Assembly (NCBI GenBank): GCA_944331715.1
Contig: CALVIP010000003.1
Span: 1 to 62,796, forward strand
Reading direction: 5' to 3'
Origin: an uncultured Bacilli bacterium
GTDB lineage: Bacteria; Bacillota_I; Bacilli_A; RF39; UBA660
Length of the DNA: 62,796 nucleotides
Numbering within the stretch: position 1 is the stretch's first letter; each line of letters starts with the position of its first letter. Position numbers and translations under genes: made by a program. The notes beneath the pieces are model-generated. The model saw nothing but the letters and a program-made list of their open reading frames with translations, had not been told where the DNA came from and searched no databases. Positions 1-62,796 of this stretch are shown here, piece by piece.

Positions 1-246
1 AATCATTGGTCAGTAGAAAATAAATTACATTTTCATTTAGATTTTACATTTAGAGAAGATGCAAATACAACAAAGAACAAAGATGCTTTAATGAACTTAC
101 AGATAATAAATAAATTTACGTTAGGGATATTAAATAAAGTTAAACCTTATTATAACAATATAAGTTTAAAGAAAATAAGAAAGACAATAACTTTTAATTT
201 TGAGAAAAACTTTATAACAATGCTTTGTTATTTAGCTTTATGTTAG
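1..246 (+). mobile_element. 3' end of ISAs1-family transposase (runs off window start)
   Basis: Frame 1 reads NHWSVENKLHFHLDFTFREDANT...LCYLALC*; HW-x-x-EN-x-LH-x-x-LD-x-x-F-x-ED is the conserved C-terminal ISAs1 motif. Not in ORF track. Confidence 0.85.
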
Positions 247-264
247 TTAATGGTTTTTCTATAT

Positions 265-310
265 AAAAAAGCCATAAAACCTTTATATATCAAAGATTCT
301 ACGGCTTTTT
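265..310. repeat. Imperfect palindrome just after the transposase stop
   Basis: AAAAAAGCC ATAAAACCTTTATATATCAAAGATTCTAC GGCTTTTT; possible terminator or IS-end structure. Confidence 0.5.
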
Positions 311-403
311 AACTTTTTTTCATTATTTTATCCTGTCGATTTTCATCCAAAAAAACGCAATTTCCTTATAGATAAAAAATGTTAGGGACAATTTCCTAAC
401 ATT

Positions 404-1285
404 TTATTTATTCTTTTCCATCATTTTCTTAGCCATTTTTAAGATAAATTTATTAGTTGCAGGTACTTTTTCTCTGTCTTTCTTATAACCTAGTGTTTTT
501 AGAGAACTATCACTAGAATCAACACACAAATCTACTCCAGAGATAAAACTAGCCATGCTGGATCCTAAAAATACAATAGGTCCTGCCATTTCCTCACTAG
601 TAGCAAGACGATGAGCGACTCCTGTTTCAGCAAGTAGAGCTTCTTCTCCACCAGCCATCTTTTCAAATTCATCTTTCATGCCTGTATCAGTAGAGCCTGG
701 CATTACATTATTAACTCTAATACCTTGTTTACCTAGTTTAACTGATGCTTCACATGCATACTCTGATAAACATCTTTTAGAATACATATAGGCAAAAGTT
801 GAAGGAGATATTTTTGCAAGAGGTTCTACTACCCTCTCTACTTCTTCCCAAGTACCTGCATTTACTACTTTACTTTGCTCTTTTCTAAACTCTTTCCAAT
901 TAAGACCTGCAGTACTAGTTACATAGACAATACTGTCACCCTTACTCATTCTCTTAGTTAAATACTCTTCTGTAATATAGAAGTTTGCAGTATAATTACA
1001 ATTAAAAGTTGTCATATAATCTGTTTTAGAACCTGATAATCCTGCTACTCCAAAAAAACAGTCAATATGTTCAGGAAGTTTACTAAATAAGTTATCTATT
1101 TCTTCTTTTTTAGACAAATCACACTTTATAAACTCAGTTATTCCCTTAACATCACAAGGATTTAAGTCAACTGCATAACATCTAGCTCCTAAATCAACTA
1201 ACATTTCTACTGTTGCCTTACCCATACCGCTACTAGCTCCTGTTACTACACAAACTTTATCCTTATAACCAAAATAATCTTTCAT
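404..1285 (-). CDS. SDR family oxidoreductase (3-alpha-HSDH/carbonyl reductase-like)
   Basis: TGASSGMG Rossmann motif, YMYSK catalytic YxxxK, NNVMPG motif. Confidence 0.9.
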   Translation of the reverse strand: MKDYFGYKDKVCVVTGASSGMGKATVEMLVDLGARCYAVDLNPCDVKGITEFIKCDLSKKEEIDNLFSKLPEHIDCFFGVAGLSGSKTDYMTTFNCNYTANFYITEEYLTKRMSKGDSIVYVTSTAGLNWKEFRKEQSKVVNAGTWEEVERVVEPLAKISPSTFAYMYSKRCLSEYACEASVKLGKQGIRVNNVMPGSTDTGMKDEFEKMAGGEEALLAETGVAHRLATSEEMAGPIVFLGSSMASFISGVDLCVDSSDSSLKTLGYKKDREKVPATNKFILKMAKKMMEKNK

Positions 1286-1374
1286 ATAAATCCTACCTTT
1301 CTAACTAAAGTATAGATAGACAAAAGAAAAAAGTAAATAATTTATTAAAAATTAGATACTTTTTTACAGTATAT

Positions 1375-1529
1375 ATGATTTTCTAGTAGAATAATTTATT
1401 ACTCGCGGGCCATCTACAAGCGAGATAATCTGCAGTGTAGAATAATTTATTACTCGCATCCATCTACAAGCGAGAACATCTCCGTAAAAAGAAAATCATC
1501 TTACATATATTATATGAAGTTTCCCTCAT
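1375..1529 (-). ncRNA. Array C: two pseudoknot repeats (orphan type III antitoxin-like RNA) with leader hairpin and closing stem
   Basis: Repeats at 1386-1425 and 1437-1475; minus strand CUCGC-UU-GUAGA-UGG(AU/CCC)-GCGAG-UAAUAAAUUAU-UCUAC; 10-bp inverted repeat 1375-1384/1490-1499; leader AUGAGG-GAAA-CUUCAU at 1514-1529. Confidence 0.65.
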
Positions 1530-1542
1530 CTAATACGTTTTA

Positions 1543-1572
1543 ATCATATCATAAATGGTACTAGTATGTAAA
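1543..1572 (-). promoter_or_regulatory. sigma-A-type promoter of array C
   Basis: TTTACA-18 nt-TATGAT with extended TG. Confidence 0.65.
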
Positions 1573-1587
1573 GATATTTTTTTATTT

Positions 1588-1764
1588 TCATTTTTTACTT
1601 TTTTTAAACTTATTTTTTGTTTTTTTAGGTTTCTCTTCATCAAAATCAATAATACCTTCCCATTCAAAAGGTTTAAGTCCTTTAACAGCTTCACCTGCAG
1701 AAATTATTGGACGCTTTTGTTGAAAAAAGCCTTCAGGAAACTTTGTTATGTTTTTCTTTGCCAT
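1588..1764 (-). CDS. 58-aa basic small protein (candidate antitoxin), below ORF-track cutoff
   Basis: MAKKNITKFPEGFFQQKRPIISAGEAVKGLKPFEWEGIIDFDEEKPKKTKNKFKKSKK; RBS GGGAGGG; own promoter TTGACT-17-TAATAT at 1802-1830. Confidence 0.7.
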   Translation of the reverse strand: MAKKNITKFPEGFFQQKRPIISAGEAVKGLKPFEWEGIIDFDEEKPKKTKNKFKKSKK

Positions 1765-1859
1765 ATAACATTCCCTCCCATATAGAATTTAATACAATTA
1801 TATATTATCATTAATGTAACAAGCAGTCAATATTTTTAAATACCATTAACAAAATTAAA

Positions 1860-2267
1860 TTATAAATTTGTAATAGTATCTTTATTTTTATTTTCAACAT
1901 TTAAACTTATAACTAATTTTATTAACTTATCTAACATATCATCACTTAAACGACCAATTACTTTATATTCTATTTTATCTTTCTTAAAGTAGAATAAATC
2001 GTCTGCCCTAATATAACCAGTTTTGTTGTTAACATTTCTACCTTTAATTTTATTAGGTACTATCTCTAGATTACTTTTAATTTTTAACTTTCTTTTCTTA
2101 TGGTTTTCACTATGAAAACTACACATAATATTAGAAATGAAATCATATGAGTAACTCTCTATTATCCCTGCCTCATCACTGATTACCACAAAAGAGTGTT
2201 TAGGAACAACAGTGCCATTCCTATCTTTAAATTCCTTAACAACAATTATGTCTCCAACTCTACACAT
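1860..2267 (-). CDS. PemK/MazF-fold-like protein (candidate toxin)
   Basis: Likely start MCRVGDIIVV (RBS AAGGAGG); GDI..V, HSFVVIS and GYIRADDL pattern resemble MazF/Kid fold; palindrome ACACAAG/CTTGTGT upstream at 2293-2314. Confidence 0.5.
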   Translation of the reverse strand: MCRVGDIIVVKEFKDRNGTVVPKHSFVVISDEAGIIESYSYDFISNIMCSFHSENHKKRKLKIKSNLEIVPNKIKGRNVNNKTGYIRADDLFYFKKDKIEYKVIGRLSDDMLDKLIKLVISLNVENKNKDTITNL

Positions 2268-2363
2268 AGATACCCTCCTTTCTTTAATATTCACACAAGA
2301 AGAAATACTTGTGTCTACTATATAATTAACGATATCTTTATTTTTGCTCTTTTAATTCAACAC

Positions 2364-2397
2364 AAAAAAACTAGAGTTTTTCCTCTAGTCTCTTTTC
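2364..2397 (-). terminator. Intrinsic terminator after pheT
   Basis: ACTAGAG...CTCTAGT hairpin with T-tract on minus strand. Confidence 0.7.
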
Positions 2398-2413
2398 TAT
2401 TCTTTTAACTTTA

Positions 2414-4780
2414 TTACTTATCTCTTAATTCTACATCTAAAGATGTTGTTACTTTCTTAATGATATTATCAAATACATTCATAACTTCTTCATCAGTTAA
2501 TGTTCTATTACTATCCATAAATGTTAGATTATAGGCAATAGACTTTTTATTATTATCAAGTTTTTCATAAACATCGAATACCTTAATGTCACTAAGTAAT
2601 CTTCCTCCTGCTTTTTTAATAACTGTCTCTACTTCACTTGATAGCATAGCCTTAGGAACAATGAATGCTACATCTTTAACGATTGTTGGATATTTTGATG
2701 CTTCTTTATATTTTAATGGTTTAACTTTAGTCATTAAAGCATTTAAAGATAACTCACAAACATATACTTCATCCTTACATACTTTAGGATGAACTCTACC
2801 CATAATACCTATTCTTTTACGGTCAAGTAAAATATCTGCAGAAATTCCTGGATGTAAGTCTGAGACATTACTTTTAACAAAACTATAACGGTTTTTAAAG
2901 CCTAGATAATCAAGAATACTTTCTACTATTCCTTTCATTAGATAGAAGTCTACTTTCATAGAGCCTTTCCAAGAATTAGTAATATAATTACCTTTCATTA
3001 AGAATGCAATTTTAGATTCCTCAGTATAAGCTTTATCATAAGTTTTAGCGATCTCATAGATATTTATATCTTCTACTTTACGAGCTTTATTATAATTATA
3101 AACATTCATTAATGATGGAATTAAACTTGTTCTAACAACACTCTTATCAATACTCATTGGATTAGGTAAAGTAATTCTTTCTTTTTCTTCATAATCAAAG
3201 CTAGAAGCCATTGAAGGTGATACTAAAGTATAAGTTTTAACTTCATTAAGTCCTAAACTTCTAAGACGTTTAGATATAGCTTTACGGTATTTAACATCTC
3301 CAACATACTCACCACGTTTTACTTCAATATTAGGAAGAGTTCCTTTTATATTTTGATAACCATAAAGTCTACCAATCTCTTCTGCTATATCATTAACATT
3401 AGAGTCAATATCTAGTCTTCTACTAGGAATAGTTACAGTAAATTTACCATCTTTAATAGTATATGGAAAGTCTAGTCTTTCTAACTCATGTTTCATATCT
3501 TTTTCATCTATTTTAAGTCCTAGCATTTTGTCTACTTCAATAGGATAGAATTCTACTACTTTAGGAGTCTTATCTAGTTTATCGTGCATAACAGTTCCAG
3601 AAAGAACAGTTGCATTAGCATATTTTTCTAATAAGTGGCAAGCTCTATCAAGGGCCATATTAGTATATTCGTAACTTAATCCTTTACCATATCTTATACT
3701 AGCTTCACTTCTAAGGTCTAAATGACTAGCAGTATATCTAATACTAACAGGATCAAAGATAGCTGCTTCTATCAAGATATTTTTAGTAGTAGGTTCTACT
3801 TCAGTATTAAGTCCTCCCATAACACCGGCAACACAAATAGCGTCACTACCATTACTAATAACAATATCACTATTTTTTAAAGTTCTTTCCTTACCATCTA
3901 AAGTAGTAATTAACTCATTATCTTTAGCATCTCTAACTAATATTTTATCACCTAGAGAGTCTTTATCAAAGAAATGAAGTGGTTGACCAAACTCTAACAT
4001 AACATAATTAGAAATATCAACAACATTGTTTATTGGTCTCATACCTACTGATAATAATCTTCTTTTAATAAAATCAGGTGACTCTTTAATTTCAACATTA
4101 GTAACCATCTTTGCTAAGTAATAAGGACATTTAGGTGTATCAACTTCTAGTTTAAAATGATTATTAACGTTATCTTTATCTTCTTTATAAGATAAATCAG
4201 GTAATTTTACTTTTCTATTTAATATTGCAGATATTTCATAAGCAAAACCAATATGATAGTAACAGTCATTATTACGATGTTTATGAATATCTAACTCATA
4301 TAAAGTATCTTCTAATCCTAAATATACAAGAGGGTCTTTTCCAACAGGAGCAGTTTCAGTTAATTCTTCAATACCTTTAGCATAAGTCTCATCAGTCTTC
4401 TCTTCAAGACCTAATTCATATAAAGCACAAATCATACCATTAGATTCTACTCCTCTAATCTTACTTGATTTGATAGCAAAGTCACCTGGAAGCACAGCAC
4501 CTGGTAATGCTACTATTACTTTAAGTCCTTCACGTACATTAGGAGCACCACAAACTATTTGTTGTAGTTCTTCTTTACCTATATCTACCTGACATAAATG
4601 TAAATGGTCACTATCTGGATGGTCTATACAACTAACAACTTTACCAATTACTAAATTATCTATTTTATTAGTAATAACTTTTTCAATATTAATACCAGAT
4701 TCTGTTATTTTAACTGCAAGCTTCTCTAAATCTTGATCACTTATATCAATATAATCTTTTACCCATTCTAAATTAATCAT
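2414..4780 (-). CDS. pheT: Phenylalanyl-tRNA synthetase beta subunit
   Basis: VCGAPNV tRNA-binding domain, RPINNVVDISNYVMLEFGQPLHFFD, FDX-ACB C-terminus; start refined to MINLEWV. Confidence 0.97.
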   Translation of the reverse strand: MINLEWVKDYIDISDQDLEKLAVKITESGINIEKVITNKIDNLVIGKVVSCIDHPDSDHLHLCQVDIGKEELQQIVCGAPNVREGLKVIVALPGAVLPGDFAIKSSKIRGVESNGMICALYELGLEEKTDETYAKGIEELTETAPVGKDPLVYLGLEDTLYELDIHKHRNNDCYYHIGFAYEISAILNRKVKLPDLSYKEDKDNVNNHFKLEVDTPKCPYYLAKMVTNVEIKESPDFIKRRLLSVGMRPINNVVDISNYVMLEFGQPLHFFDKDSLGDKILVRDAKDNELITTLDGKERTLKNSDIVISNGSDAICVAGVMGGLNTEVEPTTKNILIEAAIFDPVSIRYTASHLDLRSEASIRYGKGLSYEYTNMALDRACHLLEKYANATVLSGTVMHDKLDKTPKVVEFYPIEVDKMLGLKIDEKDMKHELERLDFPYTIKDGKFTVTIPSRRLDIDSNVNDIAEEIGRLYGYQNIKGTLPNIEVKRGEYVGDVKYRKAISKRLRSLGLNEVKTYTLVSPSMASSFDYEEKERITLPNPMSIDKSVVRTSLIPSLMNVYNYNKARKVEDINIYEIAKTYDKAYTEESKIAFLMKGNYITNSWKGSMKVDFYLMKGIVESILDYLGFKNRYSFVKSNVSDLHPGISADILLDRKRIGIMGRVHPKVCKDEVYVCELSLNALMTKVKPLKYKEASKYPTIVKDVAFIVPKAMLSSEVETVIKKAGGRLLSDIKVFDVYEKLDNNKKSIAYNLTFMDSNRTLTDEEVMNVFDNIIKKVTTSLDVELRDK

Positions 4781-5822
4781 TACTACTAATCTCCCCTCTA
4801 TCAAAATTATTAACTTCTCTTAAGTCTGTATTATAGAAAACTCTTAAGTCATTAATACCATATTTAAGCATAGCAACTCTCTCTGCTCCAAAACCAAAGG
4901 CAAAACCACTCCAAACACTAGGATCAAAACCACTCATTCTAAGAACATCTGGATGAACTACTCCTGCTCCACAGATAGTAATAAATCCTGTATTTTTACA
5001 AATATTACAACCATCACCTTTACAATTAAAACAACTAATATCTACTTCAACTGATGGTTCTGTAAACTGATAATAACTTGGTCTTAATCTAACTTCAACA
5101 CTATCACCAAATAACTTTTTAAATACAACTTCAAAAGTACCTTTTAAGTCAGATAGTGATATATCTTTATCTACAAGTAATCCTTCTATTTGCATAAATT
5201 GATGAGAATGAGTCGCATCATCATCATCTCTTCTATAAGTCTTACCAGGACAAATAACTCTAACTGGTTTCTTACCTTCCGCTTTTAACATTGTCCTAAC
5301 TTGAACTGGTGAAGTTTGACTTCTAAGTAATATCTCTTCTCCTTCAATATAGAATGTATCTTGAGCATCTCTTGCAGGATGTCCTTTAGGTATATTTAAC
5401 ATCTCAAAGTTATATTTATCTTCCTCAACTTCAGGTCCATCAACTACATCATAACCCATAGACATAAAGATTTCTTCTACTTCTTCTATTAATTTCTCTA
5501 AGATATTAGGAGAACCTATACTAACTTTAGTAGAAGGTAAACTAATATCAATAGATTCACTTTCTAACTTTTTATTTAACTCATCAGTTTCAAGTTTCTC
5601 TTTCAATGCATTATACTTTTCATTAAAGTAAGTTCTTAGTGAATTAACTTCCATACCGAACTCTTTTTTCTTATCATTAGGAACATCTTTAATCTTACTA
5701 TTAAGTTCTGTAATAATACCTTTCTTACTTAAATATTTAATGTGTAGTTCATTAAGTTCTTTTAAGTCTTTAACACTTTCTAAATCTTTCTCAATTTCTT
5801 TTTTAATATCTTCTATATTCAT
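4773..5822 (-). CDS. pheS: Phenylalanyl-tRNA synthetase alpha subunit
   Basis: HPARDAQDTFY, LRSQTSPVQ, FTEPSVEVD, GFAFGFGAERVAML motifs. Confidence 0.98.
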   Translation of the reverse strand: MNIEDIKKEIEKDLESVKDLKELNELHIKYLSKKGIITELNSKIKDVPNDKKKEFGMEVNSLRTYFNEKYNALKEKLETDELNKKLESESIDISLPSTKVSIGSPNILEKLIEEVEEIFMSMGYDVVDGPEVEEDKYNFEMLNIPKGHPARDAQDTFYIEGEEILLRSQTSPVQVRTMLKAEGKKPVRVICPGKTYRRDDDDATHSHQFMQIEGLLVDKDISLSDLKGTFEVVFKKLFGDSVEVRLRPSYYQFTEPSVEVDISCFNCKGDGCNICKNTGFITICGAGVVHPDVLRMSGFDPSVWSGFAFGFGAERVAMLKYGINDLRVFYNTDLREVNNFDRGEISSND

Positions 5823-5823
5823 A

Positions 5824-6447
5824 TTAATACATCTCCTTTATCTTAATTAATCTTTTTATATGAGGAACATCTACATCTTTTTTAGGACTATAGTAAATTG
5901 TATTAAGTCCTGCATTCCTCGCTCCTACTATATCTTTATCATAATTATCTCCTATCATAACACATTTACTAGGTTTATAAGGACCACAAGCATGAAGAAA
6001 ACCTTCTTTACTAGGTTTCATATATTTTTCTGCTCCTATAATTTCTTTAAAGTATGAATCTAGTCCTAATTTCTTAAGCCTTCCTACTTGAGTATTAGTA
6101 AATGCATTTGAATATATTACATTCTCTATTCCTAATTCATTTAAATAATCAAGAACTTCTACTGCCCCAGGATGTATACATTCATTAACATTTATCATAT
6201 AATTAGCCCATTCATCTATTAACTCTGGACTTATATGAACCCCTGTGTTTATACTGAGAAAACCACTTAACATTTTTATGTCATATTTAGGATATCTTCT
6301 TTCATAAGCCCCAAGTAAACCAAACCATTTACCAATAAACTTTGTATAGTCTTCTTCACTTAAATTATCTTTAAATAACTTCTCTTCTATAGAAAAATCT
6401 CCATCTAAAATAGTACCATCAAGGTCCCAAATAAATCGTTTAATCAT
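5824..6447 (-). CDS. HAD-family hydrolase
   Basis: WDLDGT motif I, KP and GDNYDKD motifs. Confidence 0.9.
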   Translation of the reverse strand: MIKRFIWDLDGTILDGDFSIEEKLFKDNLSEEDYTKFIGKWFGLLGAYERRYPKYDIKMLSGFLSINTGVHISPELIDEWANYMINVNECIHPGAVEVLDYLNELGIENVIYSNAFTNTQVGRLKKLGLDSYFKEIIGAEKYMKPSKEGFLHACGPYKPSKCVMIGDNYDKDIVGARNAGLNTIYYSPKKDVDVPHIKRLIKIKEMY

Positions 6448-6461
6448 AACCTTCCTCCTAA

Positions 6462-6670
6462 AATAAAAAATAACTATAACTTAAGGGTGTTAAACTAACA
6501 CTGTACCACCTTAATTTATAGTTATTGTAACTATCTCATTAATCTTAACGCGAATTAACGCCTACAATTTTGTTATAGGAACTCTTAAGACGAATTCATA
6601 AACTATTCTTATCTATTTCCACCTACCATAGACTCTCTAAAAAAGAAATCATTTACTACTACTTCTTAAT
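6462..6670 (-). promoter_or_regulatory. T-box riboswitch (Phe)
   Basis: AGAGAG..GGUGGAAA stem I motifs, GAA-UUC specifier (UUC at 6592-6594), AAGGUGGUACAG T-box at 6501-6512, terminator with U-tract; upstream of HAD-pheS-pheT. Confidence 0.85.
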
Positions 6671-6727
6671 CACAGTCATTTCAAAAATTACTATACCATA
6701 TTTAAAAGTTAATTGTAAATAGAAAAT

Positions 6728-7258
6728 TTATTTTAATAAATCTGCAAGATACAATTCATCTTTATCATGTTTCTTCATATGTTTATATTTTTTAATATTA
6801 TCGACAAGTTTATTTATTCTTTTCCCACCATAATAATTTTCTAAAAACACATTAGATTGATTATATCTTACACCATCATATATAATATTTCTTTTAGCAA
6901 AATCCTTAGGACTTTCTTTACTTTTATTAAATTCATTTATTAAATTTTCATTTATTATAAGTAATATTTCCATTTCAGGTTTAGTACAAAACTTAAAAAT
7001 ATTCTCCCTTAAAACAATCTTCTTTAAATCTTTAGGTATCACTAACACATCTTTTTGAGTATCACCTATTCTATAAATAATAACGGAGTTATTATAATGT
7101 TTTAATTCAGTTTTAATTACTGGATTTTTAAGTTGCCTTACATTATATGGTCTTCTACCTATCAAATCATCCCTTGTAACTTTTAATTTATTGTTATCAA
7201 GTAACAAATTTATTAGTGTTTCTTCATTAGTGCCTTCACACATAATTAAATATTTCAT
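6728..7258 (-). CDS. TOPRIM/RloB-like protein, partner of the adjacent ATPase
   Basis: N-terminal LIMCEGTNE (TOPRIM glutamate motif), GDTQKD; abuts the ATPase gene. Confidence 0.55.
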   Translation of the reverse strand: MKYLIMCEGTNEETLINLLLDNNKLKVTRDDLIGRRPYNVRQLKNPVIKTELKHYNNSVIIYRIGDTQKDVLVIPKDLKKIVLRENIFKFCTKPEMEILLIINENLINEFNKSKESPKDFAKRNIIYDGVRYNQSNVFLENYYGGKRINKLVDNIKKYKHMKKHDKDELYLADLLK

Positions 7259-8416
7259 TTACATTAATTCCTTTTTAAAACTCATCAATGATTCATAATT
7301 AACATTTGTATCAAAGGCATTTGCATAAAATTTATTACTTTTTGATAATTCAGGTCTAAAATTATATTTCATATGCATATTTTCTAATGTTATATTTTTA
7401 TCGTATTTACTAATATAAATGTTATCATTTCTATTAAATAAATCTAAAAGTTCACAATAATGAGTAGTAAAAATTAAAGTAGCATTTTTCTTATTTACTG
7501 ATTTATCTTTATATAAATTAACTAAATTCTCTACAAGAGTTTTATGAAAATGATTTTCTATCTCATCAATTATAAGATCACACCCACTTTTAAGTGAAAA
7601 AACAACAAACGTAAATAAACAAAAACCTTTAGTAGTTCCGCTAGATAAAATAGCATACAACTCCTTTATTGAAACTTCTTTTGTTTTTCTATCTGAGTAA
7701 ACTATCTTAAATTTATTTTCATTGATCATTTCAATTGTTCCAAGATGTTCATCAAACATTTTTAAAATAGATGATATTATATCTAAATTATTATTTAATA
7801 ATTTATAAAGACTAAAAGCATTAACATAATTACGATATGCAAAATCATCACTTGGGCAATATAAACCTCTCATAGTAATATTTTTAAATAATGAATAAAT
7901 AATTGATGTGTCTTCAGGTAAATCTATATTATTAATAACTTCTTGATATTTTTCATATGCAAATAATTTATTTTCATTACAACCATATGTTTTTTGATAT
8001 TCTCTTTTGTACAATTTTTGATTTTTAAACAAAACTATTGTATCATCAAGTGAATTGCTATATAAATCTGTAACATATCTATATAAATAATTATCATGAT
8101 AAAAACAAATGTCTATATTTATAGGCTTATTGGTATATTTAAAAATATCTATTGAACTTTTTATTCTAAAATTAGAAAATATATCATAAATAATAGATAA
8201 CAATTCTACAGTCATTGTTTTCCCAGAAGCATTTTTACCAATTATTCCTACTGTTGTAAAAGTATATAATCCTTCAGCTATTTCATGAAGTTCAAATTCT
8301 TTATCATCAGAAGTCTTATTAGCTTTAGGTACAAAATCAATAGTAAAATTATCTTCACACAATTTAAAATTATTTGCAACTACTCTTAATAATTTCATTT
8401 CAAACCTCCATTTCAC
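7259..8416 (-). CDS. AAA_21/AbiEii-type ABC-like ATPase
   Basis: GKNASGKT Walker A, LSSGT signature, LIIDEIENHFH Walker B, FTTH H-loop; probable start 8398. Confidence 0.85.
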   Translation of the reverse strand: MKWRFEMKLLRVVANNFKLCEDNFTIDFVPKANKTSDDKEFELHEIAEGLYTFTTVGIIGKNASGKTMTVELLSIIYDIFSNFRIKSSIDIFKYTNKPINIDICFYHDNYLYRYVTDLYSNSLDDTIVLFKNQKLYKREYQKTYGCNENKLFAYEKYQEVINNIDLPEDTSIIYSLFKNITMRGLYCPSDDFAYRNYVNAFSLYKLLNNNLDIISSILKMFDEHLGTIEMINENKFKIVYSDRKTKEVSIKELYAILSSGTTKGFCLFTFVVFSLKSGCDLIIDEIENHFHKTLVENLVNLYKDKSVNKKNATLIFTTHYCELLDLFNRNDNIYISKYDKNITLENMHMKYNFRPELSKSNKFYANAFDTNVNYESLMSFKKELM

Positions 8417-8488
8417 AATTAATTATACCACATTTATTTAAAAAAATACATTTTATTTGTGATTTTCGGCATAAAACGTAAGAAAATA

Positions 8489-9043
8489 TCACTCTTTATT
8501 AAGTGAATACTTCTTTTCTAACTCTAAAACTTTCTCTCTTCTTTCATCCATTTCTACTAAATAGTTATAGTTATAATCTCCATCTAAATATTTGGTTAAA
8601 TTTCTAGCCATTAAATTATTCATATAATCATCATAATTATCAGTATAAACCTCTGCATTATATAACTGTTCTATTAAAACTTTTATATCATCAAGTTTTC
8701 TTGTATCATTTGTAATATCTAATCCTTCTAAAACTTTCTTATAATTATCAAAAGCTATTGTACCACTATCTAGTCCTAATAAAATCATTTTTCTAAGTTC
8801 TTTTTTTCTAGGAATAAATATACCTAAGGTACTTCTTACATATAAAGACCCTTTTATAGTAAAACTGTTCCATTCTTTTAAATTATTTATACTATCATAA
8901 ATATCAACACCTATTTGTTTTAACAACAAGTTATAACTATTAATAGAAAGATTACCATTTTTACTTGTCTCTTTATCAATAAACTTTTTCCTATCTTTCA
9001 TGATCTCTAAAGGATAATCAAACTTTTCTTTACCATTAATCAT
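8489..9043 (-). CDS. Hypothetical protein
   Basis: 184-aa ORF with RBS; no recognised motif. Confidence 0.7.
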   Translation of the reverse strand: MINGKEKFDYPLEIMKDRKKFIDKETSKNGNLSINSYNLLLKQIGVDIYDSINNLKEWNSFTIKGSLYVRSTLGIFIPRKKELRKMILLGLDSGTIAFDNYKKVLEGLDITNDTRKLDDIKVLIEQLYNAEVYTDNYDDYMNNLMARNLTKYLDGDYNYNYLVEMDERREKVLELEKKYSLNKE

Positions 9044-9088
9044 AAATACCCCTCTTTCTAATAAAGCATATTATATACGAAAATTTAT

Positions 9089-10027
9089 CTAAAGTAAAGT
9101 AATAGTCTTTATATTAAAATTATTATTTGTATGAGTACTAAATATTAATTGTCCCTTACTATTATCAAAAGCATTTATAATTTCTTCAATTATTCTATTA
9201 TCTAAAAAACTATCTATATCATCTATTATTAGGGCTTTCTCTTCTTCAGAGGCTTTTAAAATAAAAGGTATTATGGCAAAGACTAATCTATTACTAGAAG
9301 ATTCATCTCCATAATCTATTATATAGCTCTTATTATTTAAATTATGCTTAAATTTAGTAGTATAACCAACTTCTTTTCCTAACATAATGCTTTTAACATT
9401 ATAATCTATAATATTAACATTAATCTTTTTATAGAAGTCTAAAACATAAGGTTTTAACTTATTATTAGTATCTCTACTATATAGATTAAATGATGGTTCA
9501 ATAAGACTTTTTACATCTAAACAAATCCCTATAGTTGATGTTAAGAAGGTATATACTTCGTTCAAATCATCTTTAGCATAGCTTAAAAAGAGTCTATTAT
9601 CTAAAACAAGTTTAGATAGTTTTTTTAATCTTTTATCATTAAAGGTATAACTTTTATTTACTCTTTCAAAGATAATATTTTCTTCTTCAAAATCATAATA
9701 ATATAAATATTCTTTACTTACTTGTTTTTTATTAATGGTAAAGCCATAAATATATTTAGTGTTATTTTTAAGAAAAGTTATCTTAAAACTACTAGGTTTA
9801 TCATTATACATAAAAGTATTCAAGTAATTATTATTGTTTTTAAGTATTAAACTAACAGAATTAAGTATCTTTAATAAGTTAGTTTTACCACTATTAAAGC
9901 CTCCATTTATATTAACAATATTACTATCCATATCAAAAGTTATTTTATCCTTAAATGAGAAAAGATTCTCTACTTCTACTTCTAAAATCATAACTCCTCC
10001 CAGAAAATTAAAATAGTGCCTTAGCAC
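9089..10027 (-). CDS. Second, divergent AAA_21-type ATPase
   Basis: GGFNSGKT Walker A, ESSSN degenerate signature, IIDDID Walker B, FSTH; probable start 9991 (RBS GGAGGAG). Confidence 0.75.
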   Translation of the reverse strand: MLRHYFNFLGGVMILEVEVENLFSFKDKITFDMDSNIVNINGGFNSGKTNLLKILNSVSLILKNNNNYLNTFMYNDKPSSFKITFLKNNTKYIYGFTINKKQVSKEYLYYYDFEEENIIFERVNKSYTFNDKRLKKLSKLVLDNRLFLSYAKDDLNEVYTFLTSTIGICLDVKSLIEPSFNLYSRDTNNKLKPYVLDFYKKINVNIIDYNVKSIMLGKEVGYTTKFKHNLNNKSYIIDYGDESSSNRLVFAIIPFILKASEEEKALIIDDIDSFLDNRIIEEIINAFDNSKGQLIFSTHTNNNFNIKTITLL

Positions 10028-10029
10028 TA

Positions 10030-10575
10030 TTATACAGTCATTAATTCTTTTTCTTTATCTTTATAGATATTATCTATATCTTTATTATAGTCATTAACTA
10101 AATCTTGAACATCCTTCATCATACCTTTTGCTTCATCTTCAGGTAGTTCCATCTTCTCTATCTTTTCATTAGCTTCATGTCTAATATTTCTAATAGATAC
10201 TTTAGCATCCTCTGCCATGGCTTTAACTTGTTTAGTAAGTTCACGTCTTCGCTCTTCTGTTAAAGCAGGTATAACTATTCTAATAGTCTCTCCATCATTA
10301 GATGGATTAAATCCTAGATTAGCGGCAATAATAGCTTTCTCAATATTACCTAAGCATCCTCTATCAAAAGGTTTAATCAATAACTGAGTCGCTTCAGGAA
10401 CTGATATAGTTGCAAGGCTCTTTAATGGAGTCATAGATCCATAATAATCTACCATAACACCATCTAAACTAGATGGGTTAGCACGCCCTGCTCTAACTGT
10501 AGTAAAGCGTTTCTCTAAGTTAGCAAGAGTTCCTTTCATTTTATTTTCAATATCACTAATAAATTCACTATTCAT
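10030..10575 (-). CDS. frr: Ribosome recycling factor
   Basis: RAGRANP, GETIRIVIPALTEERRREL, SIRNIR. Confidence 0.97.
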   Translation of the reverse strand: MNSEFISDIENKMKGTLANLEKRFTTVRAGRANPSSLDGVMVDYYGSMTPLKSLATISVPEATQLLIKPFDRGCLGNIEKAIIAANLGFNPSNDGETIRIVIPALTEERRRELTKQVKAMAEDAKVSIRNIRHEANEKIEKMELPEDEAKGMMKDVQDLVNDYNKDIDNIYKDKEKELMTV

Positions 10576-10678
10576 ATAAATATCTCTCCTCAGTTAAATT
10601 TTACTATAAAGAAAAATAAATATCAATAACTTTATATATTTTTTAGAACAAGTAAAGTATCAAAAAGGCAAAAAAAAG

Positions 10679-10711
10679 CACGGCCAAAAGACTTCGCCTT
10701 TTAGGGCCGTG
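10679..10711 (-). terminator. GC-rich hairpin with GAA triloop (terminator and/or DGR cis hairpin)
   Basis: CACGGCC-CT-AAAAGGC-GAA-GTCTTTT-GGCCGTG followed by T-tract. Confidence 0.65.
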
Positions 10712-10727
10712 TTTTACTACTTCTTTA

Positions 10728-12191
10728 TTAACTTTGCAAAATATACGGATTACTACTACTTCCATCACCGTCAACAATCTTGATACTAGATTTTAGAAAG
10801 ACGACTGGGCGGACACCATAAGCATTGTCCGTAGTACGGCTGTTAACATATCCAGCGTAGTTCAGATCAAACACACTGCCAGAACCAGAGGCGCGGGGAG
10901 TGATTGTCCATTGATATGCTGAGTTAAATATCCAGTCATTATTGTAACAATCACTTACACTATCCCAACTATATAATTCTTTATTTGTTAAACAAGTATT
11001 TCTATCAGTTGTAGTTCCTCCACTTGTCGCATATCCATAATCACTCGGATACATTAATCCTACTTTTCCAGTCCAACTTGTACTTCTGCCACTATATACT
11101 GTTGTTCCTCTTTCTCTTTCGTAAAACATTGATGCAGTAACATCATCATTAGTACTACTTCCTCCTAAATACCAAAGTGTGTCTCCTATCATACTTTTGG
11201 CATCACTAGTTAAACTATTGGTCCAATAATCCCCATTATTTAAATTAGTATTTAACGTTGCATTAGGCCAATCATTTATGTTATTAGAGTCCCAAGTAAT
11301 ATCTCCAATAGATTCATTTCTTATTAATTTAAGTCTTTGTTCAACATTACCTGTTCCATCATCTACACTAAATACTCCTATTATTCTCCATGTTTCATTA
11401 TTAAAAGTTACATAGTTATTAGGATTTGCTCCTATATATCTATAATCTGTTAAAGCAGTTGTTTGTTCTGTGGCAGGATGAGAGAAAGTCCACATCTCTT
11501 TTTGTTGTTCACTTGTTGCACTATTGAAGTCTAAATCTTCTGGATTTGCTTTTGCAAGTATTGTATCAACTGCTGTTGATACTGGTTTATCTCCATCTTT
11601 TCCATAGACATTTATTTTTACTGAAAATGTTAAATTTCCTCCATCTCCTTGAGGATTATAATCTTCATCTACCCACATTCTTAACCTATAATTATTACTT
11701 TCACTACTACTCATACTACTAGTATATAAACTCATCTCTCCTGTTGGTCTTCCTGTAAAGTTATTGGCACTTGTCTCTTCATTATAGACTTCTGGTGTCA
11801 TTAACTCTTCTTCACCATCTTCTGTTAATCTAGTTAAATATAATTTTATATTAGAACCATCTATCTTCCTATCACTAGTTGTTACATCTTTAGCAGATAT
11901 CTCATAGTTAATATTAACATCTCCACTAATTTGACTACTTACTGTAAAATCAAAGTATTCTCCTTCAGTTAGTCTTTTCTTCCCAGTTGCATCTGTTGTT
12001 GGTAATGCTCCATTTAAACTTATTGTATTATCTGTTTCTTCATATGTCATTGTTATTGAACCTGTCGTTATACTATTTAATTTTGTTCCTGTTTTACTAT
12101 AACTAAAGGCCGCATAGCTTACCCCTATTATTGCTAGTATCATTACAATTATTAATCCTACTATTATTAATTCTTTCTTTTCCTTTACCAT
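10728..12191 (-). CDS. Secreted/surface protein with SipW-type signal and C-terminal GVRP (CLec-like) domain; candidate DGR target
   Basis: Hydrophobic N-terminus ending SYA; C-terminal WTITP...AYGVRPVVFLK; GC-shifted 3' region. Confidence 0.75.
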   Translation of the reverse strand: MVKEKKELIIVGLIIVMILAIIGVSYAAFSYSKTGTKLNSITTGSITMTYEETDNTISLNGALPTTDATGKKRLTEGEYFDFTVSSQISGDVNINYEISAKDVTTSDRKIDGSNIKLYLTRLTEDGEEELMTPEVYNEETSANNFTGRPTGEMSLYTSSMSSSESNNYRLRMWVDEDYNPQGDGGNLTFSVKINVYGKDGDKPVSTAVDTILAKANPEDLDFNSATSEQQKEMWTFSHPATEQTTALTDYRYIGANPNNYVTFNNETWRIIGVFSVDDGTGNVEQRLKLIRNESIGDITWDSNNINDWPNATLNTNLNNGDYWTNSLTSDAKSMIGDTLWYLGGSSTNDDVTASMFYERERGTTVYSGRSTSWTGKVGLMYPSDYGYATSGGTTTDRNTCLTNKELYSWDSVSDCYNNDWIFNSAYQWTITPRASGSGSVFDLNYAGYVNSRTTDNAYGVRPVVFLKSSIKIVDGDGSSSNPYILQS

Positions 12192-12367
12192 TTTATACTC
12201 CTCCTATTTTTTATAGTCTATCCCAATCATTATCTTTTATACTGTTTTAATATTAACACATATAATCCTTTATATCAATTATTTTGACACTATAAAAGAA
12301 CAGAATTTATACTTATCCTGCTCTTATATCATAATGAAAGAAAGTAATTTTATTACTTATATTAGGG

Positions 12368-12481
12368 TTAAATGCCCCCCCCCCAGGTAACAAGTTGTAA
12401 ACTTGAGGTTTTAGAAAAATGACGAATTAATTTCCCCCAGAATTGACAATTTATTTTACCCTGATAAATTAAATTAGCCAT
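12368..12481 (-). CDS. 37-aa ORF ending in a G10 tract
   Basis: RBS AAGAAAGGAAG; MANLIYQGKINCQFWGKLIRHFSKTSSLQLVTWGGGI*; C10 on plus strand at 12375-12384. Confidence 0.45.
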   Translation of the reverse strand: MANLIYQGKINCQFWGKLIRHFSKTSSLQLVTWGGGI

Positions 12482-12568
12482 ATCTACTTCTTCCTTTCTT
12501 TATCTTTGTTAACTTAATAGTACCATAATCTTCAAAGACAATCAATAACGATTTTACTTACTTTACAC

Positions 12569-13570
12569 TTATATTAAATTACTTCTTTTATAAGTACTTA
12601 CTTTAGAATCTAAATATATATCAACTGTTCCTTTATTAACCATCTTAATAAAGCCTAACCCATTAACACATATATCTTCATCATAACCCATTTCATAAGT
12701 TCTTTTCTGTAAATCTTTTAAATCATCATGCTTACTTGATATTCTTCTAATCTTTAAATCATTAGACATATAGAAAGTAAAACTATTCTTTTCTCCTTCT
12801 ACATAATCCATTCTAAAGAAGTTATCTACTATTACACTTTGTCCTTTCCTAAGTTGAAAAGTCTTAGGTTTAATCTCTTTTTTAGGACTTATCTTCTTAA
12901 ATTCATCATCACTAATATAATTAATTATACTACCACTATCAACAAGACCTGGTGTATCTATAAGAGTTAAATACTCATTTATTTCTATTTCTACTGTATT
13001 TAATGTAGTAGAAGGAAGTGGTGATATAGTAAGTTCTCTATCGCTAGTAGAATAATTTCTTAATAATTTATTTATTAAAGTACTCTTACCAGCATTAGTA
13101 TGACCTACTACATAGACATTATTAGTAGTCTGATATAGTTTTATTTGTTTTAATAAATAATCTATATTATAGTTTTTCTCACTACTTATAACTATTACTT
13201 TATCAAAGATATCATTATCTTTAAAATAATATATTAGTTTATCATCATTTACTGACTTAGGTAGTACATCTCTTTTATTTAGTACTAATATCATCTTATT
13301 AGGAATAATCTCTCTAATCTTATTAATATCTTCTTCTATATTAAGTAAATCTGCTATATAAAGTACTAAATCTTTAGTCTCTCCTACACTTTTAAGTATC
13401 TCTAAATACTCATCATTACTTTTAGTAACTACTTGATACTCTCCATAGTTTTTAATTCTAAAACATCTTTGACAGTATTCTTTATCTAAACTAGTAGTAT
13501 AACCTTCCCCTAAGATATTCTCATCTTGAAGCTTAACTCCACATCCAAGACAGTACTTCTCACTATTCAT
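12569..13570 (-). CDS. yqeH: Ribosome biogenesis GTPase YqeH
   Basis: CxxC...CQRCF zinc finger, circularly permuted NKRD, GHTNAGKS, DTPG. Confidence 0.93.
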   Translation of the reverse strand: MNSEKYCLGCGVKLQDENILGEGYTTSLDKEYCQRCFRIKNYGEYQVVTKSNDEYLEILKSVGETKDLVLYIADLLNIEEDINKIREIIPNKMILVLNKRDVLPKSVNDDKLIYYFKDNDIFDKVIVISSEKNYNIDYLLKQIKLYQTTNNVYVVGHTNAGKSTLINKLLRNYSTSDRELTISPLPSTTLNTVEIEINEYLTLIDTPGLVDSGSIINYISDDEFKKISPKKEIKPKTFQLRKGQSVIVDNFFRMDYVEGEKNSFTFYMSNDLKIRRISSKHDDLKDLQKRTYEMGYDEDICVNGLGFIKMVNKGTVDIYLDSKVSTYKRSNLI

Positions 13571-14093
13571 AATACTTTCCTTTCTTGAAAAGATTATTCT
13601 TACTATATTTATTCATAATCTTCTCTTCTAAATATCTATTAATATTAGTAATCTTTAAATCTTTAACTGCTAGAGGGTCTACAAATATTTTAGTAATATT
13701 ACCTTTATAGCCATATCCCATATCTGTAATAAATTGATCTCCTATGATAGCAATGTTTTTAGACTCTAAATTATATTTAGATTTAATTTTCTTAAGTGTT
13801 CTAATAGTAGGTTTAAGTGCAAAGGGATAGGAATCTACTCCTAAATCTTCACTAAACTTAGACACTCGTTTTTTAGGACTATTAGAAACTATAACTACTA
13901 AAAAATCTTTCTTTAATTTAGTAATTAACTCTTTAACTTTATCTTCTACCTTTACACTGTCTATTAAAGCTAGAGTATTATCTAAATCAAAGATTAAACA
14001 TTTAATATCTTTTTTCTTTAACTTACTATAGTTAATGTCAAAGATATTTTTCTTATATATATCTGGTAAATATTTCATAGTCTTACTCCTCAT
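13563..14093 (-). CDS. yqeG: YqeG HAD IIIA phosphatase
   Basis: FDLDNTL, IGDQFITD; synteny with yqeH. Confidence 0.9.
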   Translation of the reverse strand: MRSKTMKYLPDIYKKNIFDINYSKLKKKDIKCLIFDLDNTLALIDSVKVEDKVKELITKLKKDFLVVIVSNSPKKRVSKFSEDLGVDSYPFALKPTIRTLKKIKSKYNLESKNIAIIGDQFITDMGYGYKGNITKIFVDPLAVKDLKITNINRYLEEKIMNKYSKNNLFKKGKYYE

Positions 14094-14125
14094 ATATTTA
14101 GTATATACTAAAATTTAATATATTT

Positions 14126-15535
14126 CTAGTTATTTAATTTCTGTCTTATAGGCATAGTATCTATATCTAAAGAATCAAAACTATAACCATTACTTAAACA
14201 ATAGTCAATTATATTACTTAAAGCATCTCTTGTATAAGTCTTAGTATCATGCATTAAGATAACATTATATTTATCATGAGATATACTATTAACTACACTA
14301 TTATATAGTTTATGAGGATTAGTTGCAAAAGAAGCATCTCCACTATCAACATTCCAATCATAGTATTGATAATCTTTATTTAAGACTTCTTTAGTTAAAG
14401 TACTCATAATACCTTCGCTATATTTTTTAGAAATGGTATTACTAGAACCCCCTGGGAATCTAATTAATTTAGAATCAACTCCTGTTATATCATAAATTCT
14501 CTTATGAACTTGTTCTAAATCATTAAAGTAGTTATCTCTTGATGCATAAATAATATCATATTTATGAGATGCAGTATGAATACCAATAGAATGTCCTTCA
14601 TCTACAATTCTCTTAATTAAAGAATCATTTCCATTCATCGTTACAAAGAATGTCGCTTTAACTCCTTTTTCTTTTAAGATATCTAAAATTACATCAGTAG
14701 TTCCATCTCTTGGACCATCATCAAATGTAAGATAGATAGTATTAGTTTTTAATGGTTCTCTTACTTTAACATTTCTTACTATTTTACTTTTATTATTACT
14801 ACTATCACTAACTTCATAGGTTACTCTATAATCACCTACTTTAGTATTATCTATATCATTAGTTATTTTAATATTAGAAGTTAAATCACTATCACAGTTA
14901 TCACTAATAGTTACATTATCTTCTATATAAGGCTCATTTAAGTTTAAAAAGATATTATCATCTCCATTTAGTGTTATAGAAGGAGAATCTACATCTTTAG
15001 CAATTAACTTTCTTACAACTTCATTCTTATTACCACTACTATCAAAAACTATATAAATAATTTTATCTTTCTCTTTTTTTACTTTAACTTTATCAGTAAT
15101 ATCTTTATCTACATTATCATAAGCGGTATATCCAAGTTCTTTATACTCCCCATTAGGACAATAGTATTCTTTTAGATTACCATTTAGTTTAATTTTAGGT
15201 TTCTCTATATCTTTTACACTTATTTCTTTAGAGATATGATAAGTAAATATATTATCTTTATAAGTATAATTTATATTATAATCTCTATTTTTATTAGTAT
15301 TTATCTTATCAAGTGGTTTAACTATTCTTTTACTTCCAAACATATTACTTATAGTTATACCTTTATCAGCATAAGAAGAATTAATATTAACTATTTCTTT
15401 TAGGGGAGCATTTAAAGTTATTCTAGGAACAAATAAAAGTGCAAAAGTAAAAAGGACAAGTACTAAAGTAACACTAATATTTATAAAATACTCACTTTTA
15501 GAAACCCTTCTTTTTTTAATCTTCTTCTTAAGCAT
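14126..15535 (-). CDS. Membrane-anchored polysaccharide deacetylase with Ig-like repeats
   Basis: N-terminal TM; repeated D.EKP.I.LNG/AYDNVD units; LTFDDGP, HTASH, RFPGG, LMHD. Confidence 0.88.
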   Translation of the reverse strand: MLKKKIKKRRVSKSEYFINISVTLVLVLFTFALLFVPRITLNAPLKEIVNINSSYADKGITISNMFGSKRIVKPLDKINTNKNRDYNINYTYKDNIFTYHISKEISVKDIEKPKIKLNGNLKEYYCPNGEYKELGYTAYDNVDKDITDKVKVKKEKDKIIYIVFDSSGNKNEVVRKLIAKDVDSPSITLNGDDNIFLNLNEPYIEDNVTISDNCDSDLTSNIKITNDIDNTKVGDYRVTYEVSDSSNNKSKIVRNVKVREPLKTNTIYLTFDDGPRDGTTDVILDILKEKGVKATFFVTMNGNDSLIKRIVDEGHSIGIHTASHKYDIIYASRDNYFNDLEQVHKRIYDITGVDSKLIRFPGGSSNTISKKYSEGIMSTLTKEVLNKDYQYYDWNVDSGDASFATNPHKLYNSVVNSISHDKYNVILMHDTKTYTRDALSNIIDYCLSNGYSFDSLDIDTMPIRQKLNN

Positions 15536-15595
15536 AATCTCAACTCCTAATATTAGTATAGCAAGTTCTATAATTTTTACAATACACTAATATTT

Positions 15596-16315
15596 TTAAC
15601 TGAAGTCTATATCATTATACTTATTATTCTTAATAAATTCTCTAAGTATTTTAGTTAAGGCTCTTTTTTCAATTCGGGATACATAACTTCTAGATATATT
15701 TAATTTATCGGCAATTTGTTTTTGAGTCCATAAATCATTCCCTTCTAAACCATATCTTTTAACAATAATTTCTCTTTCTCTTTTAGTTAAGACTTTTAAG
15801 TAAGAGTTAAGTAGTTTTACATTATCTTTTAAGTTAATTTCTTCTATAAAATCAGGACGTGGGGCTTTTATAACATCAAGGATTGATATTTCATTACCTT
15901 CTTTATCAAAACCAACGGGTTCATTTAAAGAGAGATTTTTATTATTTTTGTTGTTTGCACGAAAGTACATTAATATTTCATTTTGAATACATTTAGCACA
16001 ATAAGTAGTCAAACGATTTCCTTTATTAGGAACAAAGGTATCTACTCCTTTAATAAGACCAATAGTACCAACACTAATAAGGTCATCTTGATCAACGTTT
16101 TTATAATCGAACTTTTTAACAATATGAGCGACTAATCTAAGGTTATGTTCTATTAAACTATTACGTGCTTCTTTATCTCCCTCCACCATCTTTTTAATGC
16201 ATTTTTCTTCCTCATCTTTTGATAGTGGTTCTTTAAAGACTTGATTAGAATAACTGGCTGTAAAAGTAAAGAAGCCTCTTAGACTATCAAATAAATTAAA
16301 CAACATTTTTATCAC
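15596..16315 (-). CDS. sigK: Sporulation sigma factor SigK (uninterrupted)
   Basis: Hydrophobic pro-sequence, IEHNLRLVAHIVKKF, DDLISVGTIGLIKG, ISRSYVSRIEKRAL. Confidence 0.88.
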   Translation of the reverse strand: MIKMLFNLFDSLRGFFTFTASYSNQVFKEPLSKDEEEKCIKKMVEGDKEARNSLIEHNLRLVAHIVKKFDYKNVDQDDLISVGTIGLIKGVDTFVPNKGNRLTTYCAKCIQNEILMYFRANNKNNKNLSLNEPVGFDKEGNEISILDVIKAPRPDFIEEINLKDNVKLLNSYLKVLTKREREIIVKRYGLEGNDLWTQKQIADKLNISRSYVSRIEKRALTKILREFIKNNKYNDIDFS

Positions 16316-16358
16316 CTAATAAATAATATGTCAAAAAAAAGAAGTTAGAATATTAGGT

Positions 16359-17435
16359 CTAACTCTTTGTGTATTTTTTAGTATTTGCCATTTCCCAATA
16401 ATAATCTGTTCTATCATAATCACCTATATTTTGGTATAACTTAGCAAGGCAAAATAAAGCTTCACTATCATCATTTATTTCTCTTTCTTTATCATCTACT
16501 ACAATATTACCTTTTATATTAGTAAAGTTTATGATTCTTGTATAATAACTTATAGTATTAGTTCTATCATCAACTTTTTTAAATACTTCTGCTAAAGCTT
16601 TTTCTGTTTTTAAAAGGATATCTTTTTTGTGTAAATTATCATATTTATCAATTAATAGGTGTTCAGCACGTTTATAAGATTCAATTGCCTTTGGATAATC
16701 TTCTTTTTTTTCATAACATAAGCCTAAAGCATAATGATAATCAGCGAAATTAAAATCTGCTTCAATGGACTTTTTTAAATATAATACTACCTCTTCATAG
16801 TTGTTATATCTATAAGAAGAAGCAATTTTATAATATAAATAACTCATATATTTAGCTTTATCAATATTATCAGTGTCTAAATTATCTTTAGCACTTTTAT
16901 AACAATAAAGGGCATCATCAAGAAATCTTATATCTTGAGAAACTATATTACCTTGTAGTATTTTAGCATTGGCAATATTTTTTTCCATTATCTTTAAATA
17001 TAATATTATTATTTATATCAGCGATAAGTTTGCTTGTATCAAAAGCAAGATCATAATTATTTTTCTTGCAAATACTATTAACTAACATAGCAAGATAATT
17101 TCTTGCATAGGTGTAATAGCGATTAATACCATCAATATTTTTTAATGCTTTAATTAATCTTGCACATGTTTTTTCAACATCAACATAATATAAAGCATTT
17201 GCTATCAAAGTATATAGATTATTATTAACATAGATATTAATCAATTTCTTTAATGATTGAACAGATTCTCTAAATTATTATTAACAGTTATAACTTCATC
17301 ATATTCAGTATAACTTTCTTTATAATACGGATCACAATCACTTACAAATAAACCTACAAAACGAAAATAGCTTGCTAGATATTTTCTTGTAAATTTATTA
17401 GTATCGTCTGTTATTATTTTTATGTCATTAATCAT
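16359..17435 (-). pseudogene. TPR-repeat gene split into three ORFs by two frameshifts
   Basis: ORFs 17250-17435 and 16359-16988 share a frame; middle ORF 16963-17244 is shifted; joins near 17275 and at A7 run 16978-16984; TPR-like helices (YHYALGLCYEKKEDYPKAIESY). Confidence 0.7.
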
Positions 17436-17450
17436 ATTTATCCCCCTATT

Positions 17451-17969
17451 TTATATATCTCTAAATAAATAGACATTTTCGTTTAAAGTTTGGTTAGGAA
17501 GAGTAAAGTCTCTACTACCTACTAATTCTCCACCCATATGTTTATAGAAACTATTGGCATTAGTATTAAGAGCAAGACAGCCAACAATCATACTATTAAA
17601 TCCCATTTTCTTAACTTCATCACAAGCTTTTTCAAAGAGTGTTCTACCATATCCTCTATGTTTAACTTCATCAAGTAAATATAAGGCCTGTAATTCTCCT
17701 ATATCTTTATAATTAGAATCTTTTGATTTACACACTCTAAGAACTCCTACATATTTATCATCTGCTTTTAAAAGAAATGATTTATCAAATTCTTTATTTA
17801 TATCTTTTTTCTTTCGTTCTATAGCTATATTTATTTCAGAATCTGTACCGATTAATTCTAAAAACTCTGCATTAACTATTCCTTTATAAGTCTCTTGCCA
17901 AGATTTAGTATTTATTTTAACATAATCACTTACATTGTTAGTATTTAACTCTTCTATAATACAATTCAC
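17451..17969 (-). CDS. GNAT acetyltransferase
   Basis: LYLLDEVKHRGYG acetyl-CoA motif, ANSFYKHMGG. Confidence 0.88.
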   Translation of the reverse strand: MNCIIEELNTNNVSDYVKINTKSWQETYKGIVNAEFLELIGTDSEINIAIERKKKDINKEFDKSFLLKADDKYVGVLRVCKSKDSNYKDIGELQALYLLDEVKHRGYGRTLFEKACDEVKKMGFNSMIVGCLALNTNANSFYKHMGGELVGSRDFTLPNQTLNENVYLFRDI

Positions 17970-19714
17970 TATAGTTTAACCTCTTCTTTTAATAGCGTAA
18001 TAAATTCATCTATTGTAACTGTACTAGTATCTTTTTCACCATGTCTTCTATAACTAATAGTATTATCAGTCTTTTCTTTATCTCCAAGTATTAGTGTATA
18101 GTTAATTTTTCTAGTTTGAGCTTCTCTTAATCTATAACCTAATTTTTCATTACGGTTATCTAACTCTACTCTAATACCATTTTTCTTTAACTCTTCATAT
18201 ACTTTACTAGCATATTCTCCTTGATATTCACTAGATACTGGTATAACTACTGCCTGAACAGGATTTAACCATAAAGGAAGATTACCTTTAGTCTCTTCAA
18301 GTAGGAAAGCAATAAATCTATCAAGAGAACCTAGTATTGCTCTATGAATAACTACTGGTCTAGCTTTATTTCCATCTTTATCAATATAGGTTAGTTCAAA
18401 TCTTTCAGGTAGTTGATAATCTAATTGTACAGTTGAAAGTGTTACATCATGACCAATAGCACTTTTAACTTGAACATCAAGTTTTGGTCCATAGAAAGCT
18501 GCTTCTCCTTCTGCTTCATAGAAGTCTGCTCCTATTTCTTCTAGAACTTCTCTTAGTTCTTGTTCACTTCTTTCCCATAGCTCATCATTACCAAAGTATT
18601 TATCTTTATTATTCTTATCTCTTAAAGAAAGTCTAAAACTATAATCTTTAAAGCCAAAGTCTTTATAAACATCAAGTATTAAATCAATAACACCTTTAAA
18701 CTCTTCTTTAATTTGTTCATTAGTACAGAAGATATGAGAATCATTTTGAGTAAAGGCTCTTGTTCTTTCAATACCACATAATGCTCCAGAAGCTTCATAT
18801 CTAAAGTCATTTGCAATCTCGGCAATACGTAGTGGTAAATCTCTATATGAATGAAGTGAATTTTGATACATCATCATATGATGAGGACAATTCATTGGTC
18901 TTAACACATATGCTTCATTATCAAGTTCCATAGCAGGAAACATATCATCTTTATAGTGATCCCAGTGTCCACTAGTTTTATATAAATCTACACTGCCAAG
19001 TGAAGGTGTCATAACATGTTTATAACCATGTTTTATTTCTTTATCAGTAATATAATCAACTAGTGTACGTCTAACAAAGAAACCATTTGGTAACCACATA
19101 GGAAGTCCTTTACCTACTAAATCAGAAAACATAAATATACCAAGTTCTTTACCTAATTTACGATGATCTCTTTCTCTAGCTTCCTCTAGCATTTCTAAAT
19201 GTTTATTTAAATCTTCTTCAGTCTCATAACAAACTCCATAAATACGTTGTAACATTTTATTTTTAGAGTCTCCTTTAAAGTATGCACCACTTACTCTAAG
19301 TAATTTAAAGTGTCTTAACTCTTTAGTAGATTCTACATGAGGTCCACGACAAAGATCAGTAAAGTCTCCTTGAGTATAGCATGTAATTACTTCATCATCA
19401 CTCATATTATTAATTAAATCTATTTTATAAGGGTCATCTTTAAATTTATCAAGTGCTTCTTCTCTAGTTAATTCATGACGAATGATTTTTTTATTACCTT
19501 TAGCAATTTTTTTCATTTCTTTTTCTATTACAGGTAAATCATCATCTGTTAAAGTCTTATCTCCTAAATCAATATCATAATAGAATCCATCTTCTATTAC
19601 AGGTCCTACCCAGAACTTTGCCTCCGGATATAACTTCTTAACTGCTTCTGCTAGTAAATGCGCACAAGAATGATTAAGTGGCATTAATTTTTCACTTTCT
19701 TTAATATTTATCAT
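17969..19714 (-). CDS. thrS: Threonyl-tRNA synthetase (short form without N-terminal TGS domain)
   Basis: NHSCAHLLA, DLCRGPH, LRPMNCPHH, GEAAFYGPK, PVVIHRA. Confidence 0.97.
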   Translation of the reverse strand: MINIKESEKLMPLNHSCAHLLAEAVKKLYPEAKFWVGPVIEDGFYYDIDLGDKTLTDDDLPVIEKEMKKIAKGNKKIIRHELTREEALDKFKDDPYKIDLINNMSDDEVITCYTQGDFTDLCRGPHVESTKELRHFKLLRVSGAYFKGDSKNKMLQRIYGVCYETEEDLNKHLEMLEEARERDHRKLGKELGIFMFSDLVGKGLPMWLPNGFFVRRTLVDYITDKEIKHGYKHVMTPSLGSVDLYKTSGHWDHYKDDMFPAMELDNEAYVLRPMNCPHHMMMYQNSLHSYRDLPLRIAEIANDFRYEASGALCGIERTRAFTQNDSHIFCTNEQIKEEFKGVIDLILDVYKDFGFKDYSFRLSLRDKNNKDKYFGNDELWERSEQELREVLEEIGADFYEAEGEAAFYGPKLDVQVKSAIGHDVTLSTVQLDYQLPERFELTYIDKDGNKARPVVIHRAILGSLDRFIAFLLEETKGNLPLWLNPVQAVVIPVSSEYQGEYASKVYEELKKNGIRVELDNRNEKLGYRLREAQTRKINYTLILGDKEKTDNTISYRRHGEKDTSTVTIDEFITLLKEEVKL

Positions 19715-19716
19715 AT

Positions 19717-20211
19717 TTATCTTCTCCTTCCATAATAATAATTTCTTTTACTTATAGTTTTTTGTCTATTAACTTTTTCAGTAGGTACTAATTCATCAAG
19801 GTATATTTCACTTTCTATGTTCCCTAACAACTCTACTTCTCCTGTAATTTCATCATAACCATAACCTAAACTTTCCAAAATTTCTTTTCTTCTTTTCTCT
19901 CTTTCATTAGCACTTAAATTACTACTTAAAATAGCATTTTTATTAAGTGCTAAACAATTACTATAACATCTAATATTCTTATCATCATCTCTAACATAAA
20001 TATATTTATCAGAGTCATCTTTAGATGCTATATCTAATGAAACAGCAGTAGGAGGAGTAACTCCTCTATTAATTAAATATATTGGCATATCATTATGATG
20101 AAACCTCGTTCTTTTACGATGATGACTTTTAACACCATACCAATTTTTCATAAATACGTGAATATTTTCGCATTCTTTTGAACTCTTGTAGTATCCCTTT
20201 TTCTTACCCAT
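19717..20211 (-). CDS. Basic hypothetical protein between the Thr T-box and thrS
   Basis: Start refined to MGKKKG (RBS AGGAG), because the track start lies inside the T-box terminator. Confidence 0.7.
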   Translation of the reverse strand: MGKKKGYYKSSKECENIHVFMKNWYGVKSHHRKRTRFHHNDMPIYLINRGVTPPTAVSLDIASKDDSDKYIYVRDDDKNIRCYSNCLALNKNAILSSNLSANEREKRRKEILESLGYGYDEITGEVELLGNIESEIYLDELVPTEKVNRQKTISKRNYYYGRRR

Positions 20212-20239
20212 ATTTTTTTCTCCTAACTTAACCTTATAT

Positions 20240-20450
20240 AATAAAAAGGATGATATCACTAGGAGTGCCTTACACTACACGATACCATCCTTTTTTAACT
20301 TAATTTAGATAACGGCACTAACCGGAATTACTTTGCATAACTCTACTCATTAAGGTAGTAATAAAAGAGCTTTTCTTAACTTTCACCAACCGTTAAGTCT
20401 CTAAGATTAAAAGGATTCTTTTACCAAGTCCCTAACTAATAACGTATTTA
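20240..20450 (-). promoter_or_regulatory. T-box riboswitch (Thr)
   Basis: AGAGA..GGUGAAA motifs, ACU/ACC specifier at 20354-20359, GGAUGGUAUCGUG T-box at 20278-20290, terminator; TTGACA promoter at 20481-20486. Confidence 0.8.
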
Positions 20451-20537
20451 CAACTATTATTTTACTACAAATTATAAAGATGTCAAATTATTTTTATAAT
20501 AAAACATATTTTCTATTAAAAAATGTATCTTGTTCGA

Positions 20538-20566
20538 TTGACACGATATAATACATATGTTATTCT
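20538..20566 (+). promoter_or_regulatory. Promoter of type I TA locus 1 toxin mRNA
   Basis: TTGACA-17-TATTCT. Confidence 0.7.
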
Positions 20567-20637
20567 TTAAGCAGGAATACCTAGTATGGGTGTTTTGCCT
20601 CTTTCAAAACTCTAATATTCAGGGGGAGAAAGGGGAA

Positions 20638-20712
20638 ATGTCTATGAGTAAGAAAGATTTTCTAATTGCATCATTAGTAATAATAATTATACTTCTGATT
20701 ATTTATAGATAG
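20638..20712 (+). CDS. Type I toxin-like hydrophobic peptide, locus 1 (22-24 aa)
   Basis: (MS)MSKKDFLIASLVIIIILLIIYR*; RBS AAAGGGGA; flanked by AGGAATACCTAGT (20573-20585) and ACTAGGTATTCCT (20789-20801). Confidence 0.75.
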   Translation: MSMSKKDFLIASLVIIIILLIIYR

Positions 20713-20865
20713 TAAAACGCCCTATTACAACTTTGTAATTAGGGTGTCTATCAAAAAACTTTTTTTTGAGGTAACACCCAAATGGCAAACTAGGTATTCC
20801 TCTTTTTTATAATATGTAAATTCTCTTTACATATTCATATTATCATAAATAATTAATTTTATCAA
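20713..20865 (-). ncRNA. Convergent antisense antitoxin RNA and its promoter, locus 1
   Basis: TTGATA-17-TAATAT (20837-20865), 5' hairpin AATATGTAAA/TTTACATATT, ends at hairpin CACCCTAATTACAAAGTTGTAATAGGGCG-TTTT. Confidence 0.65.
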
Positions 20866-20899
20866 GATATTAATCGTTGCAAAAAAGTATCATTTAATC

Positions 20900-21108
20900 T
20901 TTGCAACAGTATAAACATATGATATACTTTAAATGCAGTAAATGAGTGACATCTCATATAAAGATAAAAGAGGTTCACACTACTCCTTTAAAAAGTGTAT
21001 ATAAAGAGGTTGACGTTACTCCTAAAAAACGTATAAAGGTTCACACTATTCCTATAAAAGTGCATAAAAGTATAAGGGCGATACCTCTATTGGTATTACC
21101 CTATTTTT
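20900..21108 (+). ncRNA. Array A: promoter, leader, three degenerate ToxI-like pseudoknot repeats and terminator; no toxin gene follows
   Basis: TTTGCA-17-TATACT; leader ATGAGTGACATCTCAT (20942-20957); repeats 20964-21000, 21001-21032, 21033-21063; terminator 21075-21108. Confidence 0.7.
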
Positions 21109-21150
21109 ATTATTAAAAAGTAGAAATCATCAAAAAAGTAACATTTTTTC

Positions 21151-21369
21151 TTTACAACAATATAATCTTATGATATACTTTAGATGTATTAAATGAGTGA
21201 TACCTCATATAATAACAAAAGTCGGAATTCCCTTGCCACAGTAGGGAGCTAACAAAAGTCGGAATTCCCTTGCCATAGTAGGGAGCTAACAAAAGTCGGA
21301 ATTCCCTTGCCACAGTAGGGAGCTAAAAAACATGGGCGATTTTCATTTAGAAAGTCGTCCTTTTCTTTT
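21151..21369 (+). ncRNA. toxI: Array B: ToxI/AbiQ-type antitoxin RNA, 3 x 37-nt repeats, with promoter, leader and terminator
   Basis: TTTACA-17-TATACT; leader ATGAGTGATACCTCAT (21193-21208); AACAAAAGTCGGAATTCCCTTGCCA(C/T)AGTAGGGAGCT at 21214, 21251, 21288; terminator 21334-21369; toxN directly downstream. Confidence 0.9.
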
Positions 21370-21390
21370 ATTACGTAAGGGGGATTATTT

Positions 21391-21891
21391 ATGAAAACAC
21401 TTAAAATATACTATATTGATGAAAATTATATTAAATATTTAAGAAAATTTGATAAGATAGTACCGTATAATAAGACTCATACAAGACCATATATTGGTGT
21501 TGTATATGAATATAATGGGATTAATTATTTTGCACCTTTATCTAGTCCAAAACAAAAACATATAACAATGAATGAAAATGCTCTAGATATATTTAAAATC
21601 AATGATGGAATTTGGGGAATAGTTAATATTAATAATATGATTCCTGCTCCTACCTATTGTTTGACTGAAGTACTTCCACAAGTAAAAGATGAAAAGTACA
21701 GAAACTTAATATTAAATCAAACTAATTATTTAAATAGACATAAGTATAAATTACTATCTAAAGTTAAACAGTTTAGATTACGTTATGATAAAGGGTATTT
21801 ATCTAGCAGATTAAGAAAAAGATGTTGCAACTTTAAATTATTAGAAGAAAAATGTATGGAATATGAAAACTTAATACTAGAAACTAGTTAA
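21391..21891 (+). CDS. toxN: Type III TA endoribonuclease toxin, ToxN/AbiQ family
   Basis: IYYIDENYIKYLRKFD, RPYIGVV, YFAPLSSPK, NINNMIP, CCNFKLLEEKC; canonical repeats-terminator-toxin layout. Confidence 0.92.
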   Translation: MKTLKIYYIDENYIKYLRKFDKIVPYNKTHTRPYIGVVYEYNGINYFAPLSSPKQKHITMNENALDIFKINDGIWGIVNINNMIPAPTYCLTEVLPQVKDEKYRNLILNQTNYLNRHKYKLLSKVKQFRLRYDKGYLSSRLRKRCCNFKLLEEKCMEYENLILETS

Positions 21892-21912
21892 GAAAGAGCT
21901 TTATTCTCTTTC

Positions 21913-22782
21913 TTATTTTTCACTTCTCGCTTCATTTAAAAGAGTATCAAGTGTTACTAAAGTAAAACCTCTTTGTTTTATATAGTTTATTAATACTTTT
22001 AATTCAGATACATTAGACTCAGTTAATTTAATACTTATAATACTACCACTTCTTAAGTTACCTTTAGCACTACTATAAATATTACTATCTAGTCTTAAAG
22101 TAGGTATAATAGTATGCATAGATAACTTACTACATAAATTTAATACTTCTTCATTATCATAAGTTGCATAACAGTATTTAGTAGTAGTACTAGTAAGTGT
22201 TTTTATCTTATCAATAGATGCTTTAAATAATAGTTCATCATAAGCTTTATCATAACTAAGTACTTCTACTTCATTACCATTTACTACTGCATCCGTTACA
22301 AATGATGTATTACTATCAGTAAATTTACCATCTATAAAAAATGTACCTACTACTCCCATATCTTTTAATATATTTAATAAATTATCTATATAACTGCTAG
22401 TATCAACTGCAAAGACTAAAGCAATGTTGGTACTTATGCCATTACCACTAGAAATATACTTGTCATAATAATCATCTATCGATATAGTAGGTTCCACTTC
22501 TTCAAAGACTAATAGAGCATCATTATAACTACCATACCCTTTCATCTTGGTAAAGCTTTCTTCTAAATCTATAACAAGACCATTATATCCTGGTATTAAA
22601 TAATCCCCTTCTACCTTAGCATTAAGTGCATCTTCTTCTAAAGTACTCCCCTTATCTTTTATTTCTTTCATAATAGGATCATTAGATTCTAATAGTACAA
22701 TTGCTTTCTCAGTATAATAAAAAGAAAAAAGAACAAGTAACATAACAAATATTACTTCTATAACCTTTTTAATAAGAACCAC
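21913..22782 (-). CDS. Polysaccharide deacetylase-family protein, degenerate active site
   Basis: N-terminal TM, GTFFIDG, GNEV, LRSGSII; TFDD replaced by VFAVD. Confidence 0.7.
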   Translation of the reverse strand: MVLIKKVIEVIFVMLLVLFSFYYTEKAIVLLESNDPIMKEIKDKGSTLEEDALNAKVEGDYLIPGYNGLVIDLEESFTKMKGYGSYNDALLVFEEVEPTISIDDYYDKYISSGNGISTNIALVFAVDTSSYIDNLLNILKDMGVVGTFFIDGKFTDSNTSFVTDAVVNGNEVEVLSYDKAYDELLFKASIDKIKTLTSTTTKYCYATYDNEEVLNLCSKLSMHTIIPTLRLDSNIYSSAKGNLRSGSIISIKLTESNVSELKVLINYIKQRGFTLVTLDTLLNEARSEK

Positions 22783-22819
22783 CTCTATAAAATTTTATTA
22801 TAGAAATGAATAAATTATT

Positions 22820-24901
22820 CTAAGGATATAGAGTAAAATATGCATCACTTGCTCTTTTACTAATTCTTCTAGTAACTAAAGTTGAATAACTGTTTCTTGG
22901 ATTTTCCCAAGTAGAATCTGGACTTGTTACTGTTATAGACATCTTAGGACTACTTGATGGTGCATAACCTACAAAAGCAGTTGAAACTGTATCGGTATCA
23001 TTAATATCATCATCATTAGTATCTGTAGCACTTTGACTTGTTCCTGTCTTACCTGATGGATCATGAGAATCATCTATATAACCTACTCCTAAGCCATAAC
23101 TTTTATTCATAACAGCATAGAATCCTTCTTTAACTCTATTTAAATATTCAGGAGTTGTATTAACAGTATTTAAAACATTCTTCTCAAATGTATATATTAC
23201 ATCTCCTAAACTCTCATCATCAGTTGAAGCATGAACTTCTTTTAATAGATGAGGTTGCAATCTACTACCACCATTGGCAAAAGTTGAGATATACTGTGAT
23301 AACTGGATTGGTGTATATGTATCATATTGTCCCATTACAAAGTCAAGTAAAAGTCCAGGAGCTTTATTACTACTAGTATAGCCTAAAGACTCTACTGGTA
23401 AATCTATTTCAGTTTCAACACCAAGTCCAAACTCTTTAAAAGTATTTCTATAAATATCAAAAGCACTTTCATTAATTACTAATGGTTTGTTATATTGATA
23501 AGTTGCCCCTGCTACTTTCATCGCTGTTTTAAACTGATAAACATTACTAGATAATGCAAGAGCATCTATATCATTAATTCTCCCTAATGTCCTCCAAGAA
23601 CATTTCTGTGGTGTTCCTGCTATTTTAATACATTCATCTACTTGATAATCCCCTGGTTTAATAGCACCTGTATTATATCCTACTAACATACTAGCACCTT
23701 TAACAACAGAACCTGAAGTCATAGGATCAGTCATAATACCTGTAGTACAATCTATTGTTTTATAACCTCCATTACCATCACTAACCGCTTGTCTTCCTGC
23801 CATGGCAAGTATCTCTCCTGTATTAGGATCTTGAATAATAGCATAACTTCTATTGTAATATTCTGTATTTGGTTGTCCTTTAGTAGCAAGTATTTCTTCA
23901 TTTAATATCGCTTCTAATTGTTGTTGTAATTCTATATCAATAGTAAGTACTATATCATTACCTCTCTTACCTTCACTAACTAGTTCTAACTCATGAGAAT
24001 TAACTGTCTTATAAATAGCTTTTGTTCCTTTTAAATATTCTTCATATTGTTCTTCTAAATAACTAGTACCAACTATATCATTTAAAGAATACCCTTTAGC
24101 AAGATACTCATCTTTCTCTTCACTAGGAATATCACCAACATTACCTAAAATAGTTCTAAAAGTATCTCCATAATTATAAACTCTTTCCCAATCTAGTTTT
24201 GTATTAAATCCTGGTAAGTCTTCATTATTCTCTGCTATATAAGCATATTCTTCATCAGTTACATCTTCATTTTTAATAACTTTATCATCATAAGAGTATC
24301 CTTTATTCATCAAATAATATAAATAACTAGCACGTATTTCTTCTTCTGTAAAAGCATTTAACTCTTCATCAGTCACTCTTTCTATTTTAAGTTCATATAT
24401 ATCATCACTATCTAATTTTCTTTGTTCATACTTTTCCCATTCTTTATCAGTTATTCTATCATCCATATCACTACTATTCTTAGCGACAAAAAACTCTCTT
24501 TTATTTCTATCAGATACTTTATCATAATCTAGACTAAGATGACTAGAAACAAGATATGCAAGTTCTATTTCTTCTTTAGTTCCTCTACTTTTATCTTTAT
24601 TATAATAAATTGTCTTAACTGCTTTATTATCAACTATTACTTTTCCATTACGATCAAGTATTCTACCACGTGGTGAACTAGGTCCTTCTACTACTGTAGT
24701 AGCAAGAGTTGTAAGTTCTTCTTCATAATATGCTTGTTCTCTTAACATTACATGATAAAGTCTAAGGGTTATTACTAAAAATAAAACTACTAAAACACTG
24801 CCTAAAAAGAAGAATCTTTTCTTATAAGTATTTCTATTAACAGTATATTTTCTTTCTCTTCTATTAATGTTTTTCTTATTAACTTTCTGTTTTATCTTCA
24901 T
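22820..24901 (-). CDS. Class B penicillin-binding protein
   Basis: TM anchor, RGRILDRNG, GSVVK (SxxK), SSN, KTG. Confidence 0.92.
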   Translation of the reverse strand: MKIKQKVNKKNINRRERKYTVNRNTYKKRFFFLGSVLVVLFLVITLRLYHVMLREQAYYEEELTTLATTVVEGPSSPRGRILDRNGKVIVDNKAVKTIYYNKDKSRGTKEEIELAYLVSSHLSLDYDKVSDRNKREFFVAKNSSDMDDRITDKEWEKYEQRKLDSDDIYELKIERVTDEELNAFTEEEIRASYLYYLMNKGYSYDDKVIKNEDVTDEEYAYIAENNEDLPGFNTKLDWERVYNYGDTFRTILGNVGDIPSEEKDEYLAKGYSLNDIVGTSYLEEQYEEYLKGTKAIYKTVNSHELELVSEGKRGNDIVLTIDIELQQQLEAILNEEILATKGQPNTEYYNRSYAIIQDPNTGEILAMAGRQAVSDGNGGYKTIDCTTGIMTDPMTSGSVVKGASMLVGYNTGAIKPGDYQVDECIKIAGTPQKCSWRTLGRINDIDALALSSNVYQFKTAMKVAGATYQYNKPLVINESAFDIYRNTFKEFGLGVETEIDLPVESLGYTSSNKAPGLLLDFVMGQYDTYTPIQLSQYISTFANGGSRLQPHLLKEVHASTDDESLGDVIYTFEKNVLNTVNTTPEYLNRVKEGFYAVMNKSYGLGVGYIDDSHDPSGKTGTSQSATDTNDDDINDTDTVSTAFVGYAPSSSPKMSITVTSPDSTWENPRNSYSTLVTRRISKRASDAYFTLYP

Positions 24902-24981
24902 ACCTATAACACCCTCTTTCTTTACTAGTTTATCACATAATTTTAATTTTACTACATATAAATTAAATAAAGGAGAAAAAA

Positions 24982-25230
24982 ATGATAGAGAGAATAATAA
25001 AAAATAATATTAAAGTATTAAATCCCCATTTAGTAATGGGATACTTAGAAAGTAAAAATATTTATCCTACAGAAGATGAAGCGATTATTATTTGTAATTT
25101 TTTAAAAGAAAACTATAATATTTTATTAAAAGATAACAGTATTTTACTTAATTTAAGAGGAAATATCAGAGATGATATATATAGTGGAGTGTCAACTATT
25201 ATTATGAATTTAAAGAATACTTATCTATAA
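24982..25230 (+). CDS. Small hypothetical protein (possibly DUF2624-like)
   Basis: 82 aa; RBS AAGGAG. Confidence 0.6.
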   Translation: MIERIIKNNIKVLNPHLVMGYLESKNIYPTEDEAIIICNFLKENYNILLKDNSILLNLRGNIRDDIYSGVSTIIMNLKNTYL

Positions 25231-25271
25231 AAAGAAAACTATGATATAATTTATCATAGGAGAGATAATAT

Positions 25272-25709
25272 ATGAATAGAAAAGGATTCACATTAATTGA
25301 GTTACTCGCTACTATTGTAATAATGGCTTTAATACTTATTATGGTAATGCCTTCTATTACGGCTTTAAGAAATAACAATGAAAAAAAACAGTATGAGTAT
25401 TATGGCGATAGTTTAGTAGAAGCTGCTAAAATATTTGTTAATAAAGAAGGAGAAGATATTACTTCTTTAGGTACTTTAAACTTCATTGGATGCGTTGATA
25501 TAACCTATCAAGAACTTATTGATGCTGACTTAATTGAACCTTTTACAGAAGAAAATATAGATTGTAGCAATGCTCTTATTAGATATACAAAAGAAAGAAA
25601 AAAAGAAAGTTATAGCATTAACTTAACTTGCAAAGATACAAAAACAAATAAAGTTTTATATCAATCAGATGACATTCCTGATTCTACTTGTACTGTTACT
25701 GCTTACTAA
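25272..25709 (+). CDS. Type IV prepilin-like protein
   Basis: RKG/FTLIELLATIVI prepilin peptidase motif. Confidence 0.85.
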   Translation: MNRKGFTLIELLATIVIMALILIMVMPSITALRNNNEKKQYEYYGDSLVEAAKIFVNKEGEDITSLGTLNFIGCVDITYQELIDADLIEPFTEENIDCSNALIRYTKERKKESYSINLTCKDTKTNKVLYQSDDIPDSTCTVTAY

Positions 25710-26553
25710 CACTTCTAATTAAAGCTATTTCTTCTTTATAAGGAGCATGACCATCTATATAAGGTGTTTCTAATATTTTAGGAACATCTTTTAATTTATC
25801 ACAATCTATTACTTTTATTAAAGTATCTAAACCTATAGTACCTTTATCTATATTTTCATGTCTATCTTTATGAGATGCAATTATATTTTTACTATCATTA
25901 ATATGAATACATTTAATTTTATCTATACCGATAAGTTCATCAAAAGTTTCTAATATCTCATCAAAGTTATTCAAATCATAACCAGCATCATTTAAATGAC
26001 ACGTATCTAAACAAACACCAATTCTATTCTTTTTAGAAACTCCATCTATAATAGATTTTAACTCTTCAAAGTTTCTTCCTACTTCACTACCCTTACCTGC
26101 CATAGTTTCAAGTAAAATCATGACATTACTATTATCTTTATCTAAGACAAGATTAAGGGCTTTAATAATATTAGAAATACCTACATCTACTCCTTGCCCT
26201 ACATGAGAACCTGGATGTAAAACTAAATATTTCATACCAAAGGTATCAACACGCTTTAACTCTTCACTTAAGAAATTACATGAAAAGTTAAATTTACTTT
26301 CATCACCATTTGCAAGATTAATGATATAAGGAGCATGAACTATAACATTATCTTTATCTATACCATTATCTTTCATCATAGAATAAGCTTTCTTAACATT
26401 ATCTAAGTCTATACTACTCCTAATAGTATTTTGAGGAGCACCGGTATAAAACATAAAGGTATTTGCCCCATAACTTATAGCTTCTTCTACACTTCCAACC
26501 AAACCACTATCTTTTTTATATCCTACATGAGAACCTATTATTAACATAAACAT
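25696..26553 (-). CDS. nfo: Endonuclease IV
   Basis: VHAPYIINL, VLHPGSH, ETMAGKGSE, CLDTCH, HINDSK, DRHENI. Confidence 0.95.
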   Translation of the reverse strand: MFMLIIGSHVGYKKDSGLVGSVEEAISYGANTFMFYTGAPQNTIRSSIDLDNVKKAYSMMKDNGIDKDNVIVHAPYIINLANGDESKFNFSCNFLSEELKRVDTFGMKYLVLHPGSHVGQGVDVGISNIIKALNLVLDKDNSNVMILLETMAGKGSEVGRNFEELKSIIDGVSKKNRIGVCLDTCHLNDAGYDLNNFDEILETFDELIGIDKIKCIHINDSKNIIASHKDRHENIDKGTIGLDTLIKVIDCDKLKDVPKILETPYIDGHAPYKEEIALIRSVSKQ

Positions 26554-26627
26554 CCTTCTTTCTAAAAAAGATTATATAAGGAGAAAAGAAAAAACGTCAA
26601 GAGTTTTGACGTAAACAACTGATTTAT

Positions 26628-27758
<1,131 letters not shown>

Positions 27759-27765
27759 CTACAAG

Positions 27766-28185
27766 TTATTTACTTCTTCTATTCTCATTTGTATAATCAT
27801 AACTCTTTGTCTCTACAAATATTAATCTCTTCTTAGCATCCATTACTTTTTTCTGAAGTTCTAAAGACATTTCTTTTATAGTTTTTTCTAATAGATATGC
27901 TCTATATTTATTTTTAACTAATTGTCTAAATTTCTCTATTTCATTTAAGGCCTCATGATAAGCAGTACCTGTATCATCATCACTAGTTAAATAAAAGTTT
28001 ACTAATTTTAATAACTTTAAATATTTCTTATAGACTTTATTACTTATAAAGACTTTTTGTATATCTAGACTATATATAGATACTTTATTATCATGAGACT
28101 TAATAGTTAGCTCTTTTCCTAAAGTTAAATCTCCATTATAAGTAAAACTCTTTTCTATTATTAAATAATTATTCAACTGAACCAT
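27766..28185 (-). CDS. Hypothetical protein
   Basis: 139-aa ORF coupled to trmD. Confidence 0.65.
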   Translation of the reverse strand: MVQLNNYLIIEKSFTYNGDLTLGKELTIKSHDNKVSIYSLDIQKVFISNKVYKKYLKLLKLVNFYLTSDDDTGTAYHEALNEIEKFRQLVKNKYRAYLLEKTIKEMSLELQKKVMDAKKRLIFVETKSYDYTNENRRSK

Positions 28186-28849
28186 CTCCTTTTAATAAGT
28201 CAGGCCTATTTTTTTCTGTTAATTTAATTTGTTGTTCTCTTCGCCATTTATTTATCTTTTCATGATCTCCATTAACCAAAACATCAGGAACACTTAATCC
28301 TTCATAAACTCTAGGTTTTGTATAGGTTGGATAGTCTAACAAATTATCAGTAAATGATTCGTTTTGATAACTTTCTTTTCTTATAACACCATCTATTAGT
28401 CTTGTAATAGAATCTATTAAGACCATACAAGGTATCTCTCCTCCTGTTAGGATATAGTCTCCAATAGATATTTCCATATCACAAATAGTTTTTATTCTCT
28501 CATCAAAACCTTCATAATGGCCACAGATAATAATTAAATGTTTTTCATGTGATAAATCTATAGCAATAGACTGTTTGTATAACTTACCACTTGGAGTTAA
28601 TAAGATTACTTTAGATTCATCACTTCTTAAAGCTTTAACAGCATCAAATATTGGTTGACACATTAAAACCATACCTGCCCCTCCCCCATAAGGAGTATCA
28701 TCTACTTTTTTATGAGGATCTTTACTATAATCTCTAATATTATGAATATTAATTTCTACTAAATTATTACTAATTGCCCTTTTAATAATAGATTCATCAA
28801 ATACACTATTAAACATATCAGGAAATAAGGTTAAAACATCTATTTTCAT
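28169..28849 (-). CDS. trmD: tRNA (guanine-N1)-methyltransferase
   Basis: VDDTPYGGGAGM, CGHYEGFDER, SIGDYILTGGE. Confidence 0.97.
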   Translation of the reverse strand: MKIDVLTLFPDMFNSVFDESIIKRAISNNLVEINIHNIRDYSKDPHKKVDDTPYGGGAGMVLMCQPIFDAVKALRSDESKVILLTPSGKLYKQSIAIDLSHEKHLIIICGHYEGFDERIKTICDMEISIGDYILTGGEIPCMVLIDSITRLIDGVIRKESYQNESFTDNLLDYPTYTKPRVYEGLSVPDVLVNGDHEKINKWRREQQIKLTEKNRPDLLKGDGSVE

Positions 28850-28858
28850 AACTTCCTC

Positions 28859-29356
28859 CTATAGAAGTTTAACTATAACTTCTTTTTTATTACTATCTAT
28901 TTTTACAAACTCTTTATGATAAGGAACTAATACTTCATTGTTATTTATTAATAATCTAAGTATCTTATAATTATTACCAGTCTCTTCTACATCAAGAATC
29001 TTACCCTCTATATTATCAGTAGTTTTAACTTTATAGGTTATAAGTTCACTATCTAAGATATCTTCATTATTAAGATTAATATCTTCTTTAGATTTATATA
29101 CTTTCTTACCCTTCAAGAATAATACTTCATTTATATTATTAAAACCTTCAAAAGTAACCATATCATAGTCTTTATGAACTCTATAACTAGTTATTTCATA
29201 AGATTTATCATCTATAATTAAATTACTTCCTATTTTAAATATCTCTTCTCTTTGTTTAGTAGTTAAGTTATCTTTAATCCTAAGTTCTCCTTTAATACCA
29301 TGAGTATTAACTATTTTACCTATATATAATTTATTCATTAGATCCATCCATTTCAT
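28859..29356 (-). CDS. rimM: 16S rRNA processing protein RimM
   Basis: IGKIVNTHGIKGE; synteny with trmD. Confidence 0.93.
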   Translation of the reverse strand: MKWMDLMNKLYIGKIVNTHGIKGELRIKDNLTTKQREEIFKIGSNLIIDDKSYEITSYRVHKDYDMVTFEGFNNINEVLFLKGKKVYKSKEDINLNNEDILDSELITYKVKTTDNIEGKILDVEETGNNYKILRLLINNNEVLVPYHKEFVKIDSNKKEVIVKLL

Positions 29357-30089
29357 AAAGAATTATAGAAGTAGCGACTCCTACATTAAGGCTTTCTACT
29401 ACATCATTCATTGGTATATAGATAAATTTATCACTTTGTTCTAAATACTTAGGATTAACACCATTACCTTCATTACCTATTATAAGAGCGAAGACATCTT
29501 TTTCATCTTGAGATAAGTTCTTTACTTCTTCACCATACTTAACATTAGTTGCAAGTACTGGTATTTTTAATTTCTTTAAGATAGGAATTAATTTATCTAT
29601 GGAATAGAAAACTATTGGTACATGAAAAATCATTCCCTGTGTCGCTCTTACTACTTTAGGAGAATAAACATCTACCGTATTATCTCCTATTACAATAGTA
29701 TCAATATTAAAGGCAACTGCACTTCTAATAATAGTACCCATATTACCAGGATCTTGTATTTCATCTAATATTAGTATTCTCTTACCTATTGTCGTATCTA
29801 TTATCTTCTCACATAACCCTATCATCTTAGGAGGAGATGATAAACTACTTATTTTCTTTAAGACTTCTCTACTTACTTCAATCTGTTCTACATCTAGTGG
29901 TAATACCTCTCCTTCTTCTAATAGGATTTCTTTCAAAACACCAGCTTTATATGCTTCTAATACTAAATGTTCTCCTTCTACTATAAACTCATTATTAAGA
30001 TCACGATACTTTTTCTTCTGTAATTTATAATAGTACTTAACTTTCTCATTATCTAAACTAGTTATAACCATACTACTCCTCTTCTCCAT
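29331..30089 (-). CDS. TrmH/SpoU RNA methyltransferase
   Basis: QDPGNMGTIIR, GNEGNG, ESLNVGVA. Confidence 0.92.
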   Translation of the reverse strand: MEKRSSMVITSLDNEKVKYYYKLQKKKYRDLNNEFIVEGEHLVLEAYKAGVLKEILLEEGEVLPLDVEQIEVSREVLKKISSLSSPPKMIGLCEKIIDTTIGKRILILDEIQDPGNMGTIIRSAVAFNIDTIVIGDNTVDVYSPKVVRATQGMIFHVPIVFYSIDKLIPILKKLKIPVLATNVKYGEEVKNLSQDEKDVFALIIGNEGNGVNPKYLEQSDKFIYIPMNDVVESLNVGVATSIILYEMDGSNE

Positions 30090-30723
30090 ATTTATTAGTT
30101 AATTTTCTCCACTTCTTATAATCAGGACAGTTCTCTTCGACAATAGCCCAAAACTTCTTAGAATGATTCGCTTCTATTAAGTGACTTAACTCATGATAAA
30201 TAACATAATCAAGACATCCTATATCTTTAGTAATTAATTCTGTATTAAGTGTTATAACATGAGTTTTAACATTACATACTCCCCATCTAGTAGTCATCTT
30301 CCTAAGTCTTAATTTAGGATGAGGAATACTTCTTGTAAAGTTATTATAACACATTTCTAGATGTTCACTAAAAATACCTAAAGCTTGTTTCTTCTTCCAT
30401 TTATCTAAATCAAAGTCTCTTTTTATAAAAACTTTATTCTCACCTAATTTAAAGTCACAAAACTCTGTATATATAATATCATATTTTTTACCTAAAAAGT
30501 AAAATTCACTATTAAATTTTATCTTTTCTTTAACTTTCTTAATCATTTTCCTAATAGAACCATAATTTTCTTCTATTACACTCATTATCTTTTTATTAGA
30601 AGTTAAAGTATTACATGTCACATAGATAGTTAAATCATCTTTAACTCTAATATAAATATTTTTAGTAGTACTTTTCTTAACTATCTCTAAATTATAAGTT
30701 TCATTATCTATATTTAAAGTCAT
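30073..30723 (-). CDS. YgjP/SprT-like zinc metalloprotein
   Basis: TRWGVC, YVIYHELSHLIEANHSKKFW. Confidence 0.85.
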   Translation of the reverse strand: MTLNIDNETYNLEIVKKSTTKNIYIRVKDDLTIYVTCNTLTSNKKIMSVIEENYGSIRKMIKKVKEKIKFNSEFYFLGKKYDIIYTEFCDFKLGENKVFIKRDFDLDKWKKKQALGIFSEHLEMCYNNFTRSIPHPKLRLRKMTTRWGVCNVKTHVITLNTELITKDIGCLDYVIYHELSHLIEANHSKKFWAIVEENCPDYKKWRKLTNKYGEEE

Positions 30724-30736
30724 AGCATCATCCCTC

Positions 30737-30885
30737 TTGAAAAAATTAATTATTTATGATAATATGAATATGTAAAGAGAATTTACATATTATAAAAAAG
30801 AGGAATACCTAGCTTTGAGCTGTTAGGTACTACCCCATTATTGTTTGGTTAGTACCACTCTAAGGAGTAGGTACTATTTTTATTA
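30737..30885 (+). ncRNA. Antisense antitoxin RNA and promoter, type I locus 2
   Basis: TTGAAA-17-TAATAT; 77-nt block differs from locus 1 at one position; terminator AGTACC...GGTACT-ATTTTT at 30851-30884. Confidence 0.65.
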
Positions 30886-30961
30886 ACATAAATAATAAGA
30901 TTATTATTACGAAAATAAGCGAAAATATGATATAACATAGAAATTTTTCAAGTTTTCTCAT
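30860..30961 (-). CDS. Type I toxin-like peptide, locus 2 (33 aa)
   Basis: MRKLEKFLCYIIFSLIFVIIILLFMLIKIVPTP*; RBS GAAAGGGGA; promoter TTGTAT-17-TATTAT (31039-31067); 5'/3' arms 31020-31032 and 30801-30812. Confidence 0.72.
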   Translation of the reverse strand: MRKLEKFLCYIIFSLIFVIIILLFMLIKIVPTP

Positions 30962-31108
30962 ATTATCAGTTCCCCTTTCACATTATAAAAATATAAGTTA
31001 GGGGGATAGTACCTAAACAACTAAGTATTCCTAGGTAAATAATAACACAAATGTATCTTCAATACAAGCGAACAAGATACATTTTTTATGAATTTTATAT
31101 TAAAATTA

Positions 31109-31388
31109 TTGAAGCAATTAAATCTTTATGCTAATATGAATATGTAAATTTTCTTTACATGAGGAGTACTTAGTTTGCGTTTGGATGTTACCCCAAAAAA
31201 CAGGTTGAATATACTAATTAATAGAGAATTTTACTATCTATAAATAATTAAAAGAATAATAATTATTAATAAGATAACTATTAAGAAATCTTTCTTACTC
31301 AAAAGTAAGTACAAATTAATTTACACCATTCGTTACTAAGTATTCCTAAGTAAATGATAGTCTAAATGTATCTTTAAAACAAGATACA
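31109..31388 (-). pseudogene. Type I TA locus 3, apparently decayed paralogue of locus 1
   Basis: TTG-SKKDFLIVILLIIIILLIIYR* at 31234-31302; no RBS; antitoxin terminator hairpin shortened; both promoters retained. Confidence 0.6.
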
Positions 31389-31393
31389 TTTTT

Positions 31394-32617
31394 TTATTTA
31401 TCAGTCCTATGTTTAGTATAAGTTTTCATTTTATTTATAAAATCATTATTTTTACTTATAGTATCTTCATCAAAAGATTGCCCATACATATTAAAGTAAT
31501 TTTCATATAAACACGTTAAAAAGATACAATAATTTATAAAATTATCTTTTCCTAAATTATTATTAATATAAGAAATGCTATTATTAATTGCAGAATAATC
31601 AAATAGTTCTCTATAATTATCTAATAAAGGATTAACTAAAGATAGATATAAATCATAAGCACTCTTATAAGAAATATTATTATTATCATCTAAATCAAAG
31701 ATATAAATATTATCCTCCCTTAATCTTTTAAATAAACTTCTCGCTTTTTCCTGTGTTCTAAACTCATTAAAGATACTATAATCTTTATTTATTATAAAAC
31801 TACAATGTTTATCACCCATTTCACTTACATGTATAAGTTCATGTAAAAGATTTATATCAAGACATCTATCATGATATTTTTTTAAAAGTGGAAATGAAAT
31901 AAAAGTCTTAGAATACTCTTTAGATAGTGATGTAATAGCAGTTACATCACTATCAAAATCTTCTTCAAAATAAACTATCTTTCTTGCAAGAAGTATTTTC
32001 TTATAAAAAGGTATATCCCCTAATCTATCTAAGATATTTTTACCAAAGATAGAGCTTTTTATAACATTTCTCTCTAATACTTTCTCTTGTCTTTTTAAAA
32101 AGTCTATACAATCATCTAGTTTTTCTTCATCTAATAAAGGAATAATTCCTATTCTTTTACAAGTATCTATATAATCTTGTTGTAATTCTAAAAGTAAGTC
32201 TCTTACTTCATTATCATAAGTTAAATATTTTTTATATTTTTTATCAAAAGCATCAAATCTAAGTCCTAGAATAGCTTCTTTATTTTTATTAAATACATCA
32301 TCACTAATATTTAATAGTTCTTTTAAATATCTAAGAGTATAATCATCTATTTCATCTTGTAACTTTTCTCCCTTACTCATATAGTCATCCATTAATGATT
32401 TATAATATTTTAAATTATCTAAACTACTATCTAAATTATACAAGCTTTCATAAGTAACATCAGGAGTTGAATCAAAGAAGTAGAAAGCATCTTTAATTCT
32501 TGTAGTGATTAAGTCTTTAAAACTTTTATGATAGGAACTAGCAATTAAATCTATTAGATAATCTTGATATTCTAAAAATCTCTTGTTAGGGTTTAATAAT
32601 CTATCTAAGTCTTTCAT
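31394..32617 (-). CDS. Hypothetical protein with HEXXH...NE zinc-peptidase-like motif
   Basis: LLHELIHVSE...IFNEFRTQ; start overlaps the obg stop. Confidence 0.65.
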   Translation of the reverse strand: MKDLDRLLNPNKRFLEYQDYLIDLIASSYHKSFKDLITTRIKDAFYFFDSTPDVTYESLYNLDSSLDNLKYYKSLMDDYMSKGEKLQDEIDDYTLRYLKELLNISDDVFNKNKEAILGLRFDAFDKKYKKYLTYDNEVRDLLLELQQDYIDTCKRIGIIPLLDEEKLDDCIDFLKRQEKVLERNVIKSSIFGKNILDRLGDIPFYKKILLARKIVYFEEDFDSDVTAITSLSKEYSKTFISFPLLKKYHDRCLDINLLHELIHVSEMGDKHCSFIINKDYSIFNEFRTQEKARSLFKRLREDNIYIFDLDDNNNISYKSAYDLYLSLVNPLLDNYRELFDYSAINNSISYINNNLGKDNFINYCIFLTCLYENYFNMYGQSFDEDTISKNNDFINKMKTYTKHRTDK

Positions 32618-33888
32618 TATTTACGATACTCAAAATAAAAGTCTAATATTCTAACCATATCCCCATCAGTTGCACCCATTTTCTCTAACTCTTCATCAAT
32701 ACCCATTTTTCTTAGCTTATTACTAAATCTTTTAATACCTTCATCAGTAAATTTAGTCATTCTAAATAGTTTTTCTACTTTTTCTCCCTTAATTACAAAG
32801 TCTTCCCCTTCTTTTTCTATAATAAATGGTTTTTCTTCTTTAAATTTATATAAGACGTGAGACTCAAAAGCATCATCTTCATAAAGATTTTCTTCTTTTA
32901 TAGTATCTAATAAGTCACTTAAGTAATCTACTACTTCACTAAGTCCAGAACTTGTTAAGGCAGTTACTTCAAATATTTTCTTATCTTTTACTTTTTCTTT
33001 AAATTTATCAAGGTTATCAATACTACCTTCAATATCCATTTTATTTGCAATTATTACCATAGGTTTAGTAAGTAGTTTTTTATTAAATTCTTCAAGTTCT
33101 TTATTTATTAAAAGATAATCTTCATAAGGATCTCTTCCTTCAGTACCAGCCATATCAATAACATGTAATATTACTCTAGTACGCTCTATATGTCTTAAGA
33201 ATCTATCACCTAATCCTTCTCCTTTACTTGCACCTTCTATTAATCCTGGAAGATCTGCCATAACAAATGTTTTACCGTTAGTTGCACGTACTACTCCAAG
33301 ATTAGGTTTTAGCGTTGTAAAGTGATACTCTGCAATCTTAGGTTTAGCTTTACTTACTTTAGAGATAATAGTACTCTTACCAACACTAGGAAGACCAACA
33401 AGACCAACATCGGCAAGAAGTTTAAGTTCTACTTTAATAGTTCTCTCTTCTCCTGGTTCACCATTTTCGGAGAAGTTTGGAGCGGTATTAGTCTGGGTCT
33501 TAAAGGCAGTATTACCACGTCCACCTCTACCACCTTTTGCAATAATAGCAGAATCATTTTTACCTTTTAAATCGGCAAGAATAAGGCCTGTATCTAAATC
33601 TGTTACAACTGTTCCTTGAGGCACTTTAACTACTAAAGGTTCAGCACCTTTACCATGTTGATTCTTTCCTTTACCATTTTCACCTTTCCTACCTTTAATT
33701 TCTTTTTGATAACGTAAATCAAGTAAGGTATGAAGTCCTTCATCTACTTTAAAGATAATATCAGAACCATGTCCTCCATTACCGCCATAAGGTCCTCCCA
33801 TAGGAATATATTTTTCACGACGGAAAGCAGTACAACCATCTCCACCACTTCCAGCGATTACTTTAAGTGTTACTTCATCTACAAACAT
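32617..33888 (-). CDS. obg: GTPase Obg
   Basis: Gly-rich Obg fold, GLPSVGKS, YHFTT, DLPG, NKMD. Confidence 0.97.
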   Translation of the reverse strand: MFVDEVTLKVIAGSGGDGCTAFRREKYIPMGGPYGGNGGHGSDIIFKVDEGLHTLLDLRYQKEIKGRKGENGKGKNQHGKGAEPLVVKVPQGTVVTDLDTGLILADLKGKNDSAIIAKGGRGGRGNTAFKTQTNTAPNFSENGEPGEERTIKVELKLLADVGLVGLPSVGKSTIISKVSKAKPKIAEYHFTTLKPNLGVVRATNGKTFVMADLPGLIEGASKGEGLGDRFLRHIERTRVILHVIDMAGTEGRDPYEDYLLINKELEEFNKKLLTKPMVIIANKMDIEGSIDNLDKFKEKVKDKKIFEVTALTSSGLSEVVDYLSDLLDTIKEENLYEDDAFESHVLYKFKEEKPFIIEKEGEDFVIKGEKVEKLFRMTKFTDEGIKRFSNKLRKMGIDEELEKMGATDGDMVRILDFYFEYRK

Positions 33889-33959
33889 ATTAACACACTC
33901 CCCTCAAAACTTTCCTATATTATATCACAGAGAAAAGAAAAAAAGAAAGAGATTTCTTT

Positions 33960-34250
33960 CTACTCACTTACTGGATATACAGAAGCTTGTTTCTTATCTC
34001 TTCCTTTACGTTCAAACTTAACAATTCCATCTACTGTTGCATATAATGTATCATCATTACCACGTTTAACATTAACACCTGGGAATATCTTAGTTCCTCT
34101 TTGACGATAAATAATACTACCAGCAGTTATATATTCTCCATCAGCAGCTTTCGCACCTAATCTACGTCCAATAGAGTCCCTACCATTAGATGTAGAACTT
34201 TGTCCTTTTTTATGTGCAAAGAACTGAATATTTAATTCTAAAAATTTCAC
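33960..34250 (-). CDS. rpmA: 50S ribosomal protein L27 with N-terminal extension
   Basis: [22 protein letters not shown]. Confidence 0.97.
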
Positions 34251-34262
34251 TATAGTCCCTCC

Positions 34263-34565
34263 TTACTGTATCTCTATATTTTCTTTATATTTTAATTCTA
34301 ATTCTTTAAGTAGTCTTAACATATTTTTAAGTAGTGATTGTGTTACTCTATCAGTACTTAAAACTTTTATAGTTAAGCCTTTACTACTCGCTAGATAAGT
34401 AATAGTACTTTTATCAATAGTAAGAATACCATTTATAGTTGTTGTAACAATTGAACTAACAGCACTACAAACTATATCTTTACCATATTCATCATACATA
34501 GCATGTCCTAATATACTTATCTTTTTAAAATAACCCTTTTCTTTTTCTACTTTTACTTTAATCAT
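34263..34565 (-). CDS. prp: Ribosomal-processing cysteine protease Prp
   Basis: GHA...GKDIVCSAVS; lies between rplU and rpmA. Confidence 0.92.
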   Translation of the reverse strand: MIKVKVEKEKGYFKKISILGHAMYDEYGKDIVCSAVSSIVTTTINGILTIDKSTITYLASSKGLTIKVLSTDRVTQSLLKNMLRLLKELELKYKENIEIQ

Positions 34566-34567
34566 AA

Positions 34568-34870
34568 TTAACCATTAATCTTAGTAATTTTAACTTTTGT
34601 ATAAGGTTGTCTATGTCCTTGAGTTTTACGGTTACTTCTAGATTTGTTTTTATATTTAAAAACACGTATCTTCTTAGCTTTACCATTTTTTAAGACAGTA
34701 CCTTCTACAGTGACATTAGATAAATAAGGGGAACCAACTTTAGAATCAAGCATTAATACTTCTTCAAAAGTAACAACATCATTAGCATTAGCATTTAACT
34801 TTTCTACGAAGATTTCATCTCCTTCAGTTACACGATATTGTTTTCCACCAACTTTAATTACTGCGTACAT
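34568..34870 (-). CDS. rplU: 50S ribosomal protein L21
   Basis: MYAVIKVGGKQY, GHRQPYT. Confidence 0.97.
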   Translation of the reverse strand: MYAVIKVGGKQYRVTEGDEIFVEKLNANANDVVTFEEVLMLDSKVGSPYLSNVTVEGTVLKNGKAKKIRVFKYKNKSRSNRKTQGHRQPYTKVKITKING

Positions 34871-34892
34871 TTTTTAACCTCCTTTTTCAAAC

Positions 34893-34990
34893 TAAAGACT
34901 CGCTTTTAAGGTATTACTCTAAATAGTAATTTCTACCTCTTCAATGCGGTTTACAGCTTTTCCATCAATATGAGGTATAACAAGCTACAA
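34893..34990 (-). promoter_or_regulatory. L21 leader RNA (putative)
   Basis: Structured 5' UTR ending GCGAGUC upstream of rplU; promoter TTGACG-17-TAAAAT at 34999-35027. Confidence 0.6.
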
Positions 34991-35041
34991 ACAATATGAT
35001 TTTAGCACAAAAACAACTTTACGTCAAATACTTTTGATATT

Positions 35042-35743
35042 TTATTCATTTAAATATGGTAATAACTCTCTTGTAATAACAACATAACCTAAACTATTTA
35101 AATGTAATCCATCTTCAGTATACTTTTCTTTTAAATTACCTTCTTCATCTATTAAATCATCAAATAGATTAATATAATTACAACTTTCTCCATCACAGTA
35201 ATTAGATAATTTTTTATTTAAATCTCTAATCTTCTTATTAGTTCTATTATTAACAGTATTATTTTCTAAAGTAGAGTTTACAGGATAAACACTTTCTACA
35301 TATATAATTGATTCACTTCTATTTTCTTTTATCTCTTTTACTATTCTTTTAATATTATTAAAAGTAGTATCAACAATATCTTCACTAGTCATATCTAAAT
35401 CATTAGTACCTATTAATAAAAAGACTTTAGTAGGATTATATTGATAAACTCTAGTTTCCATATCGTTTAAGATATCTGTTGTCTTATTACCAGAAATTCC
35501 ACTGTTTACAACTGGCAAGTTATCATAATACTCTTCTAAAGGATAAAAATCAGTAATAGAATCTCCTAAGAATAAGAAATTATCGTTTGATTCATACACC
35601 ACTTCATAAGGATTAGTAAAAGTATTATTTTCTTTAGTGAGTAAAGAAATACCCATAATTATGATAATTATAAGCATAATAATTATAGTTATAAGATAAT
35701 ATTTATGTAATTTTATCTTTTCTTTAATAATATTTATATTCAT
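35042..35743 (-). CDS. SGNH/GDSL hydrolase with N-terminal TM
   Basis: FLGDSIT, NSGISG, IGTND, DGLH. Confidence 0.9.
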   Translation of the reverse strand: MNINIIKEKIKLHKYYLITIIIMLIIIIIMGISLLTKENNTFTNPYEVVYESNDNFLFLGDSITDFYPLEEYYDNLPVVNSGISGNKTTDILNDMETRVYQYNPTKVFLLIGTNDLDMTSEDIVDTTFNNIKRIVKEIKENRSESIIYVESVYPVNSTLENNTVNNRTNKKIRDLNKKLSNYCDGESCNYINLFDDLIDEEGNLKEKYTEDGLHLNSLGYVVITRELLPYLNE

Positions 35744-35765
35744 AAAGTCCCCCTGTTTAGTTATT

Positions 35766-36578
35766 TTAATTCTTCTTAACTAAAAAATGATAAATAATTA
35801 CTACTAGTACATTAATTAAAAATTTAGAAAGGACAACATCAATATGTAAGTTATCTACAAGTAGTAATAAAGATAATCCTTCTATTAAATAAAAGCATAT
35901 AATAGATGTTATTATATTGGAAAGCTTCTTTGTTTTAAATAAAGCCATAAATAAGCAAGAAATGGTATAGGTAATAGTAAAGTTTAAATAGATGTTCATA
36001 CCTGTAAGATTTAATAGGTAAAAGATAAATAGATTAAGTAATGCTGTTAAAATGACAAACTTATCTCGATTAAACCAACTAATATGATTAGAATCTTCTA
36101 TATAATTAGTAATAAGTTCTTTAAAGTTTTCATTATTACTATTAAACTCTTTAGGTTTAAATGTTTTACTTTTAATTAACATTTTATCTAACTTAGTTAA
36201 ATCTTTTAAAGGTATAATATAACCCAACCTACCAAACTCTTCTATTATTTGTTTTTGATGGTCATTAGTATGTTCATTATATTTAGAAAGTCTTGGGGTT
36301 GCAATTACTTTTTTATGATGTTTTAAAGCAGTTAGAATACTCCCTACTCCACCATGAGTAATAATAAGAGAAGCCTCATCCATAAGTTCTTCTAATCTAT
36401 CATTTGATACACTTTTAAATATCTCCATGTTATCACTTTTATATTTTGTATAACCTGCTTGAACTAATACTTTATCCTTGATATTACCTTTTTCTATTTC
36501 TTTATCAATCGCTTTTAATAATCTTTCAAAACTTTTATCTTGCGTACCTAGAGTTACTAAAATCATTAGAAACACCAC
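35766..36578 (-). CDS. PssE/Cps14G-type glycosyltransferase with C-terminal GtrA-like membrane domain
   Basis: VTLGTQ...F.RL, THGGVGS, EHTNDHQ; four hydrophobic C-terminal segments. Confidence 0.8.
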   Translation of the reverse strand: MVFLMILVTLGTQDKSFERLLKAIDKEIEKGNIKDKVLVQAGYTKYKSDNMEIFKSVSNDRLEELMDEASLIITHGGVGSILTALKHHKKVIATPRLSKYNEHTNDHQKQIIEEFGRLGYIIPLKDLTKLDKMLIKSKTFKPKEFNSNNENFKELITNYIEDSNHISWFNRDKFVILTALLNLFIFYLLNLTGMNIYLNFTITYTISCLFMALFKTKKLSNIITSIICFYLIEGLSLLLLVDNLHIDVVLSKFLINVLVVIIYHFLVKKN

Positions 36579-37048
36579 CCTCCATATGTTGCTTTAGGAT
36601 ATAGTTTCAACATAGGTCTCCACTGTACTATGAAAAGATTAGCGATATGGAACTTATAGAAAAGTGTACCTGTAATAGTTTTAGTTTTAATATTAGCGAA
36701 TGATTCTATATAGATTATTTTACTACCAAAGATTCTTCCGATACAACACATCGGTCCTGCCGTATGAGCACCTGTTGTAACAATATAATCAGGTTGATAT
36801 TTAAAATATAGGAAAAGACTAATAAAACAATTAGCAAGTAATTTAAAAGGATAAGTTAGCTTATGGTCTTTTGTACCATATAAAAGAAAGTTAACATTTT
36901 TATATTTTCTTTTTAATTTATTATTCGCTTTAGTCTTCTCTGTTATTAGAGAAAAATCATAGTTTTTTATAATACTATCAAGTTGCAAAAGTTCAGTTAA
37001 ATGTCCTCCTGTACTTGATATAAACATTACTTTTCTCACTTTCATCAC
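36566..37048 (-). CDS. PssD/Cps14F (Alg14-like) glycosyltransferase subunit
   Basis: SSTGGHL, TTGAH, IESFA, IVQW. Confidence 0.88.
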   Translation of the reverse strand: MMKVRKVMFISSTGGHLTELLQLDSIIKNYDFSLITEKTKANNKLKRKYKNVNFLLYGTKDHKLTYPFKLLANCFISLFLYFKYQPDYIVTTGAHTAGPMCCIGRIFGSKIIYIESFANIKTKTITGTLFYKFHIANLFIVQWRPMLKLYPKATYGGWCF

Positions 37049-38202
37049 TTTCTTTCAATTATTTTTTCCCAAGACGCACATACATTATCAGAAATATATC
37101 CTTTTACTTTACGTCTACCATTTTTACCTAATTCTTTTCTTATCTCTATATCTTTAGTTAAATCTAATATCTTTTTCTCCATAGCTTTAAAGTTACGATG
37201 TTTTATTAAGTATCCATCACGTCCTGATGTAATAACTTCTTTAGCACCTTCTGCAGAATCAAAAGCAATACAAGGTAGACCATTACTCATCGCTTCAAGT
37301 AACACTATACCAAAACTCTCTGTATAACTAGTCATAACATAAATACTAGCTTTATGCATTAATTTCTCTATTTCTTTACTATTTTTAAAACCATGAAGTG
37401 TAACATCATTTTCTAAGTTTTTTTCTTTAATAAATCTCTCTAACTTACTACGTTCACTTCCATCTCCTACGATATCTAGATGCCATTTACATTTTTTATT
37501 TTTTAAATCTAGATATATTTTTAATAAATCTAAATATCCCTTTTCAGGAGATAACCTTCCAACTGATATTAAATGTTCATTTGTTAAAGGACTCTTAGTT
37601 TTAGGAATATTTTCAATAGCATTAGGTATATAGATACATTTACATTTAAAAGAACGCATTTTCTTATGATAAAACTTCTGTAGTCCTTTGGATACTAAAA
37701 CAAAATAATCTAAGTTTTTAGCACTTCTAATAACATCTGTAGCGTATTTCATATCATCATGATAATGATTATGTTCCCAACCTATTTTTAAAGTATTATC
37801 TTTACCATATTCACTTAATAATTCATTTAAGAAAACACGAGTGGAAATAATAACATCGGCATCAGTATTTTTTATATAATCTACCATACTCTTACGTCTT
37901 TTATATAATATTTTAAGGCTTTTTAAAGATTCTTTTCCAAGATTTATTAATTTTAAATTATGTAAAGCTTCACTCCATTCTTTTCTATTGGGACTTAATG
38001 TTTTTGGAAGTAAATAAGTAACTTTTACTTTCTCATCTATATCAAATACAGGCTTATCATAAAGTCTATAAATAGATACTATTTCGATATCATATTTATC
38101 TAATTTAACAAGAGAATTAGCAAGTGATACAATTGCTTTTTCTACTCCACCATAGCCTAGATGTAATGCTAATATAGATATTTTCTTTTTCATAAGAAGC
38201 AC
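37045..38202 (-). CDS. GT4 glycosyltransferase
   Basis: GGVEK, VGRL..EKG, ESFGIVLLEAM. Confidence 0.9.
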   Translation of the reverse strand: MLLMKKKISILALHLGYGGVEKAIVSLANSLVKLDKYDIEIVSIYRLYDKPVFDIDEKVKVTYLLPKTLSPNRKEWSEALHNLKLINLGKESLKSLKILYKRRKSMVDYIKNTDADVIISTRVFLNELLSEYGKDNTLKIGWEHNHYHDDMKYATDVIRSAKNLDYFVLVSKGLQKFYHKKMRSFKCKCIYIPNAIENIPKTKSPLTNEHLISVGRLSPEKGYLDLLKIYLDLKNKKCKWHLDIVGDGSERSKLERFIKEKNLENDVTLHGFKNSKEIEKLMHKASIYVMTSYTESFGIVLLEAMSNGLPCIAFDSAEGAKEVITSGRDGYLIKHRNFKAMEKKILDLTKDIEIRKELGKNGRRKVKGYISDNVCASWEKIIERK

Positions 38203-38314
38203 CTCCGTTCATGTATATTAATTTAATCAATCTTAGTATATATTAATTTTTTAGATTAGGCAACGATTAACGTGATAATAGAAAGAAAAAATCTAGTTTT
38301 CACTAGATTATTTT

Positions 38315-39448
38315 CTAAAAGTTTTTATCTCTTAAGAATGGTGGAAAATCATAGTCAGTATCATCTAGTAATTCACCGCCATCATCGTCATCATCTGTAT
38401 CATTTTGAGGCATTGTTGCAACGTATGATATTTCCTCACGACTTCTTCTAGAAGGAGCAGCATTTGAGAATACTGGTTGTTTAGTTTCACCTTGGTCTTT
38501 TCTATCAAATCCTGTAGCGATTACTGTAACAATAACTTCATCAGATAAGTTTTCATTAATAACAGAACCAAATATAGTATTAATATCATTACCTGAAGCA
38601 GCTCTTACTACTTCAGCAGCTTGTTCTGCTTCAAATAAAGTTAGATTAACTCCACCAGTTATATTAATAATAGCATCTGTAGCTCCACTAATACTAGTTT
38701 CAAGTAATGGACTAGATACAGCTTGTTGAGCAGCTTCTATTGCTCTATCTTCTCCCATACCAATACCAATACCAATAATAGCACGACCAGAGTCCTTCAT
38801 TACTGATTGAACATCTGCAAAGTCAAGGTTAACAAGTCCTACTACAGCGATTAAGTCTGAAATTGATTGAACACCACGACGAAGTACATTATCTACTTCT
38901 TTAAATGCTTCTAACATTGGTGTTGTTTTATCTATAATTTCTCTTAAACGATCATTTGGAATAACAATTAGGGTATCAACATGTTTTTCAAGTTCTGCTA
39001 ATCCTTTTAATGCATTATCCATTCTCTTTCTACCTTCAAAAGTAAATGGTTTAGTAACAATAGCTACTGTTAATGCACCAAGAGCTTGAGCAATTTCTGC
39101 AACAACAGGAGCTGCTCCTGTTCCTGTTCCACCGCCCATTCCACATGTAATAAATACCATATCAGCACCAGTTAAAGCATCTTCTAATTCTTTTTTTGAC
39201 TCTAAAGCAGCTTCTCTTCCAATATCAGGACGAGATCCAGCTCCAAGTCCATCTGTTAAATTAGCTCCTAATTGAATTTTTACATCAGCTTTAGAATTAT
39301 TTAATACTTGTAAATCGGTATTAGCAACTATAAATTCTACACCTTTAACACCTGATTCTACCATTCTATTTACAGCATTACCGCCGCCGCCACCGCATCC
39401 GATTACTTTTATTTTCGCTAATTGATCCATTTCTAGTCCGTTTCCCAT
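38315..39448 (-). CDS. ftsZ: Cell division protein FtsZ
   Basis: [24 protein letters not shown]. Confidence 0.98.
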
Positions 39449-39464
39449 GTTTGTTCCTCCTTAA

Positions 39465-40700
39465 TTAGTTTTCAAAAAAGTGACCAAAGAATCTATTTGT
39501 CATTGCATCATTATTCATATTTTTCTTCTTAGGTGATATAAAACTCTCAATTTCATCTAAAGAAAACATATCAATGCTCTTTTCTTTTAACATACATTTC
39601 TTATCAAAATATTTACAACTTCCAAAGGCACTTGTGTATTTATTATGTCTAGCTCCTAGCTCTTTCATATTAAAACAACTAGCTTTAATACCTAAAGTTT
39701 CTTCTACTACATAGTTAAAACCTGCAAGCTCACTAATACCACCTACTACAATTATATAACTTATTTCTCTTTTTGTTAAGCGATTTATCTCATTTTTTGC
39801 AAGTTTTAAGATTTCTTTTATCCTTGATTCTATAACTTCTGATATTTGTGTTTGATTTATAGTTATTTTTTTGTTTTCTTTATTAATAATAGTAATGTTA
39901 TCATTATTATCTGCATATCTAGCTGAAGTTAAGGCAAATGTTTCTTTTAAACTCTTAGCTTCCTTTAAATCTAATTTATAAACAAAAGCAATATCTTTAT
40001 CTACACTACTGCTACCAACAGGAATATATGAGTTTTTTATCATTATACCTTTATTAAAAACACCAACACTAGTAATATCAGCACCTATATTAATAATAGC
40101 GCCCATTTTTCTATCTAATTCTTTAGTAGCAATAGTATAATAATCTCCTTGAGTATTATAAATAATATCAGTTATATTGATTCCTATACTTCTAACAATA
40201 TTTATAAAAGGATAGATTTCTTCTTTTGGGGAAGTTGCAACTACTGCCTTTAAGAACAATTTTTCTCCAACTTCTCCTAAAGGATTAATAACACTAGCTT
40301 CATCATCTACAGTAAAAGATATCGGTAAACAACTAACAAGCTCTCTTGTATTATCATAAGTATCCTCTACAGTATCATGAATAACATTCTCTATATCTTT
40401 ACCAGTAACTTTCTCTCCTCTTATATTAACAAGTCCACTTTCTATAGTCATATTAGCTCTATTGGCAGGCAAAGTTAATATTACTTCTCTTATTTTCATC
40501 CCTATCTTTTCTTCTGTAATTTTTAAAGCTCTTAAAAGAGAGTTTTTAAGTTTTTTCTCATCATAGATTGTATTCTTCTTTAATCCTAATGTCTTAACTG
40601 AGGTAGATGCTAAAACATGGTAATTACTATTATTAGCATTTACTACTACTATTTTAATCTCACCATTTCCTATATCAAGACCTGTATAGATATGATTCAT
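39465..40700 (-). CDS. ftsA: Cell division protein FtsA
   Basis: GLDIG, INIGADIT, VGG; upstream of ftsZ. Confidence 0.9.
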   Translation of the reverse strand: MNHIYTGLDIGNGEIKIVVVNANNSNYHVLASTSVKTLGLKKNTIYDEKKLKNSLLRALKITEEKIGMKIREVILTLPANRANMTIESGLVNIRGEKVTGKDIENVIHDTVEDTYDNTRELVSCLPISFTVDDEASVINPLGEVGEKLFLKAVVATSPKEEIYPFINIVRSIGINITDIIYNTQGDYYTIATKELDRKMGAIINIGADITSVGVFNKGIMIKNSYIPVGSSSVDKDIAFVYKLDLKEAKSLKETFALTSARYADNNDNITIINKENKKITINQTQISEVIESRIKEILKLAKNEINRLTKREISYIIVVGGISELAGFNYVVEETLGIKASCFNMKELGARHNKYTSAFGSCKYFDKKCMLKEKSIDMFSLDEIESFISPKKKNMNNDAMTNRFFGHFFEN

Positions 40701-40860
40701 GAATTAACACCACTACCTTTCTGCCACAAAGTTCATTTACCCTTTCTTACTCTATAGATTAATTATACATAATTAATGATTTTTTAACAAGCATTTTTAA
40801 AAACTAACGATAATAAACAAGGAAATTTTAAGTTTTATATGTTTAAAAAGAAAGAAACAA

Positions 40861-41121
40861 TCACATTTCTTTCTTTATTTTTTCAAGTTCTTCTATACTT
40901 AGTCCTGTATTTTTAGATACTACTTCTATAGGTATACCTAATTTAAGAAGATTCTTGGCAATTGATTTTTCTCTTTCTTTAACACCAGCATCATAACCAT
41001 CATCATAGCCATCAAGCCTTGTCTAGTTTATCTCTTTTCTTCTAACTAACTATACATTGTAATCTGTTCTAAATTTATCTTCTTCATTTAGTCTTTCTAA
41101 CTTATCCACGATATATAACGC
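40861..41121 (-). pseudogene. Silent duplicate of the Rpn 3' end with an alternative C-terminal tail
   Basis: Homologous to 41135-41389 (offset 268 nt); TAG stops at 41050-41052 and 41023-41025; open alternative tail RLDGYDDGYDAGVKEREK...KKEM*. Confidence 0.8.
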
Positions 41122-41134
41122 ATTCTTGTTTCTA

Positions 41135-41977
41135 TCAGCTATTTAATTCTTCTATTAAGTTGTTTATCTCCTCTTCGCTTAAACCAGTAACTTTTATTAT
41201 ATCTTCTTTAGACGTACCTATATTAAGAAGATTTTTAGCAATAGAGATTTTTTCTGCTTTAGCACCAGCATCATAGCCATCAAGTCTAGCAGAATTTATC
41301 TCTTTTCTTCTAACTAACTCTACATTATAATCTGTTCTAAACTTATCATCTTCATTTAGTCTTTCTAATTTATCCACGATATATAACGCCTCCTCACATC
41401 CATTTGCAATCCCTCTCATCTCTTCGTATGAATCTGCTACCATCATTGCCATAAATGTTTCTTCTTCGTTACTTCCATTATATCTTACATTTTGTAGACT
41501 TTCAAGATAAATATTATGTATTTTTATATCATCTATTACATCATTATATTTCTCATTTCTTAAGGTATAATCTACATTAATTGCATCTGGGTTTATCTTA
41601 TAGAGACTATTATTAAAGTTAATTAGAACTGTTTTCATCTTAACAAAATCTTCTCCTTTTTCAAGACCTCCTCCTGCTATACTAAAGAGATACATTCTGT
41701 TTTTAATTAAGACTCTTTCTGAGACATCTTTATTCATTTCTATTATAATAAAATCTCTATCTTTTTTTAATAAGATATCAAGTCTATAATCTCTTGCAAC
41801 ATTTCCACTATTTATCTCATTATCATATAACTCATACCCTTCTAAATCTAATTTAGAATAATACTTAATTAATTTTTCATAAAAGAATCTACTATCTTCA
41901 TCTTTAAACATTCTTTTAAATGTTGTGTCAGATAAAAGTGTAAAGAACTCTTTTTCTTTATTTTCTTCTTTTTGCAT
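41135..41977 (-). CDS. Rpn-family PD-(D/E)XK nuclease/putative transposase
   Basis: SDTTFKRMF, RLDILL, IIEMN; C-terminal IAKNLL...IIKVTGLS tail. Confidence 0.82.
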   Translation of the reverse strand: MQKEENKEKEFFTLLSDTTFKRMFKDEDSRFFYEKLIKYYSKLDLEGYELYDNEINSGNVARDYRLDILLKKDRDFIIIEMNKDVSERVLIKNRMYLFSIAGGGLEKGEDFVKMKTVLINFNNSLYKINPDAINVDYTLRNEKYNDVIDDIKIHNIYLESLQNVRYNGSNEEETFMAMMVADSYEEMRGIANGCEEALYIVDKLERLNEDDKFRTDYNVELVRRKEINSARLDGYDAGAKAEKISIAKNLLNIGTSKEDIIKVTGLSEEEINNLIEELNS

Positions 41978-42044
41978 TTAATTCCTCCATAATAATAATT
42001 TATCTGCACAGATGCCTACACTCTAACACGGAAGAGGGATTAAT

Positions 42045-42162
42045 GCAAAAAGAGAATTTTATAAATTCAGTTAAAAACAGGGCTGAATTTATTAAATTCG
42101 TCTAGAGAAAATTAAAAATTGACTCTAAAAAATAGGGTCAATTTACAAAATTCATACTTTTT
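42045..42162. repeat. ~118-bp double-hairpin intergenic element, copy 1
   Basis: Aligns with 46936-47052; abuts the pbpB stop codon. Confidence 0.8.
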
Positions 42163-44331
42163 TTAAAACTTTGGATTTAATGTCAAAGTTATTTCCATAT
42201 TATCAGTAATAGTTGTACCAGCACCAATACTTTGACTTGTAACATAACCATTACCTTCTAGTTTAACACTAATACCTAGAAGTTTTAACAAGTCTTCCGC
42301 TTGTTTACTAGAAAGACCATTCACATCTGGAACAGTTAAATTACTGTCATTAGTAATAAGAAAAACCTTTGTTCCTGCTGTTACTTTATCTCCCTTAGAA
42401 GGATATTGCTTAGTTACTTTATTACCATTACCTACAACAGTTACAGACATACCCATACTTTCTAATTCTGTTTTAGATGAAGTTATATCTTTGTTTTTAT
42501 AAGATGTTAAACTATATTCAGTTAATTTCTCTTCACTTGTAGTATCAGGATCTGTTCCATAGTATTTACTTATATTAACAACTATATCTTTAATCGCTGT
42601 CCAAATTACTTTTTGATTACCACCATCAGGTCTTTTAACTGAAGCATAGATTATAACTTTAGGATCATCATTAGGATAAATTCCTGCAAATGATGAAATA
42701 ATATCAGAAGCTCCTGTTAAGTAACCTCCTCCATTTTCATCTGCTATTTGCGCTGTACCAGTTTTACCTATTAAGTTATAACCATCTAATCTATATCCTG
42801 CTCCTGTCATGCCTGATTCATTAACAGTATTCCACATAAGTTGTCTAATCTTATTAACAGTAGTTTCACTTGCAACAGTATCTACTTCTGTTCTTTCTCC
42901 TTTATATACAGTTTCTCCTGTATCAGGATCTACTATTTTCTCAACTAAATAAGGTTTTAACATAACTCCCCCATTAGTAAGAGAAGTTAAAGCCTGAATA
43001 TTTTGAATAGGTGTTGTCGTAATACCTTGTCCAAATCCAGCATTAAATATTTCTGTTTCATATTTAAAATCTAGTTCACCTGTCGCTTCATTAGGAAGTT
43101 CAATACCTGTTTTTTTACTAAATCCTAGTTTCTTAAAATAACTTCTAAGAATATCTGCAGATAAATGACGATCTATTAGATTAATAACACCAACGTTACT
43201 TGATAAAGCGAAACCTTTATCAAAAGTAATATCTCCCCAACCTGCTCTATTATGATCACCTATTTCAGTTCCATCACTTGTTACATAAACACCTGAATGA
43301 TATATTTCATTACCATTATAAACACCTTGTTCCATTGCCGCCATATAAGTAAATATCTTCATAGTAGAACCAGGCTCATATGGACTTGAAACATTCATAT
43401 CTAAGTAATTAGTAATATCTCTTTTATTAGGATCAAATGAAGGAGATGTACTTGATGCTAATATTGCCCCAGTCTTAGCATCTGCTATCATGATTGTAAA
43501 CCATTCATAATTATAGTTAGCTTCAGCATCACTTAATGCTTGTTCTACAAAGAACTGAATACTACTATTAAGAGTTAGATATATATCTTTACCATCACTA
43601 GCTTCTTTACTTATTTCATTAGTACCTGCTATTTTAAACCCTCGTAAATCTTTTTGATAAGTAGTATAACCATCTTCACCTTTTAAAGTACTATCATAAT
43701 ACTTTTCAATACCCATCTCCCCAGTCATAGTAGTTTCTTCTTCTCCATCTTCATTAGTAGTAACTTCTTCTTTAGCATAACCTAGAATGTAGGAAGCAAA
43801 GTCTCCTTTAGGATAATATCTTTTAAAGCTTTCTATAAAGTCTATTCCTGGTAAATTTAACTCTTCTATTTTTCCTTTAGTAATCTCTGTTAGCCCTTTT
43901 CCTATAGTACCAAATTCAGTTTGATAGACTCCTTCTTTATTTAAGTATTTAAGTATTTCTTCTTTACTACATTCTAGAACACCTGCAAGTTTTTCTGCCG
44001 TCATTTCTTTGTCTACAACATGTTGTGGGTTATCTTCATCTGTAGTTCTAGATGGAGAAAGATAAGCGATTAACTTATAAGATGAAACATTTTGTGCTAA
44101 AGCTTCTCCATCACTACTATAAATATTACCACGTTCTGCTTTTATAATATCTGTTTTTGTAGTACGCTGTCTTGCTAAAGCTTGTAAATTTGTATCATCA
44201 ACTTCTTCTGCTAAAGCAAGTTGAGTTACTCTTGCAATCATTAGAGCAAACAAAAAAAGAGAAGTAATTATTAAAAGTTTACTATATCTTATATTATTTT
44301 TCCTTCTCTTTTTTCTTTTCAAGTTTACCAC
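42163..44331 (-). CDS. pbpB: Division class B PBP with PASTA domains
   Basis: EPGSTMK, SSN, KTG, two PASTA repeats; dcw synteny. Confidence 0.9.
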   Translation of the reverse strand: MVNLKRKKRRKNNIRYSKLLIITSLFLFALMIARVTQLALAEEVDDTNLQALARQRTTKTDIIKAERGNIYSSDGEALAQNVSSYKLIAYLSPSRTTDEDNPQHVVDKEMTAEKLAGVLECSKEEILKYLNKEGVYQTEFGTIGKGLTEITKGKIEELNLPGIDFIESFKRYYPKGDFASYILGYAKEEVTTNEDGEEETTMTGEMGIEKYYDSTLKGEDGYTTYQKDLRGFKIAGTNEISKEASDGKDIYLTLNSSIQFFVEQALSDAEANYNYEWFTIMIADAKTGAILASSTSPSFDPNKRDITNYLDMNVSSPYEPGSTMKIFTYMAAMEQGVYNGNEIYHSGVYVTSDGTEIGDHNRAGWGDITFDKGFALSSNVGVINLIDRHLSADILRSYFKKLGFSKKTGIELPNEATGELDFKYETEIFNAGFGQGITTTPIQNIQALTSLTNGGVMLKPYLVEKIVDPDTGETVYKGERTEVDTVASETTVNKIRQLMWNTVNESGMTGAGYRLDGYNLIGKTGTAQIADENGGGYLTGASDIISSFAGIYPNDDPKVIIYASVKRPDGGNQKVIWTAIKDIVVNISKYYGTDPDTTSEEKLTEYSLTSYKNKDITSSKTELESMGMSVTVVGNGNKVTKQYPSKGDKVTAGTKVFLITNDSNLTVPDVNGLSSKQAEDLLKLLGISVKLEGNGYVTSQSIGAGTTITDNMEITLTLNPKF

Positions 44332-44337
44332 TTCCTA

Positions 44338-44637
44338 TTATTCATTGATATTTTTAATGTTATCATTATTATAACTTAATCCTTGTTCTTTGGCAACTTC
44401 TTCTATTTTGTCTAGAGATGCTAATTCATTTATTTTCATAGATAAGCTCTCATTAGTCTTAGTTTGTTCACTTATTTCTTTTTTAGTTTTCTCAACTTCA
44501 AAGTTTATCTTAGACAAAGTTGCTTTAGAAAATACTATTGTTAGAGGGGCACTAATCGCTAATACTAATGCAAATGTATAAATAAGACGTTCAAACTTAC
44601 TCATTTTAACTCTTTTTACTACTTTTCTCTTAGCCAT
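44338..44637 (-). CDS. ftsL: Cell division protein FtsL
   Basis: Basic N-terminus, TM, coiled coil, IEEVAKEQGL; synteny. Confidence 0.85.
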   Translation of the reverse strand: MAKRKVVKRVKMSKFERLIYTFALVLAISAPLTIVFSKATLSKINFEVEKTKKEISEQTKTNESLSMKINELASLDKIEEVAKEQGLSYNNDNIKNINE

Positions 44638-44648
44638 AAGTATTCCTC

Positions 44649-45572
44649 CTATTTTATTCTTTCTATTACTCTAAGTGTAGCAGAATGAGCTCTATTATTA
44701 TGTTCTAGCTCTTCACTACTAGCTTTTATTCCTTTTTTAGTAATTAGTTTAAAGTCTGGTAGTTTATCTATAGGTATATTAGGTAATCCTTTAGATAAAG
44801 GATCTATCTCACACATTTCATTAAATTTTTTCTTAACTATTTTATCTTCTAAAGAATGGAATGTTATAACAGCAATTCTTCCTCCAATATTTAACATAGA
44901 TAAACTATCATCAAGAGATTTCTTTAAGACGTTTAATTCATCATTAACTTCTATTCTTAAAGCTTGAAATATTTGTTTAGCAGGATGTTTTTTAACTCTC
45001 TCCTTATATGGAACAGAGGACTTAATAATATCTACTAATTCTAAAGTAGTTTCGATTTTCTTAGTCTCTCTATACTTAACAATATTTCTAGCGATAGATC
45101 CCGAAAACTTACTTTCACCATAGTCTTTAAAGATTCTCTTTAACTCATCATAACTATAAGTATTAACTATTAATTTAGCAGTTAACTTATTATCTTTATC
45201 CATCCTCATATCAAGGGGAGCATCAAATCTATAAGAGAAACCACGATAGTCTTCGTCTAACTGTGGACTTGATACTCCAAGATCGTAAAGGATAGCATCT
45301 ACTTTTTCTACACCTAATGATTTTAACTTATCTTTAGCATAGACAAAGTTAGAATCAATTATTTGGAAGTTTTTACCGATAGTAGAAAGTTTATCTTTAC
45401 TATAGGCAAGTGCTTCCTCGTCTTGGTCAAAGGCGAATAGATACCCATTTTTAATTCTTTTTAAAATTTGACTACTATGTCCTGCAAAGCCTAAAGTCAT
45501 ATCAACAGCGATACTGTCATCTTTTAGATTTAAAGATTCTATAGTTTCCTTAAGTAATACTGACTCATGCAT
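44649..45572 (-). CDS. rsmH: 16S rRNA m4C1402 methyltransferase
   Basis: HESVLL, DLGVSSPQLD, PLDMRMD, ITFHSLED. Confidence 0.96.
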   Translation of the reverse strand: MHESVLLKETIESLNLKDDSIAVDMTLGFAGHSSQILKRIKNGYLFAFDQDEEALAYSKDKLSTIGKNFQIIDSNFVYAKDKLKSLGVEKVDAILYDLGVSSPQLDEDYRGFSYRFDAPLDMRMDKDNKLTAKLIVNTYSYDELKRIFKDYGESKFSGSIARNIVKYRETKKIETTLELVDIIKSSVPYKERVKKHPAKQIFQALRIEVNDELNVLKKSLDDSLSMLNIGGRIAVITFHSLEDKIVKKKFNEMCEIDPLSKGLPNIPIDKLPDFKLITKKGIKASSEELEHNNRAHSATLRVIERIK

Positions 45573-46003
45573 TATATCTTCTCCTCAAATAAGTTTTCAG
45601 CAATATCGGACATTTCATCATTACAAGAACTCATAAACTCATTGAAGGCATCCTCATCCCATATTTCTAACCTATCTCCCGTTCCTACAATTACACATTT
45701 TTTAGATAGATTAGCATAACTAACAAGAGGACTTGGAATATTAGCTCTTCCCTGTTTATCAAGTTCAATGGCAGTAGCACCAGACATAAAGAAGCGTGTG
45801 AAAGCTCTAGCATCTTTTTTAGTAAATGGTAAGCTTTCTAATTTAGTAACAATATGGTTAAAAGTATCATTAGGATAAACATAAATACAATGTTCTATAC
45901 CACGAGTAATAATAAAATCATTACCTAATATATCACGATATTTAGATGGTATAGCAATTCTACCTTTATCATCTATATTATGATGAAACTCTCCTATAAA
46001 CAT
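45572..46003 (-). CDS. mraZ: Transcriptional regulator MraZ
   Basis: MFIGEF..NIDDKGR, DKQGR; start refined. Confidence 0.95.
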   Translation of the reverse strand: MFIGEFHHNIDDKGRIAIPSKYRDILGNDFIITRGIEHCIYVYPNDTFNHIVTKLESLPFTKKDARAFTRFFMSGATAIELDKQGRANIPSPLVSYANLSKKCVIVGTGDRLEIWDEDAFNEFMSSCNDEMSDIAENLFEEKI

Positions 46004-46011
46004 ATTTATCC

Positions 46012-46036
46012 CCCACTTTTCCCCACAGTCTACCAC
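46012..46036 (-). promoter_or_regulatory. MraZ binding boxes
   Basis: GTGGT/GTGGG/GTGGG repeated at 10-nt spacing upstream of mraZ. Confidence 0.8.
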
Positions 46037-46161
46037 TGCTTAATTATATGTTACACAAAATTATTAAAAATGTAAATAAAATAAGGGATATTTAATTAGA
46101 CAAATAAAGTATTTGACAAAAAATATGTAAACAAGATGAAAAAAGGTATTGACACAGTCTA

Positions 46162-46939
46162 TTACTTCATTTTATCTAACAAACTATCTAAAAGCTCTTC
46201 ACTTTCTATCTTAGTAATTGCAAAACACTTCTTACCTAAATCTTTAAAACTTGCTCCAGAATGATATAGAACTTTCTTATCTAAAATGATAAATCTATTA
46301 TGAAAAGAGTTATTAACTACTAAAGTAACATTATCATACTGTTCTTTATATTTTTCATAATCTTGTATTTTATATTTATTAGTAACAAGAGTAACTTTTC
46401 TATTAGTCTTAGATAATATATCTAATATATTCTTATCAATATAATTATCTATTATAATGATACTACTTAAAGCTTTTTCAAATATCTTTATCATAAGAGA
46501 ATAAGCATCATAAATCTGTCCTTCAAAAAAGATATGATTATTTTTATCTTTAAAACTATCAAAGGTATTCTCTATTAAAGAAAGCCTATTTTCATGATTA
46601 ATTAACATCTTACCATAGTCCATATCTACCACCACGAGTTTCCATATTTTTTTGGTCGAAATTTTCGACCAAAAAATTTTTACTTTCTTTATCTGTTAAC
46701 TTCCAAGAAAATCTTTCCGGAAATTTTTCCATATTATTCTTAACTGCCTCATTAATCCTCTTTGTTTCGACATGATATAGTTTAGCCAAATCACTATCTA
46801 ACATCACTTGCGTACCTCTTATCACATAAATCATATTCTCTATTTTTATATCTTCTTTTTCTATTAAATCGTTAATAATTATAACCTCCTTTTGTAAAAT
46901 AATTATTTCAACTCTAACATAATAGAAAAAATAATGCAA
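46162..46939 (-). pseudogene. ORF6N-domain/PLD-like fusion gene, internally deleted and frameshifted
   Basis: N-part RGTQVMLDSDLAKLY; C-part HNRFIILD..YHSGASFKDLGKK; lacks the PYVFTEQGVAML block present in the paralogue at 60.5-61.4 kb. Confidence 0.75.
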
Positions 46940-47052
46940 AAAGAGAATTTTGCAAATTCAAGACAAAATTCCCTTCAATTTTTAAAATTCACCTAGAGAA
47001 AATAAAAAATTGACCCTAAAATTAGAGTCAATTCATAAAATTCATACTTTTT
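46936..47052. repeat. ~118-bp double-hairpin intergenic element, copy 2
   Basis: Aligns with 42045-42162; abuts the rnj stop codon. Confidence 0.8.
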
Positions 47053-48733
47053 ACACTTCTTGTATTACTGTTATAATCATAGGTTTTGTTTCCATAGTTT
47101 TATAAAAATATTTACCTAAGACATCTCTTACTTCTGTCTTTATAGCACTATATTCTACTCTCTTAGTATTTTCACTTATATTTTTCTCTATTATTTCTAA
47201 AGATATATTTTTAATCTCATCTACTAAATCTAGATTATCTTTAACATAAATAAAACCTCTTGTTAGAACTTCTGGTCCTGCTAATATCTTTTTAGTCTCT
47301 CTATCTAAAGTACAACTAATAATAACAATACCGTTTTCTCCTAACATTTCTCTATCTTTTAAGACTAAATCTCCAATATCACCATTGCTTTTACCATCTA
47401 TTAGAATTTCATCAACTGGTATATGTTCATTAGTAGGTACAAGATTGCCTTTAATAAACAGAGTTACATCTCCATTTTGCTTTAAGATAATATTATCTTT
47501 AGATATTCCTAAAGATTCTGCAATCTCTGCATTAGCATATTGATTACGATATTCTCCTTTTACTGGAAAATAATACTTAGGATTCATTATATTTATTAAT
47601 AAAGATAAATCTTCTCTTGATGCATGATGTAACAAGTGTTTCTTACTAGATAAACTAATAGCATTAACACCAAGCATAGCGATATCATCCATAACAGTTG
47701 CAAGACGCTTTTCTATTCCTTCATAAGCAGGTTCTGTTATAAAAATTGTATCATTAGTATTAAGTTTAATAAACTTATCATACCCTTTAATAATTCTTTC
47801 TAAGTTTGCAAAAGGCTTTTCTTTCTCATCTGATATTAATACTACAACATCTTTATCTTCTAAATTATTTAAATCTCCAATTACTCTTCTATCAATAGTT
47901 AAATAATTATTCTTTATGGCATAGTTAATAGTATTTTGTAGAGAATGACCCATAATAACAATCTTTCTATGAGTCTTACTAACTTCATCAAATATCTCTT
48001 GTATTCTATAGAAATGAGCAGGAAAAACAGTTGCAATTATTCTCCCTTTATTTCTTGCTAATACATTTCTAATAAAGTCACTTACTCTATTATTAGGACT
48101 AGTATATCCATCACGCTCAGCATACATAGATTCTGCTAAAAGACAAAGTACTCCTTGTTTACCAACATAAGCAAGTTTACCTATATCTGTTTTATATAGA
48201 CCTGTTTCTGTATGATCAAAGGTAAAATCTCCTGTATAAACTATCGCTCCGTCTTTAGTATATAAAACATAGCATAAGGCATCAGGAATAGAATGAGTCA
48301 TAGAAATAGGAAATATACTTTCCCTACCAAACTCTAATTTATGATGTGGTTTAATCTCTATTAAATGACTCTTTTTAATTTCTTGTTCTGTTAAATCTTG
48401 TTTTAATATTTCTAAAGTTAGTTTCGCTCCATATATATTGATTTCTGGAATTTGCTTTAATATATCAGGAACTGCTCCCATATTACCTTCATGACCGTGA
48501 CTTAAAAAGATCCCTTTTATTCTTTTTCTGTTTTTTATTAAATAATCAAAGTTAGGAATAATATAATCTATTCCTAGATTTTTTTCATTATCAAATTTAC
48601 TTCCGGCATCAAATACATAGATGTTTTTATCTACTTCAACAACATACATATTCTTACCATTTTCGTTTAGTCCACCTAAACTAAATATTTTTATTTTACT
48701 CATAAATTCTCCTTTCTTTTTATATAGAAACAA
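47051..48733 (-). CDS. rnj: Ribonuclease J
   Basis: GGLNENGKN, THSIPD, YTGDF, PVKGEYR; metal motif altered to SHGHEGN. Confidence 0.9.
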   Translation of the reverse strand: MFLYKKKGEFMSKIKIFSLGGLNENGKNMYVVEVDKNIYVFDAGSKFDNEKNLGIDYIIPNFDYLIKNRKRIKGIFLSHGHEGNMGAVPDILKQIPEINIYGAKLTLEILKQDLTEQEIKKSHLIEIKPHHKLEFGRESIFPISMTHSIPDALCYVLYTKDGAIVYTGDFTFDHTETGLYKTDIGKLAYVGKQGVLCLLAESMYAERDGYTSPNNRVSDFIRNVLARNKGRIIATVFPAHFYRIQEIFDEVSKTHRKIVIMGHSLQNTINYAIKNNYLTIDRRVIGDLNNLEDKDVVVLISDEKEKPFANLERIIKGYDKFIKLNTNDTIFITEPAYEGIEKRLATVMDDIAMLGVNAISLSSKKHLLHHASREDLSLLINIMNPKYYFPVKGEYRNQYANAEIAESLGISKDNIILKQNGDVTLFIKGNLVPTNEHIPVDEILIDGKSNGDIGDLVLKDREMLGENGIVIISCTLDRETKKILAGPEVLTRGFIYVKDNLDLVDEIKNISLEIIEKNISENTKRVEYSAIKTEVRDVLGKYFYKTMETKPMIITVIQEV

Positions 48734-48760
48734 AACTTCATTAAGTATACACTATTTCCC

Positions 48761-49231
48761 TTATATTTTCAAATGAAAATTTTTGACTAACAACTTATCA
48801 GCTTCTTTTATTTTTCTTTCAACTGCCAATTTTTCGTTATTATTTTTAGTAAAATATTCATCATGATAATGATTCAATTTATAAATTCTATAATTAATTA
48901 ACAAACTTAAATAAATATCATGATTAGTATAAAGATTTTCTATAATTTTAGTATTACAATAATTAAATCCTAAACTTTTAGTATCTTCTCTTTCAAATCC
49001 TTCTTCTACAGAAGTTGCAATCAAACCTAAAACTTTAGTTGCAATAGTAGCACTATTTACTAAAACAGCTAATCGTTCACTTATTTCAGGGTCTATTAAT
49101 AATTCTTGATTTTCTAAAATATTCTCTAAATTAAATATAACAATATCTTCTCTTATCTCATAACCTTCATCTTCTAAATCAAAAAGATGTTCTGTTAAAC
49201 TATTATACAATTTTAATTCTTGTGTTTTCAT
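48761..49231 (-). CDS. Hypothetical protein
   Basis: 156-aa ORF between rnc and rnj. Confidence 0.65.
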   Translation of the reverse strand: MKTQELKLYNSLTEHLFDLEDEGYEIREDIVIFNLENILENQELLIDPEISERLAVLVNSATIATKVLGLIATSVEEGFEREDTKSLGFNYCNTKIIENLYTNHDIYLSLLINYRIYKLNHYHDEYFTKNNNEKLAVERKIKEADKLLVKNFHLKI

Positions 49232-49233
49232 AA

Positions 49234-49899
49234 TTATATAGCAAGTTTCTCTAAAGCATTTTTAGCAGCTAGTTGTTCTGCTTCCTTCTTACTGCTTCCT
49301 ACTCCTTCTCCATAGATAATACCATCTACTCTTACTTGCATTTTAAATGTTTTATCATGAGGAGGACCTGACTCTGAAATTAGTTCATAATAAAGACTCT
49401 TTTTAGTGGTTTGAACTGCCTCTTGTAAAGCAGATTTATAATCTGAGAAAAATGTTACATTAGGATTAGTAACATAAGGGACTATAATATCTAAAATAAC
49501 TCTTCTAACAGTGGCATAGCCAAGATCTAAGTAAATAGCACCCATAAAAGATTCAAAGATATCAGCAACTATAGCTTTCTTTAGTTTACCTCCATGTAAT
49601 TCCTCACCATGTCCTACTTTTATATAGTTATTTAGCCCAAGACCTAAAGAGTACTCATATAAAGCATTTTCACATACATAACTTGCTCTTACTTTAGTCA
49701 TAGTACCTTCATTTTCATTATGGTTACGATATAAGTAATCAGCCATGACTAAATCAACAACAGCATCTCCTAAAAACTCTAATCTCTCATAATCTTTTTT
49801 CGCTCTATGTTCATTAGCATATGATGAATGAGAAAATGCTACTTCATAAAGTTTTAAATTTTTAGGAGTTATATTTAATTTTTTAAATAATTCATCCAT
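49234..49899 (-). CDS. rnc: Ribonuclease III
   Basis: ERLEFLGDAV, ADIFES, dsRBD DYKSALQE...KKEAEQ. Confidence 0.97.
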   Translation of the reverse strand: MDELFKKLNITPKNLKLYEVAFSHSSYANEHRAKKDYERLEFLGDAVVDLVMADYLYRNHNENEGTMTKVRASYVCENALYEYSLGLGLNNYIKVGHGEELHGGKLKKAIVADIFESFMGAIYLDLGYATVRRVILDIIVPYVTNPNVTFFSDYKSALQEAVQTTKKSLYYELISESGPPHDKTFKMQVRVDGIIYGEGVGSSKKEAEQLAAKNALEKLAI

Positions 49900-50251
49900 T
49901 GATTATCACTTCTTTCCATATATCTTCTTTAAATCCAGTTAAAACAATAGTTTCTCCCACTAAAAGAGGCCTTTTAACAAGCATACCATCAGTAGATAAT
50001 AACTCTAACTTTTCATCAAGAGTCATGTTAGGTAATTTATCTTTTAGATGTAACTCTTTATATAAATTACCACTAGTATTAAAGAAAGTCTTTATATCTT
50101 TACCACTAACTTCAAGAAACTTTTTTAATTCATTCTTAGTAGGATTATCAGTTACGATATTTCTATCAGTATATTTAATATTATTATCATCTAAAAACTT
50201 TTTAGCTTTCCTACAAGTACTACACTTTGGATATTCTATAAATAAATACAT
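49892..50251 (-). CDS. ArsC/Spx-family protein
   Basis: YPKCSTCRKA, LVKRP; start refined to MYLF. Confidence 0.88.
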   Translation of the reverse strand: MYLFIEYPKCSTCRKAKKFLDDNNIKYTDRNIVTDNPTKNELKKFLEVSGKDIKTFFNTSGNLYKELHLKDKLPNMTLDEKLELLSTDGMLVKRPLLVGETIVLTGFKEDIWKEVIING

Positions 50252-50323
50252 AATGGTCCCTCTTTCCATACTTATTATACATAAATTTAAGACAAAAGAA
50301 AAGTAGTATTAAAAAACACATAA

Positions 50324-51538
50324 CTACATGTGCTTCTTATAATCAGAATCATTATTTTGTTTCATTTTTTCTAAATCATCTCTCATAATATATAATTCAA
50401 TTAAAATAATTACTCTTACATAGTCTTTATCTTCTAGCATTGAAGCAATTCCTCCAATTCTAGAAAGTTTTTTTAAACTTTTTATATAATCAAAAACTTC
50501 GTTATAAGTACTAGTAATAATTATTTTCTTGTGAGCATCTTTTTCTGATATAAATTGTTTTATATAATCTTGATGAACTGCTCTTCTCAATTCTCCTATA
50601 TGGTCTTTAATTATTATCATTTCTTCAATCATATTAATTTCATCATTAGTTTTGGAAAAAAGCTGTCCCTCATCAAAGTTTGTTTTTAAATTTATATATT
50701 CTTGAACGATTTCATCATCATCTGTTTTTTCTACTTTATCTTTTAGATCATTAATTTTATTTTGTAAGTAAAATGCTTGGGATATAAGCATAGCAATTTC
50801 TTCATTAATATCATTAAAGTAGTCCTTAACTATAGTAGAGAAATCTTCCAAATTTTGATGATGCCATTCAAGAATCTTGTTATATGCATTTTTCATTGTT
50901 GTATCTATCTCTGCTTTTGCAATATCATATCCAGCATAATATTTGTATTTTTCAGTTAATACTTCTATTTTTCTTAAAATTTCATTTTCAATACTATATT
51001 TTTCTTTTATACTTAATAATTGTTCATAAAATTCATCAAAACTACAGTTATAATTAACCCTATTAGTAACTTCTTTTTCATCAATATTATATCTTTGATA
51101 AAATTCATTTTGAAATTTTAAATACACTTTTAATATCTCTGTAAGTGAATTATTATAAGAACAATCAACTTCTCTAACTGTATTATACATTTTTGTTCCA
51201 AAAATTCTAATAATTTCATTTATATAAAAAACAATATTAGGAAAAAGTTGTCCATATTTTTTTATTTGATATTTCTTTAATCCTTCTATTTTCTCCAACT
51301 TATAATTTAAAACTAAATCTATATTTTCTTGATAATCACTTCTATCTTCGCTGTTTAATAATGTTTCATAGGCTATATTTATTTGTTTTAACTTCTCTTC
51401 AGCTTTTTTTCTTTCTTTATCATCTTTAAAATTATCTGGATGATATTTCTTTGCTAATTTACGATAAACTATTTTAAGTCCTTTTTCATCGTAACTACCA
51501 CTAATTTCTAAAATGCTTAAAGCCTCATAAACTGTCAT
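50324..51538 (-). CDS. J-domain protein with long helical C-terminus
   Basis: YRKLAKKYHPD...KLKQINIAYETL. Confidence 0.8.
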   Translation of the reverse strand: MTVYEALSILEISGSYDEKGLKIVYRKLAKKYHPDNFKDDKERKKAEEKLKQINIAYETLLNSEDRSDYQENIDLVLNYKLEKIEGLKKYQIKKYGQLFPNIVFYINEIIRIFGTKMYNTVREVDCSYNNSLTEILKVYLKFQNEFYQRYNIDEKEVTNRVNYNCSFDEFYEQLLSIKEKYSIENEILRKIEVLTEKYKYYAGYDIAKAEIDTTMKNAYNKILEWHHQNLEDFSTIVKDYFNDINEEIAMLISQAFYLQNKINDLKDKVEKTDDDEIVQEYINLKTNFDEGQLFSKTNDEINMIEEMIIIKDHIGELRRAVHQDYIKQFISEKDAHKKIIITSTYNEVFDYIKSLKKLSRIGGIASMLEDKDYVRVIILIELYIMRDDLEKMKQNNDSDYKKHM

Positions 51539-51656
51539 AATACTTGTCCCTTTCAGATTGTTTCATATTATATAATAAAATATGGTAACTGTCAAATTTA
51601 CAGTATCAAAAAAGAAGATTCTAAGTCTTCTATTTTTATTAAATATAGTTTTACTA

Positions 51657-52448
51657 CTATTCAAGATTTAATTTATTTTTAAGAATATAGTTAGTTATAG
51701 GAGTAATTATCGTTGTAATGATAATTACAAGTCCAATTAGTATTCCAAATAAGATATTAACTGATGATATTATTCCTATTTCATTATCTAGGCTTCTTAC
51801 AAAATCTGGATTAATTGTTCCAATAAAGACAAGAGCGAAAGTAAAGTACATCTCATAGATAACATAAAGAATGATGTAGGCAAGAAAACTAAAGCCTAGT
51901 TTATTAGTATTTTTTAATTGTCCTAAAGCGATAGATAAATAACATACAGCAAGTCCTGAAATATAGGCTACTATCATAAGAACTGCCATAAGGATAAACA
52001 TAATTACTCCATCCATTGGTATATCTTTAAAGAAGTTAGCAACACCATTTGCAAAACTACTCCATTCTCCATTACCTATTACTAGTATTATAATAGATAT
52101 AAACATAACAACAATACTTGATAACATAGTAGTTACACTTGTTATAAATTTAGATGTTATTATAGTACTTTTCTTAACAGGTAAAGTATTAATCAAATAT
52201 CCTCTTTCAGTGGCAAAATCTAAATAGAAATCTCTAATACTTAAGAAAAATGTTCCTATTACTAATACCATTAATATTACAATATAACTTAATATCATTA
52301 ATCCATTTAAAGTAGAAAATAAATTAGATGTATCACTTAAATTATTAAGGATAACTGTTAATATAGTAATAACTAATGTAATTAGATATATTGGTAGTAA
52401 AGTCTTATAAAGATTTTTAAAATCATATTTTAATAATTTACTTAACAT
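51657..52448 (-). CDS. ABC transporter permease
   Basis: Six TM segments, RGYLINTLPV. Confidence 0.85.
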   Translation of the reverse strand: MLSKLLKYDFKNLYKTLLPIYLITLVITILTVILNNLSDTSNLFSTLNGLMILSYIVILMVLVIGTFFLSIRDFYLDFATERGYLINTLPVKKSTIITSKFITSVTTMLSSIVVMFISIIILVIGNGEWSSFANGVANFFKDIPMDGVIMFILMAVLMIVAYISGLAVCYLSIALGQLKNTNKLGFSFLAYIILYVIYEMYFTFALVFIGTINPDFVRSLDNEIGIISSVNILFGILIGLVIIITTIITPITNYILKNKLNLE

Positions 52449-53137
52449 TTAAATTCCTCTCTAAATAAATCATTAATAGACATATTAGTTTCTTTTCTAA
52501 TATCATCTGTACTACCACTTCTTACGACTTTACCATTCTTTAAAAATATAACTTCATCTAATACTTTCTCTAAATCACTAATTAAGTGAGTTGAAATAAG
52601 TAGTGAAGCATCATTACTAAAATTAGTTAATATTGTATTAATGATATAATCTCTTGCAGCAGGATCTATCCCACCAATAGGTTCATCTAAAATATATAGT
52701 TTCGCTTTCCTACTCATAACAAGTATTAATTGTACTTTTTCTTTAGTACCTTTAGACATTGTCTTTAATTTCTGATTTAAATCTAGATCTAACTTACCTA
52801 TTAACTCTTTCGCTTTATCTATTCTAAAGTCTTCATAAAAGTCTTTAAAATAGTTAAGTAACTCTAATACTGTCATATTATTATTTAAATAATTTTTATC
52901 AGGTAAGTAAGAGATTAACTTCTTAGTTTCAACTCCAAGGTCTAGTCCTTCTACTTTAATAGAACCAGAATCTTCTTTTAATAAATCATTTATTAATTTG
53001 ATAAGAGTTGTCTTTCCACTACCATTAGGTCCTAAAAGTCCTACGATTTTACCTTTAGGAATGCTAAAAGTAACATCATCTAATACTCTATTAGCACCAT
53101 AACTTTTACTTACATGACTAACTTCTAATAAAGCCAT
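52442..53137 (-). CDS. ABC transporter ATP-binding protein
   Basis: GPNGSGKT, MSKG, LDEP. Confidence 0.92.
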   Translation of the reverse strand: MALLEVSHVSKSYGANRVLDDVTFSIPKGKIVGLLGPNGSGKTTLIKLINDLLKEDSGSIKVEGLDLGVETKKLISYLPDKNYLNNNMTVLELLNYFKDFYEDFRIDKAKELIGKLDLDLNQKLKTMSKGTKEKVQLILVMSRKAKLYILDEPIGGIDPAARDYIINTILTNFSNDASLLISTHLISDLEKVLDEVIFLKNGKVVRSGSTDDIRKETNMSINDLFREEFKC

Positions 53138-53496
53138 TAAATTTCACTCTCCTTTAGTATTTTCTTAATATCAGCATCACTATATCCTAAAGATTTTAAA
53201 TTATTAATAAAATCTTGATATAGACTCTTTGCAAGTAATCTTTTCTCTTTTAAGATAAACTCTCTATTTTCAGTAACATATTTACCACTAGTTCTAACTG
53301 TATAAATAAATCCCTCTTCTTCTAAACCTTGTAAAGCTTTCTGCATTGTATTAGGATTTACTTGATATTTAAGAGCAAAGTCACGAACAGAAGGTATTTT
53401 ACTGCTAGGTAATAACTCTCCTTTAAATATCTCTTTCTTAATTATTTCTTCTAGTTGTAAATAGATAGGTTTATCATTATCAAAAACATAACTTAT
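53137..53496 (-). CDS. GntR (YtrA-subfamily) regulator
   Basis: PIYLQL, PSVR, VNPNTMQKA; start inferred at ATA 53496 behind RBS GAGGTG. Confidence 0.85.
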   Translation of the reverse strand: MSYVFDNDKPIYLQLEEIIKKEIFKGELLPSSKIPSVRDFALKYQVNPNTMQKALQGLEEEGFIYTVRTSGKYVTENREFILKEKRLLAKSLYQDFINNLKSLGYSDADIKKILKESEI

Positions 53497-53513
53497 AATT
53501 ATCACCTCTTTTT

Positions 53514-53562
53514 TGTATTGCTTGCTTAATACAGTTATACAATAAACATATGATAATGTCAA
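53514..53562 (-). promoter_or_regulatory. Promoter and YtrA-like operator
   Basis: TTGACA-17-TATAAC followed by TGTA-N12-TACA palindrome. Confidence 0.65.
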
Positions 53563-53631
53563 GAAAATTATTATTTTAATTGAACTATTTATAATCCTTA
53601 GATATAATAAATGACATAAGGAGAAAAACGT

Positions 53632-55197
53632 ATGACAAAAAATGAATTAAGACAGAAAATAGGTATTAAAGATATATATAGAAATGATGATTATACTTTT
53701 GTATATTTAGATAATGAACAAAAATTATTAGTTAAAGATGAGAAAATATATGATATTTCCGAGTATGACTCTTTTCATAAAGTTATTACTATGAATAATA
53801 TAGATTATGTTCTTGTATCTAAAGACTATTCTTTATCTTTAGTTAATTTAGAAACTAAAGATATAGTCTTTGAAGATGACAAAGCCTATGAGGTAAATAA
53901 GGTAGATGATAAATGTCTAAAAGTAATTATGAAAATAGGTGGTGGTGATGATAGTATTTATAACATTGAGACAAAAGAATATTTAAGTATCCCTACTGAT
54001 TATGAATTTGAACATTCTTTAGAAAATAATTTATATGTTTATAGTGAAAAAAGCAAAAATTTTGAAAAAGAGTTTTTAGATAGAAAAAGAGTTGTTCTTA
54101 ATGCTAATGGTAAAGTATTATTAAAAGATATTACAGGTTGGATTAATTATTGTGGTAATTATTTAGTAATTAACAATGATGATAAAATAAGGATTATTAA
54201 TTTAAATGATAAAGGTAACATAGAAGAAAAGACAGTAGAATTTAATAAAAACTTACTTATTAAGCCAATATTTTATGATGAAAAAATAGTATTAGTTAAA
54301 AATGAATTAATAGAAATATATGATTTAGATTTAGAGTTAATTAACAGTATTGAAGTAAATGATTTAAATAACGTTGTAGATTATGAACTTACTAACAACA
54401 CATTAAAATTTTGTATTTCCTATCAAGCTACTAATAAATACCTTTTTGTTAATTTAAAAAATGGAAAGACTATCTCTCATGTTAGAATAGAGCCATATCC
54501 ATGGTGGATTCCTACTACTTATATAGGAAGAGAAAAAATAGATGATGAAGAACAAGACTATTACTTTTATGATGAAGAATTTAATTTAAGAAAGAAAATA
54601 AATGGTAAAAAGGTTTATAGCATTGACTGTAAAAAAGAGTGTATGTTTTATATAGAAAGTGATAATAGAAAACAATTTCTTAATATGGAAACAGGCTTAC
54701 TAAAAGATGTTCCTTATGATTATATGTATTTTCATTTATCCCTTCCCTATGGTTATGGAGTAAACTTTGATACAGAAACGATGGACTTTTTTGATGAAGA
54801 GTTAAATGTCATTATAAAAGATTTTAATTATAAGAAATATAATATAAGCCCCTCACACACAGAGTTCGGTTATTTTATAATAAAGGATTATCTATGTATT
54901 TCAAAACATGTTGTTGATGGTCGTGGCTTATCTCACTTTAGAAAAATAATTGAAAGAAACGGAGGACAAGTTATATTAGATGCCTATGACTGTAAAATTT
55001 ATCCTTTAGGTAACTATATTCAAATAATTAAAGATGGAGAGACTAAATATTTTAATACTGAAGTTGATAAGTTTACTCCCCTTTCTATCATGGCTCCTGT
55101 TAATGAAAAAGGAAAAATAGATATTACTGAACAATCTACTTTAAAAGAATCTTTATCATTAATAGATAAAGGATTTCAAAAAACTAAGAAACTATAA
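53632..55197 (+). CDS. Hypothetical beta-rich repeat protein
   Basis: 521 aa; RBS AAGGAG; repeated short beta-like units. Confidence 0.7.
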   Translation: MTKNELRQKIGIKDIYRNDDYTFVYLDNEQKLLVKDEKIYDISEYDSFHKVITMNNIDYVLVSKDYSLSLVNLETKDIVFEDDKAYEVNKVDDKCLKVIMKIGGGDDSIYNIETKEYLSIPTDYEFEHSLENNLYVYSEKSKNFEKEFLDRKRVVLNANGKVLLKDITGWINYCGNYLVINNDDKIRIINLNDKGNIEEKTVEFNKNLLIKPIFYDEKIVLVKNELIEIYDLDLELINSIEVNDLNNVVDYELTNNTLKFCISYQATNKYLFVNLKNGKTISHVRIEPYPWWIPTTYIGREKIDDEEQDYYFYDEEFNLRKKINGKKVYSIDCKKECMFYIESDNRKQFLNMETGLLKDVPYDYMYFHLSLPYGYGVNFDTETMDFFDEELNVIIKDFNYKKYNISPSHTEFGYFIIKDYLCISKHVVDGRGLSHFRKIIERNGGQVILDAYDCKIYPLGNYIQIIKDGETKYFNTEVDKFTPLSIMAPVNEKGKIDITEQSTLKESLSLIDKGFQKTKKL

Positions 55198-55230
55198 CAA
55201 AAAGATGCTTTCAAAATCATAAGCATCTTT

Positions 55231-56820
55231 TTAATTCTTTAATTTAAAAGTTTTAGGGGCATAGTAATATATTAAGATTAAAGATATTATAGAATAAAGT
55301 ACTACAAAGATTATCATAATGATTCCAAAGATAAATGAAGACACCTCTATTTTTGAAATATAGTAACACGCCCAATAAGTTATTATACTTGCAATTGTAT
55401 AAGTAGTACTTTTCATTTCCATTCCAATATTATAAGGTTGTAACAAATAATATAAGACTAAGTTATGAATAGAAAAGAAAATAGACATTGAAATAATTGA
55501 TAGTATTATAATTATATAATTTATTGGATTAGTTGTCCCACCACTTAAATATAATAGTATTGCAAGAATTAAAGCAAGAACTGTAGTTGGTAATAAGTTA
55601 ATAACTATTACAGTTTTAAGTCTTTCTTTAAATAAAGATAAAACTATCTTAGGTTCCCTATAAAACCTATAGAATAACATAGAATGATCACAGTTCATAA
55701 ACATAGCATTAGTAATATTTTTACCAGTATTAATAAAATACATTAAGAATAACATATAAGGTAAAAGTAATAAAGCAAATGTATTAATACCTTGTTTTAA
55801 GACAGGAATAAAGAATATAAGTATTCCTAAAACTATTCCTATTATCAAGATAAACATAGTCGTTTTTTTAGCACTATCAATTAAGATTTTCCTATGACGT
55901 TTTACAAATAAATCGTGAAAATAAGCGAAACCACTCTTATCACTAGTTATACCCTTATCAAGAGTAATCTGTTCTCTACTCGTTTTAGTAATTAATTCAG
56001 TATTATTAGAAGTATTTGTAACAAAAATATTATCTTGTTTTAATAATTCTTTACATAGATATTGATAATTATTATAAGTTAATACTTTTCTAAAAGATAT
56101 TATTCCTAATATTAAAGTAATAATAAAAACTATATAGAAAACATTAACAGGTATTACTAAATTATAGTATGGTAATAAATACCCTATTAATAAAAGTGCT
56201 ATTATTAAACCAAAGTATAAAGTCCAAGACTTAGGTTTATTCTCATTTATAATGATATTTTTCTTTTTCATGCGATAAAAATAAAATACTACAGCAATTG
56301 ATTTAACACTTACAGTAAATAATACTAACATTAGGGCTTGATACCAAGTAATAACATTAAAGAATAATAGTATTAAAGATACTAATTGTCCTATAACAGT
56401 ACTTCCTAAAAAATAAATAAAGTTAGGAATAATATAGTCTTTCGCCCTCATTTTCATTAAGACTATTAAATAGTATTTATCTCTTGTGGGATTGAATATT
56501 TCTGTATTAGAAAAACTTCCAATTAAGGCTAGAAATATATAAATATGTATTATGTAACTAACATCAAAACCTTTATAAAGAGTTAAAGGTAATAACAAGA
56601 ATATATATATGTATAGTAGTTTATAACCAAAAGTCCTAATTATTTCTCTTATAATAAATATTATAAAACTAATTACTTTAAAACTATTAAAGCTATAGAA
56701 CTTAGTAGGTATTATTTTACCTATTAAAGGTAATTTACTAATACCATAGATAATCTGATTAACAGTATAAGCATTCTTTACTTTTAAAGATATTAAAAAG
56801 TTATTAAGCATCTTCTTCAC
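55231..56820 (-). CDS. Multi-TM ABC permease
   Basis: About 12 hydrophobic segments; coupled to an ATPase gene. Confidence 0.8.
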   Translation of the reverse strand: MKKMLNNFLISLKVKNAYTVNQIIYGISKLPLIGKIIPTKFYSFNSFKVISFIIFIIREIIRTFGYKLLYIYIFLLLPLTLYKGFDVSYIIHIYIFLALIGSFSNTEIFNPTRDKYYLIVLMKMRAKDYIIPNFIYFLGSTVIGQLVSLILLFFNVITWYQALMLVLFTVSVKSIAVVFYFYRMKKKNIIINENKPKSWTLYFGLIIALLLIGYLLPYYNLVIPVNVFYIVFIITLILGIISFRKVLTYNNYQYLCKELLKQDNIFVTNTSNNTELITKTSREQITLDKGITSDKSGFAYFHDLFVKRHRKILIDSAKKTTMFILIIGIVLGILIFFIPVLKQGINTFALLLLPYMLFLMYFINTGKNITNAMFMNCDHSMLFYRFYREPKIVLSLFKERLKTVIVINLLPTTVLALILAILLYLSGGTTNPINYIIIILSIISMSIFFSIHNLVLYYLLQPYNIGMEMKSTTYTIASIITYWACYYISKIEVSSFIFGIIMIIFVVLYSIISLILIYYYAPKTFKLKN

Positions 56821-57511
56821 CTTTTAAGATATTAATTATTTTATTCTTTAATTCTTTATCTGTTAGTTCATCTCTTTTTATTTCTAAAAGTTCCCCCTTA
56901 TTTAGAACTACTATCTCATCACATAAATCTAGAGCAAGTTCCATAATATGAGTAGAAAAGATAAGAATTCTATTCTTTTTCATTTTCTTTAATAACTCTT
57001 TCATCTCTTCTGCTACTACAACATCAAATGATGTTAAAGGCTCATCTAATAATAAAATATTAGGACTTGCTATTAAATAGATCAACATCTGCATTTTATT
57101 CTTCATACCATGAGAATAATCTTTCATAAGCTTATCTCTATCTTCTTTATCTATTTTAACTATATCAAAATATTCATCTATAGTTTTTAAGTCTTTAATG
57201 TTATCTTTATTAATATCTATAAAGTATTTTAAAAACTCTCTTCCTGTTAGAAATTCAGGTACTACAGGTGTTGATAGAACATAACCTATATCACTACTTT
57301 CTATTTTTTTATCAGACTTGCCATCACTTAAATAAAACTCTCCACTATCACACTTTAAATCTTCATTTAAGCAGTTAAAAAAAGTAGTCTTTCCTGCTCC
57401 ATTTCTTCCTAATAATCCATAAATCTTACCACTTTCAAAAGTAAAATTAATATTTTTAAGTACACACTTTTTATCAAAGCTTTTATTTAGATTTTCTATC
57501 ACTAACTTCAT
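56804..57511 (-). CDS. ABC transporter ATP-binding protein
   Basis: GRNGAGKT, YSHGM, LLDEP. Confidence 0.92.
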   Translation of the reverse strand: MKLVIENLNKSFDKKCVLKNINFTFESGKIYGLLGRNGAGKTTFFNCLNEDLKCDSGEFYLSDGKSDKKIESSDIGYVLSTPVVPEFLTGREFLKYFIDINKDNIKDLKTIDEYFDIVKIDKEDRDKLMKDYSHGMKNKMQMLIYLIASPNILLLDEPLTSFDVVVAEEMKELLKKMKKNRILIFSTHIMELALDLCDEIVVLNKGELLEIKRDELTDKELKNKIINILKGEEDA

Positions 57512-57717
57512 AATAACTCCTCATTTCTTTTTAAGTCTATCATAGATGAAATTAAATGACAATATCTATAATTTTTACTTAAAATTATATCTTATACAGT
57601 GGTAAAAATTACCAGTAAAAACTTTATATTTTTAATTGTTATAAGATATATAATATGTTACTATATATTTAGGAACATTTAATAGTTGGGTGGGGCCTCA
57701 GAAAGGAGGTCGATATA

Positions 57718-57801
57718 ATGAACAAGAAAAATTCATTGATCGTTGCTTTAGTAGTTATAATCCTTTTCCAAAATCTATTACTGCTTTTAGCTTTAATATA
57801 G
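57718..57801 (+). CDS. Type I toxin-like peptide, locus 4 (27 aa)
   Basis: MNKKNSLIVALVVIILFQNLLLLLALI*; RBS AGAAAGGAGG; promoter TTGTTA-17-TACTAT (57636-57664); arms 57670-57681 and 57875-57886. Confidence 0.75.
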   Translation: MNKKNSLIVALVVIILFQNLLLLLALI

Positions 57802-57950
57802 AAAAGCCACCTAACTCACAGCGTTGAATTAGGTGGAACAACAATTATATAGGTTTCACTCAACACGGTAATACTAAGTGTTCCTACTTTTTTATTTTAT
57901 GCAAATTTCTTTGACATATTAATAGTATCACAAAATATTATATTTTTCAA
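57802..57950 (-). ncRNA. Antisense antitoxin RNA and promoter, locus 4
   Basis: TTGAAA-17-TACTAT (57922-57950); terminator CCACCTAATTCAACGCTGTGAGTTAGGTGG-CTTTT. Confidence 0.6.
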
Positions 57951-57960
57951 GTTATAGAGA

Positions 57961-58860
57961 TTAAAAACTACTATAATATTTCTCTATTTTATAGTTATTT
58001 ATAATATCTTTACTTATCTTAAGATTACCTCTACCAACGCCAAGATTATGATTTTCTTTATTAGTACCATGATAGTCACTTCCACCTGATATTAAAAGAT
58101 TTCTTTTCTTTACAAAATCAAGTAAATAATTAGTTTGTTCTTCACTAAACGTTGTATAAAAACACTCTACTCCATCTAAAGCAACTTCATTATAAAGTTT
58201 ATCTAGAAAGTTTTCTGTATCAGTAAATTTATATTGATAAGGATGGGCTAAGAAAGCAATACCACTGTTTTCATGGATAAGTTTTACTATTTCTTTGATA
58301 GAAGGTTTAAACTCAGCATGATTTATAAACAATTTACTTTTAGGATTAGTTAATCCTTTTCTATAGAAATTACTAAAAGATGCCCAAATGTCTTCTTTTA
58401 GTTTTTCTTTATTATTTTCGTATTTTACTAATTCTTCATATATTCCACGTTCAAAAAACTCATTTGCAAACTTTTTATCTCTCACTCTTTCAAGATGAAA
58501 CTCTAAATTAAGTTCTTTTATTTTATCAAGTAATCTATTATAAAGAATATTGGTCCTTTTATTAACCAACTCATCACTATAAAACTCTTCTAAATATTTA
58601 TTAACATTTTTATAATCAAAACCATAACCTAATACTTCTATTAATCTATTATCAAAACTAGTAGTAAATTCACATCCTACTAATACATCTCCTTTATATA
58701 TTTCTTTTACATTAAACTTTTCCATTTCAAAATAAGCATTACAATTATTATGATCTGTTATAGAAATAACTTCTAAACCTAAAGACTCAGCTTTCTCTAA
58801 TAGTTCTTTAACTGTATCTGTTCCATCAGAATAAGTTGTATGCATATGTAAATCTATCAT
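57961..58860 (-). CDS. PHP-domain metallophosphoesterase
   Basis: DLHMHTTYSDG, ITDHN, LAHP, GGSDYHG. Confidence 0.92.
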   Translation of the reverse strand: MIDLHMHTTYSDGTDTVKELLEKAESLGLEVISITDHNNCNAYFEMEKFNVKEIYKGDVLVGCEFTTSFDNRLIEVLGYGFDYKNVNKYLEEFYSDELVNKRTNILYNRLLDKIKELNLEFHLERVRDKKFANEFFERGIYEELVKYENNKEKLKEDIWASFSNFYRKGLTNPKSKLFINHAEFKPSIKEIVKLIHENSGIAFLAHPYQYKFTDTENFLDKLYNEVALDGVECFYTTFSEEQTNYLLDFVKKRNLLISGGSDYHGTNKENHNLGVGRGNLKISKDIINNYKIEKYYSSF

Positions 58861-58863
58861 TAT

Positions 58864-59343
58864 TTATTCTCCTTTATATATTTTTAAAGCATCCCCTAAT
58901 ATATCACCGTATTTTTCAAGATAGTTTTTAGTATGTTCTGTCATGTTAGATGGTAAGTTATCTACATTAAACCACTCTAACTTTTTACTTTCATTATCAT
59001 TAACCATCAAATCTCCACTATATTTCTTTACTACATAGATAGCAGTTATATCATATAATTTATCTCCATTAGGATATTCTCTATATGTATCTTTTCCTGA
59101 TAACACTTTAACCATCTCTAAATCTATAATATCTAAGTTAGTTTCTTCTTTTAATTCACGTCTTGCCACATCTTCAAAGCTTTCACCTAATTCCATCGCT
59201 CCACCTGAAAAACCATACTGATTATAATTCGTTCTAAGTTGCATAAGCACTTTATCTTTATCATTAAAAACAAATAGAAGAACTCCTGCTGTTAAGATTG
59301 GATTATGTCCTACATACTTTCTTAAATCTTTTATATAACTCAT
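58864..59343 (-). CDS. NUDIX hydrolase
   Basis: GGAMELGESFEDVARRELKEET Nudix box. Confidence 0.92.
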   Translation of the reverse strand: MSYIKDLRKYVGHNPILTAGVLLFVFNDKDKVLMQLRTNYNQYGFSGGAMELGESFEDVARRELKEETNLDIIDLEMVKVLSGKDTYREYPNGDKLYDITAIYVVKKYSGDLMVNDNESKKLEWFNVDNLPSNMTEHTKNYLEKYGDILGDALKIYKGE

Positions 59344-59855
59344 ACTAATTCCTTTCTCATTATATATCTAATTTTACCACCATACATTAACTTTTCTTTA
59401 TATTTTTTGTAACCTGCCTTCTCTAATGTTTTAAGACTTGCTAAATTATCAGGATGAACAGTCGCATAAGAGTATTTTATACTATTATCTCTTTCTTTCA
59501 TTATAGACTCTGCTTTTAAAATTAAAATCTCTTGTAAATGATTTCCTCTATATTTTGGTAATACTCCAGCATTATCCATCTCAATAGATGAAGATAATTC
59601 ATCTTTAGGTATTTCTTCTGCAAGTTCACTATTAGGATTAATATGTCGCTCTGCTATTAGAAAACCTACTAATTCATCTTTATATAAGGCTTTAACAATA
59701 ATAGCATTATCTTCTAGTTTCTTTAATATCTTATCATATTCCATTAAATCAATAGAATACCATTCTTTATGTTCCAAATTTTCATAAATTGTTTTACAAA
59801 CTTCAATAATCTTTTCTATATCATTAATATTTCCTTCTTTAATTATAAAATTCAT
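59340..59855 (-). CDS. GNAT acetyltransferase
   Basis: GVLPKYRGNHLQ, VHPDNLAS. Confidence 0.88.
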   Translation of the reverse strand: MNFIIKEGNINDIEKIIEVCKTIYENLEHKEWYSIDLMEYDKILKKLEDNAIIVKALYKDELVGFLIAERHINPNSELAEEIPKDELSSSIEMDNAGVLPKYRGNHLQEILILKAESIMKERDNSIKYSYATVHPDNLASLKTLEKAGYKKYKEKLMYGGKIRYIMRKELV

Positions 59856-59865
59856 TTATTCCTCC

Positions 59866-60291
59866 CTAAAATGGATAATTAAAAACTTCATTATCATAAT
59901 CATCCATAACTTCTAAAAAATAATCCATATTATTTTTTATATCTTTGCATAACTCTTCATATAATTCACTACTAATATGGTTATTCTCACTCATACACTT
60001 ATAAAACTTCTTAATACTAGAAGCATTTTCTTTGATAGATGTTTTACTAGACCACATACATTTTCTAATAAACCAGTCACTTAAAAATGTATATACTTCT
60101 AAAGGACCATCTTCCATTTTAGTAGGTTCATAATAATTTAAAAAATCATTTAGAAAAAACTCCATATTACTTAAATGTTTCCCTATTGTCTTATCAGTTA
60201 ATCCTTTATCTTCTAAATACTTTTCAAACTCTAAAAGAAATTTTTCATTTCTTTTAACATTTTTATTAACTTCTTTTTCATAATTATCCAT
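59866..60291 (-). CDS. Hypothetical protein resembling an integrase N-terminal SAM-like domain
   Basis: FEKYLEDKGLTDKTIGKHLSN...SSIKKFYK; no catalytic domain. Confidence 0.5.
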   Translation of the reverse strand: MDNYEKEVNKNVKRNEKFLLEFEKYLEDKGLTDKTIGKHLSNMEFFLNDFLNYYEPTKMEDGPLEVYTFLSDWFIRKCMWSSKTSIKENASSIKKFYKCMSENNHISSELYEELCKDIKNNMDYFLEVMDDYDNEVFNYPF

Positions 60292-60512
60292 ATATTATCA
60301 CTCCAAACTTTTTATATATTAACTTTATCATATTTATTTATCAGTTACTAGTTAATATAGAGTTTTCTTGTATAGGAATAACTCTAGTTTTAATAGTATT
60401 CATAGAAATTCTCCTTTAACATAAAACTTAATATAATTATACTAATTAAGCTATTACTTTTACAAGCATTTACATTTTAATTAGGCAGAATTCCACCAAT
60501 TTAAAATATTTG

Positions 60513-61401
60513 CTATCTATTTAGCACTTTATGTACCTGTTTTATCAGTGTCTCTTTTACTTCACTATCCCCTATTAAGGTAATGGAAAATGTTTTATAA
60601 CCTATTCTATTTATACTAGCACCGAGAGTGATAGACTATATTCTCATCTATAATAAAATATCTATCATGAAATGTATTATCATATATAACAGTTAAGTTA
60701 TTATATTGTTTATTATATTTTTCTATATCCTGTAAGGTAAGTAAATTATTAGGTTTAGTTATAATTGTTACTTCTATCTTTAATCTTTTTACAATATCTA
60801 GCATTGTATTATCTGCATACCCATCAATTATTATTAGTTTCTTTTTAGCACTATTAAATATCTCTTGTATTTTAGAGTATGCATCATAAATTTGACCATT
60901 GAAATATATTTCCGTAGTCTTCCTTTTTTCTTCAAATTTTTGAAAAGAGTCCTCTAAAGCCTTAATTTTATCATGGTCTTCAATTACCATATTATTTATA
61001 TATTTTTGTTCCAACAAATTATTTGAGACATATTTTCTCATGGCAACAAAAGCATCCATTATTCTTATACTTACTTCTGTTGCAACTTTAGTTCTAAGTA
61101 TTGTCGCTAACATTGCAACACCTTGTTCTGTAAAAACATATGGATTATATCTTCTGCCACCTTTTATATTTGAGGTTCCAATTTGGAACCTCAAAGCATT
61201 ATATTCTTCATCAGTTAATCTAAACATAAAATTTTCAGGAAATCTTTCTAAATTTCTTTTTACTGCTTTATTTATATCTTTCGTCCCGTTGCTACATTCA
61301 TAAAGCCTTGCTAAATCACTATCTAACATCACTTGAACTCCACGAACTTCATAGATTAATTTTTCTATATTAATATTATTCTTTAATATAACATCATTCA
61401 T
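60513..61401 (-). pseudogene. ORF6N-domain/PLD-like fusion with +1 frameshift near the 3' end
   Basis: VRGVQVMLDSDLARLY, PYVFTEQGVAMLA, HDRYFIID; after the shift near 60625 reading continues LGASINRIGYKTFSI...LNR*. Confidence 0.78.
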
Positions 61402-61466
61402 ATATTTTCCCCCTGTGATTTTAAGGTTTATACTAGAAACATTTCACTTATATAATATACTGTTTA

Positions 61467-62672
61467 TTATTTTTTCTTTCGTAATTTTAATAATGCTATA
61501 GATTCTAAATGATAAGTATTAGGAAATTCATCTACTAGTTTAATAGATTTTAGTTCATATTCATTATCTAAAAGATTAATATCACGGGCAAGGGTCAAGG
61601 GATTACAAGAAACATAAATAATATTCTTTACCTTTAAAGATAAGAGAAATTCTATTAAGTCTTTAGAAAGACCACTTCTTGGTGGATCTAAAATAATAGT
61701 ATCAGGAGTATAATCTAATCTTTTAATGACTTTACTAACATCACCTAAATAAAACTCTGTATTAGTAATATTATTTAACTTAGCATTACTTTTAGCATCC
61801 CTAACTGCATCTTCCACTACTTCAATACCAATTACTTTCTTAGCATAGTCACTAACTAGTAGACTAATAGTACCAGTACCGCAATATAAGTCATAGATAA
61901 TATTACAATCTAGTTCTTTAACTAAATTAATAACTTCTTTATAAATTAAACTAATACCTTCTTTATTTACTTGAAAGAAAGAGTCTTTTCTTACCATAAA
62001 CTTTTTAGATAGGACATCTATCGTCAATGAAGAAACACCACTGATTAGTTCATTGTTATAGTATAGAGAACTAACAGTTGATGAGAAAAAATCTTTAATA
62101 GATTCTTTATCTTCCCTACCTTCTAATATTAACATAAGTCTACCATCTAAAGATTTAATAATCGCTTTAGTTAATTTCTTATGTACTTTAATAAAAGAAT
62201 TTAAAGAGGCGGTTAGAGTTATAATATCACTATCTAATAAATTACATTTATCTATAGGTATTAAATTATTAGTCTCTTCTTCATAATAACCTAACTTATC
62301 TCCTTTAATATGAAAAGTTACTTTATTACGATAGTTATAACATTTAGTAGAAATTATTTCTAAAGAGTCTAAATTATAATTTGTATATTTAGAGAAAATA
62401 TTCTTAACAGCATTCTTTTTAAATTCTAACTGTTCATCATAATTTAAATGTCCTATCTGACAACCTCCGCAAGTTTGATAATAAGGACAATATTTTACTT
62501 TAAGGGTATCACATCTTTTACCTATAGAGTATCTTTTCTTATCTTTTACTATATCAATAGATACTTCTTCTCCCATTTTTACTTTAGATATAAATATTAC
62601 TTTATTCTCAACTTTGGCAATTCCTCTTCCTAAATGGTCATAATCTATTATTTTAACTAACATAAACTTCAC
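61467..62672 (-). CDS. rlmD: 23S rRNA m5U methyltransferase
   Basis: TRAM domain, CPYYQTCGGC, FFQVN, DLYCGTG, DPPRSG, YVSCNP. Confidence 0.92.
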   Translation of the reverse strand: MKFMLVKIIDYDHLGRGIAKVENKVIFISKVKMGEEVSIDIVKDKKRYSIGKRCDTLKVKYCPYYQTCGGCQIGHLNYDEQLEFKKNAVKNIFSKYTNYNLDSLEIISTKCYNYRNKVTFHIKGDKLGYYEEETNNLIPIDKCNLLDSDIITLTASLNSFIKVHKKLTKAIIKSLDGRLMLILEGREDKESIKDFFSSTVSSLYYNNELISGVSSLTIDVLSKKFMVRKDSFFQVNKEGISLIYKEVINLVKELDCNIIYDLYCGTGTISLLVSDYAKKVIGIEVVEDAVRDAKSNAKLNNITNTEFYLGDVSKVIKRLDYTPDTIILDPPRSGLSKDLIEFLLSLKVKNIIYVSCNPLTLARDINLLDNEYELKSIKLVDEFPNTYHLESIALLKLRKKK

Positions 62673-62796
62673 CTACTAATAGATTACTACAAAATTTATG
62701 AATGGAAAAGCTTTTTAATATTTTGAGTTTCCGTGTTTTTTCTGACATAGTGTAATTTTAATTATAAAAAGGCGAAGCTTAAAAAAAACTTCGCTT

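Follow-up and report, generated by a model that had tools for sequence, protein, structure and literature searches.

A ToxI-like array, probably orphaned by removal of its toxin gene, stacked on a complete toxIN system of another repeat family

The DNA analysed here (the window) is a stretch of 62,796 nucleotides from an uncultured bacterium, whose genome is a small chicken-gut Bacilli metagenome-assembled genome near Candidatus Onthousia (1.16 Mb in 108 contigs, 87.6% complete). Within it, an array of three repeats, array A, immediately precedes a complete type III toxin-antitoxin system, toxIN-B. Array A is probably a genuine ToxI of a second type of toxIN system, that of the toxin ToxN-A, orphaned by the removal of toxN-A while its own unit stayed in place and is probably still transcribed. 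Most likely, it would be the leftover of a toxin replacement. This reading draws on homology, synteny, covariation and the match between toxin clade and repeat family: sister genomes have A-type repeats before toxN-A at this site, repeat family goes with toxin clade, and ToxN-A is missing from the assembly of the window, which together point to array A as an orphaned cognate ToxI. The A-repeat family has previously been uncharacterised as ToxI. The toxIN system itself is known; what sets this variant apart is that the orphan array is stacked on a complete toxIN system of another repeat family, and that sister genomes show the cognate toxin allele, reciprocal hybrids and deletion junctions. Among the type III reviews and surveys searched, which describe phage pseudo-ToxI, none mentions bacterial orphan or mixed ToxI arrays.

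The array A unit is self-contained (20901-21108): behind a promoter with an extended -10 come a short leader hairpin, three repeats of 31-36 nt and a terminator. Its parts, and those of the array B unit that follows it, are listed below.

20901-20928, + strand: predicted promoter P_A, with -35 TTGCAA, a 16-nt spacer and a TG-extended -10 TATACT (consensus match)
20940-20961, + strand: leader with a 5-bp hairpin, AUGAG-N6-CUCAU, then AUAA (-4.4 kcal/mol)
20966-21002, + strand: array A repeat 1, with stem 1 AGG 20971-73/CCU 20985-87 and stem 2 ACACU 20977-81/AGUGU 20994-98
21003-21034, + strand: array A repeat 2, a compensatory variant, with stem 1 AGG 21007-09/CCU 21021-23 and stem 2 ACGUU 21013-17/AACGU 21028-32
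21035-21070, + strand: array A repeat 3 and closing AAAAG linker, with stem 1 AGG 21037-39/CCU 21051-53 and stem 2 CACU 21044-47/AGUG 21059-62
21075-21108, + strand: terminator A, an imperfect 10-bp hairpin (21075-21102) and a T-run (21104-21108)
21151-21179, + strand: predicted promoter P_B, TTTACA-17-TATACT with TG, in a second copy of the P_A module
21213-21330, + strand: array B, 37 nt x 3.2, adjacent to ToxN-B (Tandem Repeats Finder, 96% matches)
21334-21360, + strand: terminator B, between array B and toxN-B (-15.3 kcal/mol)
21391-21891, + strand: toxN-B, intact, 166 aa (PF13958, E 2.6e-41; PDB 4ATO, E 1e-22)

Tandem Repeats Finder places array A at 20967-21059 (period 36, 2.7 copies, 73% matches, score 91). 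The 1.16-Mb assembly contains the repeat core AGGTTSACRYTAYTCCT exactly three times, at 20971, 21007 and 21037, all within array A, and has no match to the reversed control pattern of this core. In unit length and copy number (three units of 31-36 nt, 2.7 copies), array A agrees with the ToxI antitoxins of the toxIN family, which are tandem arrays of about 31-62-nt repeats in 1.9-5.6 copies (Blower et al., 2012; PMC3401426). As in other ToxI loci, a promoter predicted by its consensus match stands at the start of the array, and the same P_A sequence is found in the first unit of loci L014, L015 and L021, but is altered in L009 and L010. Terminator A folds at -13.9 kcal/mol (z -4.9), and was not called by a consensus scan because of one C.A mismatch. 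The promoter and terminator that a preliminary description had assigned to array A are thus both recovered as sequence predictions (TTGCAA-16-TATACT with TG; hairpin and T-run at 21075-21108), and its statement that the next element is an array and not an ORF also holds, since array B follows with its own promoter at 21151-21179. Where a ToxI terminator is ordinarily followed by a ToxN-family gene, the window therefore has a second promoter and array B; for A-type repeats, the usual order of terminator and ToxN gene is found in L014, L015, L016 and L021, and in the family members L061-L071.

The promoter and leader of array B are 85-87% identical to those of array A over 82 nt. The array A leader is also present at array B (21191-21212) and at a further array C (about 1510-1531, minus strand), and leaders of the AUGAG/CUCAU type recur in L033, L063, L075 and L080; this leader may serve ToxI precursors as a conserved hairpin for 5' stabilisation or recognition. 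In the region of array C (window 1375-1531, minus strand), a third copy of promoter and leader heads a different, two-repeat array. An Rfam search over array A (E up to 10) returned only chance-level matches below the gathering scores. Assignment of array A as a cptIN or tenpIN antitoxin was considered and rejected, as the cognate toxins match only Pfam ToxN_toxin and PDB ToxN/AbiQ, and the repeats measure 31-36 nt in contrast to about 40-57 nt.

Each array A repeat is predicted from its sequence to form an H-type pseudoknot, as the repeats of ToxI do, on the grounds of covariation. In agreement with the preliminary description, stem 1 is AGG/CCU throughout, while stem 2 reads ACACU/AGUGU in repeat 1, ACGUU/AACGU in repeat 2 and CACU/AGUG in repeat 3. 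The covariation of stem 2 described earlier is therefore confirmed, in a helix that at 4-5 bp is one pair longer than was then stated; repeat 2 differs from repeats 1 and 3 by two compensatory pairs (A-U to G-C and C-G to U-A). Across the A family the layout is the same: an AAAG linker, NGG, a loop that includes one strand of stem 2 (the 5' strand), CCN, an A-run, and the 3' strand of stem 2. The stem-2 variants found between and within arrays are ACAC/GUGU, ACGU/ACGU, UCAC/GUGA, UCGU/ACGA, CCAU/AUGG, UCAU/AUGA, ACGC/GCGU and CGGU/GCCG, and distant A-clade systems (L033, L061-65, L068, L069, L071, L077, L079-83) have the same architecture with different stem-2 sequences.

Covariation was evaluated in a hand-parsed, stems-only alignment of 18 distinct repeats against 500 shuffles, used in place of a whole-repeat MAFFT alignment that was structurally inconsistent. 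Pairing cells reached 88.2% (73.2+-1.9% in shuffles), cells changed on both sides numbered 23 (8.3+-2.1 in shuffles), and the covariation score was 0.404 (0.156 in shuffles), none of these values being reached in any of the 500 shuffles; the alignment was parsed by hand from the expected structure and its columns were chosen by hand, which biases the count towards that structure. Slid registers of the same alignment pair at 28-37%. Compensatory changes are present in four of the five stem-2 pairs, and in stem 1 the inner GG/CC is invariant and the outer pair is canonical in 13 of the 18 repeats. Despite the hand-chosen columns, the variety of perfectly complementary 4-6-mers points to a real stem 2 and is hard to explain otherwise. 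The covariance analysis in related genomes, suggested earlier as a check, thus extends stem covariation to distant homologues (0/500 shuffles).

A loop-shuffle control that admitted G-U pairs and two registers still scored 4/4 in 17 of 32 shuffled units, and was replaced by Watson-Crick-only helix lengths and the covariation count. With Watson-Crick pairs, stem 2 is at least 4 bp long in 33 of 34 cognate repeats and in 23 of the 26 repeats that are orphan, foreign or next to a pseudogene; damage to stem 2 is accordingly seen in 3/26 orphan or foreign repeats versus 1/34 cognate repeats, and in no cognate repeat when G-U pairs are allowed. A single array A repeat folded alone has the stability of its shuffles (z +0.25), and folding of a single repeat and of the whole transcript gave no significant stability for the repeats. 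Such a weak folding signal is expected of tiny pseudoknots that are stabilised by protein, and the case for the structure is therefore made by covariation, not by thermodynamics.

The three repeats of array A differ from one another. The core and stems of repeat 2 are invariant across all three-repeat A arrays found, apart from one copy with an additional A in the A-run, and the variants of repeats 1, 2 and 3 all occur in arrays that still adjoin toxN-A, so their heterogeneity is not post-orphaning drift. The preliminary description had called the repeats degenerate, with structure conserved despite drift. Conservation of the structure is upheld by the covariation, but the repeats of the window equal those of functional arrays and show no decay, and their differences would predate any orphaning. 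In Onthousia arrays, it is the middle repeat that has the alternative stem 2 (window 21007-21034; ACGU/ACGU versus ACAC/GUGU), and likewise in the distant array of L063/L064 (about 676-709), where the middle repeat has UCGU/ACGA versus UCAC/GUGA. This heterogeneity of neighbouring repeats looks maintained, perhaps against mispairing of adjacent units or to limit recombination.

The toxin to which A-type repeats belong is ToxN-A (P0001), a protein of 179 aa that is 41-45% identical to ToxN-B. Three A-type repeats and terminator A lie directly upstream of toxN-A in L014, L015 and L021, between the same flanking genes as in the window. By contrast with a complete type III system, in which toxin and antitoxin are encoded together, the assembly of the window (87.6% complete) contains no gene of the ToxN-A clade, the best match to ToxN-A being ToxN-B itself at 45%. 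Array B is the cognate ToxI of ToxN-B. The assembly (G000) has four ToxN genes, none of the A type, and each of the three further paralogues (C16:17916-18395, C1:48380-48862 and C47:2-445; L001, L002 and L004) has its own, non-A array.

ToxN matches are found in 68 of 401 genomes of the order to which the window belongs. The arrays beside them are nearly all B-like, and A-family repeats are found beside the few toxins that cluster with ToxN-A, as in L033. Five homologues found by protein identity (48-57% to ToxN-A) also have A-family repeats (L061-65, L068, L069, L071), and human-gut contigs have them beside A-clade toxins (L077, L079-L083); the distant A-clade toxins of gut Bacilli are 44-57% identical to ToxN-A. 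A maximum-likelihood tree built from 38 ToxN proteins separates the A-clade from the rest with 100/99 support. The toxin-proximal repeats are of the A family in 8/8 A-clade toxins of this tree, and none of the 30 non-A-clade ToxN has an A-only array. Because toxin clade and repeat family vary together, we infer different specificities, such that ToxI-A would be specific for ToxN-A and not for ToxN-B. The earlier description of a toxin-less array in front of a working toxIN, and its proposal of a retained antitoxin of probably different specificity, are well supported by this comparison: in sister genomes, A repeats occupy the toxin-proximal position before a separate ToxN clade at this site, and that toxin is missing from the assembled 87.6% of the genome of the window. 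Searches farther afield gave no match to the exact sequence of repeat 2 in JGI metagenomes and no array of A-type patterns in viral contigs, where one isolated single-copy match (L074) was taken as chance; a phage pseudo-ToxI of the A family did not come to light in these contigs.

Several of these relatives have arrangements of their own. L063 carries a tandem pair of B-like and A-like toxIN. In two human-gut metagenome contigs, L076 and L084, two A-family repeats are followed by three or four B-family repeats before a ToxN-B-like gene, whose product is 61-62% identical to ToxN-B. Downstream, L084 has a single-repeat, toxin-less A unit where L063 has an intact A-clade toxIN. In the Faecalibacillus faecis-like contigs L061 and L062, an A-family toxIN adjoins a MobL relaxase gene, suggesting that the A family is also present on mobilisable elements.

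Related genomes were searched with ToxN-B and then with the array motif, and the same chromosomal site, bounded by the thrS-side flank and a polysaccharide-deacetylase-like gene, was located in 10 other assemblies. The arrangements at this site are as follows, with each unit in parentheses.

Window: (P_A, leader, A x3, terminator A) (P_B, leader, B x3, terminator B) toxN-B
L010: as the window; P_A with a changed -35 and an 11-nt deletion, leader stem broken, stem 2 of repeat 3 changed from GUG to GUA
L009: P_A lesions as in L010, leader stem and repeat 3 unchanged; array A contracted to one repeat
L011: B unit (three B repeats) and toxN-B only
L013: fused P_A/P_B, a single B repeat and a broken toxN-B
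L014 and L021: (P_A, leader, A x1 with stem 2 broken, terminator A) (P_B, leader, B x1 and A x3, terminator A) toxN-A
L015: as L014 and L021, but B x2 and A x3
L016: (P, leader, A x1, terminator A) toxN-A, with TGA at codon 3 under code 11
L024: (P_B, leader, degenerate B x1 and A x3, terminator A), toxin-less
L029: chimeric B/A repeat and A x2, terminator A, toxin-less

At least six independent assemblies have the A unit and B unit in tandem, one of them a circular long-read metagenome-assembled genome (L021, OZ006970.1). L024 and L029 have one common deletion junction, at which the T-run of terminator A is joined to the T-run after toxN. Broken toxins stand beside persisting arrays in L013, L016, L033 and L082, and arrays are often contracted to one repeat; toxN-B of L013 has lost its start and has a 120-nt deletion (about 3000 and 3300), the TGA of the L016 toxN-A is at 2400-2408, and the L033 toxin is truncated (1495-1851). 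Between toxN-A and toxN-B loci, homology resumes at window position 21817, so that only the last 75 nt of toxN-B and the downstream DNA are common to the toxN-A alleles. These 75 nt are the apparent right-hand recombination boundary. The 3' end of toxN in the window matches the toxN-A alleles exactly, but the toxN-B copy in L012 is almost the same here. The flanks of the window are 97.9% and 96.7% identical to those of the toxN-A genome L015, versus 92.7% to those of L010 with the same architecture; architecture therefore does not track strain relatedness, as recombination predicts. In mixed arrays, the foreign-family repeats are always promoter-proximal and the cognate repeats toxin-proximal, both where B and A repeats precede toxN-A (L014, L015, L021, L081/83) and where A and B repeats precede a ToxN-B-like gene (L076/84); the window follows the same order, its A unit coming before its B unit. 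Junctions are located at the shared AAAAG linker, the duplicated promoter-leader, the terminator T-runs and the shared toxN 3' end.

Regarding the order of events, we infer that toxN-A was removed in the lineage of the window and that the promoter-array-terminator unit remained. By one route, a whole toxIN-B cassette would have replaced toxN-A, with the right crossover in the shared 75 nt of the toxN 3' end. By another, toxN-A would have been deleted out of a tandem toxIN-A/toxIN-B pair, a route that is equally possible given that tandem pairs of B-like and A-like toxIN exist (L063). At the site as a whole, repeated replacement or deletion of a segment comprising (part of) the array, the terminator and the toxin may have left the resident upstream array each time. 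In toxin-antitoxin systems, the toxin is stable and the antitoxin short-lived, and cells that lose the antitoxin are killed. Applied to this site, such logic would explain why only toxin-first losses are seen, both as clean deletions (L024, L029) and as broken toxins beside arrays (L013, L016, L033, L082).

In the window, every stem of array A is equal to those of functional arrays, and the consensus promoter is kept. By its sequence, the orphan unit looks fully competent, with an intact promoter, stems as in toxN-A-paired arrays and a usable terminator, so that array A is probably transcribed into pseudoknot units; these would probably bind, and be processed by, ToxN-A. Although most orphan arrays are intact, some orphan promoters are damaged and some orphans erode: L009 and L010 have the mutated -35 and the 11-nt deletion, L009 is down to one repeat, L010 has a stem-breaking change, and stem 2 is broken in the extra upstream A unit of L014, L015 and L021. 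The intactness of array A in the window would fit recent orphaning and continued selection equally well.

Continued selection could mean that the orphan is kept as anti-addiction immunity against ToxN-A, a possible but rather unlikely reading, in which a standing ToxI-A would neutralise incoming ToxN-A or permit toxin-allele switching at this site without post-segregational killing. On this view, toxIN-A circulates in these gut populations, both as alleles and on mobile elements. Roles of this kind have been discussed for orphan type II antitoxins (PMC7192599; PMC7354431), and the intact promoter, stems and terminator of the window would suit such a role, as would the toxin-less or foreign A repeats of several independent lineages, human-gut contigs among them (L024, L029, L075, L078), the two A repeats placed with three or four B repeats before a ToxN-B-like gene in L076/L084, the reciprocal hybrids with B and A repeats before toxN-A (L014, L015, L021, L081/83), and the A-family toxIN adjoining a MobL relaxase gene in Faecalibacillus-like contigs. 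However, several orphans are visibly eroding through promoter lesions, contraction and stem-breaking changes, L011 and L013 are entirely without array A, and recency together with survivorship bias can explain persistence. It is similarly tentative, and on balance doubtful, that orphan and mixed-family arrays form a maintained "dual-immunity" layer, in which repeats of the other family, retained ahead of the cognate repeats, enable swaps of ToxN-A and ToxN-B cassettes and tolerance of incoming toxIN-A. If this were true, swaps would take place at a hot spot made up of the shared promoter-leader module and the shared toxN 3' end, incoming toxIN-A elements would be tolerated without post-segregational killing, and populations could cycle abortive-infection specificities against phages.

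An action of array A on ToxN-B, as an extra substrate, decoy or buffer via its A-rich linkers or as a read-through booster, is improbable. AAAAG-type linkers are common to both repeat families, hybrid precursors exist that one toxin must process, and terminator A is weaker than the toxN-A-proximal copy of L014 (-13.9 versus -19.9 kcal/mol), which makes some read-through into the B unit plausible; but toxIN-B stands alone with three B repeats in L011, and the proximal repeat family strictly tracks the toxin clade. ToxN-B has no need of array A because array B supplies its antitoxin, and A-rich sites are everywhere in a low-G+C genome, making a dedicated decoy unnecessary. The earlier idea of a substrate or decoy for the neighbouring ToxN thus found no backing, toxIN-B occurring without array A in L011. 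Quite improbable, too, is that array A is not orphaned and its cognate ToxN-A acts in trans from the unassembled 12% or from a plasmid. The assembly is indeed 87.6% complete in 108 contigs, the genome already has four ToxN paralogues and array A is intact; against this, the type III toxins known so far are cis-encoded and lie behind their array (PMC3401426), every A-clade toxin found has its own proximal A array, and the assembly contains no other A-type repeats. Hardly credible is a reading in which array A is not an RNA gene at all, but either a repetitive protein of 56 aa, from the open frame that spans it (20946-21116), or an assembly artefact that stacks strain variants, which can collapse in assemblies of metagenome-derived genomes. 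The coding reading was rejected, as the 56-aa ORF is without a match in Pfam, has its GTG start inside the leader hairpin, and is not kept as a frame in the one-repeat array of L009; the artefact was rejected because the A/B tandem recurs in at least six independent assemblies, among them the circular long-read L021 (OZ006970.1).

Among known systems, the nearest toxin to both ToxN-A (E 3e-19) and ToxN-B (E 1e-22) is that of the ToxIN system of Bacillus thuringiensis pAW63 (PDB 4ATO), followed for both by Pectobacterium/E. coli ToxN and AbiQ. The layout of pAW63 ToxIN is the same: a promoter, about three 34-37-nt tandem repeats, a terminator and the toxin. Its antitoxin, ToxI_Bt, as read from pAW63, shares the arrangement of stem 1, loop, stem 1, linker and stem 2, and has the GUAG motif before stem 2 in common with array B. 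In contrast, no toxin follows array A, whose repeats resemble ToxI_Bt in general architecture but not in sequence, and which has an A-run between stem 1 and stem 2 in addition to that between units. [quoted passage not shown] The ToxI of an E. coli plasmid, of the Pectobacterium type, has a 3-bp stem 1, and its loop UCAC/UCGC pairs with a downstream GUGA/GCGA after GUUAA; this pseudoknot is close to the A-family consensus GG-UUC-UCAC-AU-CC-GUUAAAA-GUGA. Since the toxin that goes with the A family is closer to ToxN_Bt than to ToxN_Pa, the likeness of the RNA to the Pectobacterium type may be convergent. The earlier assignment of array A to the Pectobacterium type and array B to the B. thuringiensis type accordingly survives as a loose resemblance of RNA motifs, but not for the toxins, both of which are closest to B. 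thuringiensis ToxN 4ATO.

Toxin-less ToxI repeats have a precedent in phages: in escape mutants of phage TE, pseudo-ToxI or captured ToxI repeats can, when expressed by themselves, neutralise a ToxN made elsewhere (PMC5086642). Unlike these repeats, which serve counter-defence, array A is chromosomal and located at an ancestral toxIN site. Orphan antitoxins of types II and IV are retained after toxin loss, possibly as scars or as immunity against related toxins on mobile elements (PMC7192599; PMC7354431); those are proteins, whereas array A is an RNA.

The locus and its relatives show that toxIN systems behave as modular, recombining alleles: two toxin clades, each paired with a pseudoknot family of its own, trade places at a single chromosomal site, and antitoxin arrays outlast their toxins. 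Mixed-family arrays arise repeatedly, in chicken-gut Onthousia-like genomes and in human-gut contigs, so that nature supplies both matched and mismatched ToxI/ToxN pairs with which to test RNA-protein specificity, as well as a concrete, testable case of an RNA "addiction scar" or anti-addiction element. The new ToxI sequence family, with its clear covariation, could seed an RNA family model. For annotation, the locus is a warning that a ToxI-like array beside a ToxN gene is not necessarily the antitoxin of that gene.

Further observations concern the surroundings of the site and the other systems of the genome. The array of the C47 paralogue (CGGAAUACCCUUGCCAAAGUAGGGAC...) closely resembles array B, and cross-talk between the C47 and window systems is thus conceivable. 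Upstream of array A, a 51-aa ORF (window 20557-20712, + strand) has a hydrophobic C-terminal stretch (MSMSKKDFLIASLVIIIILLIIYR from an internal ATG) and a hairpin after it, and is flanked by promoter-like sites up to about 20866; judged by these features, ORF and hairpin look like a type I toxin-like module. The block with this ORF and the array A unit (about 20512-21135) are both missing from L011, suggesting a small island of toxin-antitoxin modules after thrS. The only real Rfam match nearby is a T-box leader (window 20300-20449, - strand; RF00230, E 2.5e-7, cut at the searched edge), which sits upstream of the threonyl-tRNA synthetase gene thrS (17969-19714).
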